Shown: positions 1-64,000 of the stretch, piece by piece | Position numbering within the stretch: the first letter of the stretch is position 1 | Layout: each line of letters opens with the position of its first letter | Source of the DNA: Deltaproteobacteria bacterium | Lineage (GTDB): Bacteria; Desulfobacterota; Binatia; DP-6 | Length of the DNA stretch: 64,000 nucleotides | Assembly: GCA_005879795.1 (NCBI GenBank) | Contig: VBKJ01000129.1 | Span: forward strand, 1,931-65,930 | Direction of reading: 5' to 3' | The notes under the pieces: model-generated | The model's input: the letters and a program-made list of their open reading frames with translations, nothing else | Told to the model about the DNA's origin: nothing | Databases searched by the model: none | Translations under genes and position numbers: made by a program

Positions 1-219
1 GCTTCGAGTCGGGGAGTCGAGACGTCGGTTCGGCCAGCGGATAGGTTGAGTAGCAAGATCCCTGGCGCACATCGTCGATGCCTCGGACCGTGACTTCGAG
101 CGGCAGGTCGAAGTCACCGCCGAGATGGGTGCCGGCGAGGTGCCGCGCGAGGCACAATAGCCGACAGCGGTCGTCGATGTGCTATGTGATCCAGACGACC
201 GCACCAGGAACAGGAGGCG

Positions 220-444
220 TTGATGGCCAGGAAGAGGACAAAGGGCAAAGCGACGAAGAACGTCGCTCGGAAGAAGGTCACCAAGACTGTCAGTGCCAAC
301 CGCAGGACAGGGAAGGCCGCGATGCCGGGCCGGCCGGCTTCGGAGACCTCCCCTCCGAAGCCCGCGGTTCCGGGACCCGCCGAGTCGCCGGGAAGCATCG
401 ACCTCCTCCGCGGTTGGTCGCCGTCTCGTTACTCGACGCGCTGA
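220..444 (+). CDS. small lysine/arginine-rich basic protein (histone H1-like tail), hypothetical
   Basis: 74-aa ORF that is AAG-rich in a GC-rich background; GGAGG lies 6-8 nt upstream of the ATG; N-terminus KRTKGKATKNVARKKVTKT. Confidence 0.4.
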   Translation: MMARKRTKGKATKNVARKKVTKTVSANRRTGKAAMPGRPASETSPPKPAVPGPAESPGSIDLLRGWSPSRYSTR

Positions 445-552
445 TGCCAAATCGCATCGCACGAGCGCGGCCGCCGCGCGTGACGCCGGGCATCATCGGC
501 GGACGCGCGGCACGCGGTTGCAAAGCCGGCGGGAGGTTCCTATAGGCACGGG

Positions 553-1674
553 ATGCTCACGTGGCGGTCCGTGTCGCTCGTCGGCCCGACGGGCAGGCTG
601 CGCGCCCCGGGCCAGGTGGCCGCCGAGTGCGACGAGGAGGACGGTGGCCTCCTGCTCACCGGCCATCGCTTCGGCCAGGTGGTGCCGTACGCGCGGCTCC
701 TCTGCCACCATCTCGCGGCGCGCCCGCGTCCGTGGGCGGCGGAGAGCGAGATCCCCATCGCCCGCGAGCCCGGCCTCCTGCGGCTCGCGCGTCAGAGCGG
801 CTGCCGCGCGCTAGTGCTCGGCCCCGAGCCCGACCCGCTCGTGCGCGAGGCGGACGAGCCGCGCGCGCTCCGCGCCGCCGCTGCCGAGCTCCGGCGCATC
901 CGCCGCGCGGGGCTGCTCACGGTGGTGCACCTGACGCTCGGACGCGAGGGGGACGACGCCGGTGTCTTTGCGCGCGCGGTGTGGCTCTCGACCGCCGGGC
1001 GTGTCGCCTTCCCGCGGCTTGCGGCGCACGAGGGGGCGGGACCCATGAGCCCCGACGAGCTCGCGCGCGGCCTCGCCTGGGCCGTGCGGACCCTCCACGG
1101 CCATCGCGCGATCTGGCGGCGCACGGGCGTCGCCAGCGCCGGCCGCCGGGCGGCGCTGGTCGCCAACTACCGCCTGCGGCGCGCCATCGGGCGCGAGCCG
1201 ACAGGCGAGCCGACGCCGGCCATGCGCCTCGCGCGGGCGCTCGCCCGGCCGATCCGCATCCGCGAGCGGGTGCCCTTCGTGTCGACCCTGGTCGGAGCGG
1301 TGCAGGCGGGCGGCGTGCAGGTGCGGAGCGCCTGGCTGCGCGCGCGGGCGCGGCGCGACGACCCGCTCGCCGCGTTCGTGATCCGCCTCGAGGGCGCCAT
1401 CGACGCGCGCGCGGCGCGCAAGCTTGTCGCCCGCGTGCGCCGGATACTCGGCCGCACGCCCGAGCGCATCGTGATCGACCTGGGCGGCCTCGAGCTGGTG
1501 TCGCTGACCGTGCTCACGCACTTCCTCGAGGAGCACGCGAGCCGGCTCGCCTCGCTGCGCGGCCGGCTCGCGTTCCGCAACCTCCGGCCGGCTTTGGCCG
1601 CTCTGCGCCGCAACCTCCACGGCATGCTCCCCAACGCCGTGCTGCTCGAGCAGGCGCTGGAAGAGACGACCTGA
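553..1674 (+). CDS. hypothetical protein with C-terminal STAS-like segment
   Basis: 373-aa ORF; the C-terminal ~100 aa (ERIVIDLGGLELVSLTVLTHFL) resemble the SpoIIAA/STAS fold; start uncertain; the overlapping ORF 561..1724 looks like a GC artefact. Confidence 0.35.
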   Translation: MLTWRSVSLVGPTGRLRAPGQVAAECDEEDGGLLLTGHRFGQVVPYARLLCHHLAARPRPWAAESEIPIAREPGLLRLARQSGCRALVLGPEPDPLVREADEPRALRAAAAELRRIRRAGLLTVVHLTLGREGDDAGVFARAVWLSTAGRVAFPRLAAHEGAGPMSPDELARGLAWAVRTLHGHRAIWRRTGVASAGRRAALVANYRLRRAIGREPTGEPTPAMRLARALARPIRIRERVPFVSTLVGAVQAGGVQVRSAWLRARARRDDPLAAFVIRLEGAIDARAARKLVARVRRILGRTPERIVIDLGGLELVSLTVLTHFLEEHASRLASLRGRLAFRNLRPALAALRRNLHGMLPNAVLLEQALEETT

Positions 1675-1960
1675 CCCCTGCGGCGGCGTCGACTCGCGCG
1701 GAGGTCCTTCCCCTCGCCGCGTGAGGACGCCACGCAACGCGAGGGTATTTCCCGGCCCTGCCCCGGGGCCGGCAGCGTTCGGGACGAGCTGGTGGGCTGA
1801 AAAAAAGAGCGGCCGGATTGTAGCTTCTACACGTCGTGGAGTGGGGCACGCTGCTCATTCCCCGTCCATCCAGCCTCGCGGCGCGGTCCGCCGCTGGCAC
1901 TCGCATTGCAGTATACCAAGCGGCGCGCGCGGCGGCCCTGCCGAGCGGCATCGTTCTCCG

Positions 1961-2353
1961 ATGTCTGACAAGATTGCGGACCCCCTCCACGCTCGTCATC
2001 GCCGCCGCGTTCGCCGCACCTCCCGTCCTCGCCGCCCACGCGACATCGCTACCGAAGAACTCTCCCCCTCACGCTCTCGCGGCTTCGGCGGCGAGCCAGC
2101 GCGGCTCGACGAAGCGGCCATCGACTTCCTGCACAGCCGCGAGGAGCCGGACGGCGTCATCCACGCCCGCCCGCTGCCGTCCGGTTCCTCCTTGCGCATC
2201 ACCGACGGGTCGTGGCGCGCCATCGTCGAGCGCCGGGTCTCCGCCCGCGGGCGGGTGCTCGTCCTGCTCGACATCCCGCAGCGCCAGACGCGGGTGCAGA
2301 TGCCGGAGACCTGGGTCCGGGACGTCCCCCCTGCCTCGACGGCCCCGCCCTGA
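1961..2353 (+). CDS. hypothetical protein (weak call)
   Basis: ATG ORF with non-repetitive composition; no homology recognised; no clear RBS. Confidence 0.2.
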   Translation: MSDKIADPLHARHRRRVRRTSRPRRPRDIATEELSPSRSRGFGGEPARLDEAAIDFLHSREEPDGVIHARPLPSGSSLRITDGSWRAIVERRVSARGRVLVLLDIPQRQTRVQMPETWVRDVPPASTAPP

Positions 2354-2442
2354 CGGTCCCCACCCCTGTCCACGTCGGCATTCCTCATGCGTGTGGAGCT
2401 CATGGCCGTGCGAGAGACCCGGGCGGCTGCCGGGGCCCGCAC

Positions 2443-3210
2443 GTGAGCGGCCGCCGCGACGCGCGCCGCTCCGGGCCGGGCGCGGCCGGGCCGCCGCCGG
2501 AGAGCCAGGGCGCCGGTGCGTCCGCCCCCCCCGAGGTAACCATCCACCTGACGCAGCCGGGCGCAGGCACCGGCCCGGTTGCTCCGGGCCGGGCCGCTGC
2601 GGACGCACCGAGCATCCACCCGACCGCGATCATCGAGCCGGGGGTCACGATCGGCGCCCGCTCGGCGATCCGGGAGGGTGTGCACGTGTGCGGGCCGTCC
2701 GTCATCGGCCGCGACTGCGTCCTCGGCGAGCAGACCTACGTTGCCCACGACGTGACGATCGGCGACGGCGTGAAGACCAACGGGCGCGTCTACGTCTGCA
2801 CCGCGGTCATGATCGAGGACCTCGTGATGATCTCCGTCGGTGTGATCTTCAGCAACGAGCGCTACCCGCGCGCCTTCGACGAGCACAGGCGGCTCGCCCC
2901 GTCGGGCCCGCCGGCGCCCACGCCCAGGATCGTGGTGCGTACCGGAGCGACGATCGGCGCGGGCGCGCTGATCGGCCCCGGGATCGAGATCGGCGCCTAC
3001 GCCATGGTCGGCATGGGGGCGGTGGCGACGCGCGACGTGCTGCCGCACGCGCTGGTCGTCGGGTCACCGGCCCGGGTGGCGGGCTGGGTGTGCGTGTGCG
3101 GGACGCCGCTCGGGGGCGTGGCGGTCGCCCCCCCCGCGCAGTGTTCGCGCTGCGGCCGCCGCTACACGGTCACCTACGGGTCGCGCGGGCGCGTCCTCTC
3201 CCCGCTCTGA
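2443..3210 (+). CDS. left-handed beta-helix sugar N-acetyltransferase (QdtC/WxcM/PglD-like hexapeptide transferase) with C-terminal CxxC..CxxC tail
   Basis: Hexapeptide repeats IHPTAIIEPGVTIGARSAI...VIFSNERYPRA; C-terminal CVCGTPLGG...CSRCGRRY; start ambiguous (GTG 2443 or ATG 2212; no canonical start right before IHPTAII). Confidence 0.6.
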   Translation: MSGRRDARRSGPGAAGPPPESQGAGASAPPEVTIHLTQPGAGTGPVAPGRAAADAPSIHPTAIIEPGVTIGARSAIREGVHVCGPSVIGRDCVLGEQTYVAHDVTIGDGVKTNGRVYVCTAVMIEDLVMISVGVIFSNERYPRAFDEHRRLAPSGPPAPTPRIVVRTGATIGAGALIGPGIEIGAYAMVGMGAVATRDVLPHALVVGSPARVAGWVCVCGTPLGGVAVAPPAQCSRCGRRYTVTYGSRGRVLSPL

Positions 3211-3260
3211 CGTGAGGTCGACGCCGCGGGCTGGCTCCTCCGACCATGGCCGCCGCCGTG

Positions 3261-3755
3261 TCACTCCCTCGCGAGCAGCGTGCGGGCTCGGCGCATGAGC
3301 ATGCGCTCGTTCTCGAACGTGGCCGCGCGCTCCGCTTCGTCGAGCGAGAACCAGCGCACGGCGTCCATCTCCCGGTCGCGGTCGCCGAAGCGCCCGCCAC
3401 GGCGTCGCATGAGAAAGAAGCGCACGCGCTTCCAGACGCGCACCACGCGCCCCCCGGCGTCGCGCCGCGCGAACCAATAGGTGATGTCGCCCAGCCGCGC
3501 CTCGGCCTCGGCCTCGAGCCCGGTCTCCTCGCGCACCTCCCGCACCGCCGCCTCCTCCGACGACTCGCCCGGCTCGATGTGCCCCTTGGGGATGGTCCAC
3601 ACGAGGGCCCCGCTCTCCGGGTGGCGCCGCGCGGCGAGAACCACCGCCAGCGCGCCCGCGCGGCGCTGGTAGACGAGACCGCCGGCCGAGAACTCGCGCT
3701 CGAGCGGCGGCCGCGCCGCCTTCAGACGTCGCGGGCGGTCGACTCGGCGAGCCAT
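3261..3755 (-). CDS. NUDIX hydrolase
   Basis: NUDIX box GHIEPGESSEEAAVREVREETG; only the C-terminal 164 aa of the 443-aa track ORF is credible. Confidence 0.75.
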   Translation of the reverse strand: MARRVDRPRRLKAARPPLEREFSAGGLVYQRRAGALAVVLAARRHPESGALVWTIPKGHIEPGESSEEAAVREVREETGLEAEAEARLGDITYWFARRDAGGRVVRVWKRVRFFLMRRRGGRFGDRDREMDAVRWFSLDEAERAATFENERMLMRRARTLLARE

Positions 3756-4054
3756 GCGAGGTAGGTGCCCGACCCGGCCGACACCCCGAGCGCGAGCACC
3801 TCCGGCACCTGGTAGGCGTGCAGCGCGCGCACCCGGGCGTCGAGCGCGGGCACGTCCGCCGCGCGCGCCTTCACGAGGAGCAGGTGCTCGGCGGCCTCCT
3901 CGACGGCGCCCCCCCACCGGTACACGGAGCGGATCGGGCCGATCAGGTTGGCGCACGCGGCGAGCCGTTCCTCGACCAGCGCGCGCCCGATGCGCGCCGC
4001 CTCCTCGGCCTCGGCGGCGGTTACCAATACCACGACGAAGTCCTCCGGCTTCAT
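3722..4054 (-). CDS. cutA: divalent-cation tolerance protein CutA
   Basis: 110 aa MKPEDFVVVLVTAAEAEEAARIGRALVEERLAACANLIGPIRSVYRWGG...; matches the CutA1 family; overlaps the NUDIX start by ~34 nt. Confidence 0.8.
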   Translation of the reverse strand: MKPEDFVVVLVTAAEAEEAARIGRALVEERLAACANLIGPIRSVYRWGGAVEEAAEHLLLVKARAADVPALDARVRALHAYQVPEVLALGVSAGSGTYLAWLAESTARDV

Positions 4055-4086
4055 TGGTCCTCCCCCTATCAGGTTCGTCCCCCCAT

Positions 4087-5187
4087 CTAGGTCCCTCCCC
4101 TTCGCTCCCTCCCGCCCGCCGCCGCAGCCGCGGGGCGCAGGCGCGCCAGGATCGCGTCGTAATCGAGCGGGGGCGCCTCGCCCGCCGCGGCCCGGCCGGC
4201 CCGCATCCGCCGGCGACGCCGCAGCCGGCCGAGGGCGCCGAGCACGCGGCGCCAACGCGCCCGCGGTCCATCCGCCGGCGGCAGCACGCCCGTGGCCCGG
4301 AGCCGGGTGCCGAGGGCGCCCGCCGCGGCGGGCTCGAGGAAACCGCGGCGGACGAGGTCACCGAGCGAGTTCTCGAGCCCGCGCGCCGTGTAGCCCGCGC
4401 CCTCGAGCAGCACGCGGCCGACGCGCGCCACGTCCTCCGCACCGAGGTACCCCTCGGCGCCGAGCACGGCGGCGGTCTGGAAGTAGTTGAAGGTGGGCAC
4501 CACGCGCGGCCCGAAGAGGCGGAAGGTTGCGGGCGGCGAGCGGCGCTCGAGGTTGATGAAGATGCGCGCCACGCGCTCACCGCCCGCCGCACGCCCGGCG
4601 AGCGCCAGGATCTCGTCGGCGAGGCCCGGGTCGACGCGGATGCGGCGCAGGAGGGGCTCCAGGCGCGCGGGCGCGAGGCGGGCCGCTAGCACGTCCGCGT
4701 AGAGCGAGTAGATGAGCGAGTCGAGCTCCCAGTCGTCGCCGAAGAGGAGCTCCGCCGCCCCGGGCGGCGCCGCGAGCCGGCCGCGCAGGAGCTCGGCCAG
4801 CTTGAAGCCCACGTGCTCGCGCAGGTTGCGGAGCTTGCCGCGCCTCAAGTGCGCGAGCTGATCCTTGAACACGATCCCGTCGTACGGCACCCCGTCGAGC
4901 GCGAGCTTCTTCCGGACGGCCGCGCCGATCTGCGGCGGGCTCGCCGACACGAAGTAGACGAGCGCCTTCCGCCCGTGCCGCTCGGCCGCGGCCTTGAGCG
5001 CCCGGATGAGCTCGGCCACGCCCGGGACCTCGACCTTGTCCTCGGCGCGCTCGAAGGCCGTGCGCAGGAGCGAGCGCAGCGAGTCGAACTCGCTCCGGAG
5101 ATAGGTCTTGTCGAGGTCCCAGCGGCAGAGGAGCGGGGCGCCGGACGCGGGCGGCGCCGCCCCCGGACGAGCGCGCCGGATCCTCAT
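4087..5187 (-). CDS. App1/lipin-like (DUF2183-type) HAD phosphatase, putative phosphatidate phosphatase
   Basis: DxDxT motif CRWDLDKTYL near the N-terminus; downstream of and co-oriented with plsX; ATG is 1-3 nt after the plsX stop. Confidence 0.55.
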   Translation of the reverse strand: MRIRRARPGAAPPASGAPLLCRWDLDKTYLRSEFDSLRSLLRTAFERAEDKVEVPGVAELIRALKAAAERHGRKALVYFVSASPPQIGAAVRKKLALDGVPYDGIVFKDQLAHLRRGKLRNLREHVGFKLAELLRGRLAAPPGAAELLFGDDWELDSLIYSLYADVLAARLAPARLEPLLRRIRVDPGLADEILALAGRAAGGERVARIFINLERRSPPATFRLFGPRVVPTFNYFQTAAVLGAEGYLGAEDVARVGRVLLEGAGYTARGLENSLGDLVRRGFLEPAAAGALGTRLRATGVLPPADGPRARWRRVLGALGRLRRRRRMRAGRAAAGEAPPLDYDAILARLRPAAAAAGGRERRGGT

Positions 5188-6203
5188 CGCGCCGCCGCCA
5201 GCGCGTCGGCGATCTCGCGCGGCACGTGGTCGCGCACCGCCTTGGCCGCCACCTTGACCGCGTTCGCGACGGCGCGCGCGCCCGAGCGCCCGCGGCACTT
5301 GATGAAGACGTGCTCGAAGCCCAGGATCGGCGAGCCGCCGTACTGCGTGTAGTCGGTGAGCGCCCGCGCGCGCTCGCTGCCGCGCGAGAGGAGGCGGAGG
5401 CCGAGCCGCCACGCCACCCGCCGTTCGCCGGCCCGGCCGGTGACGTCGTAGAGCACCTCGGAGACGCCCTCGATGAGCTTCAAGGCGACGTTGCCGAGCA
5501 GGCCCTCGCACACGATCACGTCGGCGCGCCCACGCACCAGGTCGTTGCCCTCGACGTTGCCGACGAAGTTGACCACCGGGAGCTGGCGCAGGCGGCGGTG
5601 CGCTTCGACCAGCACCTCGCCTCCCTTCATCTCCTCGCTCCCCATGTTCATGTTGAGGAGGCCGATCGCGGGGCTCGCGACCTTGGAGACGCGGCGCGCG
5701 TAGACGCTCCCCATGAGCGCGAAGTGCACCAGCTCCTCCGCCTCGCACCGCACCGTGGCGCCCACGTCGAGGAGGAGCGCCAGCGGGTCCTGGCCGCCGT
5801 GCTCGCGCTGGCGCGGGTAGACGCTCGCCAGCGCCGCGCGCCGGACGCCCCGCAGGAGGCGGAAGTGCCTGGCGCAGGCGAGCACGCAGGCGCCGGTGTT
5901 GCCCGCCGAGACGAGGGCCTGGGCCCGCCCCTCGGCGACGGCGCGCACGCCCACCACCAGCGAGGCGTCGCGCCGCTTGACCGCCTGGCGCGGCTCATCG
6001 GCCATGCCGATCGCGTCGGTCGCGTGCAGGATGGCGATGTGCTCGGGGTTGTAGGAGACCCCCTCGAGCACGCTCTGGATGCGGCGCTCGTCGCCCACCA
6101 GCAGGCACTCGATGTCGGTCGCGAGCGAGACCTGGGCGACGCCCTTCACGACCTCGTCCGGCGCGTGGTCGCCGCCCATGGCGTCGACGGCGATGGTGGG
6201 CAC
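5184..6203 (-). CDS. plsX: phosphate acyltransferase PlsX
   Basis: Full-length match to PlsX (MPTIAVDAMGGDHAPDEVVKG...). Confidence 0.9.
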   Translation of the reverse strand: MPTIAVDAMGGDHAPDEVVKGVAQVSLATDIECLLVGDERRIQSVLEGVSYNPEHIAILHATDAIGMADEPRQAVKRRDASLVVGVRAVAEGRAQALVSAGNTGACVLACARHFRLLRGVRRAALASVYPRQREHGGQDPLALLLDVGATVRCEAEELVHFALMGSVYARRVSKVASPAIGLLNMNMGSEEMKGGEVLVEAHRRLRQLPVVNFVGNVEGNDLVRGRADVIVCEGLLGNVALKLIEGVSEVLYDVTGRAGERRVAWRLGLRLLSRGSERARALTDYTQYGGSPILGFEHVFIKCRGRSGARAVANAVKVAAKAVRDHVPREIADALAAAR

Positions 6204-6204
6204 G

Positions 6205-6450
6205 CTAGGAGCGCTCCCGCGCCAGGCACGCGCGCAGCGCGGCCGGATCGACGCGCGCCGTGAACGCCTTCCGTCCGTTGATCGCCAGCACCGGGACCTC
6301 GTCTCCGTACGCGGCCGCGAGGGTCGGATCCGTGTCGACGTCGACCAGCTCGAGGGCGAGCGGGACGTCGCGCGCGACTCGCTCTACGACGGCGCGCATC
6401 TCGTGGCAGAGCGGGCACTCGGCCCGGGTGTAGAGCGTGAGCTGGATCAT
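6205..6450 (-). CDS. glutaredoxin-like thioredoxin-fold protein (DUF836-like)
   Basis: 81 aa MIQLTLYTRAECPLCHEM... with a CPLC redox motif. Confidence 0.6.
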   Translation of the reverse strand: MIQLTLYTRAECPLCHEMRAVVERVARDVPLALELVDVDTDPTLAAAYGDEVPVLAINGRKAFTARVDPAALRACLARERS

Positions 6451-6527
6451 CCGCGCCGGTTGACACCCCGCGGCCCCTCCAGTACAGACGATGGCTTCGC
6501 GCGGCAAGAGTGCGCGTCCATCCGCCC

Positions 6528-6839
6528 ATGGCCTACGCCGTCATTCGTACCGGAGGAAAGCAGTACCGCGTGGCAGCCGGCGACGTGCTGCGCGTCGAGC
6601 GGCTGGCGGGTGAGGTGGGCGCGCCGGTCGAGTTCACCGAGGTGCTGCTCACCGCCGGCGACGGGGCGGTGCGCGTCGGCACCCCGCTGGTCGAGGGCGT
6701 GTGCGTGCGCGCCCAGATCCTCGCGCAGGGGCGCGCGCGGAAGATCCTCGTCTTCAAGAAGAAGCGGCGGAAGAACTACCGCCGGCGCCGCGGCCACCGG
6801 CAGTCGATCACGACGGTGCGCGTGACGGAGATCGCGTAA
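6528..6839 (+). CDS. rplU: 50S ribosomal protein L21
   Basis: [15 protein letters not shown]... is the canonical bL21 N-terminus. Confidence 0.95.
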
Positions 6840-7102
6840 TGGCGCACAAGAAGGGTCAGGGCAGCACCCGCAACGGGCGCGACAGCGCCGGGCAGCGGCG
6901 CGGGGTCAAGATCTTCGCCGGCCAGCGCGTGTGGGCCGGCAACATCCTCGTCCGTCAGTGCGGTACGCGCGTGCACCCGGGGCCGAACGTGGGCATGGGG
7001 CGGGACTTCACGCTCTTCGCGCTCTGCGACGGCACCGTGCTCTACGAGCGGCTCGGCAAGGACCGGCGCCGGGCGCGCATCGTCCCGGCGTCGCAGGCCT
7101 GA
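6839..7102 (+). CDS. rpmA: 50S ribosomal protein L27
   Basis: [28 protein letters not shown]... is the canonical bL27 N-terminus; the start overlaps the rplU stop. Confidence 0.95.
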
Positions 7103-7149
7103 GCCCGCGCTCCAGGCACCCTTCGTTTCTGCGGCCGTCCCGGCCTGCG

Positions 7150-7269
7150 CTACCTTCGCTTCCTGCTGCCCTTGACGCGCTTGTGACCGGACTTGCGTTC
7201 CTGCTTCTTGCGCGCCTTGTGCTTGAGCGAAGCGCGGAGGCGGGCGGTCTTCCTCGTCTTCTGGGCCAT
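7150..7269 (-). CDS. 39-aa highly basic small protein (MAQKTRKTARLRASLKHKARKKQERKSGHKRVKGSRKRR)
   Basis: ATG preceded by a GGAGG Shine-Dalgarno sequence at a spacing of 8 nt; extreme K/R content in a GC-rich genome; not in the ORF track, so hand-translated. Confidence 0.4.
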   Translation of the reverse strand: MAQKTRKTARLRASLKHKARKKQERKSGHKRVKGSRKRR

Positions 7270-7343
7270 CCTGCTCGCCTCCTACTTGCGGCTGCTGGAA
7301 TTGTCCACTGATGGTGAGCCCGCGCGTGGCGACATGCGCCTCC

Positions 7344-7634
7344 TCAGGAACGGGAGCCGCCGCGACCGCGAGCCGCCCGCCGGCGCTCCTTCGCCGCGGC
7401 CTCCCGCTGCTGTCGTGCCGACTCGGCCGCAGTCGGCGATCGACGCTCCTCGGCCCAGGCATCACGGTGCCGGAGCATGGGAACGTGCGCGTCCCAGCAG
7501 GCGACCGAGCAGAAGGCCAGTGCCGTGCGCGGGCGGTTACAGGTCGAGACGTTGCACGCCCAGTACGTACTGACGAACGGCAGCTCCTTCTTGCAGGTGG
7601 AGCAGCGTTTCCAGAACGACCCCTCAGGACCCAT
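7344..7634 (-). CDS. zinc-ribbon protein with basic C-terminal tail, hypothetical
   Basis: 96 aa; CSTCKK...CNVSTC...CSVAC gives three or four Cys pairs, then a KR-rich tail; ~70 nt downstream of the 2OG oxygenase on the same strand. Confidence 0.45.
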   Translation of the reverse strand: MGPEGSFWKRCSTCKKELPFVSTYWACNVSTCNRPRTALAFCSVACWDAHVPMLRHRDAWAEERRSPTAAESARQQREAAAKERRRAARGRGGSRS

Positions 7635-7703
7635 CCCGATCCCCCGCCGATGCGTGCACGCGTGACGCCTAGGACGCCTCGGGGGCGGAGGTCAAGGGTG
7701 TCC

Positions 7704-8440
7704 TCACTCGGCGTCGTGGAAGATGATGCCGAGGCTCAGGCGCTCGCCGGCGGTCACCCGGCTGACGCCGTGGCGCACCGTCACGCGGTAGGTGCCGCGC
7801 GCGCCCGCCACCGGCCGGTGGCGGTTCGGGAAGATGACCGCCTCGCCGCGCTCGAGGACGACGACCTCGGCGCGCGACTGCGCGCGCGGCCGCTGCTCGA
7901 CGAGCAGGAGCTCGCCACCCGCGTAGTCCCTGCCCCGGCGGCCGAGCACGCAGGTGAGCTGGAGCGGAAAGGCGAGCGCGCCGTAGAGGTCCTGGTGCAG
8001 GCAGTTGTAGCCGCCGGCCGTGTAGCGGAGGAGGAGCGGGGTGGGCCGTGTCTGCCCGTGGGCCGCGCAGCGCGCGAGATAGGCGCCGAGGTCGGGCGGA
8101 AAACGCTCCGCTACGTCCATCGCTTCCATCCAGCGGTTGGCGATGGGCGCCAGGTGCCGGTAGAGATGAGCGCGCAGCGTCGCGACCAGCGGCGGCAGCG
8201 GCGCGGCGAAGTACTTATACTCGCCCACGCCGAAGCGCAGGCGCGCCATGTCGATGCGGCTCCGGAAGCGGCGCTCGTCGGCCCACAGGCGGCCGAGGGC
8301 GGTGCACTCCCCGGCGTCGAGCAGCGCGGGCGTGGTCGCGCAGCCGCGTTCGTCGAGGCTCCGCGCGATCGCCTCCCAGTCGAGACGCGCGAGCCGCTCC
8401 TGGATGGACCGCCGGGCGATGCCCCGACCCTCGCGCGCCG
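7704..8440 (-). CDS. 2-oxoglutarate/Fe(II)-dependent oxygenase (prolyl-4-hydroxylase-like superfamily)
   Basis: YKYF...GGYNCLHQDLYG (HxD)...RVTVRHGVSRV (distal His/Arg); N-terminus near LDWEAIARSLDERG; no in-frame ATG/GTG/TTG between 8385 and 8470, so the start is undefined. Confidence 0.65.
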
Positions 8441-8501
8441 GCCGGGCGGCGTCAAGGCGCGGCTCCTGGCATCGGCGCGCGCACGGCGCTAAGTCTCGCC
8501 C

Positions 8502-9713
8502 GTGGCCCACGCGGTGATCGTCGGCGCCGGCCCGGCCGGCGCTTCGCTCGCCTACCTCCTCGCCCGCCGCGGCGTCGGCGTGACGCTCCTCGAGCGGCAG
8601 ACCGACTTCGCACGCGAGTTCCGAGGCGAGGGGCTCATGCCGAGCGGCGTCGAGGCCCTGCGCGCGATGGGCCTCGGCGCCGCGCTCGACGCCCTCCCCC
8701 AGACCCACATCCAGGCGGTCGAGATCTTCCGCGGCAGCCGCCGGCTCGTCCGCATCGAGCCGCGGGACCTGGGCGCGCCGGGGCCGCGCATCGTCTCCCA
8801 GCCCGCGCTCCTCGAGATGCTGGTGGCGGAGGCCGCACGCTTCCCGAGCTTCCGGCTCGAGCGCGGGGTCACGGTGCGCGACCTCGTCCGCGAGGCCGAG
8901 CGCGTGGCCGGCGTGCGGGCCGACACCCCCGCGGGCAGCCGCGAGGTGCGCGGCGACCTCGTGATCGGGACCGACGGCCGCGCCTCCGTCCTGCGCGCGC
9001 GCGCCGGCCTGCGCGCGCGGCACGCCGAGCAGGCGTTCGACGTCGTCTGGTGCAAGGTTCCCCAGCCGGCCTTCCTCGACCGCGGCACCGCGCGCGCCTA
9101 CCTCGGCCACCGCCACTTCGCCCTCCTCTTCCCCTCCTACGACGGCCGCCTCCAGATCGGCTGGATCATCGACAAGGGCTCGTTCGGCGATCTCCGCCGC
9201 CGCGGCATCGAGGGCTGGATCGCGGAGATGGCGCGCCACGTCTCGCCCGACCTGGCCGCGCATCTGCGCGCCGTGGGGGGCGCCATCACGCATCCCTTCC
9301 TCCTCGACGTCGTCTGCGACCGGCTCGAGCGCTGGTGGCTCCCGGGGCTTCTCCTCCTCGGCGACGCGGCCCATCCCATGTCGCCGGTCGGCGCCCAGGG
9401 CATCAACATCGCTCTGCGCGACGCGCTGGTGGCCGCGAACCACCTCGGCCCGGCGCTGGCCGGCGGCGCGGCGCCCGCCGCGCTCGACGCGGCCGCGGGG
9501 CGCGTGGCGGCGGAGCGGGAGCCCGAGGTGGCCGAGATCCAGCGCCTGCAGCAGGGCCCGCCGCGGCTCCTCTTCGGCCCCGCGTGGCGGAGCGATCTCC
9601 TCCTGGGCGCGCTCCTCCCGCTGCTCGCCCGCCTGGGGATCGTGACGCGCGTCGCCGGCTCGGTCTTCCGCCGCTTCGCCAACGGCGTCACCACCGTGCG
9701 GCTGGCGGCGTAG
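8502..9713 (+). CDS. FAD-dependent monooxygenase (UbiH/Coq6-type)
   Basis: GTG start; MAHAVIVGAGPAGASLAYLLARRG Rossmann motif; GDAAHPMSPVGAQGIN motif. Confidence 0.8.
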   Translation: MAHAVIVGAGPAGASLAYLLARRGVGVTLLERQTDFAREFRGEGLMPSGVEALRAMGLGAALDALPQTHIQAVEIFRGSRRLVRIEPRDLGAPGPRIVSQPALLEMLVAEAARFPSFRLERGVTVRDLVREAERVAGVRADTPAGSREVRGDLVIGTDGRASVLRARAGLRARHAEQAFDVVWCKVPQPAFLDRGTARAYLGHRHFALLFPSYDGRLQIGWIIDKGSFGDLRRRGIEGWIAEMARHVSPDLAAHLRAVGGAITHPFLLDVVCDRLERWWLPGLLLLGDAAHPMSPVGAQGINIALRDALVAANHLGPALAGGAAPAALDAAAGRVAAEREPEVAEIQRLQQGPPRLLFGPAWRSDLLLGALLPLLARLGIVTRVAGSVFRRFANGVTTVRLAA

Positions 9714-12907
<3,194 letters not shown>

Positions 12908-12982
12908 GCGGGCGGGAGGCGCGCCCCGGCCGTGGCGCAGGAGGTGGCACCATTCCGCCACCTCCGTTAGAGTACCACGGCG

Positions 12983-14245
12983 ATGCAGGCGATCGAGGCC
13001 GCACGCATGGTGGACGCGCTCTCGGGTGACGCGCGCGGCGCCGCGCGCGTGCTCGCCGGCGCGTCCAGGGCGGCCAAGGACGCCGCGCTGCGCGGCGCCG
13101 CGGCGCGGCTGCGCCGCGACGACCCCGCGATCCTCTGCGCCAACGCGGACGACGTCGCCCGCGCGCGCGCCGCAGGCGAGAGCGCGGCCTTCGTCGATCG
13201 CCTGACGCTCACGCCGGCGCGCATCGACGCCATGGCGCGCGGCCTCGAGGAGATCGCCGCCCTCCCCGACCCCGTCGGCGAGACGATCGCCGCCTGGCGG
13301 CGGCCGAACGGGCTCGAGATCGCGCAGGTGCGCGTGCCGATCGGCGTCGTGCTCTCGATCTACGAGTCGCGCCCGAACGTGACCGCCGACTCGGCGGCCC
13401 TCTGTCTCAAGACAGCCAACGCCGCGCTCCTGAAGGGCGGCTCCGAGGCGCAGGCGACGAACCGCGCGATCGCGGCGGCGGTTCGCGCCGAGGTCGAGGC
13501 CGCCGGGCTGCCCGGCGCGGCCGTGCAGCTGGTCGAGGGCGGACGCGAGGTGACGCGCGGGCTGCTCAAACGCGACGACCGTATCGACGTCGTCATCGCG
13601 CGGGGCGGCGAGACGCTCAAGCACACGATCCTCGAGGAGAGCCGCATCCCGGTGATCAAGCACTTCGAGGGCATCTGCCACCTCTACGTGGACGAGAGCG
13701 CCGACCTCGCCATGGCCGAGCGCATCTGTCTCAACGCGAAGGTCGAGCGGCCGAGCGTGTGCAACGCGATCGAGAACCTGCTCGTGCACGAGGCGGTCGC
13801 GCCGCGCTTCCTGCCGCGCATCGCGGCGGCGCTCCGCGCCCGCAGCTGCGAGCTCCGCGGCGACGCGGCGAGCCGCGCCATCGTCGCCGACCTGAAACCC
13901 GCCACCGACGCCGACTGGGACACCGAGTACCTGGACCTGATCCTGAGCGTCGCGCTCGTGCCCTCGCTCGACGCCGCCCTCGCCTTCATCGCGCGCCACT
14001 CGACGGGCCTCGCCGAGGCGATCGTCACCGAGGACTACCGCGTCGCGCGCCGCTTCCTCGCCGAGGTCGACGCCGCGGCGGTGTTCGTGAACGCCTCCAC
14101 CCGCTTCACCGACGGCTACGAGTTCGGCTTCGGGGCCGAGGTCGGCATCAGCACGAACCGCCTGCACGCGCGCGGGCCGATGGGCCTGCGCGAGCTCACC
14201 ACCTACAAGTACCAGGTGCAGGGCAGCGGCCAGATCCGCGCGTGA
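12983..14245 (+). CDS. proA: gamma-glutamyl phosphate reductase
   Basis: Full-length ProA match (aldehyde dehydrogenase fold, catalytic Cys in ...VCNAIENLLVHE...). Confidence 0.95.
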   Translation: MQAIEAARMVDALSGDARGAARVLAGASRAAKDAALRGAAARLRRDDPAILCANADDVARARAAGESAAFVDRLTLTPARIDAMARGLEEIAALPDPVGETIAAWRRPNGLEIAQVRVPIGVVLSIYESRPNVTADSAALCLKTANAALLKGGSEAQATNRAIAAAVRAEVEAAGLPGAAVQLVEGGREVTRGLLKRDDRIDVVIARGGETLKHTILEESRIPVIKHFEGICHLYVDESADLAMAERICLNAKVERPSVCNAIENLLVHEAVAPRFLPRIAAALRARSCELRGDAASRAIVADLKPATDADWDTEYLDLILSVALVPSLDAALAFIARHSTGLAEAIVTEDYRVARRFLAEVDAAAVFVNASTRFTDGYEFGFGAEVGISTNRLHARGPMGLRELTTYKYQVQGSGQIRA

Positions 14246-14907
14246 GCGGCATCGGCATCTTCGGCGGGACGTTCGACCCGATCCATCTCGGGCACCTGCG
14301 CGCCGCGGAGGAGGTGCGCGAGGCGGAGCGCCTGGACGAGATGTGGCTCGTCCCCGCCGCGCTCCCCCCCCACAAGGAGGGCGAGGCGCTCGCCGGGGCG
14401 GCCGATCGGCTCCGCATGGTCGAGCTCGCCGTGGCCGGCGTGCCCGGCTTCCGCGTTTCGCGCCTCGAGCTCGATCGGCCCGGCCCGTCGTACTCGGTCG
14501 ACACGCTGCGCGCGGTGCGCGCCCAGGTGGGCGCACCGTCGCGGCTCGTCTTCGCACTCGGCCTCGATGCGTTTCGCGACTTCCACCTCTGGAAGGAGCA
14601 CGCGGCGCTGTTCGCGCTCGCCGACGTCATCGTCGTGACGCGCCCGCCCGCGCCGGCCCGCCTCACCGCGGATGAAATTCCTCTTGCGGCTCGGGAGGCC
14701 TTCTGGTACGACTCGGGCAGTGGGGTTTTCCACCACCAGTCGGGGCGCGTGCTGAGGCTTCAGCACATCACGGCCCTCGACATCTCGGCGGCCAGGATCC
14801 GCGCCAACGTCGCCGCCGGCCGCTCGATCCGCTTCCTGGTGCCGCCGCTGGTCGAGGCGTACATCGCCGAGCACCGGCTCTACCGCGAGGAGGACGCCCG
14901 GCGTTGA
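14242..14907 (+). CDS. nadD: nicotinate-nucleotide adenylyltransferase
   Basis: GIFGGTFDPIHLGHL (the T/HxGH motif); GTG start overlaps the proA stop. Confidence 0.9.
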   Translation: MSGIGIFGGTFDPIHLGHLRAAEEVREAERLDEMWLVPAALPPHKEGEALAGAADRLRMVELAVAGVPGFRVSRLELDRPGPSYSVDTLRAVRAQVGAPSRLVFALGLDAFRDFHLWKEHAALFALADVIVVTRPPAPARLTADEIPLAAREAFWYDSGSGVFHHQSGRVLRLQHITALDISAARIRANVAAGRSIRFLVPPLVEAYIAEHRLYREEDARR

Positions 14908-15305
14908 CCCGTCTCGGCGGCTGGGAGCAGGCGCTCGAGTGCACCCGCGCCGCTCTCGACCACAAGGCCTACGACCTCGTGGTGCTCGAGACCGGCCGGC
15001 TCACGTCGATCGCGGACTACTTCGTCATCTGCAGCGGCCGTTCGGACACCCAGGTGCAGGCGATCGCGCAGGCGGTCGAGGAGCACCTGGGCAGCCTCGG
15101 CGAGCGCCCGCTGTCGGTCGAGGGGCTGCCGCACGCGCAGTGGGTGCTGATGGATTACGGCGACGTCGTGGTCCACGTCTTCTACGTGCCGGTGCGGAGA
15201 TTCTACGACCTCGAGCGCTTGTGGATGCGTGCGCCGCGCGTCGAGTTGCCCGAGCCCTTCCAGAGCCAGGCGCGCAGCCAGAAGACCGGCACCGAAGGGC
15301 GCTGA
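14904..15305 (+). CDS. rsfS: ribosomal silencing factor RsfS (Iojap)
   Basis: 133 aa; KAYDLVVLETGRLTSIADYFVICSGRSDTQVQAIA matches the Iojap family; TTG start overlaps the nadD stop. Confidence 0.85.
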   Translation: MTRLGGWEQALECTRAALDHKAYDLVVLETGRLTSIADYFVICSGRSDTQVQAIAQAVEEHLGSLGERPLSVEGLPHAQWVLMDYGDVVVHVFYVPVRRFYDLERLWMRAPRVELPEPFQSQARSQKTGTEGR

Positions 15306-15318
15306 CGGCGCGCCGTTC

Positions 15319-16623
15319 ATGACGCGCTGGCTCTGGGCGCTGGTCGGCGCGGTGGTGGTCCTCGGCGCCGGCTACTTCGCCTTCCTGAATCCCGACGGGG
15401 TCGAGCTCCATCTCACGCCCGCGCGCACGGCGAACCTGCCGCTCGCGGCGGCACTCCTGGGCGCCTTTGCGGCTGGTGGCGCGCTCGTCGGCTCGTTCGC
15501 CGGCGTGCGCGCCGGTGCGCGCGGCTGGCGGCGGTGGCGCACGGCGCAGCGGGCGCGGCGCGAGGCGCGGCGCGCGGCCGTGGTGGCGCGCGCGCAGCAC
15601 CTGGTGTGGGCGGGCGACTACCGGACGGCGCGCGGCGAGCTCCTGCGCGCCGAGGGCGGCGCCGTCCCGAGCGACGCAAGCCGCCTGGCACTCCTGGCCG
15701 AGGCCCATCTCTACGACGACGACCCCGCCGGCGCGCGGAGGCTCCTCGAAGAAGGGCTCCAGCAGGCCGGGCCGGAGCCGCGGCTGCTCGCGCTCCTCGC
15801 AGAGGCGGCCGAGCGCATGGGCGACCTCGGCGCGGCAGCCGACGCGCTCGAGCGCACGCGGGCCGCCCATCCCGAGAGCCCGCGCCTCGCACGCCGGCTG
15901 CGCGACGTCCACACGGCCGCAGGCCGCTGGTCCGAGGCCCTCGCCGTGCAGGGCGAGATCCTGCTCCGCGTCCGCGACCCGGCCACGCTCGCGCGCGAGG
16001 AGCAGGTGCTGCGCGGGCTCCGCTACCAGGCGGCGCTGGCCGAGCCCGAGCCGCGGCGGGCGGCACGGCTCTGCCTCGCCATCGCGCGCGAGGATCCGGG
16101 CTTCGTGCCCGCGTCGGTAAGCGCCGGCGACCTCTTCGAGCGCGCGGGCCGCCGCTTCACGGCGCGACGGGTGTGGGAGCGCGGCGCGCGGCGGCGGGCG
16201 GCGGTGGTCCTGCTCGAGCGCCTCGAGCGTCTGAACACGAGCGAGGGGAAGCCCGAGCGTACGACGCGGCTCTACCGGCGCCTCGGGCGGCGCCATCCGG
16301 AGAGCGCGGCCGTCGCGCTCCTCTTCGCGCGCCATCTGATTGCGCAGGGCAGGCTCGATGAGGCCGAAGCGGCGCTGAACACGCTCCCCGCCGCCGCCGC
16401 GGGCCATCGCCTCGTGCACGTCCTCTGGGCCGAGGCGCACCGGCAGCGGGGCAACTCGAGCCTCGCGGCCGAGACCTACGCGCGCGCCTTCGGCGCCGAC
16501 CTGGGCCTGGTGGCGCCGTTCCGCTGCGCCGCCTGCCGGCGCGAGGCGGCGACATGGAGCGGCTACTGCGAGGAGTGCAAGCGCTGGGGGACGTTCGAGG
16601 CAGAGGTGGAGCAGGCTTCTTGA
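15319..16623 (+). CDS. lapB: LapB/YciM-like LPS assembly regulator (N-terminal TM, TPR repeats, C-terminal rubredoxin-like CxxC-CxxC)
   Basis: N-terminal hydrophobic helix, Ala/Leu-rich TPR body, and C-terminal CAACRREAATWSGYCEECKRWG. Confidence 0.65.
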   Translation: MTRWLWALVGAVVVLGAGYFAFLNPDGVELHLTPARTANLPLAAALLGAFAAGGALVGSFAGVRAGARGWRRWRTAQRARREARRAAVVARAQHLVWAGDYRTARGELLRAEGGAVPSDASRLALLAEAHLYDDDPAGARRLLEEGLQQAGPEPRLLALLAEAAERMGDLGAAADALERTRAAHPESPRLARRLRDVHTAAGRWSEALAVQGEILLRVRDPATLAREEQVLRGLRYQAALAEPEPRRAARLCLAIAREDPGFVPASVSAGDLFERAGRRFTARRVWERGARRRAAVVLLERLERLNTSEGKPERTTRLYRRLGRRHPESAAVALLFARHLIAQGRLDEAEAALNTLPAAAAGHRLVHVLWAEAHRQRGNSSLAAETYARAFGADLGLVAPFRCAACRREAATWSGYCEECKRWGTFEAEVEQAS

Positions 16624-16655
16624 CCCAGCCGTGCGCGCGTTCCATGGTCGCGCGC

Positions 16656-17363
16656 ATGGCCAGGCTCACGCTGATCGAGCTCTATCCCTCGCCGTGGTCG
16701 GAGCGCCTGCGCTGGGCCCTCGAGTGGAAGCGGGTGCCGTACGCGCGGCGGGCGTACCAGCCGCTCGCGGGCGAGGAGGAGCTGCGCCGTGCCACGGGGC
16801 TCTCGACCGTGCCGGTGCTGCTCGCCGACGGCGAGGTGATCGGCGACTCCGACGCCGCGCTCGAGTGGCTGGAGACACACCACCCGTCGCCCGCGCTCGT
16901 GCCCGAGGACCCGCGGCTGCGCGCGCAGGTGCGCGCGTGGGAGGTCGCGGCGACGGAGACCCTGGCGCCCGCAGCCCGGCTGGTCATGATCGGGCGCTGG
17001 AAGGCGCGCGGCATGCAGCCCTTCGCAGACCACTTCGCGGCCAAGTACGGGTGGTCGGAGGCGGAGGAGGCCCGCACGGAGCGGCTCCTCAGCGCGCTCA
17101 TCGCCGATCTCGCGCGCGCGGTCGCCTCGTCGCCGTACCTCGTGGGCGAGGGGTTCACGCGCGCGGACCTGACCGTGGCGTGCATGGTGGCGGGCGTGAT
17201 CGGCATCCCGCCCGACGAGCTCTTCGCGCTCGAGGAGAGCATGCGCGCGATGTTCGGGGTGCTGCCCGAGGAAGACCCTGCGGTCGCACCGCTGCGGGCC
17301 TGGCGGGACGGGATCTACCGGCGGCACCGGGGTGGACGGGTCACGCCGGACGCGGGTGCGTGA
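16656..17363 (+). CDS. glutathione S-transferase
   Basis: N-terminal thioredoxin-like GST domain (LYPSPWSERLRWALEWKRVPY...STVPVL) and C-terminal helical domain. Confidence 0.7.
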   Translation: MARLTLIELYPSPWSERLRWALEWKRVPYARRAYQPLAGEEELRRATGLSTVPVLLADGEVIGDSDAALEWLETHHPSPALVPEDPRLRAQVRAWEVAATETLAPAARLVMIGRWKARGMQPFADHFAAKYGWSEAEEARTERLLSALIADLARAVASSPYLVGEGFTRADLTVACMVAGVIGIPPDELFALEESMRAMFGVLPEEDPAVAPLRAWRDGIYRRHRGGRVTPDAGA

Positions 17364-17379
17364 CGCGGCGGCCACGGTT

Positions 17380-18557
17380 TCATCCCACCGTCGCTTTCCC
17401 CCCGAACAGATGCGCATGCATCTCCGCCAAGCTCGCCAGATCGTGCACGTCCCGCGCGAAGTTCGGCACCTGCACCACCGGCACGGCGCGCGGGAGGCCG
17501 GCACGGAACATCTCCAGGCGGAGCGACTCGCCGCGCGCCAGCGCCTGGTAGTCGACGAAGTTCGCCGCCAGCTCGGCCGCCTCGCCGGTCGCGCCACCGA
17601 GCGCCCTCGCGACGGCGCGCGCCACCTGTTCCGCGTCCTCGGGCCCGAGCTCGCCGCGGCGCGCGCCGCGACCCGCGGGCCGGTACTCGCGGTGGACCCG
17701 GTTGAAGACGACGCCCTTGAGGGGCATGTGCAGCTCGGCCATCTTCGTCGACAGGTACTCGGCGTCGCCGAGGACCTGCTCCTCGGGGCCCGTCACCAGC
17801 ACGAAAGCGGTCTCCGCGCCGCGCAGCACCTTGTAGGCGCGCTCGACACGCGGCTGAAAATTCTCGAAGAGGCCGCTCATGCTGGTGAAGAAATCGGAGA
17901 TCTCCGCCAGCGCCGACATGCCGGTCGCCTGCTCGAGGCGGCGGAGGAGGAAGCCGGCCGTCCGGTTCATGGCGCGGAGCGCCGACCAGCCGGCCGAGAA
18001 GTACGGGCGCACGAACCACCTGACGACCTTGCGGTCGAGGAAGTCGCCGATCCGCGTTGGCGCCTCCAGGAAGTCGAGCGCGTGGCGCGTGGGCGGTGTG
18101 TCGACCACGATGAGATCGTAGGCGCCGTTCTCGGCCAGCACGCAGAGCTGCTCGATCGCCATGTACTCCTGCGAGCCGGCGAAGGTCTGCGAGAGGTGCT
18201 GATAGAAGGGGTTGGCGAGGATGCGGGCGCGCGCCTCCGCCGGCGCGTGGCGCTCGACGAGCGCGTCCCACGCGCCCTTCTGGTCGAGCATCATCGCGGC
18301 GAGGCTCCCGCGCGGCGCCCCGAGCCCCTGCGCGGTGAAGTAGGTGGCGGGGATCTCGCGCGCGTCGTGGCCGAGCGTCTCGACGCCGAGCGAGCTCGCG
18401 AGCCGGCGCGCGGGGTCGATCGTGATCACCACCGCCCGGCGTCCCGCGAGCGCGCCCCAGAGCGCGATGGAGGCGGCGACGGTCGTCTTCCCCACCCCGC
18501 CGCTCCCGGCCGAGATGACGATCTGGTGCCGCTCGACCAGCTCGCGCAGCGTCACGA
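17380..18557 (-). CDS. ArsA/Get3-family P-loop ATPase (second of tandem pair)
   Basis: IVISAGSGGVGKTTVAASIAL deviant Walker A; DTPPTRHALDFL; only the C-terminal ~392 aa of the 1166-aa track ORF is credible; putative GTG start overlaps the upstream stop. Confidence 0.7.
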
Positions 18558-19514
18558 CGACCTCGAGCGCCGGCGCGCGGCGGGCTCCGCGCGTCCCGCC
18601 ATCCCGGCCTCCAGCAGGCGCGCCGTCTGCTCCAGCTCCGCGCACCCGAACTCCTCGACGAACAGGAAGGGCAGCTCGATGAGCGGCGCGTCGCCGATGC
18701 CGGCGTGCAGGCGGGCCAGGTTGGCGGCGTTGATGTCGGACCAGCCGCTCTCCTCGGCGGCCCGCTCGGCAACGCAGTGAAGAAGCGCGCGTTCGGCGCT
18801 CGGCTCCATCCGGGCGGCGGCGTGCAGGCGCTCGACGGAGGCCGGATCGAAGCGCCGGCGGTGCAGGCGGTTCACGATCACGTGGCCGAGCGGGAGGCCG
18901 AGCGCGCCCGTGAGCTGCGCGCGCATCTCGAGCGTTTCGATGACCGGCATCTCCTCGGCGAGCGTCACCAGGTGCACCGCGGTCGCGCGCGGGTCGCGCA
19001 GGAGGTTGGTGATCTTCGTCGCCTCGCGCTGCACCAGGCCGGCGCCGAAGGTCTCGCGCGCCGCCTGCGGCATGCGGAGGTACTGGAGGCTGTGGCCGGT
19101 CGCCGGCGCATCCACCACGATCGCGTCCCACGCCGGCCGCCCGCCCTCCGTGCGCGTCGCCTCGTACCAGATCTTCCCGACCGTCATCAGCTCCTTCAAC
19201 CCGGGCGCGGCGGCGACGAAGTACTGGTATATCTTGCTCTGCAAGACGGTGGCGAGCAGGCGCTTCACCGGGATGACGAGGTTCAGGTACTCCTCGAGCG
19301 CGGCCCGCCCGTCGACGTGGAGCACGTGCAGGCCGGCGCGCACCTCCGGGCCGAGCAGACCCGCGAGCCGCCCCCCCGGCTCCATCTCGACCCCCAGCGT
19401 GCGCCGCCCCCGGCGCGCGAGCGTGAGCGCGAGGGCCGCCGCAACGGTCGTCTTCCCCACCCCGCCCTTGCCGACGACGAAGTGCAGCCGGCGCTCGAGG
19501 AGCGAGGCCGGCAT
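18552..19514 (-). CDS. ArsA/Get3-family P-loop ATPase (first of tandem pair)
   Basis: HFVVGKGGVGKTTVAAALAL; DAPATGHSLQYL; start overlaps the fabF stop. Confidence 0.8.
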   Translation of the reverse strand: MPASLLERRLHFVVGKGGVGKTTVAAALALTLARRGRRTLGVEMEPGGRLAGLLGPEVRAGLHVLHVDGRAALEEYLNLVIPVKRLLATVLQSKIYQYFVAAAPGLKELMTVGKIWYEATRTEGGRPAWDAIVVDAPATGHSLQYLRMPQAARETFGAGLVQREATKITNLLRDPRATAVHLVTLAEEMPVIETLEMRAQLTGALGLPLGHVIVNRLHRRRFDPASVERLHAAARMEPSAERALLHCVAERAAEESGWSDINAANLARLHAGIGDAPLIELPFLFVEEFGCAELEQTARLLEAGMAGRAEPAARRRSRSS

Positions 19515-19517
19515 GGG

Positions 19518-20780
19518 CTACGAGTCGACGCGCCGGAAGGCGAGCACGGCGTTGGTGCCGCCGAACCCGAAGGAGTTGGAGAGCGCAGTGTCGACGCGAG
19601 CCGGCCGGGCCTCGCGCGCGACATAGTCCAGGTCGCAGGCCTTGTCCGGCTCCTCCAGGTTGATGGTCGGCGGCAGAACGCCGCGGGCGAGCGTGAGCAC
19701 GGTGTAGGCCGCCTCGACCGTGCCCGCCGCGCCGAGGAGATGGCCGGTCATCGACTTGGTCGAGCTGATCGCGAGGCGCGCCGCGTGCGGCCCGAACACG
19801 CGCTTCACGGCCAGCGTCTCCGCCTCGTCGTTGAAGGGCGTGCCGGTGCCGTGGGCGTTGATGTAGCCGATCGCGCCGGGCTCGATGCCGGCGTCGTCGA
19901 GGCAGCGGCCCATGCACTCGGCCGCGCCCACGCCCTCGGGCGCGGGCTGCGTCATGTGATACGCATCGCAGGTGGCGCCGTAGCCGATGAGCTCGGCGTA
20001 GACGCGCGCCCCCCGCCGGCGCGCATGCTCGACCTCCTCGAGGACGAGGACGCCCGCGCCCTCCGCGATCACGAAGCCGTCGCGCCGGGCATCGAAGGGA
20101 CGGCTCGCGCGCTCGGGTTCGTCGTTGAAGTTGGTGGCGAGCGCGCGCATGGCGCTGAAGCCGCCCACACCGAGGACGCAGATGGGCGCCTCCGCGCCGC
20201 CCGCGAGCATGACGTCCTGGCGGCCGTCGCGGATCAGCACCAGCGCCTCGCCGATCGCGTGCGCGCCCGAGGCGCAGGCGCTGGTGGTGGCGTAGTTCGG
20301 ACCGCGCGCGCCGTAGCGCATGGCGATCTGCCCCGAGGCCATGTTCGGGATGATGCGCGGGATCAGGAAGGGCGAGATGCGGCGCCCGGCCTGCGCGGTC
20401 AGGTTGAGATAGGCCTCCTCGACGCTCGCGATGCCGCCGATCCCGACGCCCACGATGACGCCCGTCCGCTCGGGCGCGGCGAGCGGTAGCGGCAGGCTCG
20501 CGTCCTGCACGGCCAACTCGGCGGCGCCGACGGCGTACTGGATGAAGATGTCCATCTTCTTCAAGTCCCTGCGCTCGATGAAGCGCTCGGGCTCGAAGTC
20601 GCGCACCTCGCCGGCGATCCGGGCCGGGAGGGGCGAAGCGTCGAAGCGGGTGATCTTGCCGATCCCGGAGCGGCCCGCGACCAGGCTCTCCCAGTTCGGC
20701 TCGGTGCCGGTGCCGAGCGGGGTCACGAGGCCGAGCCCCGTCACCACCACGCGGCGGCGTGTGCCGTTCGCAGCGCTCAA
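19518..20780 (-). CDS. fabF: 3-oxoacyl-ACP synthase II (KAS II)
   Basis: Full-length KAS match with the Cys-His-His triad context; a TTG start at 20780 gives the canonical [18 protein letters not shown]-terminus. Confidence 0.9.
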
Positions 20781-20891
20781 GGGGCGCCATGCTAGCGCCG
20801 GGTGCGGGGGAGTCAAGGTCGCCTTCTAGGTGGGATGGCTTGTCAACGGGAACACGCGCGCGCATCGTGGCCCATGACACGGGAGGGTGCG

Positions 20892-21869
20892 ATGGTCGGG
20901 ATGCCGGTATCGCGTCGCGGCTTCATCAAGGGCGTGGGCGCGGTGGCAGCTGCGAGCATGCTTCGGGTGCGCGGCGGCGGCGCCGAGCAGGTGCGTGCGG
21001 CGGCTCCCGGCGCGGCGCGGATACGCTTCGGCGTGCAGCCGAGGCCCGAACAAACGACGTACGACGACATCCTGCGTTGCTGGCAGACGTGCGACGAGCT
21101 CGGCTTCGACTCGGCGTTCACGTTCGATCATTTCATGCCCATCGACGGGAAGCCCGGTCCCTGCCTGGAGGGCTGGACGCTCCTCTCCGCCCTCGCCGCG
21201 CAGACGAAGCACGTGAAGGTTGGCGTGCTCGTGACCGGCAACACCTATCGGTACCCGGCGGTGCTCGCCAAGATGGCGGCCACCGTCGATCAGGTGAGCC
21301 ACGGACGCTTGATCCTGGGTATGGGCGCCGCCTGGTTCGCGGCCGAGCACACCGCCTACGGCATCCCGTTTTACAGCAAGGGCGAGCGAGCCCGCCGCCT
21401 GGTCGAGTCGGTGCAGGTGGTGAAGGCGCTCTTCACCCAGGACAGGGCGACGTTCACGGGCAAGTACTACCAACTGAAGGACGCTCCATTTGACCCCAAG
21501 CCGGTGCAGCGCCCGCATCCGCCGATCCTGATCGGCGGGATGGGTCCGAAGGTCGTCCTGCCACTGGTCGCTCGACATGCGGACATCTGGAACTTCTTCG
21601 CACCCGACGACCCCGCGCAGGCAAACGAGACCATCGCCCGCTTCGACGCCCTCTGCCAGAAGGTCGGCCGGAACCCGGCCGAGGTCGAGAAACAGACGAC
21701 GCTGCACCCGAAAGAGATCGCGGGCCGGCCGGCGAAGGAGGTGCAGGGCCGCGTCCGGGCGCTGGCGGCCGTGGGCGTCCGGCACTTCGTGGTCTCGCTG
21801 CCCGCGCCCTACGACATGGCCATGCTGCGCGCCTTCGCGAAGGATGTCATGCCGGCGCTGCGCGACTAG
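20892..21869 (+). CDS. Tat-signal LLM-class (luciferase-like, F420/flavin-dependent) oxidoreductase
   Basis: Twin-arginine motif SRRGFIKGVGAVAAASML followed by a luciferase-like monooxygenase fold. Confidence 0.75.
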   Translation: MVGMPVSRRGFIKGVGAVAAASMLRVRGGGAEQVRAAAPGAARIRFGVQPRPEQTTYDDILRCWQTCDELGFDSAFTFDHFMPIDGKPGPCLEGWTLLSALAAQTKHVKVGVLVTGNTYRYPAVLAKMAATVDQVSHGRLILGMGAAWFAAEHTAYGIPFYSKGERARRLVESVQVVKALFTQDRATFTGKYYQLKDAPFDPKPVQRPHPPILIGGMGPKVVLPLVARHADIWNFFAPDDPAQANETIARFDALCQKVGRNPAEVEKQTTLHPKEIAGRPAKEVQGRVRALAAVGVRHFVVSLPAPYDMAMLRAFAKDVMPALRD

Positions 21870-21928
21870 CAGGCGTAGGTGTCGTCCAGGCGTGGGCGTG
21901 GGCGTCGTCGGGCGTCAGCCCTCTCACA

Positions 21929-22711
21929 CTAGCGCGCGAGCAGCCCCACGCCCGACGTCCACAGCGCGACGTACGCAACCGTCGTCACCGCCAGCACGGC
22001 CCCGGCCAGCGCGTCCGCCGGGCCGGCCCGCGCCCGCAGGTACGTCGTGCGCGGGCGTCCCGAGTTGAAGCCGCGCAGCTCGAGCGCCATCGCCATGCGA
22101 TCGGCGCGGCGCAGCGCGCCGATCAGGACCGGCACCAGGATCGGCACGAAGCGCCGGAGCCGGGCGACGATCCCGCCCCGGCCGAGCTCGAGCCCGCGGC
22201 AGCGCTGCGCCTGCACGACGGCGAGCGCGGCGTCGAAGAAGACCGGCACCAGCCGGAAGGCGAGCGTCAGCGTGAAGCCGACGATGTACGGTAGGCCCAG
22301 GCGACCGAGCGCGTAGGCCACCTCCTCGACGCGCGTGGTGGTGAGGAAGAGGATGCCCGCGGCGAGGAAGGTGTCGAGACGGATCGCGGTCGAGAGCCCG
22401 TAGAGGAAGCCCGCCCGGGTCGCCCCGAAGCGGCCGCCGTAGAAGAGCGTCCACACCACGAGCGAGGAGACGAACACCAGGACGAACATCACGCGCAGCC
22501 GCCGGACGTTGGGGAACCCGCCCGCCGGCACGAGCAGCGCCGCGATGGCCGCCGCGAGGGGGGCCAGGGCGAGCGGGCGATCGACGACGAAGGCGGCCAC
22601 GATGAACGCGGCGAGCCCGGCCACCTTGGTCACCGGGTGCAGGCGATGGAGCCGGCTCGCCGCCGGCACGTAGAGGGTCAGGGGCACGGCGCCTGTCTCC
22701 CCGGCATCCAC
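21929..22711 (-). CDS. ecfT: ECF transporter transmembrane T component (EcfT/CbiQ)
   Basis: Multi-TM protein with the family pattern ...ALELRGF... Confidence 0.85.
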   Translation of the reverse strand: MDAGETGAVPLTLYVPAASRLHRLHPVTKVAGLAAFIVAAFVVDRPLALAPLAAAIAALLVPAGGFPNVRRLRVMFVLVFVSSLVVWTLFYGGRFGATRAGFLYGLSTAIRLDTFLAAGILFLTTTRVEEVAYALGRLGLPYIVGFTLTLAFRLVPVFFDAALAVVQAQRCRGLELGRGGIVARLRRFVPILVPVLIGALRRADRMAMALELRGFNSGRPRTTYLRARAGPADALAGAVLAVTTVAYVALWTSGVGLLAR

Positions 22712-24360
22712 GACACCAGCTCCGCGACCGAGAGCGGGGTACAGCCGAGGAGCCGCCCGAGCCGGGTCACGTCGGGGGCGCGAAACGCGGCCGCGGCGAG
22801 CAGCTCGTCGTCGGCGAAGAACTGCCGCGGCGGCCCGTCGTAGCGCAGCCGCCCGCCCGCGAGCAGCACGACGCGCTCGGCGTACTCGGCGATCACCCAG
22901 GGCGTGTGCGTGATGATGACGATCGTCTGCCCGGCGGCGTGGCGCGCGCGGAGGAGCGCCATCATCTTCTGCTGCTCGACGAAGTCGAGGCCCGTCGTCG
23001 GCTCGTCGAGGACGAGGACGTCGGGGCGCAGCGCCAGGACGGCGGCCACCGCGAGCCGCTGCCGCACGCCCTTGTCGAGCAGGAAGGGGTCGGCGTCGCG
23101 CTCGTCGAGGCCGACGGCAGCGAGGGCCTCGGCGACCCGCACCTCCACCTCGGCCGGGTCGAGCCCCAGGTTACGCGGCCCGAAGGCGACCTCCTCCTCG
23201 ACCGTGGCCGCGAAGAGCTGGTGGTCGGGGTCCTGGAAGACGTAGCCCACACGCTGGGCGAGCTCCTCGAGGGCGAGGCCGCGCACGTCGTGGCCCTCGA
23301 GCCGCACGGCGCCCTCGCTGGGCACGAGGAGGCCGTTCAGGTGCTTCGCCAGCGTCGTCTTGCCCGAGCCGTTGCGGCCGACGAGCGCCAGGAACTCGCC
23401 CGGCCGGATGGCGAGGCTCACCTCGGCGAGCGCCGCGTGCCCTCCCGGGTAGCGATGCCCGAGCCCGCACACGTCGATCAGCGGCGGGCGCAGGGGCCGG
23501 GGCGGCGGGAGGAAGCGTGGCGGCTTCGGGGTGGCGCCCGCCGCACGCAGGCGCTCCGCCGCCGTCTCCACGTCGAGCGGCGGGGCGGGAAGCCCGAGCG
23601 CCGCGAGCACGCAGCAGGTGTCCGGCGCCCGGATGCCGGCTGCGGCGCACGCCTCCACGTCGGCGAGCAGCTCGCGCGGCGCCCCGCGCCCGACCACCCG
23701 GCCCTCGCTCAGGACGAGGAGCAGGTCGGCGCCCGCGGCCGCCGCGGTGTCGTGCTCGATCACGACGAGCGTCAACCCGTCGCCCCGGAGGCCCGCCAGC
23801 GTGCGCAGGACCTCGGCGCGGCCGACGGGGTCCAGGTCGGTCGTCGGCTCGTCGAGCACCATGACCGGTGGGCGGAGCGCCAGCAGCCCGGCGATCGCAA
23901 GGCGCTGCTTCTCGCCGCCCGAGAGCGTCGTCGGGTCACGTCCCTCGAAGCCCGCGAGCCCGACGGTCGCGAGCGCACGCGCGACGCGCTCCGGCATCTC
24001 GGCCGGCGGGACGGCGGTGTGCTCGAGCCCGAACACGACCTCCTGGGTCACGTCGGTCGAGAAGAGCTGCGCCTCGAAGTCCTGGAACACCATGCCGATC
24101 GTGCCGGCGAGCTCGCCGACGCGCCGCCCGTGGATGGGCTCGCCCAGGAGGCGGACGTCGCCGGTCACCTCGGCGGGCACGAAGCACGGCACGAGGCGCG
24201 TGAGACACCGCGCCAGCGTGGACTTGCCGGCGCCGCTGGCGCCCATGACGACGGCGAGCGCGCCGGGCGGGAGCTCGAGATCGAGGCCGGCGAGCGCCGG
24301 CCGCGCGGTGCCCGGGTAGGCGCAGCCGAGCCCGCGCACCGCGACCGCGGCGTCGCTCAC
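22678..24360 (-). CDS. fused ECF transporter ATPase EcfA1-EcfA2 (two ABC domains)
   Basis: Two Walker A motifs (GASGAGKST, GRNGSGKTT), two LSGG signatures and two Walker B motifs; GTG start overlaps the stop of the S component. Confidence 0.85.
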   Translation of the reverse strand: MSDAAVAVRGLGCAYPGTARPALAGLDLELPPGALAVVMGASGAGKSTLARCLTRLVPCFVPAEVTGDVRLLGEPIHGRRVGELAGTIGMVFQDFEAQLFSTDVTQEVVFGLEHTAVPPAEMPERVARALATVGLAGFEGRDPTTLSGGEKQRLAIAGLLALRPPVMVLDEPTTDLDPVGRAEVLRTLAGLRGDGLTLVVIEHDTAAAAGADLLLVLSEGRVVGRGAPRELLADVEACAAAGIRAPDTCCVLAALGLPAPPLDVETAAERLRAAGATPKPPRFLPPPRPLRPPLIDVCGLGHRYPGGHAALAEVSLAIRPGEFLALVGRNGSGKTTLAKHLNGLLVPSEGAVRLEGHDVRGLALEELAQRVGYVFQDPDHQLFAATVEEEVAFGPRNLGLDPAEVEVRVAEALAAVGLDERDADPFLLDKGVRQRLAVAAVLALRPDVLVLDEPTTGLDFVEQQKMMALLRARHAAGQTIVIITHTPWVIAEYAERVVLLAGGRLRYDGPPRQFFADDELLAAAAFRAPDVTRLGRLLGCTPLSVAELVSWMPGRQAPCP

Positions 24361-25142
24361 AAGAGCGCCAGGCCCGCGACCGCCAGCCCGAGCAACGGGA
24401 CGAGCCCGAGGCCCACCTCGAACGCGCCGGTGGCGGTCCGGTACGGCGCCCAGGGCGCGAGCCACCGTCCGCTCGCGATCAGCTCGCCCGCCGCGAAGGC
24501 GGCGGCCGTGCCGGCCACCACGAGCGTCACGCCGAGGGCCACGCGCCAGTGGGGCAGCGCCGCTCGCGGCCCGAGCAGGTCGCGGTAGAGGAGCCGGGCG
24601 CGGCGGATGCGCGGGTAGAGGACGGCGAGCAGGAAGGGCGCGAGGACGAGCGCGACCCCCAGGTTGTTCACGAGCACGAGCGTCCCGAGCACCGTGAAGG
24701 GATGGAAGCCGAGCGCCTGGAGCCCCCAGCCCACGACCGTGGCGCAGAGGGTGGCGGCGAGGGCGATCACGAGGAGGAGCCCGACCCAGCTCCCGACGCT
24801 GCGCGGCACCGGCTCGGCGTCGGTCATCGCCTCCCACACGAGGTAGGGCACGAGGCCATAGAGGAAGTTCGCCCAGAAGCCGAAGAGGTCGCCCGGCCCG
24901 AGCCCGCCGAAGAAGTCGCCGATCAGGTTGCCGAAGGCCGAGCCCCAGGCAGCCGCCGGACCGAAGAGGAAGGAGCAGACGACCGGGACCGCGTTCGCCG
25001 GCCGGAACTCCGTGATGCCGGGGATGAGGGCCACCACCTTGAACGGGATCAGGATGGCCGCGTAGAGCGCCGCCGAGATGGCGGTCAGGACGACCATCCG
25101 GGTGTTGCTCCACATGGCGAAGAGCTCCCGCATTTTTTCCAC
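24357..25142 (-). CDS. ECF transporter substrate-specific S component (substrate unknown)
   Basis: Small polytopic membrane protein immediately upstream of the A and T components; GTG start at 25142 (alternative ATG at 25113). Confidence 0.6.
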   Translation of the reverse strand: MEKMRELFAMWSNTRMVVLTAISAALYAAILIPFKVVALIPGITEFRPANAVPVVCSFLFGPAAAWGSAFGNLIGDFFGGLGPGDLFGFWANFLYGLVPYLVWEAMTDAEPVPRSVGSWVGLLLVIALAATLCATVVGWGLQALGFHPFTVLGTLVLVNNLGVALVLAPFLLAVLYPRIRRARLLYRDLLGPRAALPHWRVALGVTLVVAGTAAAFAAGELIASGRWLAPWAPYRTATGAFEVGLGLVPLLGLAVAGLALL

Positions 25143-25162
25143 TTCACGGCGACCGCGGCTGC

Positions 25163-25189
25163 GTTATACTCGCCCCGGAGGCAGGTCAA
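25163..25189 (-). promoter_or_regulatory. sigma70-like promoter for the ECF S-A-T operon
   Basis: On the minus strand: TTGACC, then ~15-16 nt, then TATAAC, ending ~13 nt upstream of the GTG. Confidence 0.4.
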
Positions 25190-25218
25190 GCTTGCGCACC
25201 TCACAGAGACGATACCTG

Positions 25219-25761
25219 GTGCGCGTCGAGCTCGTCGCGAGCGGGGTGCTGCTCGGCCTCGCGGCCCTGTGGAGCGCACTCCGCGGCCTGCACCTCGCCG
25301 CCGCCCTCCAGCCGTCGCTCGGCGCGCTCGCCGTCGGTGCCACGTGCGGGCTCGCCCTCACCGCGAGCCTGCCGCTCGTCACCGCGCCCTGGGCGCATCG
25401 CATGCTCCTGCTGCGCGGGCTGCGCCGCGCCTGGGACTCGCTCGAGACGGACCTCGGGCCGAGCCTCGGCGCGCGCGAGGTGCTGGTCCTGGCCCTCGGC
25501 TCGGCGATCTCGGAGGAGGTGTTCTTCCGGGGCGTCCTCCAGCGCGAGCTGGGGATCGTCGCGGCGAGCGCGGCCTTTGGGCTCCTCCACCCGCTCGGCA
25601 TCGCCTACGTGCTGTGGGCCGCCGGCGTGGGCGCCGGGCTGGGCGCGCTCTTCGCGCTGACCGGGAGCCTGGCGGCACCCGCCGCCGCGCACGGCGTCTA
25701 CAACCTGCTGGCGCTCGTCTACCTCAGGCGGCGCTCCAACCCGCGCGAGGAGAGCCTGTGA
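25219..25761 (+). CDS. CPBP family intramembrane metalloprotease (CAAX protease-like)
   Basis: EEVFFRG motif and LLHPL...HGVYN motif in a polytopic membrane context; start uncertain. Confidence 0.6.
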   Translation: MRVELVASGVLLGLAALWSALRGLHLAAALQPSLGALAVGATCGLALTASLPLVTAPWAHRMLLLRGLRRAWDSLETDLGPSLGAREVLVLALGSAISEEVFFRGVLQRELGIVAASAAFGLLHPLGIAYVLWAAGVGAGLGALFALTGSLAAPAAAHGVYNLLALVYLRRRSNPREESL

Positions 25762-26315
25762 AGCGGGCGCTCGTCCCGCTCGCGCCCGGCTTCGAGGAGA
25801 TCGAGGCGATCACCATCGTCGACGTGCTCCGCCGCGCGGGCGTCACGGTCGACGTCGCCGGGACGGAGCCGGGACCGATCACCGGCTCGCACGGCATCAC
25901 CGTCGCGCCCGACCGGACGCTCGCCGGCATCGACGCGGGCGCCTACGACCTGGTCGCGCTGCCCGGGGGCATGCCGGGCACCCTCCACCTGCGTGCGCAC
26001 CCGGAGGTGCGACGGATCGTGCGCGACCTCGCCGAGCGCGGGCGCTACACGACCGCGATCTGCGCCGCCCCGACCGTGCTCGCCGCGGCCGGTGTGACCG
26101 CGGGGCGCGCGCTGACCAGCCACCCCTCGGTCGCTCGGGAGCTCGCGGGGGCGGCCTACCGGGAGGATGCGGTGGTCGCCGACGGGCCCGTCATCACGAG
26201 CCGCGGCGCGGGGACGGCGATGGAGTTCGCGCTCACCCTGGTCGAGACGCTGGTCGACCGCGCGACCGCAGAGCGGCTGCGCCAGCACATGGTGGTGCCG
26301 GCAGCCTCGCGTTGA
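25758..26315 (+). CDS. DJ-1/PfpI family protein
   Basis: VALPGGMPGT...AICAAP nucleophile-elbow Cys; GTG start overlaps the upstream stop. Confidence 0.8.
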   Translation: MKRALVPLAPGFEEIEAITIVDVLRRAGVTVDVAGTEPGPITGSHGITVAPDRTLAGIDAGAYDLVALPGGMPGTLHLRAHPEVRRIVRDLAERGRYTTAICAAPTVLAAAGVTAGRALTSHPSVARELAGAAYREDAVVADGPVITSRGAGTAMEFALTLVETLVDRATAERLRQHMVVPAASR

Positions 26316-26354
26316 ATTGACTGCGGGAAACGCTTCCAGTAGCGTCCCGCCACC

Positions 26355-27224
26355 ATGCCGCGCCGCCTGATCGGCGCGCTCGCCGTCGCGCTCGTCGCGC
26401 TCGGGTGCGCCGGCAAGAAACCGGTCATCCCGCCCGAGAAACTCTGGGGCGAGGCGGAGGACGCTTTCAACATCGAGGCGTACGAGCTCGCCGTCGACCG
26501 CTACAAGAAGCTCCTCGACCAGCACCCCTTCGACCAGCACGCCGAGGAGGCGGAGCTGAAGATCGCGCTCTCGTACTACAAGGCACAGCGCTGGGCCGAG
26601 GCGATCGCTGCCTTCGGCGACTTCGAGCGCATGCACCCGACCAGCACGGAGCTGGCCGCGGTCGAGTACCACCTCGGCATGGCGTACCTCGCCCAGGCGA
26701 GCACCAGCGATCGCGACCAGCAGTCGCATGCCAACGCGCTCACCTACTTCCGCAACCTGACCGACCGCTTCCCGCTGAGCCCGTGGGCGGAGAAGGCGCG
26801 GCTCCGGGTGCGCGAGTGCCGCGAGGCGCTCGCCAAGCACGAGGCGGACGTCGCGGCCTACTACTTGAAGATCGGCAACCTGAAGGCCGCCGAGGCGCGG
26901 CTCCAGGGGCTCCTCACCGACTACCCGGAGACCGACGCCGCCGCCCAGTGCCTGTACGCCTTCGCCCAGGTGTACGCGGCCCGCAACGAGGCCGAGGGCG
27001 CGACCCTCGCGCTCGCCACCCTGGCGCGCCACCACCCCGACGGCCCGCTCGGGCGCGAGGCCAGGGAGCGCCTCGGCGCCGCCGTCTCGCTCGACGGCGA
27101 CGACCCCATGAACCTCCTGATCGCCCACATCGTGCACATGCGCACCGAGGCCGACCGCCAGAAGCTCCCGAACACGGTCTCGGCCTACCCCGACATCACC
27201 GGCGCCACCCCGCCCACGCCGTAG
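26355..27224 (+). CDS. bamD: outer membrane protein assembly factor BamD (lipoprotein, TPR)
   Basis: Lipobox LGCAG; TPR repeats; matches the BamD/YfiO family. Confidence 0.8.
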   Translation: MPRRLIGALAVALVALGCAGKKPVIPPEKLWGEAEDAFNIEAYELAVDRYKKLLDQHPFDQHAEEAELKIALSYYKAQRWAEAIAAFGDFERMHPTSTELAAVEYHLGMAYLAQASTSDRDQQSHANALTYFRNLTDRFPLSPWAEKARLRVRECREALAKHEADVAAYYLKIGNLKAAEARLQGLLTDYPETDAAAQCLYAFAQVYAARNEAEGATLALATLARHHPDGPLGREARERLGAAVSLDGDDPMNLLIAHIVHMRTEADRQKLPNTVSAYPDITGATPPTP

Positions 27225-27228
27225 CGCG

Positions 27229-27257
27229 CATTGACACAAGCGCGCCTTTCGGGTTAG
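27229..27257 (+). promoter_or_regulatory. candidate sigma70 promoter of the riboswitch operon
   Basis: TTGACA, then a 17-nt spacer, then TTAGCT, ~30 nt upstream of the riboswitch P1. Confidence 0.35.
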
Positions 27258-27284
27258 CTCCGCTCCGAGAGAAACGACAAAACA

Positions 27285-27400
27285 TTGCCTTATCCAGAGT
27301 GGCTGAGGGCCCGGCCCGGCGACGCCACAGCAACCGGTCCTGAAACGGACGCTGGTGCTAATTCCGACGCTGCCCGCGCGGGCGGCGAAAGATAAGGTTC
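27285..27400 (+). ncRNA. SAM-I (S-box) riboswitch aptamer
   Basis: P1 CUUAUC...GAUAAG; conserved GAGGGcccGGCCCggcGAcGCCacaGCAACC, GGUGCUAAUUCC and GAAAGAUAAGG blocks in canonical order. Confidence 0.9.
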
Positions 27401-27410
27401 GCACGCTGGT

Positions 27411-27446
27411 GAGCCCCTCTTCCTGCTGGAGAGGGGCTTTTTTATT
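27411..27446 (+). terminator. intrinsic terminator (riboswitch expression platform)
   Basis: GAGCCCCUCUUCC-ugcugg-AGAGGGGCU hairpin followed by UUUUUUAUU, 5 nt before the first ATG. Confidence 0.85.
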
Positions 27447-27450
27447 GCGC

Positions 27451-28167
27451 ATGTCGACGACGAGCGAAGAAAGGATTTCCCGCGGGCGCGTCCTCGTGAT
27501 CGGCGTCGGCGGCCTCGGTGCGCCCGCCGCGACGGCGCTCGCCGCCGCGGGCGTGGGGACGGTCGGGCTCATCGATCCCGACACGGTCGAGGTCTCGAAC
27601 CTCCACCGCCAGCCGCTCTACACGAGCGCGGACGTCGGCCGGGCGAAGGTCGAGGTCGCGGCCGAGCGGCTCGGCGCGCTCGCGCCGGCGCTCCGCGTCG
27701 AGACGTGGCGCGCGCGCTTCGGCCCGGCGGACGCCCATCTGCTGCGCGGCTTCGACGTCGTCCTCGACGGCACGGACACCATCGCCGCCAAGTTCGTCGT
27801 GAACGACGCCGCGGTGGCGGCGGGCGTGCCGCTCGTCCACGCGGGCGTGCTCGGCTTCCGCGCGCAGCTCCTGACCGTGCTGCCGGGACGAAGCGCGTGC
27901 TACCGCTGCGTCTTCGAGGAGGCGCCGCCGGCGGGCGATGTGCCGTCCTGCCAGGAGGCCGGCGTGCTCGGGCCGGTCGCCGCGCTCGCGGGCGCGCTCG
28001 AGGCGGCCGAGGCGATCCGCCTCCTCGCCGGCGAGCCCCCCGCCTGGGCGAACGCGCTCCTCGCCATCGACACGCAGGCGGGGAGCTGGCGCACCGTGCC
28101 GGTCGCTCCGAGTCCGCGCTGCCCGGCGTGCGTGCCCCGCGCCGCCGAAAGGAGTCACGCCCCATGA
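27451..28167 (+). CDS. E1-like adenylyltransferase (MoeB/ThiF family), N-terminally short
   Basis: VLVIGVGGLGAPAATALAAAGVG nucleotide loop; CYRC...CPAC zinc motif; lacks the usual N-terminal RYSRQ helix. Confidence 0.8.
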   Translation: MSTTSEERISRGRVLVIGVGGLGAPAATALAAAGVGTVGLIDPDTVEVSNLHRQPLYTSADVGRAKVEVAAERLGALAPALRVETWRARFGPADAHLLRGFDVVLDGTDTIAAKFVVNDAAVAAGVPLVHAGVLGFRAQLLTVLPGRSACYRCVFEEAPPAGDVPSCQEAGVLGPVAALAGALEAAEAIRLLAGEPPAWANALLAIDTQAGSWRTVPVAPSPRCPACVPRAAERSHAP

Positions 28168-29417
28168 GCTACGTGAAGGGTCTCCGCTGCCGCGAGTGCG
28201 GCGCCGAGACGCCGATCGCGCCGTTGCACGTGTGCGAGACGTGCTTCGGCCCGTTCGAGGTCCAGTACGACTACGCCGCCATCCGCCGCGCGCTGACCCG
28301 CGAGAAGATCGCCGCCCGCCCGCGCAACCTCTGGCGCTACCGCGAGCTCCTGCCGATCGAGGGCGAGCCGCGCGTCGGGCTCCACTCGGGCATGACGCCG
28401 CTGGTGCGCGCGGACCGGCTGGCCGCCGTGCTCGGCGTGAAGGAGCTCTGGGTCAAGGACGACTCGGTCAACCACCCGACCTTCTCCTACAAGGACCGAG
28501 TCGTCTCGGTCGCGATCTCGAAGGCGATCGAGTTCGGCTTCGAGACCGTGTCGTGCGCCTCGACCGGCAACCTCGCCAACTCCGTCTCGGCGCACGCGGC
28601 GCGCGCCGCCCTCGCCTGCTACATCTTCATCCCCGACGACCTCGAGCAGGGCAAGGTGATCGGGTCCACCATCTACGGCCCGCGCACCATCGCCGTGCGC
28701 GGCACCTACGACGACGTGAACCGGCTGTGCAGCGAGGTGGCGGACAAGTACGGCTGGGCCTTCGTCAACATCAACGTGCGTCCGTACTACACGGAGGGCG
28801 CCAAGACCTACGGCTTCGAGATCGCGGAGCAGCTCGGCTGGCGGCTCCCGAGGCACATCGTGGTCCCGACCGCGGGCGGCACGATCCTGCCCAAGGTCGC
28901 CAAGGCGTTCCGCGAGCTGCGCGACCTCGGCCTGGTCGAGGGCGATTTCAAGATCTACACGGCGCAGGCGGCGGGCTGCGCCCCCGTCGTGCACGCGCTC
29001 CACAAGGGCGCGGAGCTCATCGCCCCCGTGAAGCCGCAGACGATCGCCAAGTCCATCGCCATCGGCAACCCGGCCGACGGCTTCTACGTGCTCAAGGCCG
29101 TGCGCGAGTCGGGCGGCTGGGGCGAAGCGGTGACCGACGAGGAGATCGTGGCCGGCATCCGGCTCCTCGCCCGCACCGAGGGGATCTTCACCGAGCCCGC
29201 GGGCGGCACGACGGTCGCGGTCACCAAGAAGCTGATCGAACAGGGGAGGATCCCCCGTGATGAGTCGATCGTCGTGAGCATCACGGGCAACGGCTACAAG
29301 ACGCTCGAGGCGGTGCTCGACACGGTCGAGCAGCCGTTCCGCATCCCGGCCCGCCTCGCCGACTTCGACGAGCTGCACGCTCGCCTGAACGCCGCCCGCG
29401 CGGCGAGCGCCGTCTGA
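28164..29417 (+). CDS. threonine-synthase-like PLP enzyme (MetM-like candidate homocysteine synthase) with N-terminal zinc ribbon
   Basis: N-terminal CRECG...CETC; PLP lysine in FSYKDR; GGAG RBS; ATG overlaps the upstream stop (ATGA). Confidence 0.85.
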   Translation: MSYVKGLRCRECGAETPIAPLHVCETCFGPFEVQYDYAAIRRALTREKIAARPRNLWRYRELLPIEGEPRVGLHSGMTPLVRADRLAAVLGVKELWVKDDSVNHPTFSYKDRVVSVAISKAIEFGFETVSCASTGNLANSVSAHAARAALACYIFIPDDLEQGKVIGSTIYGPRTIAVRGTYDDVNRLCSEVADKYGWAFVNINVRPYYTEGAKTYGFEIAEQLGWRLPRHIVVPTAGGTILPKVAKAFRELRDLGLVEGDFKIYTAQAAGCAPVVHALHKGAELIAPVKPQTIAKSIAIGNPADGFYVLKAVRESGGWGEAVTDEEIVAGIRLLARTEGIFTEPAGGTTVAVTKKLIEQGRIPRDESIVVSITGNGYKTLEAVLDTVEQPFRIPARLADFDELHARLNAARAASAV

Positions 29418-29445
29418 CTAGCAACGGGAAGGAGGAACCGTCATC

Positions 29446-29721
29446 ATGGTCCAGGTCAAGGTACCAACGCCGCTCCGCAAGTACACGGGGGGCGCCGGGG
29501 GGATCGAGGCGCAGGGGGCGACGGTGGCCGCGCTCGTGGACGATCTCGAGCGGCGCTACCCGGGGCTGAAGGAGCGCATCTGTGACGAGTCGGGACAGGT
29601 GCGGCGCTTCGTGAACATCTTCGTCAACGGCGAGGACATCCGCTTCCTCGCGCACCTCGACACGCCCCTCAAGGCGGGGGACGAGCTGTCGATCGTCCCG
29701 GCGATCGCCGGAGGCCGCTAG
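29446..29721 (+). CDS. MoaD/ThiS/CysO-like sulfur-carrier protein ending in Gly-Gly-Arg
   Basis: 91 aa with a beta-grasp pattern; C-terminus ...SIVPAIAGGR. Confidence 0.7.
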   Translation: MVQVKVPTPLRKYTGGAGGIEAQGATVAALVDDLERRYPGLKERICDESGQVRRFVNIFVNGEDIRFLAHLDTPLKAGDELSIVPAIAGGR

Positions 29722-29734
29722 CCGCGGCCCTCCT

Positions 29735-30721
29735 GTGCTCTCCGCGCGCGCCGTCCTTGCCCGTCCGACCTCGCCCGCCGCGGGGCCGCTCGCCGTGCCC
29801 TCCGCGCTCCAGCTGGTCGGCAACACGCCGCTGGTCGAGATCCGGCGCGCGCGGGACGGCGTGGCGCCGGGGGTGCGCATCCTCGGCAAGCTCGAGGGCT
29901 TCAACCCCGGCGGCTCGGTGAAGGACCGCCCCGCCCTCAAGATGATCGAGGACGGGCTCGCGCGCGGGCGGCTCGTGCCCGGGAAGACGATCCTCGACTC
30001 CACCTCGGGCAACACCGGCATCGCGCTCGCCATGGTGGGCGCCGCGCTCGGCTACCCGGTCGAGCTGGTGATGCCGGGCAACGTGAGCAAGGAGCGCAAG
30101 CAGGTGGTGGCCGCCTTCGGCGCCAAGGCGATCTTCTCGGACCCGCTCGAGGGCTCCGACGGGGCGATCCGCCTCTGCCGTCAGATACTGGCCGAGAACC
30201 CCGACCGCTACTTCAAGCCCGACCAGTACAACAACGAGGCGAACTCGCTCGCCCACTACGAGACCACGGGCCCCGAGATCTGGCGCCAGACCGCCGGCGC
30301 CATCACGCACTTCGTCGCCACCATCGGCACCGGCGGGACGATCATGGGGACGGGGCGCCATTTGAAGGAGCAGAACCGGAGCGTCCAGGTGATCGCCGCC
30401 GAGCCCGCCGACGCCTTCCACGGCATCGAGGGGCTCAAACACATGGCGTCCTCGATCGTACCCGGCATCTATCACGAGGAGGCGCTCGACCGGAAGCTCG
30501 GGATCGACACCGAGGACGCCTACAACATGGTCTACCGCCTCGGCCGCGAGGAGGGCCTGCTGCTCGGGCAGTCGAGCGGCGCGGCGCACGTGGCAGCGCT
30601 CGAGGTGGCGCGCGCACTCCGCGAGGGGACGGTGGTCGTCCTCTACCCCGACTTCGGCGACCGCTACCTCTCGACCAACCTGTGGGTCGGCTGGCAGAAG
30701 CTGGGAGGGACGACGCCATGA
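29735..30721 (+). CDS. cysM: cysteine synthase B-like PLP enzyme (CysM/CysK family)
   Basis: PLP lysine in GGSVKDR; GTGGT loop; full-length match. Confidence 0.85.
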   Translation: MLSARAVLARPTSPAAGPLAVPSALQLVGNTPLVEIRRARDGVAPGVRILGKLEGFNPGGSVKDRPALKMIEDGLARGRLVPGKTILDSTSGNTGIALAMVGAALGYPVELVMPGNVSKERKQVVAAFGAKAIFSDPLEGSDGAIRLCRQILAENPDRYFKPDQYNNEANSLAHYETTGPEIWRQTAGAITHFVATIGTGGTIMGTGRHLKEQNRSVQVIAAEPADAFHGIEGLKHMASSIVPGIYHEEALDRKLGIDTEDAYNMVYRLGREEGLLLGQSSGAAHVAALEVARALREGTVVVLYPDFGDRYLSTNLWVGWQKLGGTTP

Positions 30722-31002
30722 AGCGGCCGCCGCCACGCCTCGCCAAGGCGGAGCCCGCGCCGGTCGCGCGCGGGAAGTTCTACCTCACCTACCCGAAGAA
30801 GCTCGTGAAGGAGCCGCTCATCTACCAGATGAGCCGGAAGTTCGACCTGGTGTTCAACGTGCGCAGCGCGAGCGTCAGCGAGGAGATCGGCATCATCGCC
30901 CTCGAGCTCGACGGCCGGCAGGGGGAGATCGACGCCGCCGTCGAGTGGTTCCGCGCCCAGGGCGTCACCGTCGAGCCGATCGAGAAGAACGTCATCGAGT
31001 GA
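30718..31002 (+). CDS. stand-alone NIL-domain protein (MetN C-terminal-like ferredoxin fold)
   Basis: 94 aa; ...LIYQMSRKFDLVFNVRSASVSEEIGIIALELDG... is the pattern of the NIL domain; ATG overlaps the cysM stop. Confidence 0.55.
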   Translation: MKRPPPRLAKAEPAPVARGKFYLTYPKKLVKEPLIYQMSRKFDLVFNVRSASVSEEIGIIALELDGRQGEIDAAVEWFRAQGVTVEPIEKNVIE

Positions 31003-31004
31003 TG

Positions 31005-31628
31005 CTGACCGAGGCGCAGATCGAGCGCTACAGCCGCCAGATCGTGCTGCCCGAGGTGGGCGGGGGCGGGCAGGAGCGGCTGCTCGCGGCGCGCGTCGTG
31101 CTGGCCGGTGACGGGCCGGCGGCGGAGGCGGCCGCCACCTTCCTCGGCCGCGCGGGTGTGGGCGCGCTGCACCTCCAGGCGAGCGCCGGCGCGCTGTCCG
31201 AGCTGTCGCCCGACTGCCAGGTGAGCCGCCACGCGGGCCTCGAGGAAGCGCCTGCGGCCGGCGTCGTCGTCGACCTGACGCCAGACACCGCGTTGAGCGC
31301 CGTGCTCGCCCGCCGGGCACAGGCGGGGCGGCCGTGCGTGCTCGGCGCCCTCAGCGGAGCGATGATCTTCGTCTTGACGCTGGTCGGGCGGCCGTGCGTC
31401 GCCTGCCTCGGCTCGGAGCGCCTGGAAACGCGCCGCGCCGCCCGCGGGCCGCTCGCCGCGCCGGCGCTGCTCGGGCTCGGTGCGCTGGCGGCGAACGAGG
31501 CGCTTCGCGTCCTGCTCCTGCCTCCGGCCCGCGGCCGCCTGGTCAGCCTCGGGCTCGAGAGCGCCATCGTGAGCGCGGTCGAGGTGAGGTCCACCGCCGG
31601 CTGCGCCTTCTGCGGCGGCCGCCCGTGA
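31005..31628 (+). CDS. E1-like paralog with RYSRQI N-terminus but a degenerate nucleotide-binding loop
   Basis: MLTEAQIERYSRQIVLP...; Gly-rich loop replaced by VVLAGDGPAAEAA; CVAC...CAFC zinc motif retained. Confidence 0.6.
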   Translation: MTEAQIERYSRQIVLPEVGGGGQERLLAARVVLAGDGPAAEAAATFLGRAGVGALHLQASAGALSELSPDCQVSRHAGLEEAPAAGVVVDLTPDTALSAVLARRAQAGRPCVLGALSGAMIFVLTLVGRPCVACLGSERLETRRAARGPLAAPALLGLGALAANEALRVLLLPPARGRLVSLGLESAIVSAVEVRSTAGCAFCGGRP

Positions 31629-32806
31629 CCCACCCCGCGCACTGGAAGCCCGAGCTCGCCGCGCGCGGGGTGCGCCTCGACGCGAGCGCGGCGCGCCTGG
31701 GCGCCGGTGACACGGCGCGCCCCCTCGAGCTCGCCCTGCTCGACGACGTCCGCGTCGGCGTCCCGATCGACGAGCGCTCCCCATTCGTCCTCTTCGCCGA
31801 CAGCGCCCGGCACTTCCTCGTGCGCCGCGATCCGGGCGGGGCCGAGAGCGCGCGCGTCGAGGTGCGGCCCATCCCGCGGCCCGGCTTCTACGAGCGCCGC
31901 ACGAGCCGCGGCACGCCCATGGCGCGGATCGCCACCGTGCGCGGCAGCCACCTGCTCGTGAACCCGAGCAGCGCGTGCGGCTTCAGCGTGCGCGGCACGC
32001 CGTGCCGCTTCTGTGTCGAGGGTGCGCGCGTCTCCGCCGAGCGCGACGCGGTCCCGGTGGCCGACGTCCTCGAGGTCGTGCGCGCCGCGTTCGACGAGGG
32101 CGCGTGCGAGCTGGTGTACTTCAACACCAGCCACTTCGAGAGCGAGGACGGCGGCATCGCCTTCCTCGCCCCCTACATCGAGGCGGTGCGCCGGCACTTC
32201 GACACGCTGATCGCGACCCAGGTCCATCCGCCCCGCGCGACCCACTGGATCGACGAGACCTACGCCATGGGGGTCGACGCGCTCAGCTACAACCTCGAGA
32301 TCTTCGACCCCGACGTGTTGAACCGCCACTGCATCGGGCGCGCACGCTACATCGGGCGCGAGCGCTACCTCGAGTCCCTGGCGCACGCCGCCAGGGTGTT
32401 CCCGAGCGGCACGGTGTGGAGCGACCTGGTGCTCGGCCTCGAGCCCGCGGACTCGACGATCGCCGGCATCGACGCGCTGGTCGAGATGGGGGTGGTGCCG
32501 GTGGCCGCCCTCCTGCGGGGCGAGCACCCGCTGCCCGCGCCGGCCGACGTGGCGCCCCTGCTCGCGCACCTCTACCGCGCCGTCAAGCGCCGCGGCATCA
32601 ACATGGGCTGGGTGCGCGACCTGGCGCTCGGCATCACGCCCCTCGAGGCGCGTCACTTCGCCGGCGACGGCGCCCGCCTCGCGGTGACCGTCCAGCAGCT
32701 CACCCGCTCGCGCCTGGGCGCGCTCGCGGCGCGCGGCCTCGCCCGCTTCCGCCGCCGCCTGCGCGTGCGCAAGGTGAGCGAGTCGTTCGACGCCGCGCAC
32801 CTGTAG
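31625..32806 (+). CDS. putative Fe-S (radical-SAM-like?) TIM-barrel enzyme with an atypical Cx8Cx2C motif
   Basis: SSACGFSVRGTPCRFCVEG near the N-terminus of a ~390-aa alpha/beta protein; GTG overlaps the upstream stop; family not recognised. Confidence 0.45.
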   Translation: MTHPAHWKPELAARGVRLDASAARLGAGDTARPLELALLDDVRVGVPIDERSPFVLFADSARHFLVRRDPGGAESARVEVRPIPRPGFYERRTSRGTPMARIATVRGSHLLVNPSSACGFSVRGTPCRFCVEGARVSAERDAVPVADVLEVVRAAFDEGACELVYFNTSHFESEDGGIAFLAPYIEAVRRHFDTLIATQVHPPRATHWIDETYAMGVDALSYNLEIFDPDVLNRHCIGRARYIGRERYLESLAHAARVFPSGTVWSDLVLGLEPADSTIAGIDALVEMGVVPVAALLRGEHPLPAPADVAPLLAHLYRAVKRRGINMGWVRDLALGITPLEARHFAGDGARLAVTVQQLTRSRLGALAARGLARFRRRLRVRKVSESFDAAHL

Positions 32807-34281
32807 TGGCTCGCCCGCAAGAGCGGCAGCACGCGCCGGCCGACGTCGTCATCGACACCCGGCCGCTGTGGCGCATCCTCGCCGAGCGCACCTACCGGCC
32901 GGTCGTGCTGGCGATGGGGCTCCTCGGCTTCCTCGCGCTACGCGCCATGGCGCCGCCCGCCGGTCTCTCGGCCGCCGGGCAGAGCGCGCTCGCCATCTTC
33001 GCCCTCTGCCTCGTCTACTGGGTGACGAACGTCATCCCGCTCATGGTGACGAGCCTGCTCGCCATGGTGCTCCTGCCGACCACGGGTGCGCTGCCCGCCC
33101 GGGACACCTACGCGCTCTTCGGCAACGAGGCGGTCTTCTTCATCCTGGGCGCCTTCATCCTCGCCGCCTCGCTCATGAAGTGCGGGCTCTCGACCCGGAT
33201 CGCGATCGCCGTGCTGCGCCGCTTCGGCCACACGCCGCGCGCGCTCCTCCTCTCGCTCTTCCTGATGAACGCCTTCATGGCGTTCTTCATGTCGGAGCAC
33301 GCGGTCGCCGCCATGACCTTCCCGATCACGGTCGAGATCGCGCGCGTGCTCCGCCTGCCGCGCCAGCAGAGCAACTACGGGCGCGCCCTCTTCCTCGCCA
33401 TGGCGTGGGGCACGCAGATCGGCGGCATCGCGACCCTCCTCGGCGGCGGACGGGCGCCGCTCGCGCTCGGCATGCTGCGCGACTTCAACGGCCAGACCTA
33501 CAGCTTCGCCCAGTGGACGCTCGCCGCCTGGCCGCTGGTGGCGGTGCTGCTGGCGGTGGGCTGGCAGGTGATCGTGCGCTTCTTCCCGATCGACATCACC
33601 TCCGTGCGCGACGCCGACGTCGTCATCGCGGAGAAGGCGCTCCGCCTGGGACGGCCCTCGGGCAAGGAGAAGTCGATCGCCCTGGTGATGCTCGGCACCC
33701 TCGCCGCCTGGATCGTCGGGGGCGAGGAGTTCGGGCTCGCCACCATCGCGCTCGGCGCGGTGGTGCTCCTCTTCGTCCTGGACCTCCTCAGCTGGCGCGA
33801 CATCGAGCAGTACGTGAACTGGGGCGTGCTCCTCATGTACGGCGGCGCGATCGCGCTCGGCTCGGCCCTCAACCGCTCGGGGGCCTCGACCTTCATCGCG
33901 AGCGTCACCGTGAGCCGCTGGGCGCACAGCCCGCTGGCCGTCGTCGCCATGATCTCCGCCCTGGGCATCCTGCTGACCGAAGCGATGAGCCACTCGGCGG
34001 TGGTCGCGCTGCTCATGCCGGTGGCCCTCGGCATCGCGGCGCAGTTCGGGATCGATCCGCGCGTCATGGCGCCGGCGGTGGCGCTGCCCGCGGGGCTCGC
34101 CTTCACGCTGCCCGTCGGCACGCCCGGGAACGCGATCGCGTACTCGTCGGGCTATCTCCGCCTGCGCGACATGCTCGTGCCGGGCTCGGTCATGGTGGTG
34201 ATCGCGTGGGCAGCGTTCAACCTGGTGGCGCGGTACTACTGGCCGCTGATCGGGCTCACGCTCGCCGCGCCGCGGCCGTGA
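32806..34281 (+). CDS. DASS/SLC13-family anion:Na+ symporter (sulfate/thiosulfate/dicarboxylate-type)
   Basis: Polytopic protein with duplicated halves and conserved SNT-like motifs (TNVIPLMVTS, TLPVGTPGNAIAY); start uncertain (GTG 32806 or ATG ~32913). Confidence 0.75.
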   Translation: MARPQERQHAPADVVIDTRPLWRILAERTYRPVVLAMGLLGFLALRAMAPPAGLSAAGQSALAIFALCLVYWVTNVIPLMVTSLLAMVLLPTTGALPARDTYALFGNEAVFFILGAFILAASLMKCGLSTRIAIAVLRRFGHTPRALLLSLFLMNAFMAFFMSEHAVAAMTFPITVEIARVLRLPRQQSNYGRALFLAMAWGTQIGGIATLLGGGRAPLALGMLRDFNGQTYSFAQWTLAAWPLVAVLLAVGWQVIVRFFPIDITSVRDADVVIAEKALRLGRPSGKEKSIALVMLGTLAAWIVGGEEFGLATIALGAVVLLFVLDLLSWRDIEQYVNWGVLLMYGGAIALGSALNRSGASTFIASVTVSRWAHSPLAVVAMISALGILLTEAMSHSAVVALLMPVALGIAAQFGIDPRVMAPAVALPAGLAFTLPVGTPGNAIAYSSGYLRLRDMLVPGSVMVVIAWAAFNLVARYYWPLIGLTLAAPRP

Positions 34282-34336
34282 AGTTGCCTCGCCCCTTCGA
34301 CCACCACTCGCCTCTCAGCCTGGTTTGTCGCTACGA

Positions 34337-34353
34337 TCTATATCGGGTATAGA
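34337..34353. promoter_or_regulatory. perfect inverted repeat TCTATA-tcggg-TATAGA, candidate VapB operator/-10 region
   Basis: Palindrome 15 nt upstream of the vapB ATG; AbrB/MazE-type antitoxins autoregulate at such sites. Confidence 0.4.
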
Positions 34354-34367
34354 CTTGCGGTGAGCGC

Positions 34368-34604
34368 ATGAGCACGAGAGCGAAGCTGTTCTGGAACGGA
34401 CGCAGCCAGGCGGTCAGGCTGCCGAAGGAGTTCCGCTTCAGCGGCGACGAGGTCCTCATCCGCCGGGCGAACGACAAGGTGATCCTCGAGCCCGTTCACA
34501 AGGGCTGGGACGATACCTTCTGGGCCTGCTTCGGTAAGCTCTCGGACGACGTCGAGCGGACCGAGTTCGTGGCGAGCGAGCGCCGCGAGGATGCCTTCCC
34601 CTGA
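34368..34604 (+). CDS. vapB: VapB antitoxin (AbrB/SpoVT-MazE fold)
   Basis: 78 aa with a swapped-hairpin N-terminus (AKLFWNGRSQAVRLPKEFRF); overlaps vapC. Confidence 0.8.
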   Translation: MSTRAKLFWNGRSQAVRLPKEFRFSGDEVLIRRANDKVILEPVHKGWDDTFWACFGKLSDDVERTEFVASERREDAFP

Positions 34605-35002
34605 GGTACCTGCTCGACACCAACATCTGCATCTACGCCCTGAAGCGCCGGCCGCCCGAGGTTCTGAGTCGGCTCGAGCGCCTCACGCCCGCCGACGTCG
34701 CCGTGAGCGCCGTGACCGCGGCCGAGCTCAGGTTCGGGGCGAGCAAGAGCTCCGCTCCGGAGCGGAATCATCGCGTGCTCGACGTCTTCCTCGGGCACAT
34801 CAACGTGCTCGCCTTCGACGTCGATGCCGCGACGAGCTATGGACGGGTGCGCGCCCATCTCGAGCGACGGGGGCGTCCGATCGGCGCGATGGACACGCTG
34901 ATCGCCGCCCACGCGCTCTCCCTCGGGGCGACGCTCGTCTCGAACAACGTCCGTGAGTTCAAACGGGTCCCGAGATTGCGGTGCGAGAACTGGGTCAGTT
35001 AG
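34601..35002 (+). CDS. vapC: VapC PIN-domain toxin (apparent CTG start)
   Basis: [13 protein letters not shown]...TAAEL...[13 protein letters not shown] are the PIN acidic residues; no in-frame ATG/GTG/TTG upstream of the catalytic Asp; CTG at 34601 overlaps the vapB TGA. Confidence 0.7.
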
Positions 35003-35036
35003 CCCGAACGGCCCGACATCCGAGAAAGGATCCTCG

Positions 35037-36296
35037 ATGCCCGATCTGATCCCTCCCCACGGCGGCCTGACCGAGCCCGTCTCCCTGACCGTCCCCGCGC
35101 ACGAGGTGGAGCGGTTCCGGGCGGAGGCGGCGCGCCTCGCCAGGGTGCCGGTCTCCGACTCCGACCTCTCGAGCGTCTATCGCTTCGGCGACGGCGGGCT
35201 CTCCCCGCTCACCGGCCCGATGGACGCGGCCACCTACCAGCGCGTCCTCGACGAGTGCGTGATCGAGCGCGGCGGCCGGCTCTACGCCTGGACGATCCCG
35301 ATCGCGCTGCCCGTGACGGCGGAGCTGGCGCGGAAGCTCGGGCGCGGAGAGACCGTCGCGCTGACCAACAGCGCCGGCGCCGTGGTCGCGACCCTCGCCA
35401 TCAGCGACGTCTACCCGTGGGACAAGGCGAAGTACCTGCGCAGCGTCTACGGCACCGAGCGCACCGACCATCCCGGCGCCGACATGGTGCTCAAGGGCGA
35501 CGCCGACAGGACGCACCTCCTCGGCGGCCGGCTGCGCGTGCTCCCGCAGCCGACGCACCCCGCGTTCGGGAGGTACGTGCTCACGCCGCGCGAGGTGCGC
35601 CGCCTGCTCGCCGCCAGGGGCTGGGACCGCGTGGTCGCCTTCCAGACCCGCAATCCGCTCCACCGCGCGCACGAGTATGCGCTCGTCTACGGGCTCGAGA
35701 CCCTGCTCCGGGCCGGGCACGACGCGGGCGCGGCTCTCAACCCCCTCATCGGCGAGACCAAGGGCGACGACGTGCACGCCGACGTGCGCATGCGGACCTA
35801 CGAGGCGCTCATCGAGACGCGCGCCCTCGGCGAGGGCGACAGCGATCCCACGCTCTGGGGGCCGCGCGGCGAGTCGGTGCCCGACCGGGTCATCCTCCTC
35901 GGCCTCGACATCAAGATGTTCTACGCCGGCCCGAAGGAGGCGGTGATGCACGGCATATACCGGCAGAACTTCGGCTTCACCGACCTGGTCGTCGGCCGCA
36001 AGCACGCGGATGCGCCCTTCCACGACGGCACGCCCATCTGGGGCGACTTCGACGCGCAGGAGGTCTTCGGCTCGCTCCGGGGCGACCTCGGGATCAAGCC
36101 CGTCAAGGTCGGCTTCGCCGCCTACTACGAGTCGGTCGGGCGCGTCGACCTGATGGACAACCATCCCGGCGAGAAGCCGCTCACCATCTCCGGCAAGGAC
36201 GTGCGCAGGGCGCTCCTCGAGGGCCGCGAGGTGGACCCGCGCATCATGCGGCCGAGCACGGCGCGGATCCTCGCGGCGGCGATGACCGGGGGCTGA
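35037..36296 (+). CDS. sat: sulfate adenylyltransferase (ATP sulfurylase)
   Basis: [11 protein letters not shown] and GRKHAD motifs; full-length match. Confidence 0.9.
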
Positions 36297-36303
36297 CCGC
36301 CGC

Positions 36304-36597
36304 TCAGCGCGCCCCGAACGGGTGCAGCTCGACCGTCACCCCGAACACCTCGACCAGGAGCAGGTAGAGCGCGAGGAGCGCGGTGAGCAGCGCGCCGAGC
36401 GCCACCACCGCGACGCCCGAGAGCATGAGGAAGGTGATGAGTGCGCCCACCGTCACCGCCGGGGCGAGGAAGGTCGGGCGGTTGAAGGGCGCGATGGGCC
36501 GCAGGAGCGAGAGGACGCCCTCCCCGCGCACCTCGGCACCGAACGCCTCCGCCACGTTCCAGAGCTGATTTCCGATCTCCTCGACCCAGGTTCCCAT
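36304..36597 (-). CDS. small membrane protein, hypothetical
   Basis: 97 aa with two hydrophobic helices. Confidence 0.35.
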   Translation of the reverse strand: MGTWVEEIGNQLWNVAEAFGAEVRGEGVLSLLRPIAPFNRPTFLAPAVTVGALITFLMLSGVAVVALGALLTALLALYLLLVEVFGVTVELHPFGAR

Positions 36598-36598
36598 C

Positions 36599-37050
36599 TC
36601 AGTCCTCCGCGCGCAGCATGATGATGAGCGCCCCCTCGGCGGCGCGCCGGTCCTGATCGACGCCGAAGAGCATCACGCCGCGGTTCTGGAGGCGCACGCG
36701 CGTGTCCACCAGCGCCCGTGAGCCGTCCGTCAGCTTGACCTGCATCACCACCGCCTGGTCGCGCATCCCCTTGGGCAGCACGTGCAAGAGCCGCCCGCCC
36801 GGGAGCGCGAACTCCTCGCTCGTCTCCCACGCGCACCGGCGCCGCTCCTCGCGCACGATCTGGAACGAGCGATAGCCCACGAGACGCCGGAGGCGCGGGC
36901 GGAGGTCGACGAGCTGCGCATCCGAAGGCCCGCGCTCGCTCGCGCGCACCGTCGTGATCTGCACCTCGAGCGCGAGCGCGCGCGCCACCGCGAGCAGGAC
37001 GAGCGCCCCCGCGGCAAGACCGAGCGCGACGGGGCACGCCTCGCGCGTCA
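36599..37050 (-). CDS. hypothetical membrane-anchored protein downstream of the anti-sigma factor
   Basis: Putative GTG start; one TM (ALGLAAGALVLLAVA) then a soluble domain. Confidence 0.35.
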
Positions 37051-37530
37051 CTGACCCGCCTGGTCGCCGTCCGCGCTCACCATGATGAGCGTCGTGCCGT
37101 TCTTGCGCTCGCGGCGAAGCTCGAAGTGGCCGCTCGAGTCGATGCGCTCGATCACCGCCTGGTTCGGGCGCGGCCGGGCCGCGAGGCGCGGGGGCTCGGG
37201 CCCCGGGCTGCGCAGCCAGACGAGGGCGGTCGCCGCGGCGGCGAGCGCGACCCCCCACGCGGGCGCGGTGCGCAGCCGTCGGCGCCACGCGGCGCGGGCA
37301 TCGTGGCGGTCGATGCCCGCGCTCACCGCCGGCCACACGCGCGAGAGGTCGAGCGCCTCCGCCTCCGTCAGGCCGCGCTCGACCGCCTCGCGCAGCGCCG
37401 TGAGCTCGTGCACCGCCGTGTCGCAGGTGCTGCAGCCGCCCGCGTGGCGGGCAACCGCGAGCAGCACGGCTGCGGGCAGCTCGGCGTCGACGAAGGCATC
37501 GAGCAACCCGGCAACCTCGCCGCACGTCAT
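37048..37530 (-). CDS. zinc-binding anti-sigma factor (HxxxCxxC, ChrR/RsrA-like) with C-terminal TM
   Basis: MTCGEV...ARHAGGCSTCDT; a TM helix ~100 aa in; immediately downstream of the ECF sigma gene. Confidence 0.6.
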   Translation of the reverse strand: MTCGEVAGLLDAFVDAELPAAVLLAVARHAGGCSTCDTAVHELTALREAVERGLTEAEALDLSRVWPAVSAGIDRHDARAAWRRRLRTAPAWGVALAAAATALVWLRSPGPEPPRLAARPRPNQAVIERIDSSGHFELRRERKNGTTLIMVSADGDQAGQ

Positions 37531-37544
37531 CACCGGTGCGATCC

Positions 37545-38105
37545 TCACAGGAGCTCCCGGAGACGCCGCTGGAGCTGGCGGCGCGCGTAGTGGAGACGGC
37601 TCATCACCGTCCCCTTGGGACACTCGAGAACCTGGCTGATCTCCGCGTAGGAGAGCCCCTCCAACTCGCGCAGGAGTATGACCGCTCGGTGATCGGGGGT
37701 CAAATCTTGGATGGCCGCGCGCACCCGGCGGGCGATCTCGGCATCGCGCGCCCGCGCGAAGGGCTCGTCAGGGTGGGGGCCGTCGGCGCGGGCCGACGGG
37801 GCGTCCTCCTCGGCGTCGAGGCCGATCTGCGGCCCCTTGGCAGCTCGCCGCTGGTGGTCCACGCACAGGTTGTAGGCGATGCGGTACACCCAGGTGTAGA
37901 AGGCGGCGTCTCCCTTGAAGCGGTCGAGGCTCTGGTAGGCTTTCGTGAACGTTTCCTGCACGATGTCGAGGGCGTCTTCGCGGCTGCGCAGCATGCCGAG
38001 CGCCAGCGCGGCGATCTTGCGCTGGTAGCGCTCGACCAGCTCGCGGAAGGCGTCGTGGTCACCCGTCCGCGCGCGCTGGACGAGCTCCCAGTCGCTAGGA
38101 GCCAC
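37545..38105 (-). CDS. ECF (sigma-24-type) RNA polymerase sigma factor
   Basis: Sigma-70 regions 2 and 4 (DIVQETFTKAY...; LSYAEISQVLECPKGTVMSRLHYAR). Confidence 0.9.
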   Translation of the reverse strand: MAPSDWELVQRARTGDHDAFRELVERYQRKIAALALGMLRSREDALDIVQETFTKAYQSLDRFKGDAAFYTWVYRIAYNLCVDHQRRAAKGPQIGLDAEEDAPSARADGPHPDEPFARARDAEIARRVRAAIQDLTPDHRAVILLRELEGLSYAEISQVLECPKGTVMSRLHYARRQLQRRLRELL

Positions 38106-38183
38106 GGAACGCTCGTGCCAGATAGGACGGGCCGCCGCCCGGGCTATTCAGCCGCCGGGCGCGGCGGGGCACCGCGGGCGGCG

Positions 38184-40781
38184 TCAATGGGCCTCCGCCC
38201 AGGTGGCGCCGTGGCGCACGTCCACCTCGAGCGGGACCCGCAGAGGGTAGACGTGCTCCATGGCCTCCCGCACGGCCGACTCGACGGCAGCGAGCCGATC
38301 CGCGGGGACCTCCAGCACGAGCTCGTCATGCACTTGGAGGAGCAGGCGGGCCCCGCCCCCCGCGGCTGCGAGGCGACGCCGGACCTCCAGCATGGCGAGC
38401 TTGATCAGGTCGGCGGCCGAGCCCTGGATGGGGGTGTTGGTGGCCGCCCGCTCGGCGAACTGCCGCACGGCGGGGTCGCGGGCCCCGAGCTCGGGGAGGT
38501 AGCGACGCCGCCCGAGGACCGTGGTCACGTAGCCCCGCGCGCGCGCCTCCGCGACGGTCGAGTCGATGAAGGCCCGCACGCCGGGGTAGCGGCCGAGGTA
38601 GCGATCGATGTACGCCGCGGCCTCGGCCTGGGAGACGCCGATCTCGCGCGCCGCCCGCGCCGCCCCCATCCCGTAGACGATGCCGTAGTTCATGACCTTG
38701 GCGAGCCGCCGGCCCTCGGCCGGCGGGCGGTCCGCGAACACCTCGGCGGCCGTGCGCGCGTGGATGTCCTCGCCCGCCGCAAAGGCGTCGATGAGGGCCC
38801 GGTCTCCGGAGAGGTGCGCCAGGACGCGCAGCTCGATCTGCGAGTAGTCCGCCGACACGAGCCGGTGGCCCGGCGCGGCGACGAAGGCCGCGCGGATGCG
38901 GCGCCCTTCCTCGCTGCGGATCGGGATGTTCTGGAGGTTCGGGTCGGAGCTCGAGAGCCGCCCGGTCGCGGCCACGGTCTGGTTGAACGAGGTGTGGAGG
39001 CGGCCGGTCGCGGGATCGACCAAGGCGGGGAGCGCGTCGACGTAGGTCGACTTGAGCTTGGCGAGCGCACGGTACTCGAGGACCTTGGCGGGCAGCGGGT
39101 GCTGCTCGGCGAGGCGGGTGAGCACGTCCACGTCGGTCGAGAGCCCGGTCTTCCCCCGGCGCACGCCGCGGGGCGAGATGCCGAGGCGCTCGAAGAGCAC
39201 CGTGCGGAGCTGTGGCGGCGAGTTGACGTTGAACTCGGAGCCGGCGAGCGCGTAGATCTCCGCCATCAGGCGCCCGAGCGCCGCGCCGAGCTCGGCCGAC
39301 AGCGCCCCGAGCGCCGCGACGTCGATCCGGATGCCGGCCAGCTCCATCTCGGCCAGCACCTCGGCGAGCGGCATCTCGAGCTCGTAGAAGAGCCGCTCCA
39401 TCGCGTGCGCCCGCAGGCGCTCCTCGAGGAGCGGTCTCAGCGCGTGCGCCGCGCCGGCGGCGCGGCAGGCGGCGAGCGTCGGGTCGGCGCCGTCGTCGCG
39501 CCCCACGCCCAAGAGCTCCTCGGCGAGCGCGGCGATCCCGTGCTCGGCGCGCGAGGGATTCAGGCAGTACGAGGCCAGCGCGATGTCGAAGCCGGGGCCC
39601 GCGAGCGCGACGCCGCGGCGGGCGAGCGCCACGCGGAGCGCCTTCAGGTCGGCGCCGAGCTTGGTGACGGCGAGGTCGCCCACGAGCGGGGCGAGCGCCG
39701 CCAGCGCGCCCGGTGCGTCGGGCTCGGCGATCACGACGACCGGGCCGCTCGGCCCCGCGAGCGCGAGCGCCTCGAGCCGGGCACCCACCGGGACGATGGC
39801 AACCGCGCCCGCCGCGGCGAGGGCTCCGAGCGCGGTGCGCACCTCCTCGGGCCGCCGCAGGGTCGTGTGCTCGACCTCCGGCACCGCGCCGCTCGGCGCG
39901 AGCTCGCGCAGGAGCGAGGTGAACTCGAGCTCGGCGAAGAGCGGGCGGAGCTTCTCCGTGTCCGGGCCCTGCCAGCGGAGCCGTTCCAGGTCGAGCGCGA
40001 CGGGCAGGTCACGGCGAATGGTCGCGAGCTGCTTCGAGAGCCGCGCCGTCTCCGCCTCGCGCGCGAGCGCCTCGCGGATCTTCTTCGCGCCGCGGAGGCC
40101 GGTGCGCTCGACCGCGTCCAGGTGGGCGAGGATCTCCTCCACCGGCCCCACCTCCCGCACCAGCGTCGCCGCCGTCTTCTCGCCGATGCCGCGCACGCCC
40201 GGGATGTCGTCGATGGGGTCGCCCATCAGCCCGAGCACGTCGGGCACGAGCGCCGGCTCGACCCCGAAGCGCTCGCGCACCTCGGCCGGGCCGCAGCGGC
40301 GGTCGCGCATGGTGTCGAGCCAGGTGGTCCGCTCGTCGACCAGCTGCATCAGGTCCTTGTCGCCGGTCACGATCACGGTCTCGACGCCGGCCTGGCTCGC
40401 CTGGCGGGCGAGCGTCCCGATCACATCGTCGGCCTCGACCCCGGGCACCTCGACCACCGGGAGGCGGAGCGCCTCGACCACCTTGCGCACGTAGCCCATC
40501 TGCGGGCGGAGCTCGTCGGGCACGGGCGCGCGCGAGGTCTTGTAGCCGGCGTAGAGCTGGTCGCGGAAGGTCTCGCCCGGCAGGTCGAAGACCACCGCCA
40601 GGTACCGCGGCCCCTCCTCGCGCAGGAGCTTGGCGACCATGTTGGTGAAGCCGTAGACGGCGTTGGTCGGGACCCCGCGCGAGGTCCCGAGGCTCGGGAT
40701 CGCGTGGAAGGCGCGATAGACGTACCCGCTGCCGTCGATCAGGTAGAGGCGCGGCCGGAGAGCCGGCGAGGCCGATCCCAT
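38184..40781 (-). CDS. polA: DNA polymerase I
   Basis: 5'-3' exonuclease, 3'-5' exonuclease and polymerase domains (DYSQIELR, QVHDELVLE). Confidence 0.95.
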   Translation of the reverse strand: MGSASPALRPRLYLIDGSGYVYRAFHAIPSLGTSRGVPTNAVYGFTNMVAKLLREEGPRYLAVVFDLPGETFRDQLYAGYKTSRAPVPDELRPQMGYVRKVVEALRLPVVEVPGVEADDVIGTLARQASQAGVETVIVTGDKDLMQLVDERTTWLDTMRDRRCGPAEVRERFGVEPALVPDVLGLMGDPIDDIPGVRGIGEKTAATLVREVGPVEEILAHLDAVERTGLRGAKKIREALAREAETARLSKQLATIRRDLPVALDLERLRWQGPDTEKLRPLFAELEFTSLLRELAPSGAVPEVEHTTLRRPEEVRTALGALAAAGAVAIVPVGARLEALALAGPSGPVVVIAEPDAPGALAALAPLVGDLAVTKLGADLKALRVALARRGVALAGPGFDIALASYCLNPSRAEHGIAALAEELLGVGRDDGADPTLAACRAAGAAHALRPLLEERLRAHAMERLFYELEMPLAEVLAEMELAGIRIDVAALGALSAELGAALGRLMAEIYALAGSEFNVNSPPQLRTVLFERLGISPRGVRRGKTGLSTDVDVLTRLAEQHPLPAKVLEYRALAKLKSTYVDALPALVDPATGRLHTSFNQTVAATGRLSSSDPNLQNIPIRSEEGRRIRAAFVAAPGHRLVSADYSQIELRVLAHLSGDRALIDAFAAGEDIHARTAAEVFADRPPAEGRRLAKVMNYGIVYGMGAARAAREIGVSQAEAAAYIDRYLGRYPGVRAFIDSTVAEARARGYVTTVLGRRRYLPELGARDPAVRQFAERAATNTPIQGSAADLIKLAMLEVRRRLAAAGGGARLLLQVHDELVLEVPADRLAAVESAVREAMEHVYPLRVPLEVDVRHGATWAEAH

Positions 40782-40910
40782 GTGCCGCGCCCGGACGCTA
40801 GCAGAGGGGTCCGGGCGAGTCCAACCAGCACACCGACTTGCAATCGCGCCGGGCCGTCGCTACATACGCCGGTCGAATTTCTCGGCTGCCTCCGGAGTCC
40901 AAGACCGATC

Positions 40911-41658
40911 GATGATCGAGGTCGCGAACCTGAGCAAGCGCTACGGCGAGCTGGCCGCGGTGCGCGACGCCTCGTTCACGGCGCCCGCCGGGCAGATCCT
41001 GGGCTTCCTCGGCCCCAACGGCGCGGGCAAGACCACCACCATGCGCATCATCACCGGCTTCCTGCCCGCCACCAGCGGCACGGTCCGGGTCGAGGGTTTC
41101 GACGTCTTCACCCACTCGAGCGAGGTCCGCCGCCGCATCGGCTACCTGCCCGAGAGCCCGCCCCTCTACAACGACATGACGGTGGCCGGCTACCTGCGCT
41201 TCGTCGCCAGGCTGAAGGGCATGGCGCGCGCCGACCTCGCCGGCGCGCTCGATCGGGTGCTCGAGACCTGCGGCCTCGTGGGCGTGCGCGACCGGCTCCT
41301 CGGCCATCTCTCCAAGGGGTTCCGGCAGCGGGTCGGGCTCGCCCAGGCCCTCATCCACGACCCGCCGGTCCTGATCCTCGATGAGCCCACCCTCGGCCTC
41401 GACCCCAGGCAGATCATCGAGATCCGGAGCCTCATCAAGACGCTCGGCGGCAAGCGCACCGTCGTCCTCTCGACCCACATCCTGCCCGAGGTGTCGCAGG
41501 TCTGTGACAAGGTGGTCATCATCAACGACGGCCGCATCGTGGTCGAGGATCAGCTCGCGAACCTGACCCGCGGGCGGACGCTCGAGGACGTCTTCCTCGA
41601 GGCCATCTCGCGCGACACGGGCGACGGCCCGGGCGCCGCGGCCGCCACGGACGCGTGA
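40911..41658 (+). CDS. ABC transporter ATP-binding protein (GldA-like, ABC-2 type)
   Basis: Walker A GPNGAGKTT; LSKGFRQR signature; Walker B ILDEPT. Confidence 0.85.
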
Positions 41659-42434
41659 GCATGCGCAACGTCCTAACCATCGCCGGGCGGGAGCTGCGCT
41701 CGTACTTCTCCTCGCCGGTCGCCTACGTGCTCCTCGCCGCCTACCTGGCGCTCGCCGGCTACTTCTTCTTCGCGCTCCTCTCCGCCTTCAACCAGACCCT
41801 GCAGATCTACAGCATGATGCGCAACCCGGAGATGCTCACGCGCTTCAACCTGAACCAGATGGTCGTGGTCCCGCTCCTCCACAACATGTCGGTGCTGCTC
41901 ATCTTCATCGTGCCCGCGATCAGCATGCGGATGTTCCCCGAGGAGAAGCGTTCGGGCACCTACGAGCTTCTCCTCACCTCGCCGGTGCGCGTCGGCGAGA
42001 TCGTGCTCGGCAAGTTCCTGGGCGGGCTCGCGCTGGTGCTCCTCATGGTGGCGCTCTCGGGGCTGTTCGGGCTCCTGCTCGTCCGCTACGGCAACCCCGA
42101 GGTGCCGATGATGCTGTCGGGCTACCTCGGCCTCGCGCTCATGGCGACGGTGTTCCTGGCCGTCGGGACGCTCGTCTCGTCGTTCACCGACAACGTGGTC
42201 ATCGCCTACGTGGGCGCCCTCTTCGCGCTCCTCGTCCTCTACACGATCGGCTGGCTCGGCGAGACGACGCAGGGCGCGGCGGGGCGGATCGTGCGCTACG
42301 CCTCGATCACCGAGCACTTCGGCGAGCTCACCAAGGGGATCGTCGACACGAAGGACCTGGTCTACTTCGCCACCCTCCTGCTGATCGGCCTCTTCCTGTC
42401 GCTGCGCTCGGTCGAGTCCGTGCGCTGGAGGTAG
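41655..42434 (+). CDS. ABC-2 family permease (GldF-like)
   Basis: Six-TM permease; start overlaps the ATPase stop. Confidence 0.8.
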   Translation: MSMRNVLTIAGRELRSYFSSPVAYVLLAAYLALAGYFFFALLSAFNQTLQIYSMMRNPEMLTRFNLNQMVVVPLLHNMSVLLIFIVPAISMRMFPEEKRSGTYELLLTSPVRVGEIVLGKFLGGLALVLLMVALSGLFGLLLVRYGNPEVPMMLSGYLGLALMATVFLAVGTLVSSFTDNVVIAYVGALFALLVLYTIGWLGETTQGAAGRIVRYASITEHFGELTKGIVDTKDLVYFATLLLIGLFLSLRSVESVRWR

Positions 42435-42436
42435 CG

Positions 42437-44023
42437 GTGCGCCGCTCGGGCTCGCTCTTCGGCCTCCTCGGCCTCCTCTTTCTCGCCTTCGGCTTCGCGG
42501 GGGCCTTCGTCATCGAGCGGCCCCTGCACGACCCCTACGTCGTGGTGAACCTGATCGCGGGCGCGGGGCTCCTCGTCGCCTACGTGTCCTTCGGGCTCGA
42601 GGAATTCCGCAGCCTCCTCGGCCAGCGCTCGACGCGCTACGGCGCCGGCGCGCTCGTCTACACGCTCCTCTTCGTCCTGCTGGTCGGGGGTGGCAACTAC
42701 ATCTCCGCGCGCCGTCACCATCGCTGGGACCTGACCGAGGCGGGCATCTACACCCTCGCGCCGCAATCGAAGAAGGTGGTCGAGGCCCTCAAGGAGGACC
42801 TCGCCATGACCGGCTTCGTCGAGGGCGGGCAGGACCCGCAGGTCCAGAGCCTGCTCGAGAGCTACCAGTACGCCGCCCCGAGCCACGTGAAGTTCCGGCT
42901 CATCGACCCGGACAAGGAGCCCGCGCTGGTCGAGCAGATGAAGATCACGGCGCTGCGCAGCGTGCATCTCCAGTACGGCAAGGAGTCGTTCGTGGTCGCC
43001 AACCCCACCGAGGAGACGGTCACCAACGGCATCATCCGCGTCTCCGGTACGACGAAGAAGCTCGTCTACTTCGCCGAGGGCGACGGCGAGGCGGACATCG
43101 CGAACCAGGAGGACCCCAAGGGCTACGCCAGCGCGAAGCTCGCCCTCGAGCAGGAGAACTACGAGGTGAAGCCGCTCGTGCTGCCCTCGGCCGAGCAGAT
43201 CCCCGACGACGCGAGCGCGCTCGTGATCGCCGGGATGCAGCGGCCGCTCAGCGAGCACGAGGTGCAGATCCTCGACGCGTACCTGAAGCGCGGCGGGCAC
43301 CTGCTCGCGCTCGTCGGCCCACGCCAGGGCGACGAGCGGGTGCCCAAGCTGCTCGCCGACTGGGGCGCCAAGCTCGGCAACGACATCGTGATCGACCAGG
43401 TGGTGCGTCTCTTCCAGGGCCCCACGCTCGGCGTCCAGCCGATCACGAAGACCTACGGCACGCACCCCATCACGCAGAACTTCCGCGACTACACCGTCTA
43501 CCCGCAGACCCGCACCGTCGAGCCCGACTCGGCCGGCAAGAAGGGCCTCACGGCCACGGCGCTGGTGAAGACGAGCGCGTCGAGCTGGGCGGAGACGAAG
43601 GTCGACCAGGTCTTCAGCCAGAACCCGACCGCGTCGCTCGATCCCGAGGACCGCAAGGGCCCGCTCAGCGTCGCGGTCGCGGTGGAGGCCAAGCTGCACG
43701 ACCTGGGGATCACGCCGCCCCCGGCACCGGAAGGGAAGAAGGCTCCCGAGGAGGCGCGGCTCGTCGTCTTCGGCACGCCCATGTTCGCCAACAACCAGCA
43801 GCTCGCCGAGGCGCGGCTCAACGGCGACCTCTTCCTGAACGCCATCGGCTGGCTCGTCGGCCAGGAGGAGCTGGTTGCGATCCGCAGCCGCACCGTGCGC
43901 GCCTCGCGTGCCGAGCTGACCCGGGACCAGGCCGTGCAGGTCTTCTACCTCTCCGTGCTCATCGTCCCGCAGCTCATGATCGCGACCGGCATCGCCGTGT
44001 GGTGGCGCCGGAAGTCCCGGTGA
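42437..44023 (+). CDS. GldG-like ABC-transport auxiliary protein
   Basis: N- and C-terminal TM segments around a large periplasmic domain; GldG family pattern. Confidence 0.7.
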   Translation: MRRSGSLFGLLGLLFLAFGFAGAFVIERPLHDPYVVVNLIAGAGLLVAYVSFGLEEFRSLLGQRSTRYGAGALVYTLLFVLLVGGGNYISARRHHRWDLTEAGIYTLAPQSKKVVEALKEDLAMTGFVEGGQDPQVQSLLESYQYAAPSHVKFRLIDPDKEPALVEQMKITALRSVHLQYGKESFVVANPTEETVTNGIIRVSGTTKKLVYFAEGDGEADIANQEDPKGYASAKLALEQENYEVKPLVLPSAEQIPDDASALVIAGMQRPLSEHEVQILDAYLKRGGHLLALVGPRQGDERVPKLLADWGAKLGNDIVIDQVVRLFQGPTLGVQPITKTYGTHPITQNFRDYTVYPQTRTVEPDSAGKKGLTATALVKTSASSWAETKVDQVFSQNPTASLDPEDRKGPLSVAVAVEAKLHDLGITPPPAPEGKKAPEEARLVVFGTPMFANNQQLAEARLNGDLFLNAIGWLVGQEELVAIRSRTVRASRAELTRDQAVQVFYLSVLIVPQLMIATGIAVWWRRKSR

Positions 44024-45468
44024 TCCGCCGCATCCTCATCCTCCTGGTCCTGGTCGCCGCGCTCGGCATCTACCTCTACGTCTACGAGCTCCCCGAGGCT
44101 GCGCGCGAGGGGAAGAAGGCGAAGCTGCTCGGCGTCGACAAGGACGCCGTCACCGGCCTCGTCCTCGCCTATCCGGACCGCGAGCTCGAGCTCAGGAAGG
44201 ACGACAAGGGCTGGCGGCTCGTCCGGCCCGCCGAGGCGCCCGCCGACGACACGGTGGTGGGGGGTGTCCTTTCGACGCTCGCCGACGCTGAGGTGCAGAA
44301 GACGCTCGACCAGCTGCCGGCGAACCTGGCCGACTTCGGTCTCGACAAGCCGACCGTCACGGTCAAGCTCACGCTCAAGGACGGCTCGCAGCCGCCGCCC
44401 CTCGTGGTCGGCAAGAACACCGCCATCGGCGCCAAGGCCTACGTGCGCAAGGACGACGAGCCGAAGCTCTACCTCACCACCTCGGCGCTCGGCTACGGCC
44501 TCAACAAGCAGGCCAAGGACCTGCGCGACAAGGCGATCCTCGCCTTCAAGGACGAGGACGTGAGCCGGGTCGAGATCAGGGCGGAGAACGGCGACACCGT
44601 GACGCTCGTCCGCAAGGACAAGGAGTCGTGGACGGTGGAGCCGGGCGACCACCCCGGCGACACGACCGAGGTGCGCTCGTACCTCTCTTCGCTGCGTTCG
44701 ACGCGCGCGGTCGACTTCCCGGACGATCACCCGGACGACCTCGGCAAGTACGGGCTCGCCGCGCCCCGGCTCGCCGTCACGGTGACGACCGGCACGGACG
44801 GCGCCGCGAGCCAGGCGCTCCTGGTCGGAGGCGAGACGACCCAGGGCACGCAGAAGCAGATCTACGCCAAGCGCGGCGACCAGCCGACGGTGTACGCCCT
44901 GGGCGACTGGACGTTCCGCACCCTCGCCAAGCCGCCGAGCCAGTTCCGCGACAAGACCGTGCTCGGCTTCGACCCAACGCGCGTCGGCAAGCTCGCGTTC
45001 GAGCGGAAGGACGGGGGCCCGCTCAGGCTCGCGCGCGGCGAGGGCAAGTGGGCGCTCGAGGGCGCGGAGGGGAAGAAGCCCAAGGACTCAGCGATCGCGA
45101 CCCTCCTGGACGACCTCCGCGACCTCCGCGGCGCCGACATCGCCGCCGAGCCGGCGAAGGACCTGGCCGCCTGGGGGCTCGACCACCCCGACCTCCGCAT
45201 CACCCTCACCGACAAGGAGGGGCAGCCGATCGGCACCGTCCTCGCCGCCAAGCACGAGGGCAAGGCGTACGTCATGCGCGCCGGGAGCGAGACCGTCTTC
45301 GAGGCGCGCGACTACATGTACGCGCGCCTCGACAAGCAGCCGAAGGACCTGGTCGAGGAGCCGGGGGCGGCAGTCGAGGGCGGGACGGCGACCACGACGA
45401 CCGAGCCGCCCCCGCCCGAGCCGGGCGAGGCGGACGAGGGCGACGACGCCGACGACGGCGCCGACTAG
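44020..45468 (+). CDS. DUF4340-domain protein with acidic C-terminal tail
   Basis: GTG overlaps the gldG-like stop; N-terminal TM; tail EPPPPEPGEADEGDDADDGAD. Confidence 0.55.
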   Translation: MIRRILILLVLVAALGIYLYVYELPEAAREGKKAKLLGVDKDAVTGLVLAYPDRELELRKDDKGWRLVRPAEAPADDTVVGGVLSTLADAEVQKTLDQLPANLADFGLDKPTVTVKLTLKDGSQPPPLVVGKNTAIGAKAYVRKDDEPKLYLTTSALGYGLNKQAKDLRDKAILAFKDEDVSRVEIRAENGDTVTLVRKDKESWTVEPGDHPGDTTEVRSYLSSLRSTRAVDFPDDHPDDLGKYGLAAPRLAVTVTTGTDGAASQALLVGGETTQGTQKQIYAKRGDQPTVYALGDWTFRTLAKPPSQFRDKTVLGFDPTRVGKLAFERKDGGPLRLARGEGKWALEGAEGKKPKDSAIATLLDDLRDLRGADIAAEPAKDLAAWGLDHPDLRITLTDKEGQPIGTVLAAKHEGKAYVMRAGSETVFEARDYMYARLDKQPKDLVEEPGAAVEGGTATTTTEPPPPEPGEADEGDDADDGAD

Positions 45469-45508
45469 CCGGGCGGTCTCGAACAGCTCTTCAGCGCCGG
45501 CCCCCTGC

Positions 45509-46474
45509 CTACAGCTCTCGAAGCGCGGCGAGCAGCGCGTCGATCTCCGCGTCCGTCCCCACCGTGATGCGGAGCGCGTCGTGCGCGCCCGGCACGGCGA
45601 AGTGGCGGACGAGGATATCACGCGCCGCCAGCGCGCGGGCGACCGGGCCCAGGTCCACTCCCGGTCGCCGCGCGAAGACGAAGTTCGCCTCGGACGGCGG
45701 CACGCGGAAGCCCAGGCGCGCGAGCCCCGTGCTGAGCCGCGCGCGCGTCGCCTTGATGCGGGCGATGTTGGCCCGCATCGCCGGGAGGTCGCCGAGCGCC
45801 GCCTCGCCCGCCGCCTGCGAGAGGCGGCTCAGGTTGTACGAGTCCTTCACGGTGCGCAGCCCGGCCAGCAGCTCCGGGTGGCCGAAGGCGAGCCCGACCC
45901 GCAGCCCGGCCAGCGAGAAGGACTTGGAGAGCGTGCGCAGCACGAGCACGTTCGCGAGCCGGCCGACGAGCCCGAGCGCGTGCTCGCGGGCGAAGTCGAC
46001 GTACGCCTCGTCGACGACGAGGATGCCGGGCAGCGCGCGCGCCAGCGCCTCGACCGCGGCGACCGCCACCAGCGTCCCCGAGGGGGAGTTCGGGTTGCAG
46101 AGGAAGGTGACACGCGCGCGCGCGGCGGCGAGCGCGGGCGGGAGCGAGAAGTCCTCCGGCCAGGGTACGCGCACCGCCTCGCCCCCCTGCACGGCGACCA
46201 GCGTGCCGTAGAGGCTGTAGGTTGGCACCGGGAACGCGACGCGCTCACCCGGATCGATGGTCGCGCGCAGGAGGAGGGCGAGCAGCTCGTCCGAGCCGTT
46301 GCCGGCCAGGATGTGGTCGGCCGGCACGCCGTACACCTCCGCCGCCCGCGTGCGCAGCGCGCGCGCCTCGGGGTCGGGGTAGAGGCGGACGGTCGCGTTC
46401 GCCTCCCGCCCGAGCGTCTCGAGCACGCGCGGCGAGGGCGGGTACGGGTTCTCGTTGGTGTTGAGCTTGATCAC
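45509..46474 (-). CDS. hisC: histidinol-phosphate aminotransferase (coding region probably extends to a CTG at ~46561)
   Basis: KLNTNENPYPPSP...; PLP lysine in TLSKSF; the conserved N-terminal LRPAVRSAAPYVPGE segment lies in frame upstream of the first GTG. Confidence 0.85.
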   Translation of the reverse strand: MIKLNTNENPYPPSPRVLETLGREANATVRLYPDPEARALRTRAAEVYGVPADHILAGNGSDELLALLLRATIDPGERVAFPVPTYSLYGTLVAVQGGEAVRVPWPEDFSLPPALAAARARVTFLCNPNSPSGTLVAVAAVEALARALPGILVVDEAYVDFAREHALGLVGRLANVLVLRTLSKSFSLAGLRVGLAFGHPELLAGLRTVKDSYNLSRLSQAAGEAALGDLPAMRANIARIKATRARLSTGLARLGFRVPPSEANFVFARRPGVDLGPVARALAARDILVRHFAVPGAHDALRITVGTDAEIDALLAALREL

Positions 46475-46562
46475 CCGACGGCCAGGGCCGGGCTGCTCGC
46501 CGGGGACGTAGGGGGCGGCGCTCCGGACGGCCGGTCGGAGCCAGTCGGCGGGGCCGGCCAGG

Positions 46563-47018
46563 CTACTTCACCGCTTTGATCTGGCGCCCTGCCGCCTTCG
46601 TCCGCGCCTCCTGGAGCCGCGGCTCCGGTGACTCGCCGCCCAGATGGCGGTCGACGATCTCGACCGCCTGCCGCTCGCGATCGGGGAGCGCCGTCAGCAC
46701 GTCGACCAGCTTCGTCCAGCGCTCGCGATCGGCGCCGGCGAGCTCGTAGAGGCGCATGGCGCCGTCGACGTCCTTGCGCTTCAGGCACGCGTCGGCGGCG
46801 GCGAGCATGCGCTCGCGCGGGAGCGGCACGCCGCCCAGCTCGCACACGCGCACGGCATCGGGGATGCGGTGCCGCTCGAGCAGCCGCTCCGCGAGCTGCG
46901 TCCAGTCCGCCGCCGTGACCAGCTCCGCGTTGCGCACGAAGAGCCGCATGGCCGCGTCCAGGAACGACCGCTCCAGATAGCGGCGCCCGACGAGCACTTC
47001 GGACTCACTGGCAGGCAT
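46563..47018 (-). CDS. hypothetical protein
   Basis: 151-aa ORF with ordinary composition; no homology recognised. Confidence 0.35.
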   Translation of the reverse strand: MPASESEVLVGRRYLERSFLDAAMRLFVRNAELVTAADWTQLAERLLERHRIPDAVRVCELGGVPLPRERMLAAADACLKRKDVDGAMRLYELAGADRERWTKLVDVLTALPDRERQAVEIVDRHLGGESPEPRLQEARTKAAGRQIKAVK

Positions 47019-47216
47019 CGATGGGCAGTCTCCTCAGCTCCAAAAACCAGCACTCCGCCACCGAAACAGCTTAACCGACGCTCCCCGGCCATTGCAACCG
47101 GCGCGGCGCCCGACGACCACAAAGCACCTGCATGATCCGAGGGTTGCAGGGGCGACCCGGTGCACGCCGCCCCTCAAGAACGTCGCCCGCGCTGCCGATA
47201 ACCCCCCCACGACCCG

Positions 47217-47474
47217 ATGCCGACCCGCCTCAACATCACGTACAGCGCCTACCGCGAGCTGGAGAGCATCCCACAGAGCCCGCTGCGCGACATCGGGGAG
47301 GCCATCATCGGGCTCGCCGATGATCCCCACCCACCGGGGTCCTCGCTGCTGAAGGGGATCGGCGGCTGCTACTACATCGCCATCGACGACTACTACATCC
47401 TCTACCACGTCGACGCGGAGGACGGGCTCACGGTGCTCGGCGTCCTCCACGGCCCGTACCACCCGCTGCATTGA
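47217..47474 (+). CDS. RelE/ParE-family toxin-like protein (no adjacent antitoxin seen)
   Basis: 85 aa; the C-terminal YYIAIDDYYILYHVDAEDGLTVLGVLHG resembles the RelE/ParE core. Confidence 0.5.
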   Translation: MPTRLNITYSAYRELESIPQSPLRDIGEAIIGLADDPHPPGSSLLKGIGGCYYIAIDDYYILYHVDAEDGLTVLGVLHGPYHPLH

Positions 47475-47520
47475 TTGCGACTTCCCGAGGCGCCGGTGGC
47501 GGCGGTAGACTCCTCGGCCC

Positions 47521-50187
47521 GTGCACCGCCCCGCGCTCTCCCTCGTCCTGACGCTCGCCCTCACCCCGCCGGCCGCGGCCACGCCCGTGCGCATGTTCGC
47601 CGTCGGCCACAAGGTCCGCACCGCCGACGCCACCACCTACGCGAGCTTCCACGACAAGATGGCGGCGCTCATGGACGCCGGCTTCCCGGGCCGCGTGACG
47701 CTCGTGCAGGCGGGCGTCGACGACGTCGCGAGCCACCTCTTCCCCACCGACCCCGCGGCACCCCAGAACGCGCTCGTCGTCTTGCCCGAGGAGACCGGCC
47801 TGGTCGCCGCTCTGACCGGCAGCCGCGGCACGGCGGCGCGTGCGCAGACGACGGCGACCGACGCAATCCTGGCCCTCTTCGGACCGTACAGCGCGCCGTA
47901 CGGCTACTACAGGACCAGGTATCCCGGGCAGCCGGCCGTCCGGACCCTGGTGCTCGCCCTCACCGACACCCTGTACCGGGGCTTCTACGAGACCTTCCGC
48001 GAGCTCGCGATGACGCACGGCATCTACCTCGCGGCGTCGTTCAACGCGGCGCCCGCGCGCCGGGTGGAGGAGGCGACGGAGCCCGCGCTGGTCGCCCTGC
48101 TGCGCGACCCCGACGAGCCCTCCCGCACCTACGCCTACGAGGCCGTGTCGCCCTTCCCCCACAACACGACGCTCGTCTTCGCGCCCGACGGCGAGGTGCT
48201 GGTGCCCGACGGCAACGGCGGGACGCTCGAGAGCCCGTCGGCGACCGGCGGCGTCATTCGGGGCTCGACCAACAAGGCGTATCTCACGCCGATCGAGGAG
48301 CCGCCGCCCGGCAACCAGGCCGGCCTCTCGCTCGCCTTCGGCCCCGTGCGCGACATGGAGGTGCTCGACACGCCCGCCGGCCGGCTCGCGATCGTCATCT
48401 CCAAGGACGCCTGGATGGTCGACGTGAACGACCGCTTCCTCGCCAAGGGCGCGAACGTCGTCCTCCAGCCCGAGGCGTTCAGCGAGTGGGCGTACGCCGA
48501 CACGCCGTGGCAGCCCGACATCTTCAAGGAGGGCGGCTTCGCGAACCTCGAGAAGAACGTGCCCTGGGTGGCGAATGTCGACGCGAGCATTACCGGCAAC
48601 CTCTTCGACGACGTGACCTTCGACGGGCAGAGCGCGGTGCTCGGACGCAAGCAGAAGACGAGCCCCGGCCCGCTCGGCCCGAACAACGCCTGGATCGGGC
48701 AGAACCCCGACACCGGCTTCCGCACCCTCGCGCCGTGGATCGCGCCCGATCCCGGGATCGCGAACCCTGCGCTCACGCGCGCCGAGCGGCGCGCGATGCT
48801 CGCCGCGGACGGCGCGAAGCTGCTACCGGGCTCGGGCGTGGCGTGCGGCGGGTCGCTCGACGCGGGCGCGTGCGAGAACGGCTACCGCGAGGCGGTCGTG
48901 TTCGCCGACATCGACGTGCCGACGGGCGCCACCACCGCGCCCGTCGATCCCGTCCGCGCCCCACCTCCGCGCTTCGAAGCCGCCGTGCGCGCGAGCGGCG
49001 ACGAGCCGGTGCCCGTGGCGCAGCATGCGCCGCGCGTCGCCGCGCACGGGGTGCGTGTCTACGTCGTCTGGCACGAGGCGAGCGCCGGGCTCGAGAACGT
49101 CTTCCTCGCCGTCAGCCGCGACCGGGGCCGGACCTTCGCGGCCCCCATCCACGTGAGTGGCAACCCGGCCGGGACGGTCGCCGAGCTGAACCCGGCGATC
49201 GCGGTGGGCGGCCGCCGGGTGTTCGTGGCGTGGCAGGAGTTCGCCGCCGGGCGCAACGACGATGCCGGGCGCATCGAGCTCGCGCGCTTCGACGGGCGCG
49301 GCAACAAGCTCGGGCCCGACGTGCGCGTCGACGACCACGACGGCGTCGGCAAGTGGGTCCCCGCGATCGCGCTCGTCGGCAAGGACCCGGTCGTCGCCTG
49401 GGTCGACGAGCGCGACGGGGGCTTCGAGGGCGAGCCGGTCGAGCACGTCTACAGCGCACGCGGGCACGGCGGCGGGACGACGTTCGATCCCGCCGTGCGC
49501 GTCGACGCCGGCCCGGCGGATCCCCTCGCCGCCCACCTCGACAACAAGTGGGGCCCGGCGCTCGCCGCCGTCGGCACCGCCGTCTACGCGGCGTGGGCCG
49601 ACTTCCGCAACTACAACTGGGACATCTTCCTCGCGCGCAGCGACGATGGTGGCATGACCTGGGGTGCGAACGCCGAGGTCGACGACTTCGCCGACTTCGA
49701 ACGCCTGGACGAGCGGCCCTCGGTCGCCGTCTCCCGCCGCGGCCCGCTGCACGTCGTCTGGACCGATCTGCGCGCGCGCGAGCCCGACACGAACATCTTC
49801 TACGCGCGCAGCGACGACCACGGCACGACCTTCACCCCGAACCGCCAGCTCGACGACTCCAAGACGGGCTTCGACGTCGACCACGACACGCCCACGAACC
49901 AGTGGCACCCGAGCCTCGCCGCCGACTGCCGGGCGCTCTTCGTCGCCTGGCAGGACGATCGCCTCGGCAACGACGACGTCTTCTTCACCACCAGCTTCGA
50001 CGGCGGCGCGACGTTCGCGCCCGCCGAGCGCGTGGACGACACGGGCGCGGGCGCGAGCGAGCAGAGCCGGCCGAGCCTCGCGCTCGCGCGGAGGGGCAAC
50101 CGGCGGCTATGTTACGTGGTGTGGGAGGACGACCGCAATGGGACGAGCGACATCTATCTGGCGCGGCGGGCGTGCGCGGGGCCGTAG
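47521..50187 (+). CDS. secreted two-domain protein: N-terminal nitrilase/CN-hydrolase-like domain (Cys replaced by Ser) plus C-terminal BNR/Asp-box repeat domain
   Basis: Signal peptide; LVVLPEE (Glu motif), ...NKAYL... (Lys motif) and AIVISKDAW at the position of the nitrilase nucleophile; at least five SxDxGxTW/F Asp-boxes. Confidence 0.6.
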   Translation: MHRPALSLVLTLALTPPAAATPVRMFAVGHKVRTADATTYASFHDKMAALMDAGFPGRVTLVQAGVDDVASHLFPTDPAAPQNALVVLPEETGLVAALTGSRGTAARAQTTATDAILALFGPYSAPYGYYRTRYPGQPAVRTLVLALTDTLYRGFYETFRELAMTHGIYLAASFNAAPARRVEEATEPALVALLRDPDEPSRTYAYEAVSPFPHNTTLVFAPDGEVLVPDGNGGTLESPSATGGVIRGSTNKAYLTPIEEPPPGNQAGLSLAFGPVRDMEVLDTPAGRLAIVISKDAWMVDVNDRFLAKGANVVLQPEAFSEWAYADTPWQPDIFKEGGFANLEKNVPWVANVDASITGNLFDDVTFDGQSAVLGRKQKTSPGPLGPNNAWIGQNPDTGFRTLAPWIAPDPGIANPALTRAERRAMLAADGAKLLPGSGVACGGSLDAGACENGYREAVVFADIDVPTGATTAPVDPVRAPPPRFEAAVRASGDEPVPVAQHAPRVAAHGVRVYVVWHEASAGLENVFLAVSRDRGRTFAAPIHVSGNPAGTVAELNPAIAVGGRRVFVAWQEFAAGRNDDAGRIELARFDGRGNKLGPDVRVDDHDGVGKWVPAIALVGKDPVVAWVDERDGGFEGEPVEHVYSARGHGGGTTFDPAVRVDAGPADPLAAHLDNKWGPALAAVGTAVYAAWADFRNYNWDIFLARSDDGGMTWGANAEVDDFADFERLDERPSVAVSRRGPLHVVWTDLRAREPDTNIFYARSDDHGTTFTPNRQLDDSKTGFDVDHDTPTNQWHPSLAADCRALFVAWQDDRLGNDDVFFTTSFDGGATFAPAERVDDTGAGASEQSRPSLALARRGNRRLCYVVWEDDRNGTSDIYLARRACAGP

Positions 50188-50258
50188 GCGCAGGCGAGCA
50201 GGTCACCGCGGGTAGCGTGAGCTGCGGCTACCGCCGAGCAGCGGCGCCTCCCGCCTAG

Positions 50259-50700
50259 CTAGCGCCCCCGGTGGTCCTGCGGCGGCTGCCCGGGCGGAGC
50301 GTCGGCTGCGCCGCCGAGGAAGGCGTAGTCGACCTCGACCGGGCCCACCCGGCCTTCGCTCTTCATCACCGCCGCGCCCCTCGTGTAGCTGATCGTGAGC
50401 CTGTCGGGCCCCGACCACGCGACCGAGACGACGGGCCGACCCTGGAACGAGTGCTTGCCCGCTCCAATGGTGAAGACGTTGCCGCTCTCGCGCGGGGGTC
50501 GCGCGTCCGCGGGCACGAGCGAGACCTGGATGGTGGCCGCGATCATGCAGTCCCGCTCGAAGATGACCGCCTTCGCATTCCCCCCGGGAGCGACGGACTC
50601 GCGCAGCACGTGGTTCGCGCACGGCGGGCGGCCGACGCTCGTGGTGGAGCAGCCCGCGAGCAACGCGAGCACGGCGGACGTGGTCGCGCGCCTCACTGCA
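50259..50700 (-). CDS. small lipoprotein, hypothetical
   Basis: LALLAGCSTT lipobox; ~145 aa. Confidence 0.3.
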
Positions 50701-51442
50701 CCACGATGCCGCCGTCCACCCGCAGCACCGCCCCCGTGATCCACCTGGCCTCGTCCGAGGCGAGGAACAGCGCCGCCCGCGCCACGTCGTCGATCTCGCC
50801 CACCCGCCCGAGCGGGATGAACGACGCGGTCATCGCCCGCCCCTCGGGCGTGCCGAGGAAGGGCCGGTTCAGGTCCGTCGGCACCGGCCCGGGCGCGATG
50901 CAGTTGGCGCGCACGTTGGCCGCGCCGTACTCCGACGCGAGGTAGTACGTCAGCGTCACCAGCCCTCCCTTCGCCACCGCATAGTCCGCGATCCCCGTCG
51001 GCGACGCCTGGAACGCGCCGTGTGACGAGACGTTGACGATCACCCCGCCGCCCCGCCGCACGAGGTGCGGCAAGGCGTGTTTCGCACACAGGAAGGGGCC
51101 GCGCAAGTTGACGGCGATCGTCCGGTCCCAATCCTCGGCCCGGAGGTCGGCGATCCTTCGCCCGTAGGCGATGATTGCCGCGTTGTTGTAAAGCACGTCG
51201 AGGCCGCCGAAGGCGGCGACGGTAGCGTCCATCGCGGCCGCCACCTCCTCCTCGCGCGCCACGTCGCAGTGGAAGAAGCGCCCGCCGACCGCGGCCGCGA
51301 CGCGGGCGCCCGGGTCGTCGAGCACGTCGAGCACCGCGACGCGCGCGCCCTCGGCGGCGAAGAGGCGCGCCACGCCCTCGCCCTGCCCCTTCGCCCCGCC
51401 GGTCACGACGGCGACCTTGCCCGCGAGCCGCCCGGCCATCTC
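50693..51442 (-). CDS. SDR-family oxidoreductase
   Basis: TGGAKGQG; NNAAI; YxxxK in YAVAKGG. Confidence 0.8.
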   Translation of the reverse strand, partial: EMAGRLAGKVAVVTGGAKGQGEGVARLFAAEGARVAVLDVLDDPGARVAAAVGGRFFHCDVAREEEVAAAMDATVAAFGGLDVLYNNAAIIAYGRRIADLRAEDWDRTIAVNLRGPFLCAKHALPHLVRRGGGVIVNVSSHGAFQASPTGIADYAVAKGGLVTLTYYLASEYGAANVRANCIAPGPVPTDLNRPFLGTPEGRAMTASFIPLGRVGEIDDVARAALFLASDEARWITGAVLRVDGGIVVQ

Positions 51443-51911
51443 AGCCCTCCCACCCCTCGTAGGGGAGGAGCGCCAGGCTCGGCATCTGCACGATCTCGAT
51501 CGGAAAGCCGTCGGGGTCGCGCACGACACAGCATTCGACGCCGCTCGCAAGGACGGCACGCGTCCCGTCCACCATCTCCACGCCCTGCGAGCGGAGCTCG
51601 CTCAGGGCCTCGTCCAGACTCAGGACGTAGAAGCTCAGGTGCGAGTGGCCGATCTCGTTCGAGCGCCGCGGCCGCACGCTGCGCTCGGGCGGCGGGTCGC
51701 TGAAGCCGATCAGCTCGATGCGCATGCCATCGCGCCGCATGAAGACGCCCTTGAACCGGGCGCGCGGCAGACCCATCACGCGCGCCGTCGCCGCGTCGTC
51801 GAAATCGAATTCGGCCACCACCTCGAAGCCGAGCACGTCGGTGTAGAAGCGGCGCGAGCGCGCGAGGTCCGAGACGCAGTGGGAGTAGTGGAGGAGGCGC
51901 GCGTTCCTCAT
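51441..51911 (-). CDS. VOC/glyoxalase-family protein
   Basis: Paired beta-alpha-beta-beta-beta modules (HYSHCVSDLARSRRFYTDVLGF...). Confidence 0.7.
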   Translation of the reverse strand: MRNARLLHYSHCVSDLARSRRFYTDVLGFEVVAEFDFDDAATARVMGLPRARFKGVFMRRDGMRIELIGFSDPPPERSVRPRRSNEIGHSHLSFYVLSLDEALSELRSQGVEMVDGTRAVLASGVECCVVRDPDGFPIEIVQMPSLALLPYEGWEG

Positions 51912-53020
51912 GCCGGGAGCCCGTAGAGCCGTGCCGCGTTCCCGCCCCGCACCTTCTCACGCGCCGCGGGCGGGAGCCGGGCGAGCTGCTCCTCCAGCTC
52001 GCGCACGACGCCGGGATAGGTCGCGTCCAGGTGCGGGTAGTCCGAGGCCCACACGATGCGGTCCTCGCCGATCACGGGGGCGAGCAGCGGGAGCGTCGTC
52101 TCGTCGGGATCGAAGGAGATGTAGCACTGGCGCTTGAAGTACTCGCTCGGCCGGAGCCCGAGCTCGGGCGCCATCCAGCCGTAGACGTGCGCGAAGTGGT
52201 CGAAGCGGTCGAACCAGTGCGCGAGCCAGCCGCCGCCCGCCTCGAGCACGGCGACGGTGAGCCGCGGGTGGCGCTCGAGGACGCCGCCGCACACGAGGTG
52301 CGAGAAGCCGATCAGGTCGTCGATGAAAAAGATCGACGGGTGGCCCATGATGGGGGCGTCGAGCCGGAGGCCCTGGAGCGCGCCGGGGAGATCGCCCGCG
52401 CCCGAGGGATGGAGGCCGACGGGCACGCCCGCCTCGGCGATTGCGGCCCAGAGCGGGTCGAAGCAGCGGTCGTGGAGGGCGCGGCCGCGGCACGGGTTCG
52501 GGCGCACGAAGACGCCGCGCATGCCGAGCTCCCCCACGGCGCGGCGCACCTCGCGCACGGCCGCGCCCACGTCCTGCAGCGGCAGGCCGGCGATGCCGAT
52601 CAGCCGACGCGGGTCCGTGCGGCAGTAGTCGGCGAGCCAGTCGTTGTAGACGCGGCAGCACGCCTCGGCGAGCGCCGCGTCCTCGATCGCCTCCAGGAAG
52701 AGCCCCACTGACGGGTAGAGGACCGCGACGTCGATGCCCTCGCGGTCCATGTCGCGGAGCCGCTGGCGCGGATCCGTCCCGCCCGGCATGAGCTCCGCGT
52801 AGCGCACGCCCTTGCCCACGTCCTCGAACGGACGCCCGGCCATACCGACGCCGACGATGCCCACCGGCAGGAGGAGCCGCTCCTCCGCCCACACCTGCTC
52901 CTGCTCGGTCTCCGCGTCCCAGCGGATGTGGAAGCCGCGCGCGCTGAACCGCGGCGGCAGCTCGCGCTCCCACAGGTCCGCCGGCTCGATCACGTGGCCG
53001 TCGGCATCGACCGTCGCCAT
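51908..53020 (-). CDS. amidohydrolase-2 family metal-dependent hydrolase/decarboxylase
   Basis: DADGHVIEP; HP...; DYPH motifs of the ACMSD-like family. Confidence 0.8.
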   Translation of the reverse strand: MATVDADGHVIEPADLWERELPPRFSARGFHIRWDAETEQEQVWAEERLLLPVGIVGVGMAGRPFEDVGKGVRYAELMPGGTDPRQRLRDMDREGIDVAVLYPSVGLFLEAIEDAALAEACCRVYNDWLADYCRTDPRRLIGIAGLPLQDVGAAVREVRRAVGELGMRGVFVRPNPCRGRALHDRCFDPLWAAIAEAGVPVGLHPSGAGDLPGALQGLRLDAPIMGHPSIFFIDDLIGFSHLVCGGVLERHPRLTVAVLEAGGGWLAHWFDRFDHFAHVYGWMAPELGLRPSEYFKRQCYISFDPDETTLPLLAPVIGEDRIVWASDYPHLDATYPGVVRELEEQLARLPPAAREKVRGGNAARLYGLPA

Positions 53021-53021
53021 C

Positions 53022-53828
53022 TCACACCCCGATCATGTAACCGCCGTCGGCGGAGAGCACCTGCCCGGTAATACCGCCGGCAGCGGGCGAGGCCAGGAAG
53101 GCAGCGAGCGGCGCCACCTCCTCGGGCTCGAGGATGCGCTTCTGCGCGGCCAGGCTCTCGGCGTGCGCCTTCGCCTCCTCCGCGGTGCGGCCCGTCATCA
53201 GGCCCACGATGCTCCAGTCGACGAGGCGCGTGTTGGTCCAGCCGGGGCGGAGGAGGTTCACGGTCACGCCGCGCGTCCCGACCTCCATGGCGAGCGCGCG
53301 CGTGAAGCCGACGAGACCGTGCTTCGCCGCCGTGTATGCCGAGAGCCCCGAGGCGCCGACCAGCGAGTAGCCGGAGCCGACGTTGATGATGCGCCCGTAG
53401 CCCTGGCGGAGCATCGGCCCGAGCGCCGCCTTGGCGGCCCAGTAGCAGCTCGTCAGGTTGAGGACGAGGGTCGCGTCCCAGGAGGGGTCGTCGTGGGTCT
53501 CGACCCAGAGGCCGCGCGGATCGCCGGTCAGGACGACCGGGCCGCCCGCGTTGTTCACCAGCACGTCGAGGCGGCCGAGCTCGCGCGCCGCGCGCTCGAC
53601 GGCGGCCATCACCCGCGCGTGCTGGAGCATGTCGGTCGGGAGGGCGAGCGCGCGCCGGCCGCGGGCGCGGAGCACGCGGCACACCTCGTCCAGCTCGTCG
53701 GTGCTGCGCGCCGCGACCGCGACGTCGGCCCCGGCGGCGCCCAGCGCGAGCGCGATCGCGCGCCCGATGCCGCGCCCGCCGCCGGTCACGAGCGCGACGC
53801 GGCCGGCGAGGCTCGTGCCCTCCGACAT
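53022..53828 (-). CDS. SDR-family oxidoreductase
   Basis: TGGGRGIGRA; NNAG; YxxxK in YTAAKHG. Confidence 0.85.
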   Translation of the reverse strand: MSEGTSLAGRVALVTGGGRGIGRAIALALGAAGADVAVAARSTDELDEVCRVLRARGRRALALPTDMLQHARVMAAVERAARELGRLDVLVNNAGGPVVLTGDPRGLWVETHDDPSWDATLVLNLTSCYWAAKAALGPMLRQGYGRIINVGSGYSLVGASGLSAYTAAKHGLVGFTRALAMEVGTRGVTVNLLRPGWTNTRLVDWSIVGLMTGRTAEEAKAHAESLAAQKRILEPEEVAPLAAFLASPAAGGITGQVLSADGGYMIGV

Positions 53829-53861
53829 GCGCGCCTGTCTACGGCCGGCGTGCGCGCGCCG

Positions 53862-55285
53862 TCAAGGCGTCCCGAGGCCGCGCCGGCCCGTCCGCCGGCG
53901 CTCCTGCCGCTCGCGCGCCCGCTCGCGCACCAGGGGCTCCAGCTCCGCGATCGCCCGCTCGACCTCGGCCTGCCGCGCGCTGCCCGGCGTGACCAGGCGG
54001 TCGGTGTGCTGGAACTGGCTGAGCGCCTGCTCGAGCTCGCCGCGCAGCCGCGAGGCGAGCGCCAGGTGGTAGAAGCCCTCGGCCTCGTCGCCCTTGCGCC
54101 CGAGGGCGATGCCGGTCAGGCGCTGTGCCTCGTCGGAGTCGGGGTCGAGGCCGAGCGCGCGCTGGAACTCGGTGAGCGCGGCCGGGCTGTCCCCGGCGTC
54201 GTTGAGCGCCTTGCCGAGCTGGGTGTGCGCGAAGGCATCGTCGGGATGCCGGGCGAGGTGGCGCTCGAGCGCCTCGCGCGCCTTGGCCGGCTCCTTGAGC
54301 GCCACGTACACGCTCCCGAGCGGACGATCGACGCGACCACCGACGCCCCCGAGGTCACGGCACTTCTCGAGCGCCCCGCGCGCTGCCTCGAGCTGGCCGA
54401 CGGTCTGGTAGACGCGTCCGAGGAGGAGCTGCCGCTCGGCGTCGTCCGGCTTCTCCTCGGCGAGCCGGCGATAGCGAGGGATGACCACGTCGGGCGGGTC
54501 CGCGATCGCGCGCGCCACCGCCTGGGTCTCCGCCAGCTCGGCGGACCCGGCGGGGCGGCCGGCGGGAGTCTTGAGCCTCTGCGCGTTGATGGTGGTCTCG
54601 ACGTGCGAGACGCGGTCCTCGGTCACCGGGTGCGTCAGCATGTACGCCGGCACCCCGGCCGGGTTGATGCGCTGCTCGGTGAGCAGGGTCTTGAAGAACG
54701 AGCCCATCGCGTGCGGGTCGTAGCCGGCCTGGCTCGCGTAGCGGAGCCCCAGGTAGTCGGCCTCCTGCTCGAACTCGCGCGAGAACTTGAGCTGCGCGGT
54801 CTCCGCCGCGGCGATCCCGGCGGCGCCGGCGACCGGGTTGACGGCCGAGAGGAGGAGGCCGAGCAGCGCGGCCGCCGACCACACCTGCCCCTTCTCCTGC
54901 TGGCGCACGATGTGGTGCCCGCTCACGTGGCCCATCTCGTGTCCGAGCACGCCCGCCAGCTCGTCGTCGTTGGCGACCCGCGCGAGGAGACCCGAGAAGA
55001 TGAACACGTAGCCGCCCGGGACGGCGAAGGCGTTCAGCACCGGGGACTGGACGACGTAGAAGCGGTAGTCGAACTCCTGCGCCCCGAGCGTCTTCACCAG
55101 CCGAGCACCGATACGCCCGACGTACTCGGTGACGGCGGGGTCCTCGACCAGCGGGAGCTCGGAGCGCGCGGCGAGGAAGAAACGCCGGCCGAGCTCGCTC
55201 TCGCCGCCCTCGCCGGCCGCGACCTGGCCCGCGAGCGCCATGGCAACGCCGAGCGCCGCCGCGAGGGTGGAGCCCCGGCGCCTCA
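53862..55285 (-). CDS. M48 peptidase with C-terminal TPR domain (BepA/YfgC-like)
   Basis: Signal peptide; HEMGHVSGHH zinc motif; TPR repeats at the C-terminus. Confidence 0.8.
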
Positions 55286-56263
55286 TCGCCGTGCGAGCCC
55301 CCGCGCCACGTCCTGCGCGAAGTACGTGATGATGATGTCGGCGCCCGCGCGGCGGATGGCCACCAGGCTCTCCTCGACCACGCGCGCCTCGTCGATCCAG
55401 CCGCGCTCCGCCGCGGCCTTCACCATCGCGTACTCCCCGCTCACCTGGTAGGCGGCGACCGGGTACCCGAAGCGCTCCTTCACGCGGCGCACGACGTCGA
55501 GACAGGGGAGCGCGGGCTTCACCATGACGATGTCGGCGCCCTCCTCGATGTCGAGCGCCACCTCGCGCAGCGCCTCCTCGGCGTTCGCGGGGTCCATCTG
55601 GTAGGAGCGCCGATCGCCGAACTGCGGCGCCGACTCGGCTGCGTCGCGGAACGGGCCGTAGAAGGCGGAGGCGAACTTGGCCGCGTAGGCCATGATCGGG
55701 AGGTGAGCGAAGCCCGCCGCGTCGAGGGCCGTGCGGATCGCCCCCACGCGGCCGTCCATCATGTCGGAGGGCGCGATCACGTCCGCCCCGGCCCGCGCGT
55801 GCGCGAGCGCTTCGGCCGCGAGCAGCTCGAGGGTCGGATCGTTGTCGACCTCGCCGTCCTTCACCACGCCGCAGTGGCCGTGGTCGGTGTACTCGCAGAG
55901 GCAGACGTCGGTCACGAGGACGAGCCCCGGCGCCGCCTCGCGGATGGCCCCGAGCGCGCGCGGGATGATGCCGCCCGGATCGGTGGCGCCGCTGCCGCGC
56001 GCGTCCTTCCGCTCCGGCACGCCGAAGAGGATGACGGCCGGCACGCCCAGGTCCCCGAGGCGCCGGCATTCCTCGGCCGCGCGATCGACCGAGCGCTGCG
56101 CGATGCCCGGCATCGACCCGACCGGCTTCTCGACCCCACGGCCGGGAACGACGAAGAGCGGCTGCACGAGCTGCGCCGCGTCGACGTGCGTCTCCCGTAC
56201 CAGGCGGCGGAGCGCCTCAGTCCGGCGCAGCCGCCGGGGGCGGTAGGCGGGAAAGCGGCTCAT
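55283..56263 (-). CDS. hemB: porphobilinogen synthase
   Basis: Full-length HemB match with the active-site Lys context ([11 protein letters not shown]). Confidence 0.95.
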
Positions 56264-56475
56264 GACGGAGCCCGCATTAAAGCATCGGAGCGCGGCCTCT
56301 GGAAACGGCCCCGCCGGCCATCATGGCCTCGCCTCAGCGACGCGGCCCTGGTACGAGAGGTCCTTCATCGAGCGCCCTCAGGATGGCGCAGTGCGACGTG
56401 GGGCTCATCCGCTGTGCGTTCACCTGCAACCAGTTTGTATGCCGGTGAGGACCTCGCCATCGAGTCTCACGCCCG

Positions 56476-58026
56476 CTACGCCGCCGCGTCCCTGCCGAAG
56501 TGCCGGGCGAGGGCTGCGGCCAGCGCGGCGGCCGTGTAGGCGGCCGGCATCACGTCGACACGCAGGCCGAGGTCCCGCGCCGTCGCGGCCGTCACCGGAC
56601 CGATGCAGGCGACCGCCGGGCCGCCGTCGCCGGCAAGGCGCGCCGCCGCCGGCCGGCCGAGCAGCTCGACGAAGTTCCTGACCGTGGAGCTGCTCGTGAA
56701 GGTGACGGCATCGACGGCTCCCGCCTCGAGCGCCGCCGTGAGGCCGGCCACGTCCGCCTCGCCCGGGGGCACGGCGCGGTACGCGACCACCTCGTCGACC
56801 CGCGCGCCGCGCGCGCGGAGCGCTTCGGGGAGGACCGGGCGCGCGCCCGCGGCCCGCGGGAGGAGGACGCGGCGGCCACGCATGTCCTCGTCCGCGAGCG
56901 CCGCGACCAGCCCCTCGGCGCGGTAGTCCTCGGCCGCCACCGCGACGCGCAGGAGGCGGCGCTCGAGCTGGGCCGCGGTCTCGGGCCCGATGGCGGCGAG
57001 GCGCACCGGCTCGAGCTCGCGTACGTCGCGCCGCGCGGCGGCGAAGCGCGTGAAGAACGCCTCGACGCCGTTGGCGCTGGTGAACACGATCCAGTCGTAG
57101 CCGCCCGCCGCCGCCACCGCGCGCTCGAGGGGCGCGGGATCGGCCGGCGGCACGATCGCGATGGTCGGGAACGGGATCACCTCCGCCCCCTCGGCTTCCA
57201 GCAGGTCCGCCAGCGCGCCCGCCTGCGCGCGCGGCCGGGTCACGACGACGCGCCGGCCGAAGAGCGGGCGCTCCTCGAACCAGGCGATCCGCTCGCGGAG
57301 CGTGACCACGCTCCCGACGACGACGACCCCCGGGGCCACGAGCCCCGCCGCGCGCACGCGCGCGGCCAGCGTCGCCGCGCTCGCGACCACGGTCGCCTGT
57401 GCGCCCGTCGTGCCGCTCTGAATCGCGGCGGCCGGGGTGTCGGGGGGGAGCCCGTGCGCGATGAGCGCCGCCATGATCGCGGGCATCTGCCGCATGCCCA
57501 TGAGGAAGACGAGCGTGCCGCCGTGGCGCGCGAGCGTCTCCCAGGGCAGCGCGGGCGGCACCACCTCGTCGCCCACGCGCGCCTGGTGCCCGGTCGCGAT
57601 GGTGACCAGCGAGGCATGGTCGCGGTGCGTGAGCGGGATGCCGGCGTAGGCCGGCACCGCGAAGGCGGACGACACGCCGGGGACGATCTCGAACGGTACG
57701 CCCGCGCGGCGCAGCGCCTCCGCCTCCTCGCCGCCGCGGCCGAGAAGGAAGGGATCCCCGTTCTTCAAGCGCACAACGGTCTTGCCGGCGCGCGCGCGCT
57801 CGACCAGCAGCGCTTCGACCGCCGCCTGGCTCGGCCGGTCGGAGTCGTCGTGCGAGCGGCCAAGGGCGACCACCTCCACCCCGGGGCGGACGAGCTCGAG
57901 CAGGCGCGGGCCGACCAGGCGGTCGTGCACGACCACGTCGGCACTGGCCAGGCAGCGCTCACCGCGCCGGGTGAGGAGGCCCGGATCGCCCGGCCCGGCC
58001 CCCACCAGGTACACGCGCCCGGTCAT
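56476..58026 (-). CDS. cobA-hemD: fused uroporphyrinogen-III C-methyltransferase / uroporphyrinogen-III synthase
   Basis: N-terminal VYLVGAGPGDPGLLT (SUMT), C-terminal HemD-like half. Confidence 0.9.
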   Translation of the reverse strand: MTGRVYLVGAGPGDPGLLTRRGERCLASADVVVHDRLVGPRLLELVRPGVEVVALGRSHDDSDRPSQAAVEALLVERARAGKTVVRLKNGDPFLLGRGGEEAEALRRAGVPFEIVPGVSSAFAVPAYAGIPLTHRDHASLVTIATGHQARVGDEVVPPALPWETLARHGGTLVFLMGMRQMPAIMAALIAHGLPPDTPAAAIQSGTTGAQATVVASAATLAARVRAAGLVAPGVVVVGSVVTLRERIAWFEERPLFGRRVVVTRPRAQAGALADLLEAEGAEVIPFPTIAIVPPADPAPLERAVAAAGGYDWIVFTSANGVEAFFTRFAAARRDVRELEPVRLAAIGPETAAQLERRLLRVAVAAEDYRAEGLVAALADEDMRGRRVLLPRAAGARPVLPEALRARGARVDEVVAYRAVPPGEADVAGLTAALEAGAVDAVTFTSSSTVRNFVELLGRPAAARLAGDGGPAVACIGPVTAATARDLGLRVDVMPAAYTAAALAAALARHFGRDAAA

Positions 58027-58922
58027 CCTTCGAGGATTCCGCGCGCGCCGGCCGCGAGCAAGCGCTCCGCGAGGGCCCGGCCGAGCGCCTCCGCCTCCGC
58101 GGCGGGAGCGCTGTCCGCGTCCTCGAGCCAGTGCTGCCCTTCCCGGTCGGTCACCAGGGCGCGGAGCGCGACCTGCCCATCGGCCACGGTGGCATGCGCC
58201 GCGAGCGGCGTGTTGCAGTCGCCGCCGATGGCGAGGAGGAACGCGCGCTCGGCCGCCACCGCCGTCGCCGCCGCCGGGTCCTCCACCGCGGCCAGGAGCG
58301 CGCGCGTTGCGGGCGCGTCGGCCCGGCACTCGAGGGCGAGGGCGCCCTGCCCGACCGGGGGCAGGAACTCCTCCGGCGCGAGCGCGAGCGCCGCCGGCTC
58401 GGCGATGCCGAGGCGCTCGAGCCCGGCGGCGGCGAGGATGAGCGCGTCGACGGCGCCCTCGCGCCAGCGGCGGAGCCGGGTGTCGACGTTGCCGCGGAGC
58501 GGCGTCACGACCACGTCCCGCCGGCGCGCGAGGAGCTGCGCCCGACGGCGGACGCTCGCGGTGCCGACGCGTGCGCCGGAGGGAAGCTCGCGCAGGCCGC
58601 CCGCGCCGATCAACACGTCGTGCGCCGCGGCGCGCGCGGGCACGGCCCCGACCACCAGGCCGGCGGGCAGGCGCGCCGGCAGGTCCTTCATCGAGTGGAC
58701 GCCGACGTCTATCTCGCCCGCGAGGAGCGCCTCCTCGATCTCCTTCACGAAGAGGCCCTTCCTCCCGCCCGGCCCCTGCGGCGCGCGCGCGCCGCGGTCG
58801 CCGGTGGTGCGGATGTGGACCGTCTCGACGCGGAGGCCGGGATGTCGGCGCACGAGCCCGTCGTGCACCAGCGCCGCCTGCGCGCGCGCGAGGGCGCTCC
58901 CGCGCGTGCCGAGGCGCAGCAC
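58023..58922 (-). CDS. hemC: hydroxymethylbilane synthase
   Basis: MLRLGTRGSALARAQA...; full-length. Confidence 0.9.
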   Translation of the reverse strand: MLRLGTRGSALARAQAALVHDGLVRRHPGLRVETVHIRTTGDRGARAPQGPGGRKGLFVKEIEEALLAGEIDVGVHSMKDLPARLPAGLVVGAVPARAAAHDVLIGAGGLRELPSGARVGTASVRRRAQLLARRRDVVVTPLRGNVDTRLRRWREGAVDALILAAAGLERLGIAEPAALALAPEEFLPPVGQGALALECRADAPATRALLAAVEDPAAATAVAAERAFLLAIGGDCNTPLAAHATVADGQVALRALVTDREGQHWLEDADSAPAAEAEALGRALAERLLAAGARGILEG

Positions 58923-58926
58923 GCCG

Positions 58927-60228
58927 CTATGCGTCCTCGTCGTCGGGATCGACCTCCTCGGTGCCGAGGCGGAAGAGGCGGCGCGCCGCCTCGACGTAGA
59001 ACGCCTCGGCCGGGTCGGCGCGGTGGCGGCGGAGCGCAGTCAGCGGGGCGTGCAGGACCTTGTTGACGATCGCCTGCGTCAAGCGCTCGATCGCCTCGCG
59101 CTGCTGCGGGTCGACCGCGCCGAGCCCCGCCAGGCCGCGCTCGACCTCGCGCCGGCGAATCACCTCCACCCGCTCGCGCAGCGCGACGATGGTGGGCACG
59201 ACGTCGAGGCTCGTGAACCAGCGCCAGAAGGCCTCGACCTCGGCGTCCACGATGGTCTCCGCCTTGTCGGCCTCGCGCGCGCGGGCGCCGCGGTTCCGGG
59301 CGACCACACCCTCCAGGTCGTCGATGTCGTAGAGGTAGACGTTGTCGAGCTGGTTCGCGGCCGGGTCGAGGGCGCGCGGCACCGCCAGGTCGATCAGGAA
59401 CATCGGGCGGTGGCGGCGTTCGCGCATCGCTTCCTCGACCGCCGGGCGCGTGAGCAGGAACTCCCCGCCGCTCGCCGCCGCGATGACCAGGTCGGCGAGG
59501 GGCAGATAGCGTGGCAGGCGATCCCAGGGCACGGGCGTGGCGCCCAGCGCGCGCGCCACATCGATCGCCCGGTCGAAGGTGCGGTTCGCCACCATCACCG
59601 AGCCCACGCCCTGGGCGAGGAGCTGGCGCGCCGTGAGCTCGCCCATCGTGCCGGCGCCGAGGAGGAGCGCGCTCTTGTCGGCCAGCCGGTCGAAGATGAC
59701 GCGCGACAGCTCGACCGCGGCCGAGCCGATCGAGACGGCCTTCTCGGCGATGCGGGTCTCGCGCCGGATGCGCTTGGCGACCGAGAACGACCGGTGGAAG
59801 CAGCGATGGAGGATCTGCCCCGAGGCGCCGGCGGCCGCCGCGACCGCGTAGTGCTCCTTCAGCTGGCCCAGGATCTGTGGCTCACCCACCACCATCGAGT
59901 CGAGGCTGGCGGCAACGCGGAAGAGGTGGCGCACGGCCTCGCGGTCGGTGTGGGTATAGAGGTGCCCGGCGAGCGCGCCCTCGGGCACGTCGTGCTCGCG
60001 CGCGAGGAAGCCGGGCAGCGCGGCACCGATCGCCGCGGGATCGGCTCCGCAGGCCAGCACCTCGACCCGGTTGCAGGTGGAGAGGATGGCGCCCTCGGCC
60101 ACACCCTCGACCGCCATCAGCCGGCCGAGCGAGGGCTCGAGGCGCCCGTTCGCGAACGCGACGCGCTCGCGCACCTCGACCGGCGCAGTGCGGTGGTTGA
60201 GCCCGACCAGGACGATGCCGCGCTCCAT
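58927..60228 (-). CDS. hemA: glutamyl-tRNA reductase
   Basis: LSTCNRVE active-site Cys; NADPH-binding region; full-length. Confidence 0.9.
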   Translation of the reverse strand: MERGIVLVGLNHRTAPVEVRERVAFANGRLEPSLGRLMAVEGVAEGAILSTCNRVEVLACGADPAAIGAALPGFLAREHDVPEGALAGHLYTHTDREAVRHLFRVAASLDSMVVGEPQILGQLKEHYAVAAAAGASGQILHRCFHRSFSVAKRIRRETRIAEKAVSIGSAAVELSRVIFDRLADKSALLLGAGTMGELTARQLLAQGVGSVMVANRTFDRAIDVARALGATPVPWDRLPRYLPLADLVIAAASGGEFLLTRPAVEEAMRERRHRPMFLIDLAVPRALDPAANQLDNVYLYDIDDLEGVVARNRGARAREADKAETIVDAEVEAFWRWFTSLDVVPTIVALRERVEVIRRREVERGLAGLGAVDPQQREAIERLTQAIVNKVLHAPLTALRRHRADPAEAFYVEAARRLFRLGTEEVDPDDEDA

Positions 60229-60231
60229 GGC

Positions 60232-61050
60232 TCAGAACGCCTTGCCGTGGTTCCCGAGCGCGAGCACGTTCACTCCCACCAGCGAGAGCACGATCACCGC
60301 AAACCCCGCGATGGTGAGCGTCGCCGCCCAGCGCCCGCGCCAGCCGGCGGTCATCCGTCCCTGGAGAAGCACCACGTAGATGCCCCAGGTGACGAGCGAG
60401 AAGACGAGCTTCGGGTCCGAGGACCAGAACCGGCCCCATGCCGTGTGCGCCCACACGATGCCGCTCACGATGCCGAGCGTGAGGAGGATGAGCCCCCACA
60501 CCAGGCAGCGATAGTTGACCCGGTCGAGGGTTTCGAGCGAAGGCAGGTAGCGGAGCGCCGCGGGTGCTCGGCGCGCCTTCAGCCGCCGCTCCTGCACCAG
60601 GTAGAGGAGGCTCGCGCTGAAGGCGAGCGCGAAAACCGCGTCGCCCAGGACGGAGAGCACGACGTGGATCGGCAGCCAGGCGCTGTCGAGCACGGGCGGG
60701 AGCGGGCGGGCACCGCGGTAGACCGCGTCGGCCGCGAGCGTCAGCCCGAAGGCGAGCGGGCTCACCACCGCACCGAGCGCGACCAGCGGGCGGCGGAGCT
60801 GCACGACCAGGAACACCGCCATCAGGAGGAGCCCCAGGAACGAGAGCGCCTCGTCGAAGGTGGCGACCGCCATGTATCCGGCAGTCCACGAGCGCACGGC
60901 GATGGAGAGCCCGTGCGCGACGAAGCCGGCCCACAGGAGCCGCGGCAGGAGGGTGCGGGGCAGGTCCCGGCGGACCGCGATGCCGACCAGCGCCGCCAGC
61001 GTGCCGGCGAGGTAGAGGGCGACCGCGAGGCGCAGGCACCCGAGCTCCAT
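60232..61050 (-). CDS. cytochrome c assembly-family membrane protein (CcsA/HemX-like)
   Basis: Eight-TM protein with a Trp-rich WxxxW-like segment (VWAHTAWGRFWSSDPK). Confidence 0.65.
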   Translation of the reverse strand: MELGCLRLAVALYLAGTLAALVGIAVRRDLPRTLLPRLLWAGFVAHGLSIAVRSWTAGYMAVATFDEALSFLGLLLMAVFLVVQLRRPLVALGAVVSPLAFGLTLAADAVYRGARPLPPVLDSAWLPIHVVLSVLGDAVFALAFSASLLYLVQERRLKARRAPAALRYLPSLETLDRVNYRCLVWGLILLTLGIVSGIVWAHTAWGRFWSSDPKLVFSLVTWGIYVVLLQGRMTAGWRGRWAATLTIAGFAVIVLSLVGVNVLALGNHGKAF

Positions 61051-61053
61051 CCC

Positions 61054-61698
61054 TCAGCCCTCCCCTCCGAGCGCGACACCGAGCCGCACGAGCGTGCACC
61101 CGGCGCCCGCCTCGCGGGCGAGGAGCGCGTCGACCTCCTGGGACCGCCCCTGGCGCACCAGCTCCAGGAGTGGCGAGGCGAGGAGCTTCCGCACCACCTC
61201 GGTGCGCGCCGGGTCGCCCGCGAGCGCGGCGCGCACGCCGCCCAGGATGGCGACGAAGGGCGCCCACTCCGGTCCGAGCCGCGCCTCGAGCTCGCGCCGG
61301 AGCCGCGCGGCCAGGCCGGGGCTTGCCCCGCCCGTCCCGATCGCGATCTGGAGGTCGCCGCGGCGGACGACGGCGGGTGCGATGAACGTGCACGCCTCGG
61401 GCACGTCGATCACGTTCAGCAGGACGCGCTCGCGCTGCGCCTCGTCGGTGAGCCGGCGGATCAGCTCCGGGTCGCGCGTCGAGGCGTAGGCCAGCACGGC
61501 GCCGGCCAGGTCGCCCGGCCGGTACTCGCGGTCGACGTGACGGATGCCGGCCAGATCGGCGCCGACCTCGGGCGCGACCACGGTGACCTCTGCGCCGGCT
61601 TCCGCGCACCCCCTCGCCTTGGCGACGGCCGGCGCATCACCGCCGACGATCACGCAGCGCCGGCCCTCGAGACGAAGGAAAACCGGGTGGGTGCGCAT
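61054..61698 (-). CDS. precorrin-2 dehydrogenase / sirohydrochlorin ferrochelatase (SirC/CysG N-domain-like)
   Basis: VIVGGDAPAVAKARGCAEAGAEV Rossmann segment; matches the family. Confidence 0.7.
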   Translation of the reverse strand: MRTHPVFLRLEGRRCVIVGGDAPAVAKARGCAEAGAEVTVVAPEVGADLAGIRHVDREYRPGDLAGAVLAYASTRDPELIRRLTDEAQRERVLLNVIDVPEACTFIAPAVVRRGDLQIAIGTGGASPGLAARLRRELEARLGPEWAPFVAILGGVRAALAGDPARTEVVRKLLASPLLELVRQGRSQEVDALLAREAGAGCTLVRLGVALGGEG

Positions 61699-61823
61699 CC
61701 GGCCGGGGATCGTACCAGATGCCCAAGGTCGCGGAAACGCGGGGCCACAGGCGCGGCCGGCTGCGGCGGGGTGCGGCCTTCCGGGCCTTCCGCCGGAACG
61801 CTGCGGCCGCCGGGGCGCGCTGC

Positions 61824-63248
61824 CTAGGCCGCGCTCTGGGCGCGGATCTTGAGGACCTGCCGGGAGCGGGGCTTGGCCTTCTTGCCGGGACGGTGGCTCT
61901 GGGCGCTCACTCTGTGCTTCTTTCCAGTGCGCGAGACCGTCTGGGCGCGGCGCACGCGGTAGGTGAGCATCGCGGAGCGGACCTGGCCACTCGCGGAGGC
62001 GGCGACCCGGACCGGGCGCGGCGACGCGCTGCCCGTCACGCGCTGCTCGGCGGCGAACTCCGCGAGCCGGCTCTGGAAGGCGGCGCCGGCGGACTCCGGG
62101 AGGCGAAGCTGGTAGCCGGCCGGGATCGGCCGGCGGCCGCTCACCACGAGCGTCGAGAGGGCCGGGTTCAGGCTCGCCAGCTGGGCGCGGCTGGTGCGCG
62201 CGAGCCGAGCCGCCGCCTCCATGCCGAGCGCGCGCTCGAGGCGCCGCTCGTGCACGCGCAGCGCCGGCTCCTCGGGCGCCTCGCCGAAGTACGTCTTGAA
62301 GTCGCGCTCCACGTCGAGCGCGGCCAGGAACTCGGCGTAGAAGTTCCGCGACGCGAAGCCGAACGCCTTGCCGCGGTAGTCGCGCACGATGGTCGCGATG
62401 TCCGTCGTGCCGACCTCGGCGACGGCGCGCGCCATCCCGTCGGGGCCGTGGTTGTAGGCGGTGATGGTGAGCGGCCAGGTGTCGAGCATGTCGTGCACGC
62501 GCACCAGGAAGCGGGCCGCGGCGCGCGTCGAGGAGATCGGATCGCGGCGCTCGTCGACCAGGTTGTCGACGCGCATGAAGAGCCGTCCGGTCCTGGGCAT
62601 GAACTGCCAGATGCCGGCCGCGCCCACCTTGGAGTATGCGCGGAGGTTGAAGCACGACTCGATGAGCGGGAGGCGGATGAGCTCGACCGGGAGGCCCGCC
62701 TCACGGAAGATGCGCTCCATCTCGGGGAAATAGCGGCGCGAGATGCGGATGCCCTCGGCGAAGCGCTCGCGCAGCCCGCGCTGGCTGTGCAGCCGCTTGT
62801 CGTCCGCGGCGGCGAGGAAACGATCCGGCGCCGGGTCGTCGGCCCAGAGGTCGTAGACCGCACGCTCCTCCGCGGTGAGCGACTCCGGGTGCGAGCCGAG
62901 GGCGTGGAGGCGGAGCAGCGTCGCCCGCAGCCGGTCCAGCTCGAGGTCGGTCTCGAAGCGCTCGAGGCTCGCGAGCTCGCCCTCGCCGAAGCCGTCGTCC
63001 AGGCGGGAGCGGAAGTCGAGGATCTTGTAGACCTTGTCGAGGCGGAGCGCGTCGTGCAGAACCACCTGGTGCGCCGAGTACTGGGTGAAGATGGCGCGCC
63101 AGAAGCGGACCTGCGGCTCCAGCTGCGCGGGGCGTGGGAAGAGGCTCGCGTGACGCGCGTCGGCGGTGAGCTCGGCTTCGGCGGCGCGAGCACCGGCGGG
63201 GGCCAGGGTGGTGAGCAACGTTGCTAGAAAAAGAGCACGTATCCGCAT
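61824..63248 (-). CDS. lytic transglycosylase (MltD-like SLT domain) with C-terminal LysM-like/basic tail
   Basis: Signal peptide; SLT core ...ESCFNLRAYSKVGAAGIWQFMPRTG...; YRVRRAQT LysM-like segment. Confidence 0.8.
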   Translation of the reverse strand: MRIRALFLATLLTTLAPAGARAAEAELTADARHASLFPRPAQLEPQVRFWRAIFTQYSAHQVVLHDALRLDKVYKILDFRSRLDDGFGEGELASLERFETDLELDRLRATLLRLHALGSHPESLTAEERAVYDLWADDPAPDRFLAAADDKRLHSQRGLRERFAEGIRISRRYFPEMERIFREAGLPVELIRLPLIESCFNLRAYSKVGAAGIWQFMPRTGRLFMRVDNLVDERRDPISSTRAAARFLVRVHDMLDTWPLTITAYNHGPDGMARAVAEVGTTDIATIVRDYRGKAFGFASRNFYAEFLAALDVERDFKTYFGEAPEEPALRVHERRLERALGMEAAARLARTSRAQLASLNPALSTLVVSGRRPIPAGYQLRLPESAGAAFQSRLAEFAAEQRVTGSASPRPVRVAASASGQVRSAMLTYRVRRAQTVSRTGKKHRVSAQSHRPGKKAKPRSRQVLKIRAQSAA

Positions 63249-63331
63249 TGGCTCCCCCGCCTTCTCCGCCCGTCCCCGGGTTCGCTGCACTCTCCGCACC
63301 CGGATGGTACCAGCCGTCTCGCACGGGAGTC

Positions 63332-64000
63332 AATCGCAAAAGGGGTCTGGCGGCCCTCGCGATGCTCTGGGTGACGCTGGTCGCCGCCTGCGGAGAGGCG
63401 CCCGTGCCGCCCACGGGCCTCGTCCTGGCGCTCCAGAGCGACCCGCAGAGTCTCGACCCGCGCTTCGGAACCGACGCGAACGCCTCCCGCCTGGCCGATC
63501 TGCTGCACGCGGCGCTCACCCGGCCCGACGCGGCCGCCCGCCGGCTCCCGGAGCTCGCCGAGAGGTGGGAAGTGCCCGATCCGCTGACGATTGTCTTCCA
63601 CCTGCGGCGCGATTTTCGCTTCGCCGACGGTGCGCCCGTGACGGCGGCCGACGTGCGGGCAACCTACCTCGCCGTGCTCGACCCTGCACTCGCCTCGCCG
63701 AAGCGCGCGGCACTTGCCATGCTGTCGTCGATCGAGGCACCTGATCCGGCGACGGTGGTGATGCACCTGCGCGAGCCCTTCGCGCCCTTCCTGGAGGCGA
63801 CCGGCCTCGGCGTCCTGCCCGCGGCCCGGGCCCGCGATGCGGGCGAGGTAGCGGTGGGAGCCGGCCCCTTCCGTGTCGTCCGGGCCGAGCGGGGGGAGCG
63901 GGTCGTGCTCGAGCCGAACCCGGGCTACCCCGGCGGCCCGCCCCGGCTCCATCCGCTCGTCGTCCGCATCGTGCCCGACGAGGTGGTGCGGGTGCTCGAG
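63332..64000 (+). CDS. ABC transporter substrate-binding protein, family 5 (peptide/nickel type), partial at window end
   Basis: Lipobox/signal region; SBP-5 N-terminal pattern (LVLALQSDPQSLDPRFGTDANASR...). Confidence 0.65.

What the first reader, a model, noticed from the sequence alone, without database searches (positions are those of the whole stretch)
31625..32806. TIM-barrel-like enzyme with an atypical Cx8Cx2C tri-cysteine motif in the sulfur-carrier operon
The ~390-aa protein carries SSACGFSVRGTPCRFC near its N-terminus. This is not the canonical radical-SAM Cx3Cx2C and not a variant spacing I recognise (ThiC Cx2Cx4C, HmdB Cx5Cx2C, QueE Cx14Cx2C). It is translationally coupled to E1b. 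It could be an Fe-S sulfur-mobilising or reducing enzyme that supplies the sulfur which rhodanese/MoeZ domains supply in other carrier systems; no rhodanese is present here.
Basis: partly seen in the sequence, partly recalled or inferred. Interest (0 to 1): 0.6.

Follow-up and report, generated by a model that had tools for sequence, protein, structure and literature searches.

The report
Variant radical-SAM enzyme in sulfate-assimilation operon
The gene encodes a genuine but uncharacterised radical-SAM iron-sulfur enzyme with a stretched cysteine motif, and across many uncultured bacteria it sits between a ThiF-type activating enzyme and a sulfate-type transporter in operons that make cysteine and homocysteine through a protein thiocarboxylate, so this pathway probably has a step nobody has described.

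Summary
Window 31625-32806(+) encodes a 393-aa protein with C118-x8-C127-x2-C130. Its GTG start overlaps the stop of the upstream ThiF-like gene.

All three cysteines are kept in 78-79 of 79 orthologues at 36-80% identity. So is a fourth cysteine, C236, in an arginine-rich stretch. There is no auxiliary-cluster motif.

In 82 loci, all from MAGs, a DASS transporter follows the gene in 77. A ThiF-like gene lies upstream in most loci complete on that side. It is intact where it is the only copy and decayed in the window's clade, which has a second intact copy. Fusions exist with a JAB protease and with the transporter. A sister clade also carries CysH and a sulfite reductase, so the enzyme does not simply replace them.

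Best reading, by inference: a SAM-radical enzyme docked on the E1/carrier complex that serves sulfur loading. The reaction is unknown.

The parts
31625..32806 (+). Variant radical-SAM protein, 393 aa: an N-terminal beta-rich domain (about residues 1-100), a (beta/alpha)6 radical-SAM core (about 103-325) and C-terminal helices
31976..32014 (+). Codons for C118-x8-C127-x2-C130, the predicted ligands of the SAM-binding [4Fe-4S] cluster. An aromatic residue (F129) precedes the last Cys, as in canonical radical-SAM enzymes.
   Evidence: The Cys residues are present in 78-79 of 79 orthologues. Position 129 is Y, F or W in 74 of 79.
32330..32332 (+). Codon for C236, a fourth conserved cysteine inside the motif C-x-G-R...G-R-x-R-Y. 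It is a candidate catalytic or sulfur-carrying residue in an anion-binding pocket.
   Evidence: C236 is present in 77 of 79, R239 in 70, R245 in 73 and R247 in 76.
32750..32767 (+). Codons for the C-terminal basic motif R376-R-R-L-R-V381 (LRR[RK]LRV). It is kept in almost every orthologue from the loci, and a related form immediately precedes the transporter in the rSAM::DASS fusions.
31002..31628 (+). Short ThiF-like protein (E1b, 208 aa), a degenerate E1. Only the N-terminal 49 positions of the Pfam ThiF model match, and the Gly-rich loop reads LAGDGPAA. Its stop overlaps the rSAM start.
32806..34281 (+). DASS (Na_sulph_symp) anion transporter, the presumed sulfate importer. It directly follows the rSAM gene.
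   Evidence: It is adjacent in 77 of 82 loci. It is fused to the rSAM domain in P0202 and P0243.
27454..28167 (+). Intact ThiF/MoeB-type E1 (E1a) without a rhodanese domain. The start may instead be at 27355.
28158..29417 (+). Threonine-synthase homologue, a candidate MetM-type thiocarboxylate-dependent homocysteine synthase
   Evidence: The MetM/MetO pathway is as summarised in the bioRxiv preprint 10.1101/2024.10.14.618325.
29446..29721 (+). ThiS/MoaD/SAMP1-like sulfur carrier ending ...AIAGG-R
29735..30721 (+). CysM-type cysteine synthase
30718..31002 (+). Stand-alone NIL domain protein (94 aa)
35034..36296 (+). Sulfate adenylyltransferase (Sat; PUA_2 plus ATP-sulfurylase domains)

Best explanation
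The gene encodes an authentic radical-SAM enzyme of the catalogued but uncharacterised 'variant rSAM' family (NCBIfam NF045502, in the BioB/ThiH/LipA-like part of the superfamily). The first cluster cysteine is displaced by a five-residue insertion, giving Cx8Cx2C instead of Cx3Cx2C. C118, C127 and C130 are predicted to hold a site-differentiated [4Fe-4S] cluster that binds SAM through LipA-like DGG, YNLE and GLE motifs. There is no auxiliary cluster. Instead there is one further conserved cysteine (C236) in an arginine-rich, anion-friendly stretch. The enzyme is a fixed component of a module ordered [ThiF-type E1 or TusA] - rSAM - DASS transporter - (Usp). This module lies inside operons that take sulfate to a ThiS-like protein thiocarboxylate and on to cysteine (CysM) and homocysteine (a MetM-like ThrC homologue). 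Most likely mechanism, by inference: it docks on the E1/carrier complex, through the decayed E1b copy in this organism, and close to the sulfate importer. It uses its cluster, SAM and C236 to deliver or process the sulfur loaded onto the adenylated carrier C-terminus, which is the job a rhodanese domain does in MoeZ-type E1s. Shown here: family membership, fold, cysteine conservation, gene order and fusions. Inferred: cluster and SAM binding, the physical complex, and the sulfur-loading role. The chemical reaction is unknown. I put identity as a radical-SAM enzyme at about 0.9 and the sulfur-loading role at about 0.35.

For: Conservation. The three Cys, an aromatic residue before the last Cys, D175-G-G177, Y222-N-x-E225, C236, R239/R245/R247 and G271-x-E273 are conserved in 79 orthologues.

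Context. A DASS gene is downstream in 77 of 82 loci, and a ThiF-like gene lies upstream in most loci that are complete on that side. In the 36-43% identity clade that upstream E1 is the only E1 and has an intact GAGGLG loop. In the window's clade a second intact E1a exists and the rSAM-adjacent copy is shortened with an eroded loop but is still retained, and its stop overlaps or abuts the rSAM start in most of these loci. That pattern argues for a structural E1-rSAM partnership.

Fusions and distant members. A JAB::rSAM fusion lies next to E1 and ThiS genes. rSAM::DASS fusions exist. In more distant members a TusA sulfur-relay protein replaces the E1 immediately upstream.
Against: No step of the known CysO/MetO pathway chemically requires a radical: sulfide can attack the acyl-adenylate directly. 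No relative of the family has been characterised, so the chemistry cannot be transferred by homology. The tightest linkage of all is to the transporter, which a pure carrier-loading role does not explain. C236 is missing in the 35%-identity member P0150. Pfam Radical_SAM is below its gathering score (25.5 against 29.5). Every locus is from an uncultured MAG, so there are no genetic or expression data.
Confidence: 0.45

Rival explanations
1. It is a reductase for a sulfur oxyanion. The low-potential cluster, with C236 and the arginine pocket, would reduce APS, sulfite, thiosulfate or a carrier-bound thiosulfonate. In the window's clade it would stand in for the CysH and/or sulfite reductase that are missing from the operon.
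For: In 35 loci of the window's clade (at least 45% identity) the operon keeps DASS and often Sat, but CysH, sulfite reductase and JAB are essentially never found within 10 kb. None is found in the 64-kb window. The enzyme is glued to the anion importer and often next to the sulfate-activating enzyme, Sat or CysDN. It has a conserved Cys in an Arg-rich motif.
Against: In the sister clade the same gene co-occurs in one operon with CysH (28 of 47 loci), a NIR_SIR-type sulfite reductase (15 of 47) and often CysC. In L089 it co-occurs with AprAB. No radical-SAM-fold enzyme is known to reduce sulfur oxyanions. Sulfite reduction normally needs siroheme. The missing genes may simply lie elsewhere in the Binatia genomes, which could not be checked here.
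Confidence: 0.15
2. It is a regulatory subunit rather than a catalyst. A SAM- and/or Fe-S-sensing domain would throttle the DASS sulfate importer and the E1 according to the end product (SAM) or the redox or iron-sulfur status. This would be analogous to trans-inhibition of the MetNI importer by its NIL domain.
For: Its strongest and most ancient linkage is to the transporter: adjacency in 77 of 82 loci and two fusions. The conserved basic C-terminal helix abuts the first membrane segment in the fusions. Other putative sensor proteins, NIL and Usp, sit in the same operons.
Against: No radical-SAM domain is known to act as a sensor. A full set of LipA-like catalytic-core motifs plus an extra conserved Cys and Arg pocket is retained over deep divergence, which is typical of enzymes. 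The E1 adjacency and the JAB fusion are not explained.
Confidence: 0.12
3. It is a LipA/BioB-style sulfur-insertion or other radical enzyme acting on a different substrate: a small molecule, or a post-translational modification of a pathway protein such as the carrier, E1, CysM or transporter. It would use carrier thiocarboxylate or TusA persulfide as the sulfur donor instead of an auxiliary cluster.
For: The closest structural and sequence relatives are lipoyl synthases (LipA, LipS2), BioB and ThiH. Sulfur-donor proteins (ThiS/E1, TusA) are encoded next to it. The absence of an auxiliary cluster would call for an external sulfur donor.
Against: No candidate substrate gene (an acyl carrier, lipoyl domain, precursor peptide or similar) is conserved with it across clades. 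The conserved neighbours all belong to primary sulfate assimilation.
Confidence: 0.15
4. It is a non-SAM Fe-S sulfurtransferase. The free iron of the three-Cys [4Fe-4S] cluster would bind hydrosulfide and pass it to the carrier acyl-adenylate, the reverse of what the TtuA cluster does with TtuB-COSH, without any radical chemistry.
For: It has a three-Cys site-differentiated cluster, E1 adjacency and no rhodanese. The altered cluster loop might change what binds the unique iron.
Against: The aromatic residue before the last Cys and the LipA-like DGG, YNxE and GxE motifs that contact SAM in canonical enzymes are conserved. This is hard to explain if SAM is not bound.
Confidence: 0.08

Closest known systems
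NCBIfam NF045502 'variant_rSAM' and the RadicalSAM.org CX8CX2C clusters (Megaclusters 4-6-1, -3, -5, -6)
   Same: The protein passes the NF045502 cut-off, and all 34 diverse relatives scanned match the model at E <= 0.001. It has the same non-canonical spacing. Megacluster-4 is the BioB/ThiH-like subgroup, which is consistent with the weak ThiH, LipA and BioB hits here.
   Different: Those resources only catalogue the family and give it no function or context. I could not confirm directly that this protein lies in Megacluster-4-6.
Lipoyl synthase LipA / LipS2 (and biotin synthase BioB)
   Different: There is no auxiliary-cluster ligand set, meaning no N-terminal CX4CX5C and no C-terminal RSSY. 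The cluster loop is Cx8Cx2C. The protein has its own N-terminal beta domain and a basic C-terminal helix. There is no lipoyl or biotin substrate gene in the window.
TIGR04043, the MSMEG_0568 family of radical-SAM proteins
   Same: This is the nearest named sister family. The alignment runs over residues 10-295, so the N-terminal domain and the variant loop are shared.
   Different: The score of 97.6 is far below the cut-off of 303.7. The genes that surround the window gene and its orthologues belong to sulfate assimilation and the sulfur carrier. The MSMEG_0568 family is itself uncharacterised.
CysO-CysM-Mec-MoeZ (Mycobacterium) and MetO-MetM-Mec-MoeZ (Streptomyces) thiocarboxylate pathways
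   Same: The operon holds a ThiS-like carrier, a ThiF-type E1, CysM and a ThrC-like MetM candidate. The sister clade adds the JAB/Mec protease.
   Different: The E1 lacks the rhodanese domain. The operon additionally has this radical-SAM enzyme, a second decayed E1, a NIL protein, a DASS transporter and Sat. None of these is part of the described pathways.
Other radical-SAM enzymes with stretched cluster motifs (HmdB CX5CX2C, some QueE CX14CX2C, Elp3/YhcC-like CX7/CX11CX2C)
   Same: The principle is the same: an insertion between the first two cluster cysteines while the Cx2C end and the barrel are kept (the enzyme examples are from general knowledge).
   Different: They belong to different subfamilies and have different substrates. 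There is no evidence of shared function.
TtuA/TtuB, [4Fe-4S]-dependent sulfur transfer with a ubiquitin-like thiocarboxylate
   Same: It is a conceptual analogue: a three-Cys cluster working with a Ubl sulfur carrier (from general knowledge).
   Different: The fold is unrelated (PP-loop ATPase) and the direction of sulfur flow is opposite. This is a resemblance of idea only and was not tested.

Membership tests
Radical SAM superfamily | Three cysteines in CX3CX2C that bind the SAM-binding [4Fe-4S] cluster | tested here: not met
   The spacing is CX8CX2C. The Cx2C end and the aromatic residue before the last Cys are kept. Such variants are accepted members according to PMC9477430.
Radical SAM superfamily | Partial (beta/alpha)6 TIM-barrel core | tested here: met
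Radical SAM superfamily | SAM-contacting motifs (GGE-type after beta2, ribose motif on beta4, GxIxGxxE on beta5) | tested here: inconclusive
The motifs are conserved in 79 orthologues. No ligand-bound model was available.
Radical SAM superfamily | Pfam PF04055 gathering score | tested here: not met
   25.5 bits against a cut-off of 29.5. Many orthologues carry a precomputed PF04055 hit.
Radical SAM superfamily | Reductive cleavage of SAM to the 5'-deoxyadenosyl radical | not testable with these tools
   This needs anaerobic biochemistry.
NCBIfam NF045502 variant_rSAM | HMM score at or above the curated cut-off | tested here: met
   152.5 bits against 125. All 34 relatives in A2 match at E <= 0.001.
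TIGR04043 MSMEG_0568 family | HMM score at or above the curated cut-off of 303.7 | tested here: not met
   97.6 bits.
Lipoyl synthase (LipA/LipS2) | Auxiliary [4Fe-4S] ligands (N-terminal CX4CX5C plus a C-terminal serine motif) | tested here: not met
   Only four cysteine columns are conserved (118, 127, 130, 236) in 79 orthologues. LipS2 and lipA HMM hits are weak (best E 2.3e-08 and 5.7e-06) and appear in a minority of members.
APS/PAPS reductase (CysH) or sulfite reductase (NIR_SIR) | PAPS_reduct or NIR_SIR domain | tested here: not met
   There is no such Pfam or NCBIfam hit. True CysH and NIR_SIR genes co-occur with this gene in the sister clade.
Rhodanese / MoeZ-type sulfurtransferase | Rhodanese domain with an active-site Cys loop | tested here: not met
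   None of the nine operon proteins has a rhodanese hit.

The most novel reading that the evidence does not exclude
A LipA-like radical-SAM enzyme is an obligatory and so far unrecognised component of protein-thiocarboxylate-dependent sulfate assimilation. It would form a membrane-proximal complex with the DASS sulfate importer and a ThiF-type E1, or a pseudo-E1 kept only as its scaffold. It would carry out a new reaction: either radical or Fe-S-mediated loading of sulfur onto the Ubl carrier, or reduction of an activated sulfur oxyanion in lineages such as Binatia whose operons lack CysH and sulfite reductase.
Probability: 0.3. Interest if true: 0.8.

Novelty: new variant of a known kind. Interest (0 to 1): 0.55.

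Why it matters
How the sulfur atom reaches ThiS/CysO/MetO-type carriers when the E1 has no rhodanese domain is unresolved, particularly in bacteria that assimilate sulfate de novo. In that situation a cysteine-derived persulfide would be circular. Here a radical-SAM enzyme is locked between the E1 and the sulfate importer across several phyla of uncultured bacteria. Its E1 neighbour is preserved even after losing its nucleotide loop. This gives a concrete, testable candidate for that step. It would also assign a first function to a catalogued but uncharacterised radical-SAM family. If instead it reduces a sulfur oxyanion, that would be new chemistry for the superfamily.

Tried and rejected
1. 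A sequence search of the PDB with the single protein gave no hit. The profile search gave only a marginal ThiH hit at E 0.037.

2. A locus scan with the broad 34-sequence alignment failed because no stretch was conserved enough. It succeeded with a narrower 14-sequence alignment.

3. The afdb50 fold library was unavailable.

4. Nine full-text literature searches were run, on CX8CX2C, MSMEG_0568, NF045502/TIGR04043, radical SAM with thiocarboxylate/CysO, MetM/MetO, Binatota, TusA/DASS, and ThiF with assimilatory sulfate reduction. They found no description of this enzyme or operon type. Only the RadicalSAM.org listing of the spacing and the MetM/MetO pathway summary were relevant.

5. The idea that the rSAM replaces CysH or Sir was downgraded after CysH, Sir, CysC and AprAB were found beside it in sister clades.

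6. A search for CysH, Sir, JAB, CysC and Usp in the 64-kb window by tblastn and by custom HMMs found none. Whether they exist elsewhere in the genome could not be checked.

7. A chance motif or a non-coding ORF was rejected on conservation and GC3.

8. Members at 33% identity or less (L090, L091) have unrelated contexts, such as UbiA, so the sulfur context cannot be extended to the whole NF045502 family.
Full report
**Observation.** The ORF at window 31625-32806(+) translates to 393 aa and contains SSAC118-GFSVRGTP-C127-RF-C130, which is exactly Cx8Cx2C. Its GTG start overlaps the TGA of the upstream ThiF-like ORF (GTGA at 31625-31628). Its TAG stop overlaps a possible GTG start of the downstream transporter at 32806. 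Third-position GC is 0.98, and the protein has hundreds of homologues (480 hits at E <= 0.001; 1145 cluster representatives). So the gene is real.

**Is the motif more than chance?** Yes.
- 115 of the 120 closest homologues (57-99% identity) have Cx8Cx2C.
- In 79 orthologues recovered from genome loci at 36-80% identity, C118, C127 and C130 are present in 78, 79 and 79 sequences.
- Representatives down to about 28% identity mostly keep Cx8-14Cx2C, with 8 the commonest spacing.

**What the protein is.**
- NCBIfam NF045502 'variant_rSAM' is matched above its curated cut-off (152.5 against 125). TIGR04043 (MSMEG_0568 family) is matched far below its cut-off (97.6 against 303.7). Pfam Radical_SAM is just below its gathering score (25.5 against 29.5).
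- All 34 members of a diverse alignment match NF045502 at E <= 0.001. Eleven also hit LipS2 weakly and two hit lipA.
- The RadicalSAM.org paper (PMC9477430) already lists CX8CX2C for Megaclusters 4-6-1, -3, -5 and -6, inside the 'biotin and thiazole synthase' Megacluster-4. The spacing is therefore catalogued and not new.
- An AlphaFold2 model (pLDDT 83, pTM 0.83) shows an N-terminal beta-rich domain, six beta-alpha units and C-terminal helices.
- A profile of the family finds ThiH marginally in the PDB (E 0.037).
- These positions are conserved in the 79 orthologues: an aromatic residue before the last Cys, D175-G-G177, Y222-N-x-E225 and G271-x-E273. So are P202-P203, D218 and S277-T278.
- Only one further cysteine is conserved. 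C236 (77 of 79) sits in the motif C-x-G-R...G-R-x-R-Y. No auxiliary-cluster motif exists.
- A basic C-terminal motif LRR(R/K)LRV is kept in almost every orthologue.

**Context in the window.** The genes are tightly packed or overlapping, in this order:
- intact ThiF/MoeB-type E1a without a rhodanese domain
- ThrC homologue
- ThiS/SAMP1-like carrier ending AIAGG-R
- CysM
- NIL domain protein
- short ThiF-like E1b
- the radical-SAM gene
- DASS transporter
- a MazE/PIN toxin-antitoxin pair
- Sat

ThrC-like plus carrier corresponds to the MetM/MetO homocysteine route, as summarised in the bioRxiv preprint 10.1101/2024.10.14.618325. CysM plus carrier corresponds to the mycobacterial CysO route (general knowledge). 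The wider synteny (QueT-ECF transporter, BamD, ECF sigma factor, PolA) matches Candidatus Binatia MAGs, so the window is most likely from that lineage.

**Context elsewhere.** I analysed 82 loci, all from MAGs: Binatia, 'Deltaproteobacteria', Myxococcota, Thermodesulfobacteriota and Nitrospirota.
- A DASS gene follows the rSAM gene in 77 loci. A ThiF-like gene lies upstream in most loci that are complete on that side.
- Other neighbours are CysM (62 loci), Usp (52), ThiS (49), Sat (45), the ThrC-like gene (38) and NIL (38).
- Two clades emerge.
  - The window's clade (at least 45% identity, 35 loci) has E1a...E1b-rSAM-DASS-(Usp)-Sat. CysH, sulfite reductase and JAB are essentially absent within 10 kb, and none is in the 64-kb window.
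  - The sister clade (36-43% identity, 47 loci) has ThrC-like - NIR_SIR/Fer4 sulfite reductase - ThiS - NIL - CysM - JAB - E1 - rSAM - DASS - Usp - CysH - (CysC) - Sat.
- In the sister clade the E1 next to the rSAM is the only E1 and carries an intact GAGGLG loop. In the window's clade the adjacent copy is shortened (118-250 aa in most loci), its Gly loop is eroded and it sometimes lacks both CxxC pairs. It is nevertheless always retained, and its stop overlaps or abuts the rSAM start in most of these loci.
- Fusions exist. Prok-JAB::rSAM lies next to E1 and ThiS genes. rSAM::DASS lies next to a TusA protein and CysD/CysN.
- One 35%-identity member lies in ThrC-like - ThiS - NIL - ThiF - CysM - JAB - DsrEFH - TusA - GcvH-like - LipS-type rSAM - LplA - rSAM - TusA - [this family] - DASS - Usp - AprA - AprB - Sat.
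- Members at 33% identity or less have unrelated neighbours.

**Interpretation.** Identity as a radical-SAM-fold Fe-S enzyme is well supported. It is not a simple replacement for APS reductase or sulfite reductase, because it co-occurs with them in one operon in the sister clade and with AprAB in L089.

Three facts point to a physical partnership with the E1/carrier machinery at the sulfur-loading step. The immediately upstream gene always encodes a protein that handles activated sulfur, either an E1 or TusA. A catalytically decayed E1 copy is retained beside it. A fusion to the carrier-specific JAB protease exists. The adjacency and fusion to the DASS importer suggest the complex sits at the site of sulfate entry.

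I therefore favour a role in delivering or processing the sulfur that is loaded on the adenylated carrier, using the cluster, SAM and C236 (about 0.35). Four rivals remain open:
- a sulfur-oxyanion reductase, which is attractive for Binatia whose operons lack CysH and Sir (0.15)
- a SAM/Fe-S sensor that regulates the importer (0.12)
- a LipA-style sulfur insertion into another substrate (0.15)
- a non-SAM cluster-mediated sulfur relay (0.08)

None can be settled without biochemistry or genome-wide profiling.

**Novelty.** The motif and the family are already catalogued (NF045502, RadicalSAM.org). No function is known, and nine full-text searches found no description of this enzyme or of its operon association. 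I rate it a new variant of a known kind: a CysO/MetO-type thiocarboxylate pathway extended by a radical-SAM enzyme, a pseudo-E1 and a dedicated importer.

Noticed in passing
window 31002-31628 (+), with L006-L085: The ThiF-like gene next to the rSAM is a decaying paralogue in the window's clade. Its Gly-rich loop reads LAGDGPAA, only the first 49 Pfam ThiF positions match, and some orthologues are 118-170 aa with no CxxC pairs. In the sister clade the same position holds the only, intact E1 (GAGGLG loop, two CxxC). It looks like a pseudo-enzyme kept as a scaffold, reminiscent of the inactive subunit of eukaryotic heterodimeric E1s.
   Followed up: partly
window 34368-34604 and 34703-35002 (+): A MazE/AbrB-type antitoxin and a PIN-domain toxin (VapBC-like pair) sit between the DASS transporter and Sat. 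Many relatives have a Usp gene there or nothing. This is probably a lineage-specific insertion into the operon.
   Followed up: partly
window 29446-29721 (+): The ThiS-like carrier passes the NCBIfam SAMP1 (ubiquitin-like small modifier) cut-off and ends in GG plus one extra residue (R). Orthologues carry 0-2 (occasionally up to 4) extra residues after GG. Trimming and adduct hydrolysis would need a JAB/Mec protease, yet none is found in this 64-kb window or near any locus of this clade.
   Followed up: partly
window 32804-32808: The rSAM stop TAG overlaps a GTG (TAGTG) that is in frame with the DASS transporter ORF. The transporter may therefore also be translationally coupled to the rSAM gene.
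   Followed up: no
L089 1-15361: One 35%-identity relative lies in a 15-kb cluster that combines the thiocarboxylate Cys/Hcy genes with two DsrE/DsrH sets, two TusA genes, a GcvH-like lipoate-binding protein, LplA, two LipS-type radical-SAM genes, AprAB and Sat. This is an unusual mix of sHdr-type sulfur-relay maturation genes and assimilation genes.
   Followed up: no
P0186 (561 aa) and P0191 (579 aa): A Cx10Cx2C subfamily at 28-29% identity carries an extra domain of roughly 150-190 aa with no Pfam hit. A shared stretch (…RCR.++..…FFYK.S…SRDR(Y/F)SYGA…) appears at the C-terminus in one protein and at the N-terminus in the other, a domain swap around the same rSAM core.
   Followed up: no
elsewhere in the window (no coordinates: the family list is not mapped to individual ORFs): A Pfam scan of the other window ORFs found tetrapyrrole-synthesis domains: GlutR_N, Porphobil_deam, HEM4, TP_methylase and ALAD. 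If the TP_methylase protein is a uroporphyrinogen-III methyltransferase, it would catalyse the first step towards siroheme, so the organism may still make the sulfite-reductase cofactor even though no sulfite reductase is in the window.
   Followed up: no
window 30718-31002 (+): A stand-alone 94-aa NIL domain without the ferredoxin half is conserved in 38 of 82 loci. NIL-ferredoxin proteins are required for homocysteine synthesis in methanogens and Desulfovibrio (PMC5764234). Its role here, whether methionine sensing or a partner of the Fe-S enzyme, is unexplained.
   Followed up: no

What the first reader, a model, noticed from the sequence alone, without database searches (positions are those of the whole stretch)
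34538..34720. VapC toxin appears to initiate at CTG
After an in-frame TAA at ~34535 the vapC frame is open. It contains no ATG/GTG/TTG before the conserved N-terminus RYLLDTN, which includes the first catalytic Asp. The only plausible initiator is the CTG at 34601 overlapping the vapB TGA. It would give the textbook MRYLLDTNI start. The first ATG (34703) would delete the catalytic Asp.
Basis: seen in the sequence. Interest (0 to 1): 0.5.

Follow-up and report, generated by a model that had tools for sequence, protein, structure and literature searches.

The report
VapC toxin gene lacking canonical start
A bacterial toxin gene (vapC, a nuclease that cuts initiator tRNA) has lost its normal start codon yet is still kept intact by selection, so it is most likely translated weakly from a rare CTG start that overlaps the stop codon of its antitoxin gene. 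This is an unusual but not unprecedented way to keep a toxin at a low level.

Summary
vapB (34368-34604) ends in TGA. The PIN/VapC frame is open from 34538 and has no ATG, GTG or TTG before the catalytic Asp codon (34616-18). A CTG at 34601 forms a CTGA overlap with the vapB stop.

It is not a sequencing error. The same C is present in all 35 independent soil-metagenome contigs that cover the junction, including haplotypes 6-8% divergent in DNA.

Across those CTGA haplotypes vapC stays intact. dN/dS is 0.12 at dS 0.30. For the 33 N-terminal codons upstream of the GTG it is 0.08, with 7 synonymous and 2 non-synonymous changes (p = 0.002). So the N-terminus is translated.

All 79 evaluable species-level homologues have a canonical start. 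The nearest outgroups have a GTGA junction or a 4-nt overlap.

Some strains carry derived alleles that recreate a canonical start: C34610T gives TTG, and loss of T34607 brings ATG 34591 into frame. Others have deleted the toxin.

Best reading (about 0.55): weak initiation at CUG 34601, coupled to vapB termination, which attenuates the toxin. Rivals are a silenced decaying gene, a start at CTG 34610, and a -1 frameshift fusion. Interest is moderate.

The parts
34337..34353 (.). Inverted repeat TCTATA-N5-TATAGA, 15 nt upstream of the vapB ATG. Candidate VapB/VapBC operator.
   Evidence: perfect 6-nt arms, 5-nt spacer. The function is inferred from the usual autoregulation of type II TA operons and was not tested.
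34368..34604 (+). vapB antitoxin gene (78 aa, AbrB/MazE/SpoVT fold), ATG start, TGA stop at 34602-34604.
   Evidence: PF04014, E = 1.3e-10; NF040493, 68.8 bits, cut-off 60. dN/dS 0.02-0.07 within the clade.
34535..34537 (+). In-frame TAA that closes the vapC frame upstream.
34587..34591 (+). Shine-Dalgarno-like GAGGA inside the vapB 3' end, 9-10 nt upstream of CTG 34601.
   Evidence: It is kept in the divergent haplotypes (GAGGAC in L101-L110) but is GAAGA in outgroup L098. Its function is inferred.
34591..34593 (+). ATG in the +1 frame of vapB. It becomes the vapC start (MPSPEDLLDTN..., 136 aa) in strains that lack T34607.
   Evidence: L096, L111-L118; proteins P0176, P0185, P0186.
34601..34604 (+). 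CTGA junction. Candidate CUG initiation codon (34601-03) overlapping the vapB TGA (34602-04). 34601 is also the third base of the last vapB codon, CCC (Pro).
   Evidence: Invariant in 35 of 35 junction-covering contigs. It aligns with the ATG/GTG/TTG of 76 of 80 homologues.
34601..35002 (+). Full-length vapC ORF (133 codons plus TAG), a PIN-domain tRNA(fMet)-specific endonuclease.
   Evidence: dN/dS 0.12 at dS 0.30.
34607..34607 (+). T that is deleted in a sub-lineage, bringing ATG 34591 into the vapC frame.
   Evidence: 9 contigs.
34610..34612 (+). Second in-frame CTG (Leu 4), an alternative near-cognate start. It is TTG (C34610T) in other strains, whose gene is called as a 130-aa MLDTN... 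protein.
   Evidence: (P0001).
34616..34618 (+). GAC, the first catalytic Asp of the PIN domain (equivalent to D7 of Shigella VapC).
   Evidence: alignment to 3TND.
34703..34705 (+). GTG, the first canonical in-frame start. Gene callers use it and obtain a 99-aa truncated PIN without the catalytic Asp.
   Evidence: It is not conserved: it is GTC in the L091 and L092/L101 haplotypes.

Best explanation
This is a chromosomal vapBC type II toxin-antitoxin operon. The toxin is a PIN-domain nuclease of the initiator-tRNA-cleaving VapC family.

In the ancestor of this soil-bacterial clade, the normal start codon of vapC changed to CTG. That start was the [A/G]TG of the [A/G]TGA overlap with the vapB stop.

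The full-length toxin, including its catalytic Asp, is still made, but weakly. Ribosomes that finish vapB at UGA 34602-04 re-initiate on the overlapping near-cognate CUG 34601. New ribosomes guided by the GAGGA 9-10 nt upstream may do the same. Either way fMet-tRNA is used, giving M-R-Y-L-L-D-T-N.

The effect is a strongly attenuated toxin:antitoxin translation ratio.

Shown here: the sequence configuration, that it is real in many independent assemblies, family membership, purifying selection on the N-terminal codons, and uniqueness among homologues. Inferred: that 34601 is the codon used, the coupling mechanism, and the attenuation.
For: 1. The junction is real. It is identical in 35 of 35 independent contigs that cover it.

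2. The CTGA is old and shared by descent. Three haplotype groups, 6-8% divergent in DNA, all carry it: the window type, L095/L097, and L092/L101-110. In the L101 type the nearest differences lie only 9 nt upstream (34592) and 8 nt downstream (34609), which argues against a recombination patch.

3. vapC has been under purifying selection among CTGA carriers. For the whole gene dN/dS is 0.12 at dS 0.30. For the 33 codons 34604-34702, which have no canonical start upstream, it is 0.08, with 7 synonymous and 2 non-synonymous changes (binomial p = 0.0019). The other two frames give 2 and 7. There are no stops or frameshifts.

4. CTG 34601 sits exactly where 66 ATG, 9 GTG and 1 TTG sit in 80 homologous loci, 69 of them as NTGA overlaps with vapB. 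Outgroup L098 has GTGA. The P0002/P0122 contig has a 4-nt overlap and starts MKYLLDTN.

5. The internal canonical starts are not conserved. GTG 34703 is GTC in two haplotypes, and GTG 34661 exists only in others. All these changes are synonymous. So no truncated product is being maintained.

6. Precedents exist. CUG initiates at 1-2% of AUG in E. coli reporters (bioRxiv 10.1101/063800). A weaker GTG in a GTGA overlap was shown experimentally to hold a haloarchaeal VapC down (PMC13488343). Coupling at -4 overlaps is well established (PMC12548453).

7. The catalytic residues are all intact.
Against: - There is no direct evidence of protein or of the N-terminus.
- CUG is a very poor start, so expression might be negligible.
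- 79 of 79 homologues keep a canonical start, which means loss is normally selected against or marks dying genes.
- In the same population and at the same chromosomal site, some strains carry vapC deletions: L096 (27 codons), L091 (6 codons), and L099 and L100 (vapB'-'vapC fusions). That fits a locus in decay.
- Two derived alleles that recreate a canonical start are common on the youngest haplotype. This suggests the CTG-only state is sub-optimal.
- CTG 34610 and a -1 slip on C_CCC_UGA could also deliver the N-terminus.
- The local hairpin that would enforce coupling is not statistically supported (z = +0.79).
- The selection test rests on three haplotype groups only.
Confidence: 0.55

Rival explanations
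1. Silenced, decaying toxin. The ATG/GTG-to-CTG change is a loss-of-function mutation that effectively switches vapC off. The ORF is a young pseudogene or orphan, vapB survives as a regulator or anti-addiction module, and deletions are gradually removing the remnant.
For: - 79 of 79 homologues keep a canonical start.
- CUG gives only 1-2% of AUG.
- Related strains at the same site show a 27-codon deletion (L096), a 6-codon deletion (L091), and large vapB'-'vapC deletion fusions (L099, L100; proteins P0124, P0126).
- vapB is more constrained (dN/dS 0.02-0.07) than vapC (0.06-0.20).
Against: - vapC dN/dS is 0.12 over dS 0.30 among CTGA carriers, and 0.08 in the very codons that would be untranslated.
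- There are no stops or frameshifts in three divergent haplotype groups seen in about 25 contigs. An untranslated ORF would drift at dN/dS near 1.
- All four catalytic residues are intact.
Confidence: 0.2
2. Non-canonical initiation occurs, but at the second CTG (34610) or another nearby codon rather than at 34601. This would give M-L-D-T-N..., the same N-terminus as the TTG allele.
For: - C34610T alleles are called as intact 130-aa MLDTN proteins on many contigs (P0001 on 18, P0182 on 8).
- An independent Thermoanaerobaculia locus (L080) has CTGA plus TTG at exactly this Leu codon.
- A scanning post-termination ribosome could reach 34610, 6 nt past the stop (model reviewed in PMC12548453).
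- The delT allele shows that residues before LLDTN are replaceable.
Against: - The SD geometry is poor for 34610. GAGGA is 18 nt upstream, and GAGG 34603-06 is only 3 nt upstream.
- Homologues start at the position of 34601 in 76 of 80 cases.
- R-Y at 34604-09 is kept in all intact CTG and TTG haplotypes, with one synonymous change, TAC to TAT. That is weak evidence.
Confidence: 0.1
3. A -1 ribosomal frameshift at the end of vapB. With UGA in the A site, P-site tRNA-Pro slips from CCC (34599-601) back to CCC (34598-600) and reads CUG AGG..., making a 210-aa VapB-VapC fusion (...[13 protein letters not shown]...).
For: - The sequence T TCC CCT GA offers perfect re-pairing in the -1 frame.
- Relative to the outgroups (vapB ending ...AFS; L098 has TCG TGA), the clade changed both the first and third base of the last codon to create the CCCC run.
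- CCC_TGA is a documented slippery, pause-prone context in E. coli, but in the +1 direction (cited in PMC10861913).
- TTCCCCTGA is invariant in all contigs.
Against: - The documented slip at CCC_TGA is +1, which here enters a non-vapC frame.
- No stimulatory downstream structure is supported (z = +0.79).
- There is no canonical X_XXY_YYZ heptamer.
- No VapB-VapC fusion architecture was seen among the homologues examined.
- The independent CTGA case L080 has ATC TGA, which is not slippery.
Confidence: 0.07
4. Sequencing or assembly error at 34601, the true base being A, G or T.
For: None beyond prior expectation. A single-base change would restore a normal NTGA junction and would be synonymous in vapB.
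Against: 35 of 35 independently assembled contigs from JGI and ENA projects and many samples have C at this position, including divergent haplotypes.
Confidence: 0.01

Closest known systems
Shigella flexneri pMYSH6000 / Salmonella LT2 VapBC (MvpAT), tRNA(fMet)-specific endonuclease (PDB 3TND, 6SD6, 6IFC)
   Same: - The toxin family is the same: E = 3e-35 over the full length, with the D7/E42/D98/E119 equivalents conserved.
- The antitoxin is an AbrB/MazE-type VapB encoded upstream.
- The operon layout is the same, with the toxin start overlapping the antitoxin stop.
   Different: - The window's toxin has CTG where the family has ATG/GTG/TTG.
- The locus is chromosomal, in an uncultured high-GC soil bacterium.
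- Activity on tRNA(fMet) is inferred from homology only.
Haloarchaeal NgVapBC1 (Natrinema gari), GTGA overlap with a weak toxin start codon (PMC13488343)
   Same: - vapB has ATG and vapC has a weaker start within a -4 nt stop/start overlap.
- Experiments there show that the weak start plus the overlap keep toxin output low. This is the same regulatory logic proposed here.
   Different: - There the weak codon is canonical GTG and is conserved across homologues.
- Here it is the near-cognate CTG, roughly 10-fold or more weaker in E. coli assays, and it is unique to one clade.
- That system is archaeal and this one is bacterial.
Rare bacterial non-canonical start codons (CTG, ATT, ATC, ATA of translation table 11; for example infC AUU)
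   Same: A near-cognate codon is used with initiator tRNA at low efficiency. CTG is occasionally annotated as a start in model genomes.
   Different: Most annotated CTG starts lack evolutionary or proteomic support. Here there is population-genetic support that the downstream codons are translated, but no proteomic proof.
CCC_TGA frameshift-prone site (Gurvich et al. 2003, as cited in PMC10861913); prfB-type stop-codon-stimulated slippage
   Same: vapB ends in exactly CCC_TGA, with a slow stop codon in the A site.
   Different: The known slip is +1, whereas vapC lies in the -1 frame in the window. Only in the delT alleles is vapC in the +1 frame. No stimulators were identified.

Membership tests
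VapC, tRNA(fMet)-specific PIN endonuclease (NCBIfam NF047863 / PRK13725) | Sequence match above the curated family cut-off over the full length. | tested here: met
   NF047863 scores 171.5 bits (cut-off 140) over residues 3-132. PF01850 PIN gives E = 8e-20. NF010285 scores 130.2, below its cut-off of 143.
VapC, tRNA(fMet)-specific PIN endonuclease (NCBIfam NF047863 / PRK13725) | Four conserved acidic active-site residues of the PIN domain (D7, E42, D98, E119 in Shigella VapC). | tested here: met
   In the alignment to 3TND all four are conserved: D in LLDTN, E in AAELRF, D in AMDTLI and E in VREF. The first Asp is present only if translation starts upstream of 34616.
VapC, tRNA(fMet)-specific PIN endonuclease (NCBIfam NF047863 / PRK13725) | Cleaves initiator tRNA in the anticodon stem-loop. 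| not testable with these tools
   Biochemical property, inferred from 45-50% identity to characterised enzymes.
Type II toxin-antitoxin operon (vapBC) | Antitoxin gene immediately upstream and co-directional, with stop/start overlap or a very short gap. | tested here: met
   vapB 34368-34604 is an AbrB/MazE-fold VapB (NF040493, 68.8 bits, cut-off 60). The 4-nt overlap geometry is kept as CTGA.
Type II toxin-antitoxin operon (vapBC) | The toxin gene has a functional translation start (ATG/GTG/TTG) upstream of the catalytic core. | tested here: not met
   There is no canonical start between TAA 34535 and GTG 34703. By contrast, 79 of 79 homologues have one. Translation of the N-terminal codons is nevertheless supported by dN/dS of 0.08.
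Type II toxin-antitoxin operon (vapBC) | The toxin is growth-inhibitory and is neutralised by the cognate antitoxin. | not testable with these tools
   Requires expression assays.
Programmed -1 ribosomal frameshift site | A slippery sequence allowing re-pairing in the -1 frame. | tested here: inconclusive
   C_CCC_UGA allows P-site tRNA-Pro to re-pair. It is not an X_XXY_YYZ heptamer.
Programmed -1 ribosomal frameshift site | A downstream stimulatory structure or an upstream SD-like stimulator at the proper spacing. | tested here: not met
   The fold of 34570-34690 is no more stable than shuffled sequences (z = +0.79, with 156 of 200 shuffles folding at least as well).

The most novel reading that the evidence does not exclude
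The CUG start is an adaptive feature specific to a toxin that destroys initiator tRNA.

VapC-mediated depletion of tRNA(fMet) has been reported to stimulate initiation at elongator codons (Winther & Gerdes 2011, as summarised in PMC3905216). If so, a vapC that starts on CUG would be spared, or even favoured, once VapC becomes active, while ATG-dependent vapB and bulk translation fall. That would give a self-reinforcing, bistable toxin switch.

This would also be a natural case of a gene whose expression depends wholly on termination-reinitiation at a non-canonical codon.
Probability: 0.06. Interest if true: 0.8.

Novelty: new variant of a known kind. Interest (0 to 1): 0.4.

Why it matters
If VapC really starts at CUG, three things follow.

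- It would be a naturally evolved example, supported by population genetics, of a bacterial gene that depends on a near-cognate start in a stop/start overlap. Such a gene is useful for studying termination-reinitiation and start-codon fidelity.
- It would be an extreme case of tuning the toxin:antitoxin ratio through start-codon strength.
- It shows an annotation failure. Gene callers truncate this toxin to 99 or 113 aa without its catalytic Asp, or pick the start according to strain-specific synonymous changes. Similar toxins may therefore be mis-annotated as dead.

The segregating alleles (CTG-only, TTG, delT/ATG, deletions) also give a snapshot of how a chromosomal TA module is attenuated, repaired or lost.

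If vapC is instead a silenced gene, the finding is an ordinary case of TA decay.

Tried and rejected
- **Sequencing error.** Rejected: 35 of 35 independent contigs have C at 34601.
- **A conserved truncated product from GTG 34703.** Rejected: that GTG is GTC in two haplotypes, and GTG 34661 is present only in others. All these differences are synonymous.
- **An N-terminal extension upstream of 34601 in the vapC frame.** Rejected: the frame is closed by TAA 34535, it holds no near-cognate start, and substitutions there follow the vapB frame.
- **+1 frameshift at CCC_TGA.** This leads into a non-vapC frame in the window allele.
- **A stimulatory or occluding RNA structure at the junction.** Not supported (z = +0.79).
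- **Promoter and terminator scan of 34200-35100.** Nothing found.
- **Metagenome DNA pattern scan.** It returned only 4 loci, so most diversity had to come from exact-protein look-ups.
- **DNA for the closest canonical-start outgroup, P0002.** Not retrievable.
- **L030, first suspected of lacking a start.** It has an in-frame TTG 9 codons upstream of the Asp.
- **Literature searches for CTG/CUG starts in vapC or other TA toxins.** No direct precedent found.
- **Winther & Gerdes 2011.** Not held in the library. It is cited only through a review.
- **Allele frequencies from cluster contig counts.** The tools de-duplicate and I fetched by allele, so the counts are only indicative.

Full report
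**1. What is in the sequence**

Region 34368-35002 holds a two-gene operon on the + strand.

- vapB runs from ATG 34368 to TGA 34602-34604. It encodes 78 aa with an AbrB/MazE fold: PF04014 at E = 1.3e-10, and NF040493 at 68.8 bits against a cut-off of 60.
- In the -1 frame relative to vapB, a PIN-domain ORF is open from 34538, just after TAA 34535-37, to TAG 35000-02.
- Its codons from 34598 read CCC CTG(34601) AGG TAC CTG(34610) CTC GAC(34616) ACC AAC, which translates as P L R Y L L D T N.
- No ATG, GTG or TTG occurs in frame until 34703.
- CTG 34601-03 overlaps the vapB stop, giving CTGA.
- Position 34601 is also the third base of vapB's last codon, CCC (Pro). Any substitution there would be silent in vapB and would create ATG, GTG or TTG.

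**2. What the protein is**

- The 133-codon product matches the tRNA(fMet)-specific VapC equivalog NF047863 above its cut-off, at 171.5 against 140 bits.
- It matches Shigella VapC (PDB 3TND) at E = 3e-35 over the full length. The four active-site acids corresponding to D7, E42, D98 and E119 are all conserved.
- A product from GTG 34703 covers only PIN profile positions 33-119 and lacks the first Asp.

**3. It is not an error**

An exact look-up of the VapB protein found it in 86 blocks of public assemblies. I collected 35 independently assembled contigs that cover the junction. They come from JGI and ENA soil metagenomes and from many samples. All have C at 34601. An identical VapB is recorded in NCBI as TMB20686.1, from a MAG labelled Deltaproteobacteria bacterium.

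**4. How unusual it is**

I examined 80 homologous loci, each from a different species-level genome.

- The codon aligned with 34601 is ATG in 66, GTG in 9 and TTG in 1.
- 69 of them form an NTGA overlap with vapB.
- All 79 evaluable loci have a canonical start within 12 codons upstream of the Asp.
- One Thermoanaerobaculia locus (L080) independently has CTGA, but it carries TTG at the Leu codon 9 nt downstream.

The nearest outgroups are canonical.

- L098, whose VapB is 79% identical, has TTC TCG TGA / GTG AAA TAC, a GTGA junction.
- The contig encoding P0002 and P0122 (VapC 80% and VapB 86% identical) has a 4-nt overlap and starts MKYLLDTN.

So the clade ancestor changed [A/G]TG to CTG. It also changed vapB's last residue from Ser to Pro.

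**5. Is the N-terminus still translated?**

Three haplotype groups, 6-8% apart in DNA, all carry CTGA and an intact 133-codon ORF. They are the window type, L095/L097, and L092 with L101-L110.

In the L101 type, the nearest differences flank the junction at 34592 and 34609. A recombination patch is therefore unlikely.

| Nei-Gojobori comparison, window vs L101 | Synonymous | Non-synonymous | dS | dN/dS |
|---|---|---|---|---|
| vapB | 14 | 1 | 0.35 | 0.02 |
| Whole vapC | 25.5 | 10.5 | 0.30 | 0.12 |
| vapC codons 34604-34702 (no canonical start upstream) | 7 | 2 | 0.33 | 0.08 |

For the 33 codons 34604-34702 the binomial p is 0.0019. Read in the other two frames, the same segment gives 2 synonymous and 7 non-synonymous changes.

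The first 24 residues after the CTG codon, [24 protein letters not shown], are identical in all three haplotype groups.

The internal canonical starts vary by synonymous changes: GTG 34703 is GTC in two haplotypes, and GTG 34661 is present only in some. No truncated product is being conserved.

I conclude that the region downstream of 34601 is translated in the vapC frame, by a non-canonical route.

**6. Which route?**

*CUG 34601.* I consider this most likely.
- It occupies the family's start position and forms the 4-nt overlap typical of translationally coupled pairs.
- GAGGA at 34587-91 lies 9-10 nt upstream. It is kept in the divergent haplotypes, whereas outgroup L098 has GAAGA.
- CUG supports 1-2% of AUG initiation in E. 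coli reporters.
- Coupling at -4 overlaps by termination-reinitiation or by RNA unfolding is well documented.
- A weak GTG within a GTGA overlap was shown experimentally to restrain a haloarchaeal VapC.

*CTG 34610.* This is a second candidate. It becomes TTG in other strains, but its SD geometry is poor.

*A -1 P-site slip on C_CCC_UGA.* This would give a VapB-VapC fusion.
- The CCCC run is clade-specific.
- The documented slip at CCC_TGA is +1.
- No stimulatory structure is supported (z = +0.79).

**7. Population context**

Two derived alleles segregate on the window-type haplotype.
- C34610T makes TTG. Gene callers then call a 130-aa protein starting MLDTN (P0001 and P0182, on 18 and 8 contigs).
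- Deletion of T34607 puts the ORF in frame with ATG 34591. This gives an intact 136-aa protein starting MPSPEDLLDTN (P0176, P0185, P0186; 9 contigs examined).

Both recreate a canonical start upstream of the Asp. This hints that the CTG-only state is hypomorphic. My sampling is biased, however, and these alleles are too young to test for selection.

Other strains show decay.
- L096 has a 27-codon in-frame deletion and L091 a 6-codon one.
- At the same chromosomal site, with the ATP sulfurylase gene downstream, L099 and L100 carry large vapB'-'vapC deletion fusions.

The locus therefore shows attenuation, putative repair and loss side by side. That keeps 'silenced toxin' alive as the main rival, although dN/dS argues against it for the intact haplotypes.

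**8. Comparison and novelty**

This is a bona fide member of the initiator-tRNA-cleaving VapBC family. It differs in one defining operational feature, the toxin's start codon.

- CTG starts and weak toxin starts are both known concepts.
- Literature searches found no described vapC or other type II toxin with a CTG start.
- I classify it as a new variant of a known kind, of moderate interest.

The most novel reading not excluded is a feedback loop. VapC depletes tRNA(fMet), and such depletion is reported to stimulate initiation at elongator codons (review PMC3905216). A CUG-started vapC could then escape its own inhibition. I give this about 6%.

**9. Verdict**

Non-canonical translation of full-length VapC is well supported by evolution. 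The use of CUG 34601 specifically is the best inference but is unproven.
- Confidence in the best explanation is 0.55, and interest is 0.4.

Noticed in passing
L099 96-407; L100 698-886 (same synteny as window 34368-35002): Related strains carry large deletions at the same chromosomal site. These fuse the 5' part of vapB in frame to the 3' end of vapC, giving 103-aa and 62-aa ORFs that end in ...ENWVS. The junction and the toxin core are removed.
   Followed up: partly
L096 (window-equivalent 34778-34858); L091 (34760-34777): In-frame internal deletions of 27 and 6 codons in vapC occur in otherwise near-identical or recombinant haplotypes. L091 looks like a mosaic, or an assembly chimera, of the window-type vapB and a divergent vapC.
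   Followed up: partly
L080 1263-1899 (Thermoanaerobaculia MAG JBGAGQ010000017.1): This is an independent CTGA junction in a 55%-identical vapBC (ATC TGA / CTG ATC TAC TTG CTC GAT). It has TTG at the Leu codon just before LD, so the likely product starts MLDTN, mirroring the window clade's C34610T allele.
   Followed up: partly
window 34337-34353: A perfect inverted repeat, TCTATA-N5-TATAGA, lies 15 nt upstream of the vapB ATG. It is a likely VapB operator. A related motif (ATATCGGGCATAGA) is present upstream of the decayed loci L099 and L100.
   Followed up: no
window 34599-34604 and ORF 34591-34956 (+): vapB ends in CCC_TGA, a motif cited as +1 frameshift-prone in E. coli. The +1 frame stays open for about 117 codons. 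In the delT34607 alleles, that +1 frame is the vapC frame.
   Followed up: partly
window 31975-34281 and 35038-36296: The vapBC pair sits between a Na+/sulfate symporter-type gene (PF00939/PF03600) and an ATP sulfurylase gene (PF14306/PF01747). It therefore interrupts what looks like a sulfate-assimilation gene neighbourhood.
   Followed up: no
L093 (ENA CRIT18-1 scaffold_465719), window-equivalent 34607-35002: This contig has the 1-nt deletion plus extra changes (MPSPEDVLDTN) and then diverges completely after about 34868. It is probably a chimeric or rearranged assembly, and I did not use it for inference.
   Followed up: no
window 34661-34663 versus L092, L095, L097, L091: Gene callers pick strain-specific internal starts created by synonymous changes (GTT to GTG at 34661 gives 113-aa calls; GTG 34703 gives 99-aa calls). 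The same toxin is therefore stored in databases as 99-, 113-, 130- and 136-aa proteins.
   Followed up: yes

Follow-up and report, generated by a model that had tools for sequence, protein, structure and literature searches.

Bacterial translation can begin at near-cognate codons, which include CUG, AUU, AUC and AUA. The infC gene of E. coli starts with AUU, and genetic code table 11 permits rare CTG starts. Initiation at CUG in E. coli reaches about 1–2% of that at AUG. Among the annotated starts of model genomes CTG is very infrequent, with ATG, GTG and TTG together accounting for 99.95% (bioRxiv 10.1101/063800). In mycobacteria, CUG is not enriched as a start codon (PMC4633059). Coupling of neighboring genes by termination–reinitiation requires overlaps or very short gaps (PMC6728339, PMC10666635, PMC12548453). 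In the HisC enzyme of C. glutamicum, the N-terminal arm makes a significant contribution to the interface of the dimer, and Tyr21, a conserved residue, is important for specificity toward histidinol phosphate (PMC3896937, a review of histidine biosynthesis). The hisC gene described here most likely begins at a CTG codon (46561-46559), a reading that we base on comparison with the DNA of its relatives.

The window is the whole stretch of DNA that was analyzed, 64,000 nucleotides in length. The region around hisC has a G+C content of about 75%, and the features discussed are collected in Table 1. The hisC frame is closed on its 5' side by a TGA, and 31 sense codons with the translation SSLAGPADWLRPAVRSAAPYVPGEQPGPGRR lie between this TGA and GTG 46474. 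The first half of them reads AGT AGC CTG GCC GGC CCC GCC GAC TGG CTC CGA CCG GCC GTC CGG, and the second half reads AGC GCC GCC CCC TAC GTC CCC GGC GAG CAG CCC GGC CCT GGC CGT CGG. There is no ATG, GTG or TTG among the 31 codons, and the CTG is the only one that is a single mismatch away from ATG. The residues encoded 5' of GTG 46474 span AGPADWLRPAVR...PYVPGEQPGPGR. A product started at the CTG would have the N-terminus (M)AGPADWLRPAVR and would open (M)AGPADWLRPAVRSAAPYVPGEQ..., with the arm complete. A start at GTG 46474 would give the N-terminus M-IKLNTNENPYPPSPR. The G+C fractions of the stop-bounded hisC ORF in the window are 0.78, 0.53 and 0.96 at codon positions 1, 2 and 3, respectively. 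An earlier note on this DNA had described a HisC-coding frame 5' of GTG 46474, bounded by a TGA and holding a lone CTG at about 46561; the coordinates were confirmed when the DNA was read again. A promoter and terminator scan of positions 45300-47400 returned no consensus match, and no tRNA genes were found in the window.

Table 1. Features at the hisC junction and at vapC, with the three forms of the junction found in the window and its relatives. Positions are those of the window.
Feature	Position	Strand	Description
hisC, proposed full-length CDS	45509..46561	(-)	CTG start to TAG stop, 350 aa; predicted histidinol-phosphate aminotransferase
hisC as listed among the ORFs	46474..45509	(-)	First canonical start GTG 46474-46472, 321 aa
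hisC stop codon TAG	45511-45509	(-)	From the ORF listing
In-frame TGA closing the hisC frame 5'	46570-46568	(-)	Within GTGAAG of the upstream gene
CTG, proposed hisC initiation codon	46561-46559	(-)	Sole near-cognate codon between the TGA and GTG 46474
hisC leader, 28 codons	46475..46558	(-)	Codes for AGPADWLRPAVRSAAPYVPGEQPGPGRR, the N-terminal arm of HisC with its conserved Pro-Tyr
GTG	46472..46474	(-)	Start chosen by ORF finders; taken here to encode the Val inside RRVIKLN
Upstream co-directional gene	46563..47018	(-)	151 aa, lineage-restricted hypothetical protein
TAG of the upstream gene	46565-46563	(-)	Followed by C 46562 and then by the hisC CTG 46561-46559
GGTGA, SD-like (putative)	46568..46572	(-)	6 nt 5' of the CTG, within the invariant GGTGAAGTAG
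vapC ORF	34538..35002		NF047863, E 1.6e-50; PIN N-terminus 5' of the first canonical start
Junction GGTGAAGTAG-C-CTG			Spacer 1 nt; window, L081 (ENA), L082 (JGI), L084 (ENA), L085 (ENA)
Junction GGTGAAGTAG-CTG			Spacer 0 nt; L086 (NCBI), L087 (Logan), L088 (JGI)
Junction GGTGAAGTAG-CC-CTG			Spacer 2 nt; L089, L090, L091 (Binatia MAG GCA_035295465.1); ENA, NCBI and Logan, respectively

The leader aligns as part of HisC. The stop-bounded translation scores 319.3 bits against TIGR01141, an NCBIfam equivalog with a cut-off of 276.55, and positions 1-348 of the 349 in the profile align to residues 11-351. About the first 21 profile positions fall 5' of GTG 46474, and end-to-end coverage is reached only when the leader is included. 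With a score above the curated cut-off and the profile covered in full, the protein is a member of the HisC family. Its best solved relative is the Geobacter HisC 3hdo (E 9e-79), in which chain residue 6 is aligned to query residue 8; for E. coli HisC (1fg3), chain residue 8 is aligned to query residue 6. The profile and both structures align from inside the leader, in agreement with the earlier note, which had matched this segment to the HisC N-terminus. The Pro-Tyr of the N-terminal arm is present as ...SAAPYVPGEQ..., solely in the leader. We take the conserved arm tyrosine of E. coli HisC to be Tyr20, the counterpart of Tyr21 in C. glutamicum. It would align with Tyr18 of the query (APYVPGEQ), assuming that the N-terminal stretch is ungapped. 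Since the leader that carries the arm and this tyrosine sits 5' of GTG 46474, a protein started at that GTG would lose both.

Soil and sediment metagenomes, together with MAGs labeled Candidatus Binatia or Binatus, are the sources of the closest HisC proteins (72-98% identity). The window comes from an uncultured, Binatia-like soil bacterium. Among 115 representatives of HisC clusters, 40 are annotated at full length, and eight of the 40, for example MAAPADWLRP (P0083), MTGPADWLR (P0097) and VTCPADWLRP (P0024), begin exactly at the residue that matches the CTG of the window. The other 75 are called short. They start at internal Val codons of the conserved arm, with the N-termini (M/V)IKLN, (M/V)PGEQ or (M/V)RAVAPY. 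For the nearest relatives of the window, P0001 and P0005, the gene callers picked the equivalent of GTG 46474. Because gene callers do not consider CTG, 11-31 N-terminal residues appear to be missing from about two-thirds of the most similar HisC database entries. The truncation drops the arm and the substrate-specificity tyrosine from HisC models, and it would mislead structure prediction or heterologous expression.

Junction DNA was retrieved for seven short-called and two full-length HisC representatives, and the junction alignment is based on these sequences. Loci L001-L080, among the matches listed in a scan of genome contigs, have at most 58% identity and were left out of it. In each of the seven short-called genes the orthologous codon is CTG, five codons before the D-W of PADWLRP. 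The CTG is kept in seven of seven distinct lineages, at 78-98% HisC identity and in at least nine independent assemblies. Across these lineages, variable sites in the 28 codons of the leader number 8 at first, 8 at second and 22 at third codon positions, and indels are absent. The 28 undisputed codons 3' of the GTG have 5, 10 and 16 variable sites in the same comparison. Variation that is dominated by third positions and free of indels indicates that the leader has diverged in the manner of a coding sequence read in the hisC frame, and this constraint covers the stretch between the CTG and the first canonical start.

The constraint bears directly on the simplest alternative, that HisC starts at the canonical GTG 46474 as a 321-aa protein without the arm and that the stretch upstream is an untranslated relic of a lost start. 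This GTG is the first canonical start in the frame, it was the choice of the gene callers in the two nearest relatives, and it is present in six of the seven CTG lineages. The leader, however, is under coding-type constraint without indels down to 78% identity, and the equivalent codon is GCG (Ala) in L086 and L087 and GTC in L094, an internal residue of RRVIKLN. These replacements indicate that the start at GTG 46474 is not conserved. None of the canonical in-frame starts is common to all lineages, whereas the CTG is found in all seven. The SD-like pairing before the GTG is also weak: when a generic 16S tail is used, since the window does not include that of the organism, the duplex is predicted at −4.0 kcal mol−1 there versus −8.3 kcal mol−1 for the 20 nt before the CTG. 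A protein started at the GTG would in addition miss the 21 or so TIGR01141 positions that include the arm and its tyrosine (cf. PMC3896937). We consider a start at GTG 46474 unlikely. The earlier note had proposed that its reading would fall if close relatives started at the GTG position and lacked the upstream segment. The DNA of the relatives speaks otherwise: they are annotated from the equivalent of GTG 46474 or from other internal GTGs, yet the upstream segment is in frame and conserved.

The start at the CTG is located further by the spacer between the two genes. The spacer measures 0, 1 or 2 nt, so the hisC frame cannot begin 5' of it, as the indels would otherwise destroy the frame; the start is thereby pinned to the CTG. 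Taken together with the conserved downstream residues (A/S/R)(G/A)P(A/G)DW, the variation in spacer length confines initiation to the CTG or the next two to three codons, which are not initiators.

A sequencing or assembly error, in which the true start was lost either because an ATG or GTG was misread as CTG or through an indel close to the junction, is a generic possibility, and the high G+C content of the region has to be kept in mind. However, the junction of L081, an independent ENA assembly, is identical to that of the window. Diverged relatives in JGI, NCBI, ENA and Logan assemblies likewise have this CTG, unchanged amid many surrounding substitutions. Since the assemblies are independent and come from different samples, an error of sequencing or assembly is excluded for practical purposes, and we rate its probability as negligible. 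The earlier note had left the choice between CTG initiation and error; the comparative evidence is strong for the former, and the recurrence of the junction in independent assemblies disposes of the latter.

The two full-length orthologues have 72-77% identity and differ in their surroundings. In L094 the gene opens ATG ACC GGT CCC GCC GAT TGG, and in L092 it opens GTG ACC TGC CCT GCC GAC TGG; the ATG and the GTG are exactly at the position of the CTG. In both, hisC is separated from the preceding gene (by 53 nt in L094 and 120 nt in L092), and there is no abutting stop codon. The preceding genes in L092 are different ones, 4HBT thioesterases. The codon at the orthologous ATG/GTG position in the window is thus a near-cognate one, and the stretch from it back to the in-frame stop holds no canonical start. 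The start codon tracks its context, being CTG where hisC abuts a stop and ATG or GTG where hisC is free-standing, a pattern that reflects few independent events. The seven lineages form one clade, and the CTG could be a single inherited change from ATG or GTG. Given this distribution, it is the retention of the CTG, and not a repeated origin, that serves as evidence.

The same alignment can be held against recoding. A +1 frameshift of the type possible in the window, or readthrough at the TAG, would give a fusion of the 151-aa ORF with HisC, for which hisC would need no start of its own. A +1 shift at AAG-TAG-C does enter the hisC frame in the window, with the SD-like GGTGA just 5' in a superficially prfB-like arrangement, and the TAG is in frame with hisC in L086-L088. 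Against this, the three spacer lengths create three frame relations of the upstream ORF to hisC, so no single recoding event could serve the whole clade, and a conserved frame relation of the kind that a programmed frameshift or readthrough fusion would have is not seen. The ATG and GTG orthologues have no abutting partner, and the genes upstream differ in L092. HisC sequence does not follow in any of the 120 homologues listed for the upstream protein. Recoding is accordingly a highly improbable account of the junction. Programmed +1 frameshifting of the prfB type combines an SD-like element, a shifty codon and a stop codon. The window resembles it in having GGTGA followed by AAG TAG C, with hisC in the +1 frame; it differs in that the frame relation to hisC is not conserved (0, 1 or 2 nt) and in that orthologues are free-standing. 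A prfB-type frameshift was rejected for hisC on account of the variable spacer and the free-standing orthologues.

The upstream gene adjoins hisC in L081-L091 and in L094, and the gene maps of P0115 and P0101 have the same synteny as the window. Its product is lineage-specific, with a length of 145-152 aa across lineages. For the 151-aa protein of the window there was no match in NCBIfam and only sub-threshold matches in Pfam (TPR_14, E 0.01), a weak TPR-like similarity at most. None of its 433 homologues has a Pfam domain, and the C-terminus is (A/V)VK in 114 of the 120 homologues listed. The gene ends ...ATC AAA GCG GTG AAG TAG in the window. Over its last 28 codons, the seven lineages have 21, 23 and 23 variable sites by codon position. 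The last five codons are near-invariant, synonymous sites included (ATC AAR GCG GTG AAG TAG), and GGTGAAGTAG does not differ among the seven. The GGTGA within it is complementary to UCACC of the standard 16S 3' tail and may act as a Shine–Dalgarno element. Conservation of the IKAVK C-terminus could instead reflect a constraint on the upstream protein itself. The two genes are co-directional and very close, with 1 nt between stop and start here and 0-2 nt in the relatives. Other genes of the window also begin 1-4 nt past a stop codon; plsX at 6203 has TAG C GTG, an architecture like that of hisC.

In the mechanism that we propose, hisC would be translated from the CTG to give the 350-aa enzyme. 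Ribosomes that finish the upstream gene, or that are recruited by the SD-like GGTGA, would be placed over the CTG. Initiator fMet-tRNA would pair with CUG through a mismatch at the first position, and the codon would presumably be decoded as fMet. The tight termination–reinitiation context would offset the intrinsic weakness of CUG. The position of the CTG 1 nt past the upstream stop, inside the conserved module GGTGAAGTAG(N0-2)CTG, points to translational coupling. Coupling is probably part of the start mechanism, and we are less confident of it than of the CTG start itself. A weak codon compensated by coupling would fit the distribution of CTG versus ATG and GTG among the orthologues. RNA folding of the 141 nt around the junction revealed no special structure (z = 0.39), which lends no support to a specific unfolding element.

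The weakness of CUG invites another explanation, in which hisC has been decaying since the loss of its start, as a pseudogene or a weakly expressed gene, and another aminotransferase covers the step. Aminotransferases other than HisC can indeed be promiscuous. CUG is moreover a weak initiator (bioRxiv 10.1101/063800). A decaying gene is hard to reconcile, however, with a 350-codon frame that is intact in all lineages and has a strong third-position bias in the window, with a TIGR01141 score above the equivalog cut-off, and with retention of the CTG and its context down to 78% identity. We regard decay as very unlikely.

To look for further cases in the window, we screened GC3 and ran NCBIfam against 30 stop-to-stop ORFs in which the first canonical start is preceded by 10 or more codons. 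The search yielded one further gene with a profile that starts 5' of the first canonical start, vapC. The first canonical start of vapC is GTG 34703, 3' of the catalytic LLDTN. The only CTGs 5' of the catalytic Asp are at 34601-34603 and 34610-34612. The former overlaps the vapB stop as CTGA and has GAGGA 7 nt 5' of it; the overlap is an analogue of the classical ATGA overlap. Homologues of VapC begin M(R/K)YLLDTN, which aligns with 34601. In ten near-identical contigs the CTGA is retained, but position 34610 reads TTG instead of the window's CTG. Either translation of vapC starts at the CTG that overlaps the stop, or a SNP in the window weakens the start of this toxin gene. The possibility of such a SNP makes vapC weaker evidence for a habit of the whole lineage. 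The earlier note had called hisC the second such case in the window, and vapC, with its N-terminus 5' of the canonical start, is the other. An ECF sigma factor gene (38147..37545), with alignments that begin 3-4 residues before its GTG, was also considered and is not convincing.

With hisC and vapC, there are two candidates for lineage-wide use of CUG among about 50 genes in the window. We tentatively raise the idea, which we find rather doubtful at present, that CUG may be a routinely usable start in this Binatia-like lineage when it lies at or next to an upstream stop codon. If this is true, start-codon discrimination would be relaxed in reinitiation in a lineage-specific manner, for example via IF3 or via reuse of post-termination ribosomes, and a class of coupled genes would be systematically shortened or overlooked by standard gene callers. 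For hisC, the switching between ATG or GTG in free-standing genes and CTG in stop-abutting ones offers a natural test case for the question of whether termination–reinitiation relaxes the stringency of start-codon choice. CTG starts are permitted yet rarely documented with evidence, and here comparative data alone pin one in a clade of an uncultured phylum.

Compared with other HisC proteins (TIGR01141; 3hdo, 1fg3 and 3cq5), the protein encoded in the window has the expected N-terminal arm with its Pro-Tyr, the NENP motif and the SKSF lysine motif. The differences concern only the start codon and the neighborhood: hisC of the window is paired with a lineage-specific 151-aa gene and not with a his operon. 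As in the known non-AUG starts, the CTG of hisC stands at the orthologous start position, has an SD-like element on its 5' side and is presumably read by initiator tRNA. It differs from them in being conserved throughout a clade, in belonging to a housekeeping biosynthetic enzyme and in lying always 0-2 nt past an upstream stop. Autoregulatory logic of the infC type is not evident for hisC. The gene pair resembles the termination–reinitiation pairs with ATGA or TGATG (Huber et al. 2019, PMC6728339) in that it is co-directional, has a gap of 0-2 nt and has an SD-like motif embedded in the final codons of the first gene. The coupled starts described are ATG or GTG (PMC6728339, PMC12548453), whereas that of hisC would be CTG; a term search of the review PMC12548453 and of PMC6728339 found no mention of CUG or CTG. 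The CTG of hisC is thus a further and unusually well-supported case of the known non-canonical start codons and not a new kind of system. What is distinctive, as judged from the aligned junctions, is the conservation of the putative CTG start across a clade within a module that adjoins a stop codon.

Candidate starts for vapC, whose product matches the profile of the tRNA(fMet)-specific endonuclease VapC (NF047863, E 1.6e-50; predicted function), are limited to two CTG codons, at 34601-34603 or 34610-34612. The earliest canonical start, GTG 34703, is located downstream of the catalytic LLDTN motif. The first CTG overlaps the vapB stop codon as CTGA and is preceded by GAGGA 7 nt upstream. In ten near-identical metagenome contigs (L096-L105), the codon at 34610 is TTG and the CTGA is kept. 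Two readings fit these sequences: vapC has a second stop-adjacent CTG start, in addition to the one proposed for hisC, or this toxin gene carries a SNP that weakens its start.

Numerous genes in the window begin 1-4 nt past the stop of the gene before them, frequently a TAG. The junctions take the forms TAG C GTG, TAG CGCC GTG, TAG CG GTG, and TAG CCC ATG, and SD-like pairing is weak at many genes of the window. Starts lying this close behind a stop seem to be a general trait of this genome. A non-canonical start was also considered for the ECF sigma-70 factor gene, where ATA and ATC codons lie upstream of the earliest canonical start. The profile alignments begin 3-4 residues before that start, a GTG. 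The case was judged unconvincing.

Features discussed in this part
Feature	Coordinates	Strand	Remark
vapB	34369..34604	+	upstream partner of vapC; TGA stop overlapped by CTG
vapC, stop-bounded ORF	34538..35002	+	PIN toxin
ECF sigma-70 factor	38147-37545	-	earliest canonical start GTG 38105
Cluster resembling gliding-motility-type ABC transporter	40780-45468	+	convergent with hisC
ORF151, hypothetical protein	46563-47018	-	also in L081-L091, L094 (relatives)
85-aa ORF	47217-47474	+	divergent from ORF151-hisC pair; ParE toxin family match
Starts close behind a stop (examples)	6203, 9718, 19514, 42437, 58922		

ORF151 is directly upstream of hisC in every case (the window and the relatives tabulated). 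Its protein family (140-152 aa, 433 homologues) is confined to this Binatia-like clade, with a variable linker followed by an almost invariant C-terminal IKAVK. The protein matches no Pfam or NCBIfam family; a TPR-like signal is weak at most. The divergent 85-aa ORF matches PF05016 (E 2.8e-5), and the gene calls of L081, L086, L089, and L094 include a comparable gene of 85-87 aa at the matching relative position, likewise on the strand opposite to the pair. The transporter-like cluster, which is kept in synteny in most related loci, also includes DUF4340. Its ATPase is GldA-like (TIGR03522), its permease GldF-like (TIGR03518), and its auxiliary protein GldG-like (DUF7088/ABC_transp_aux in relatives).
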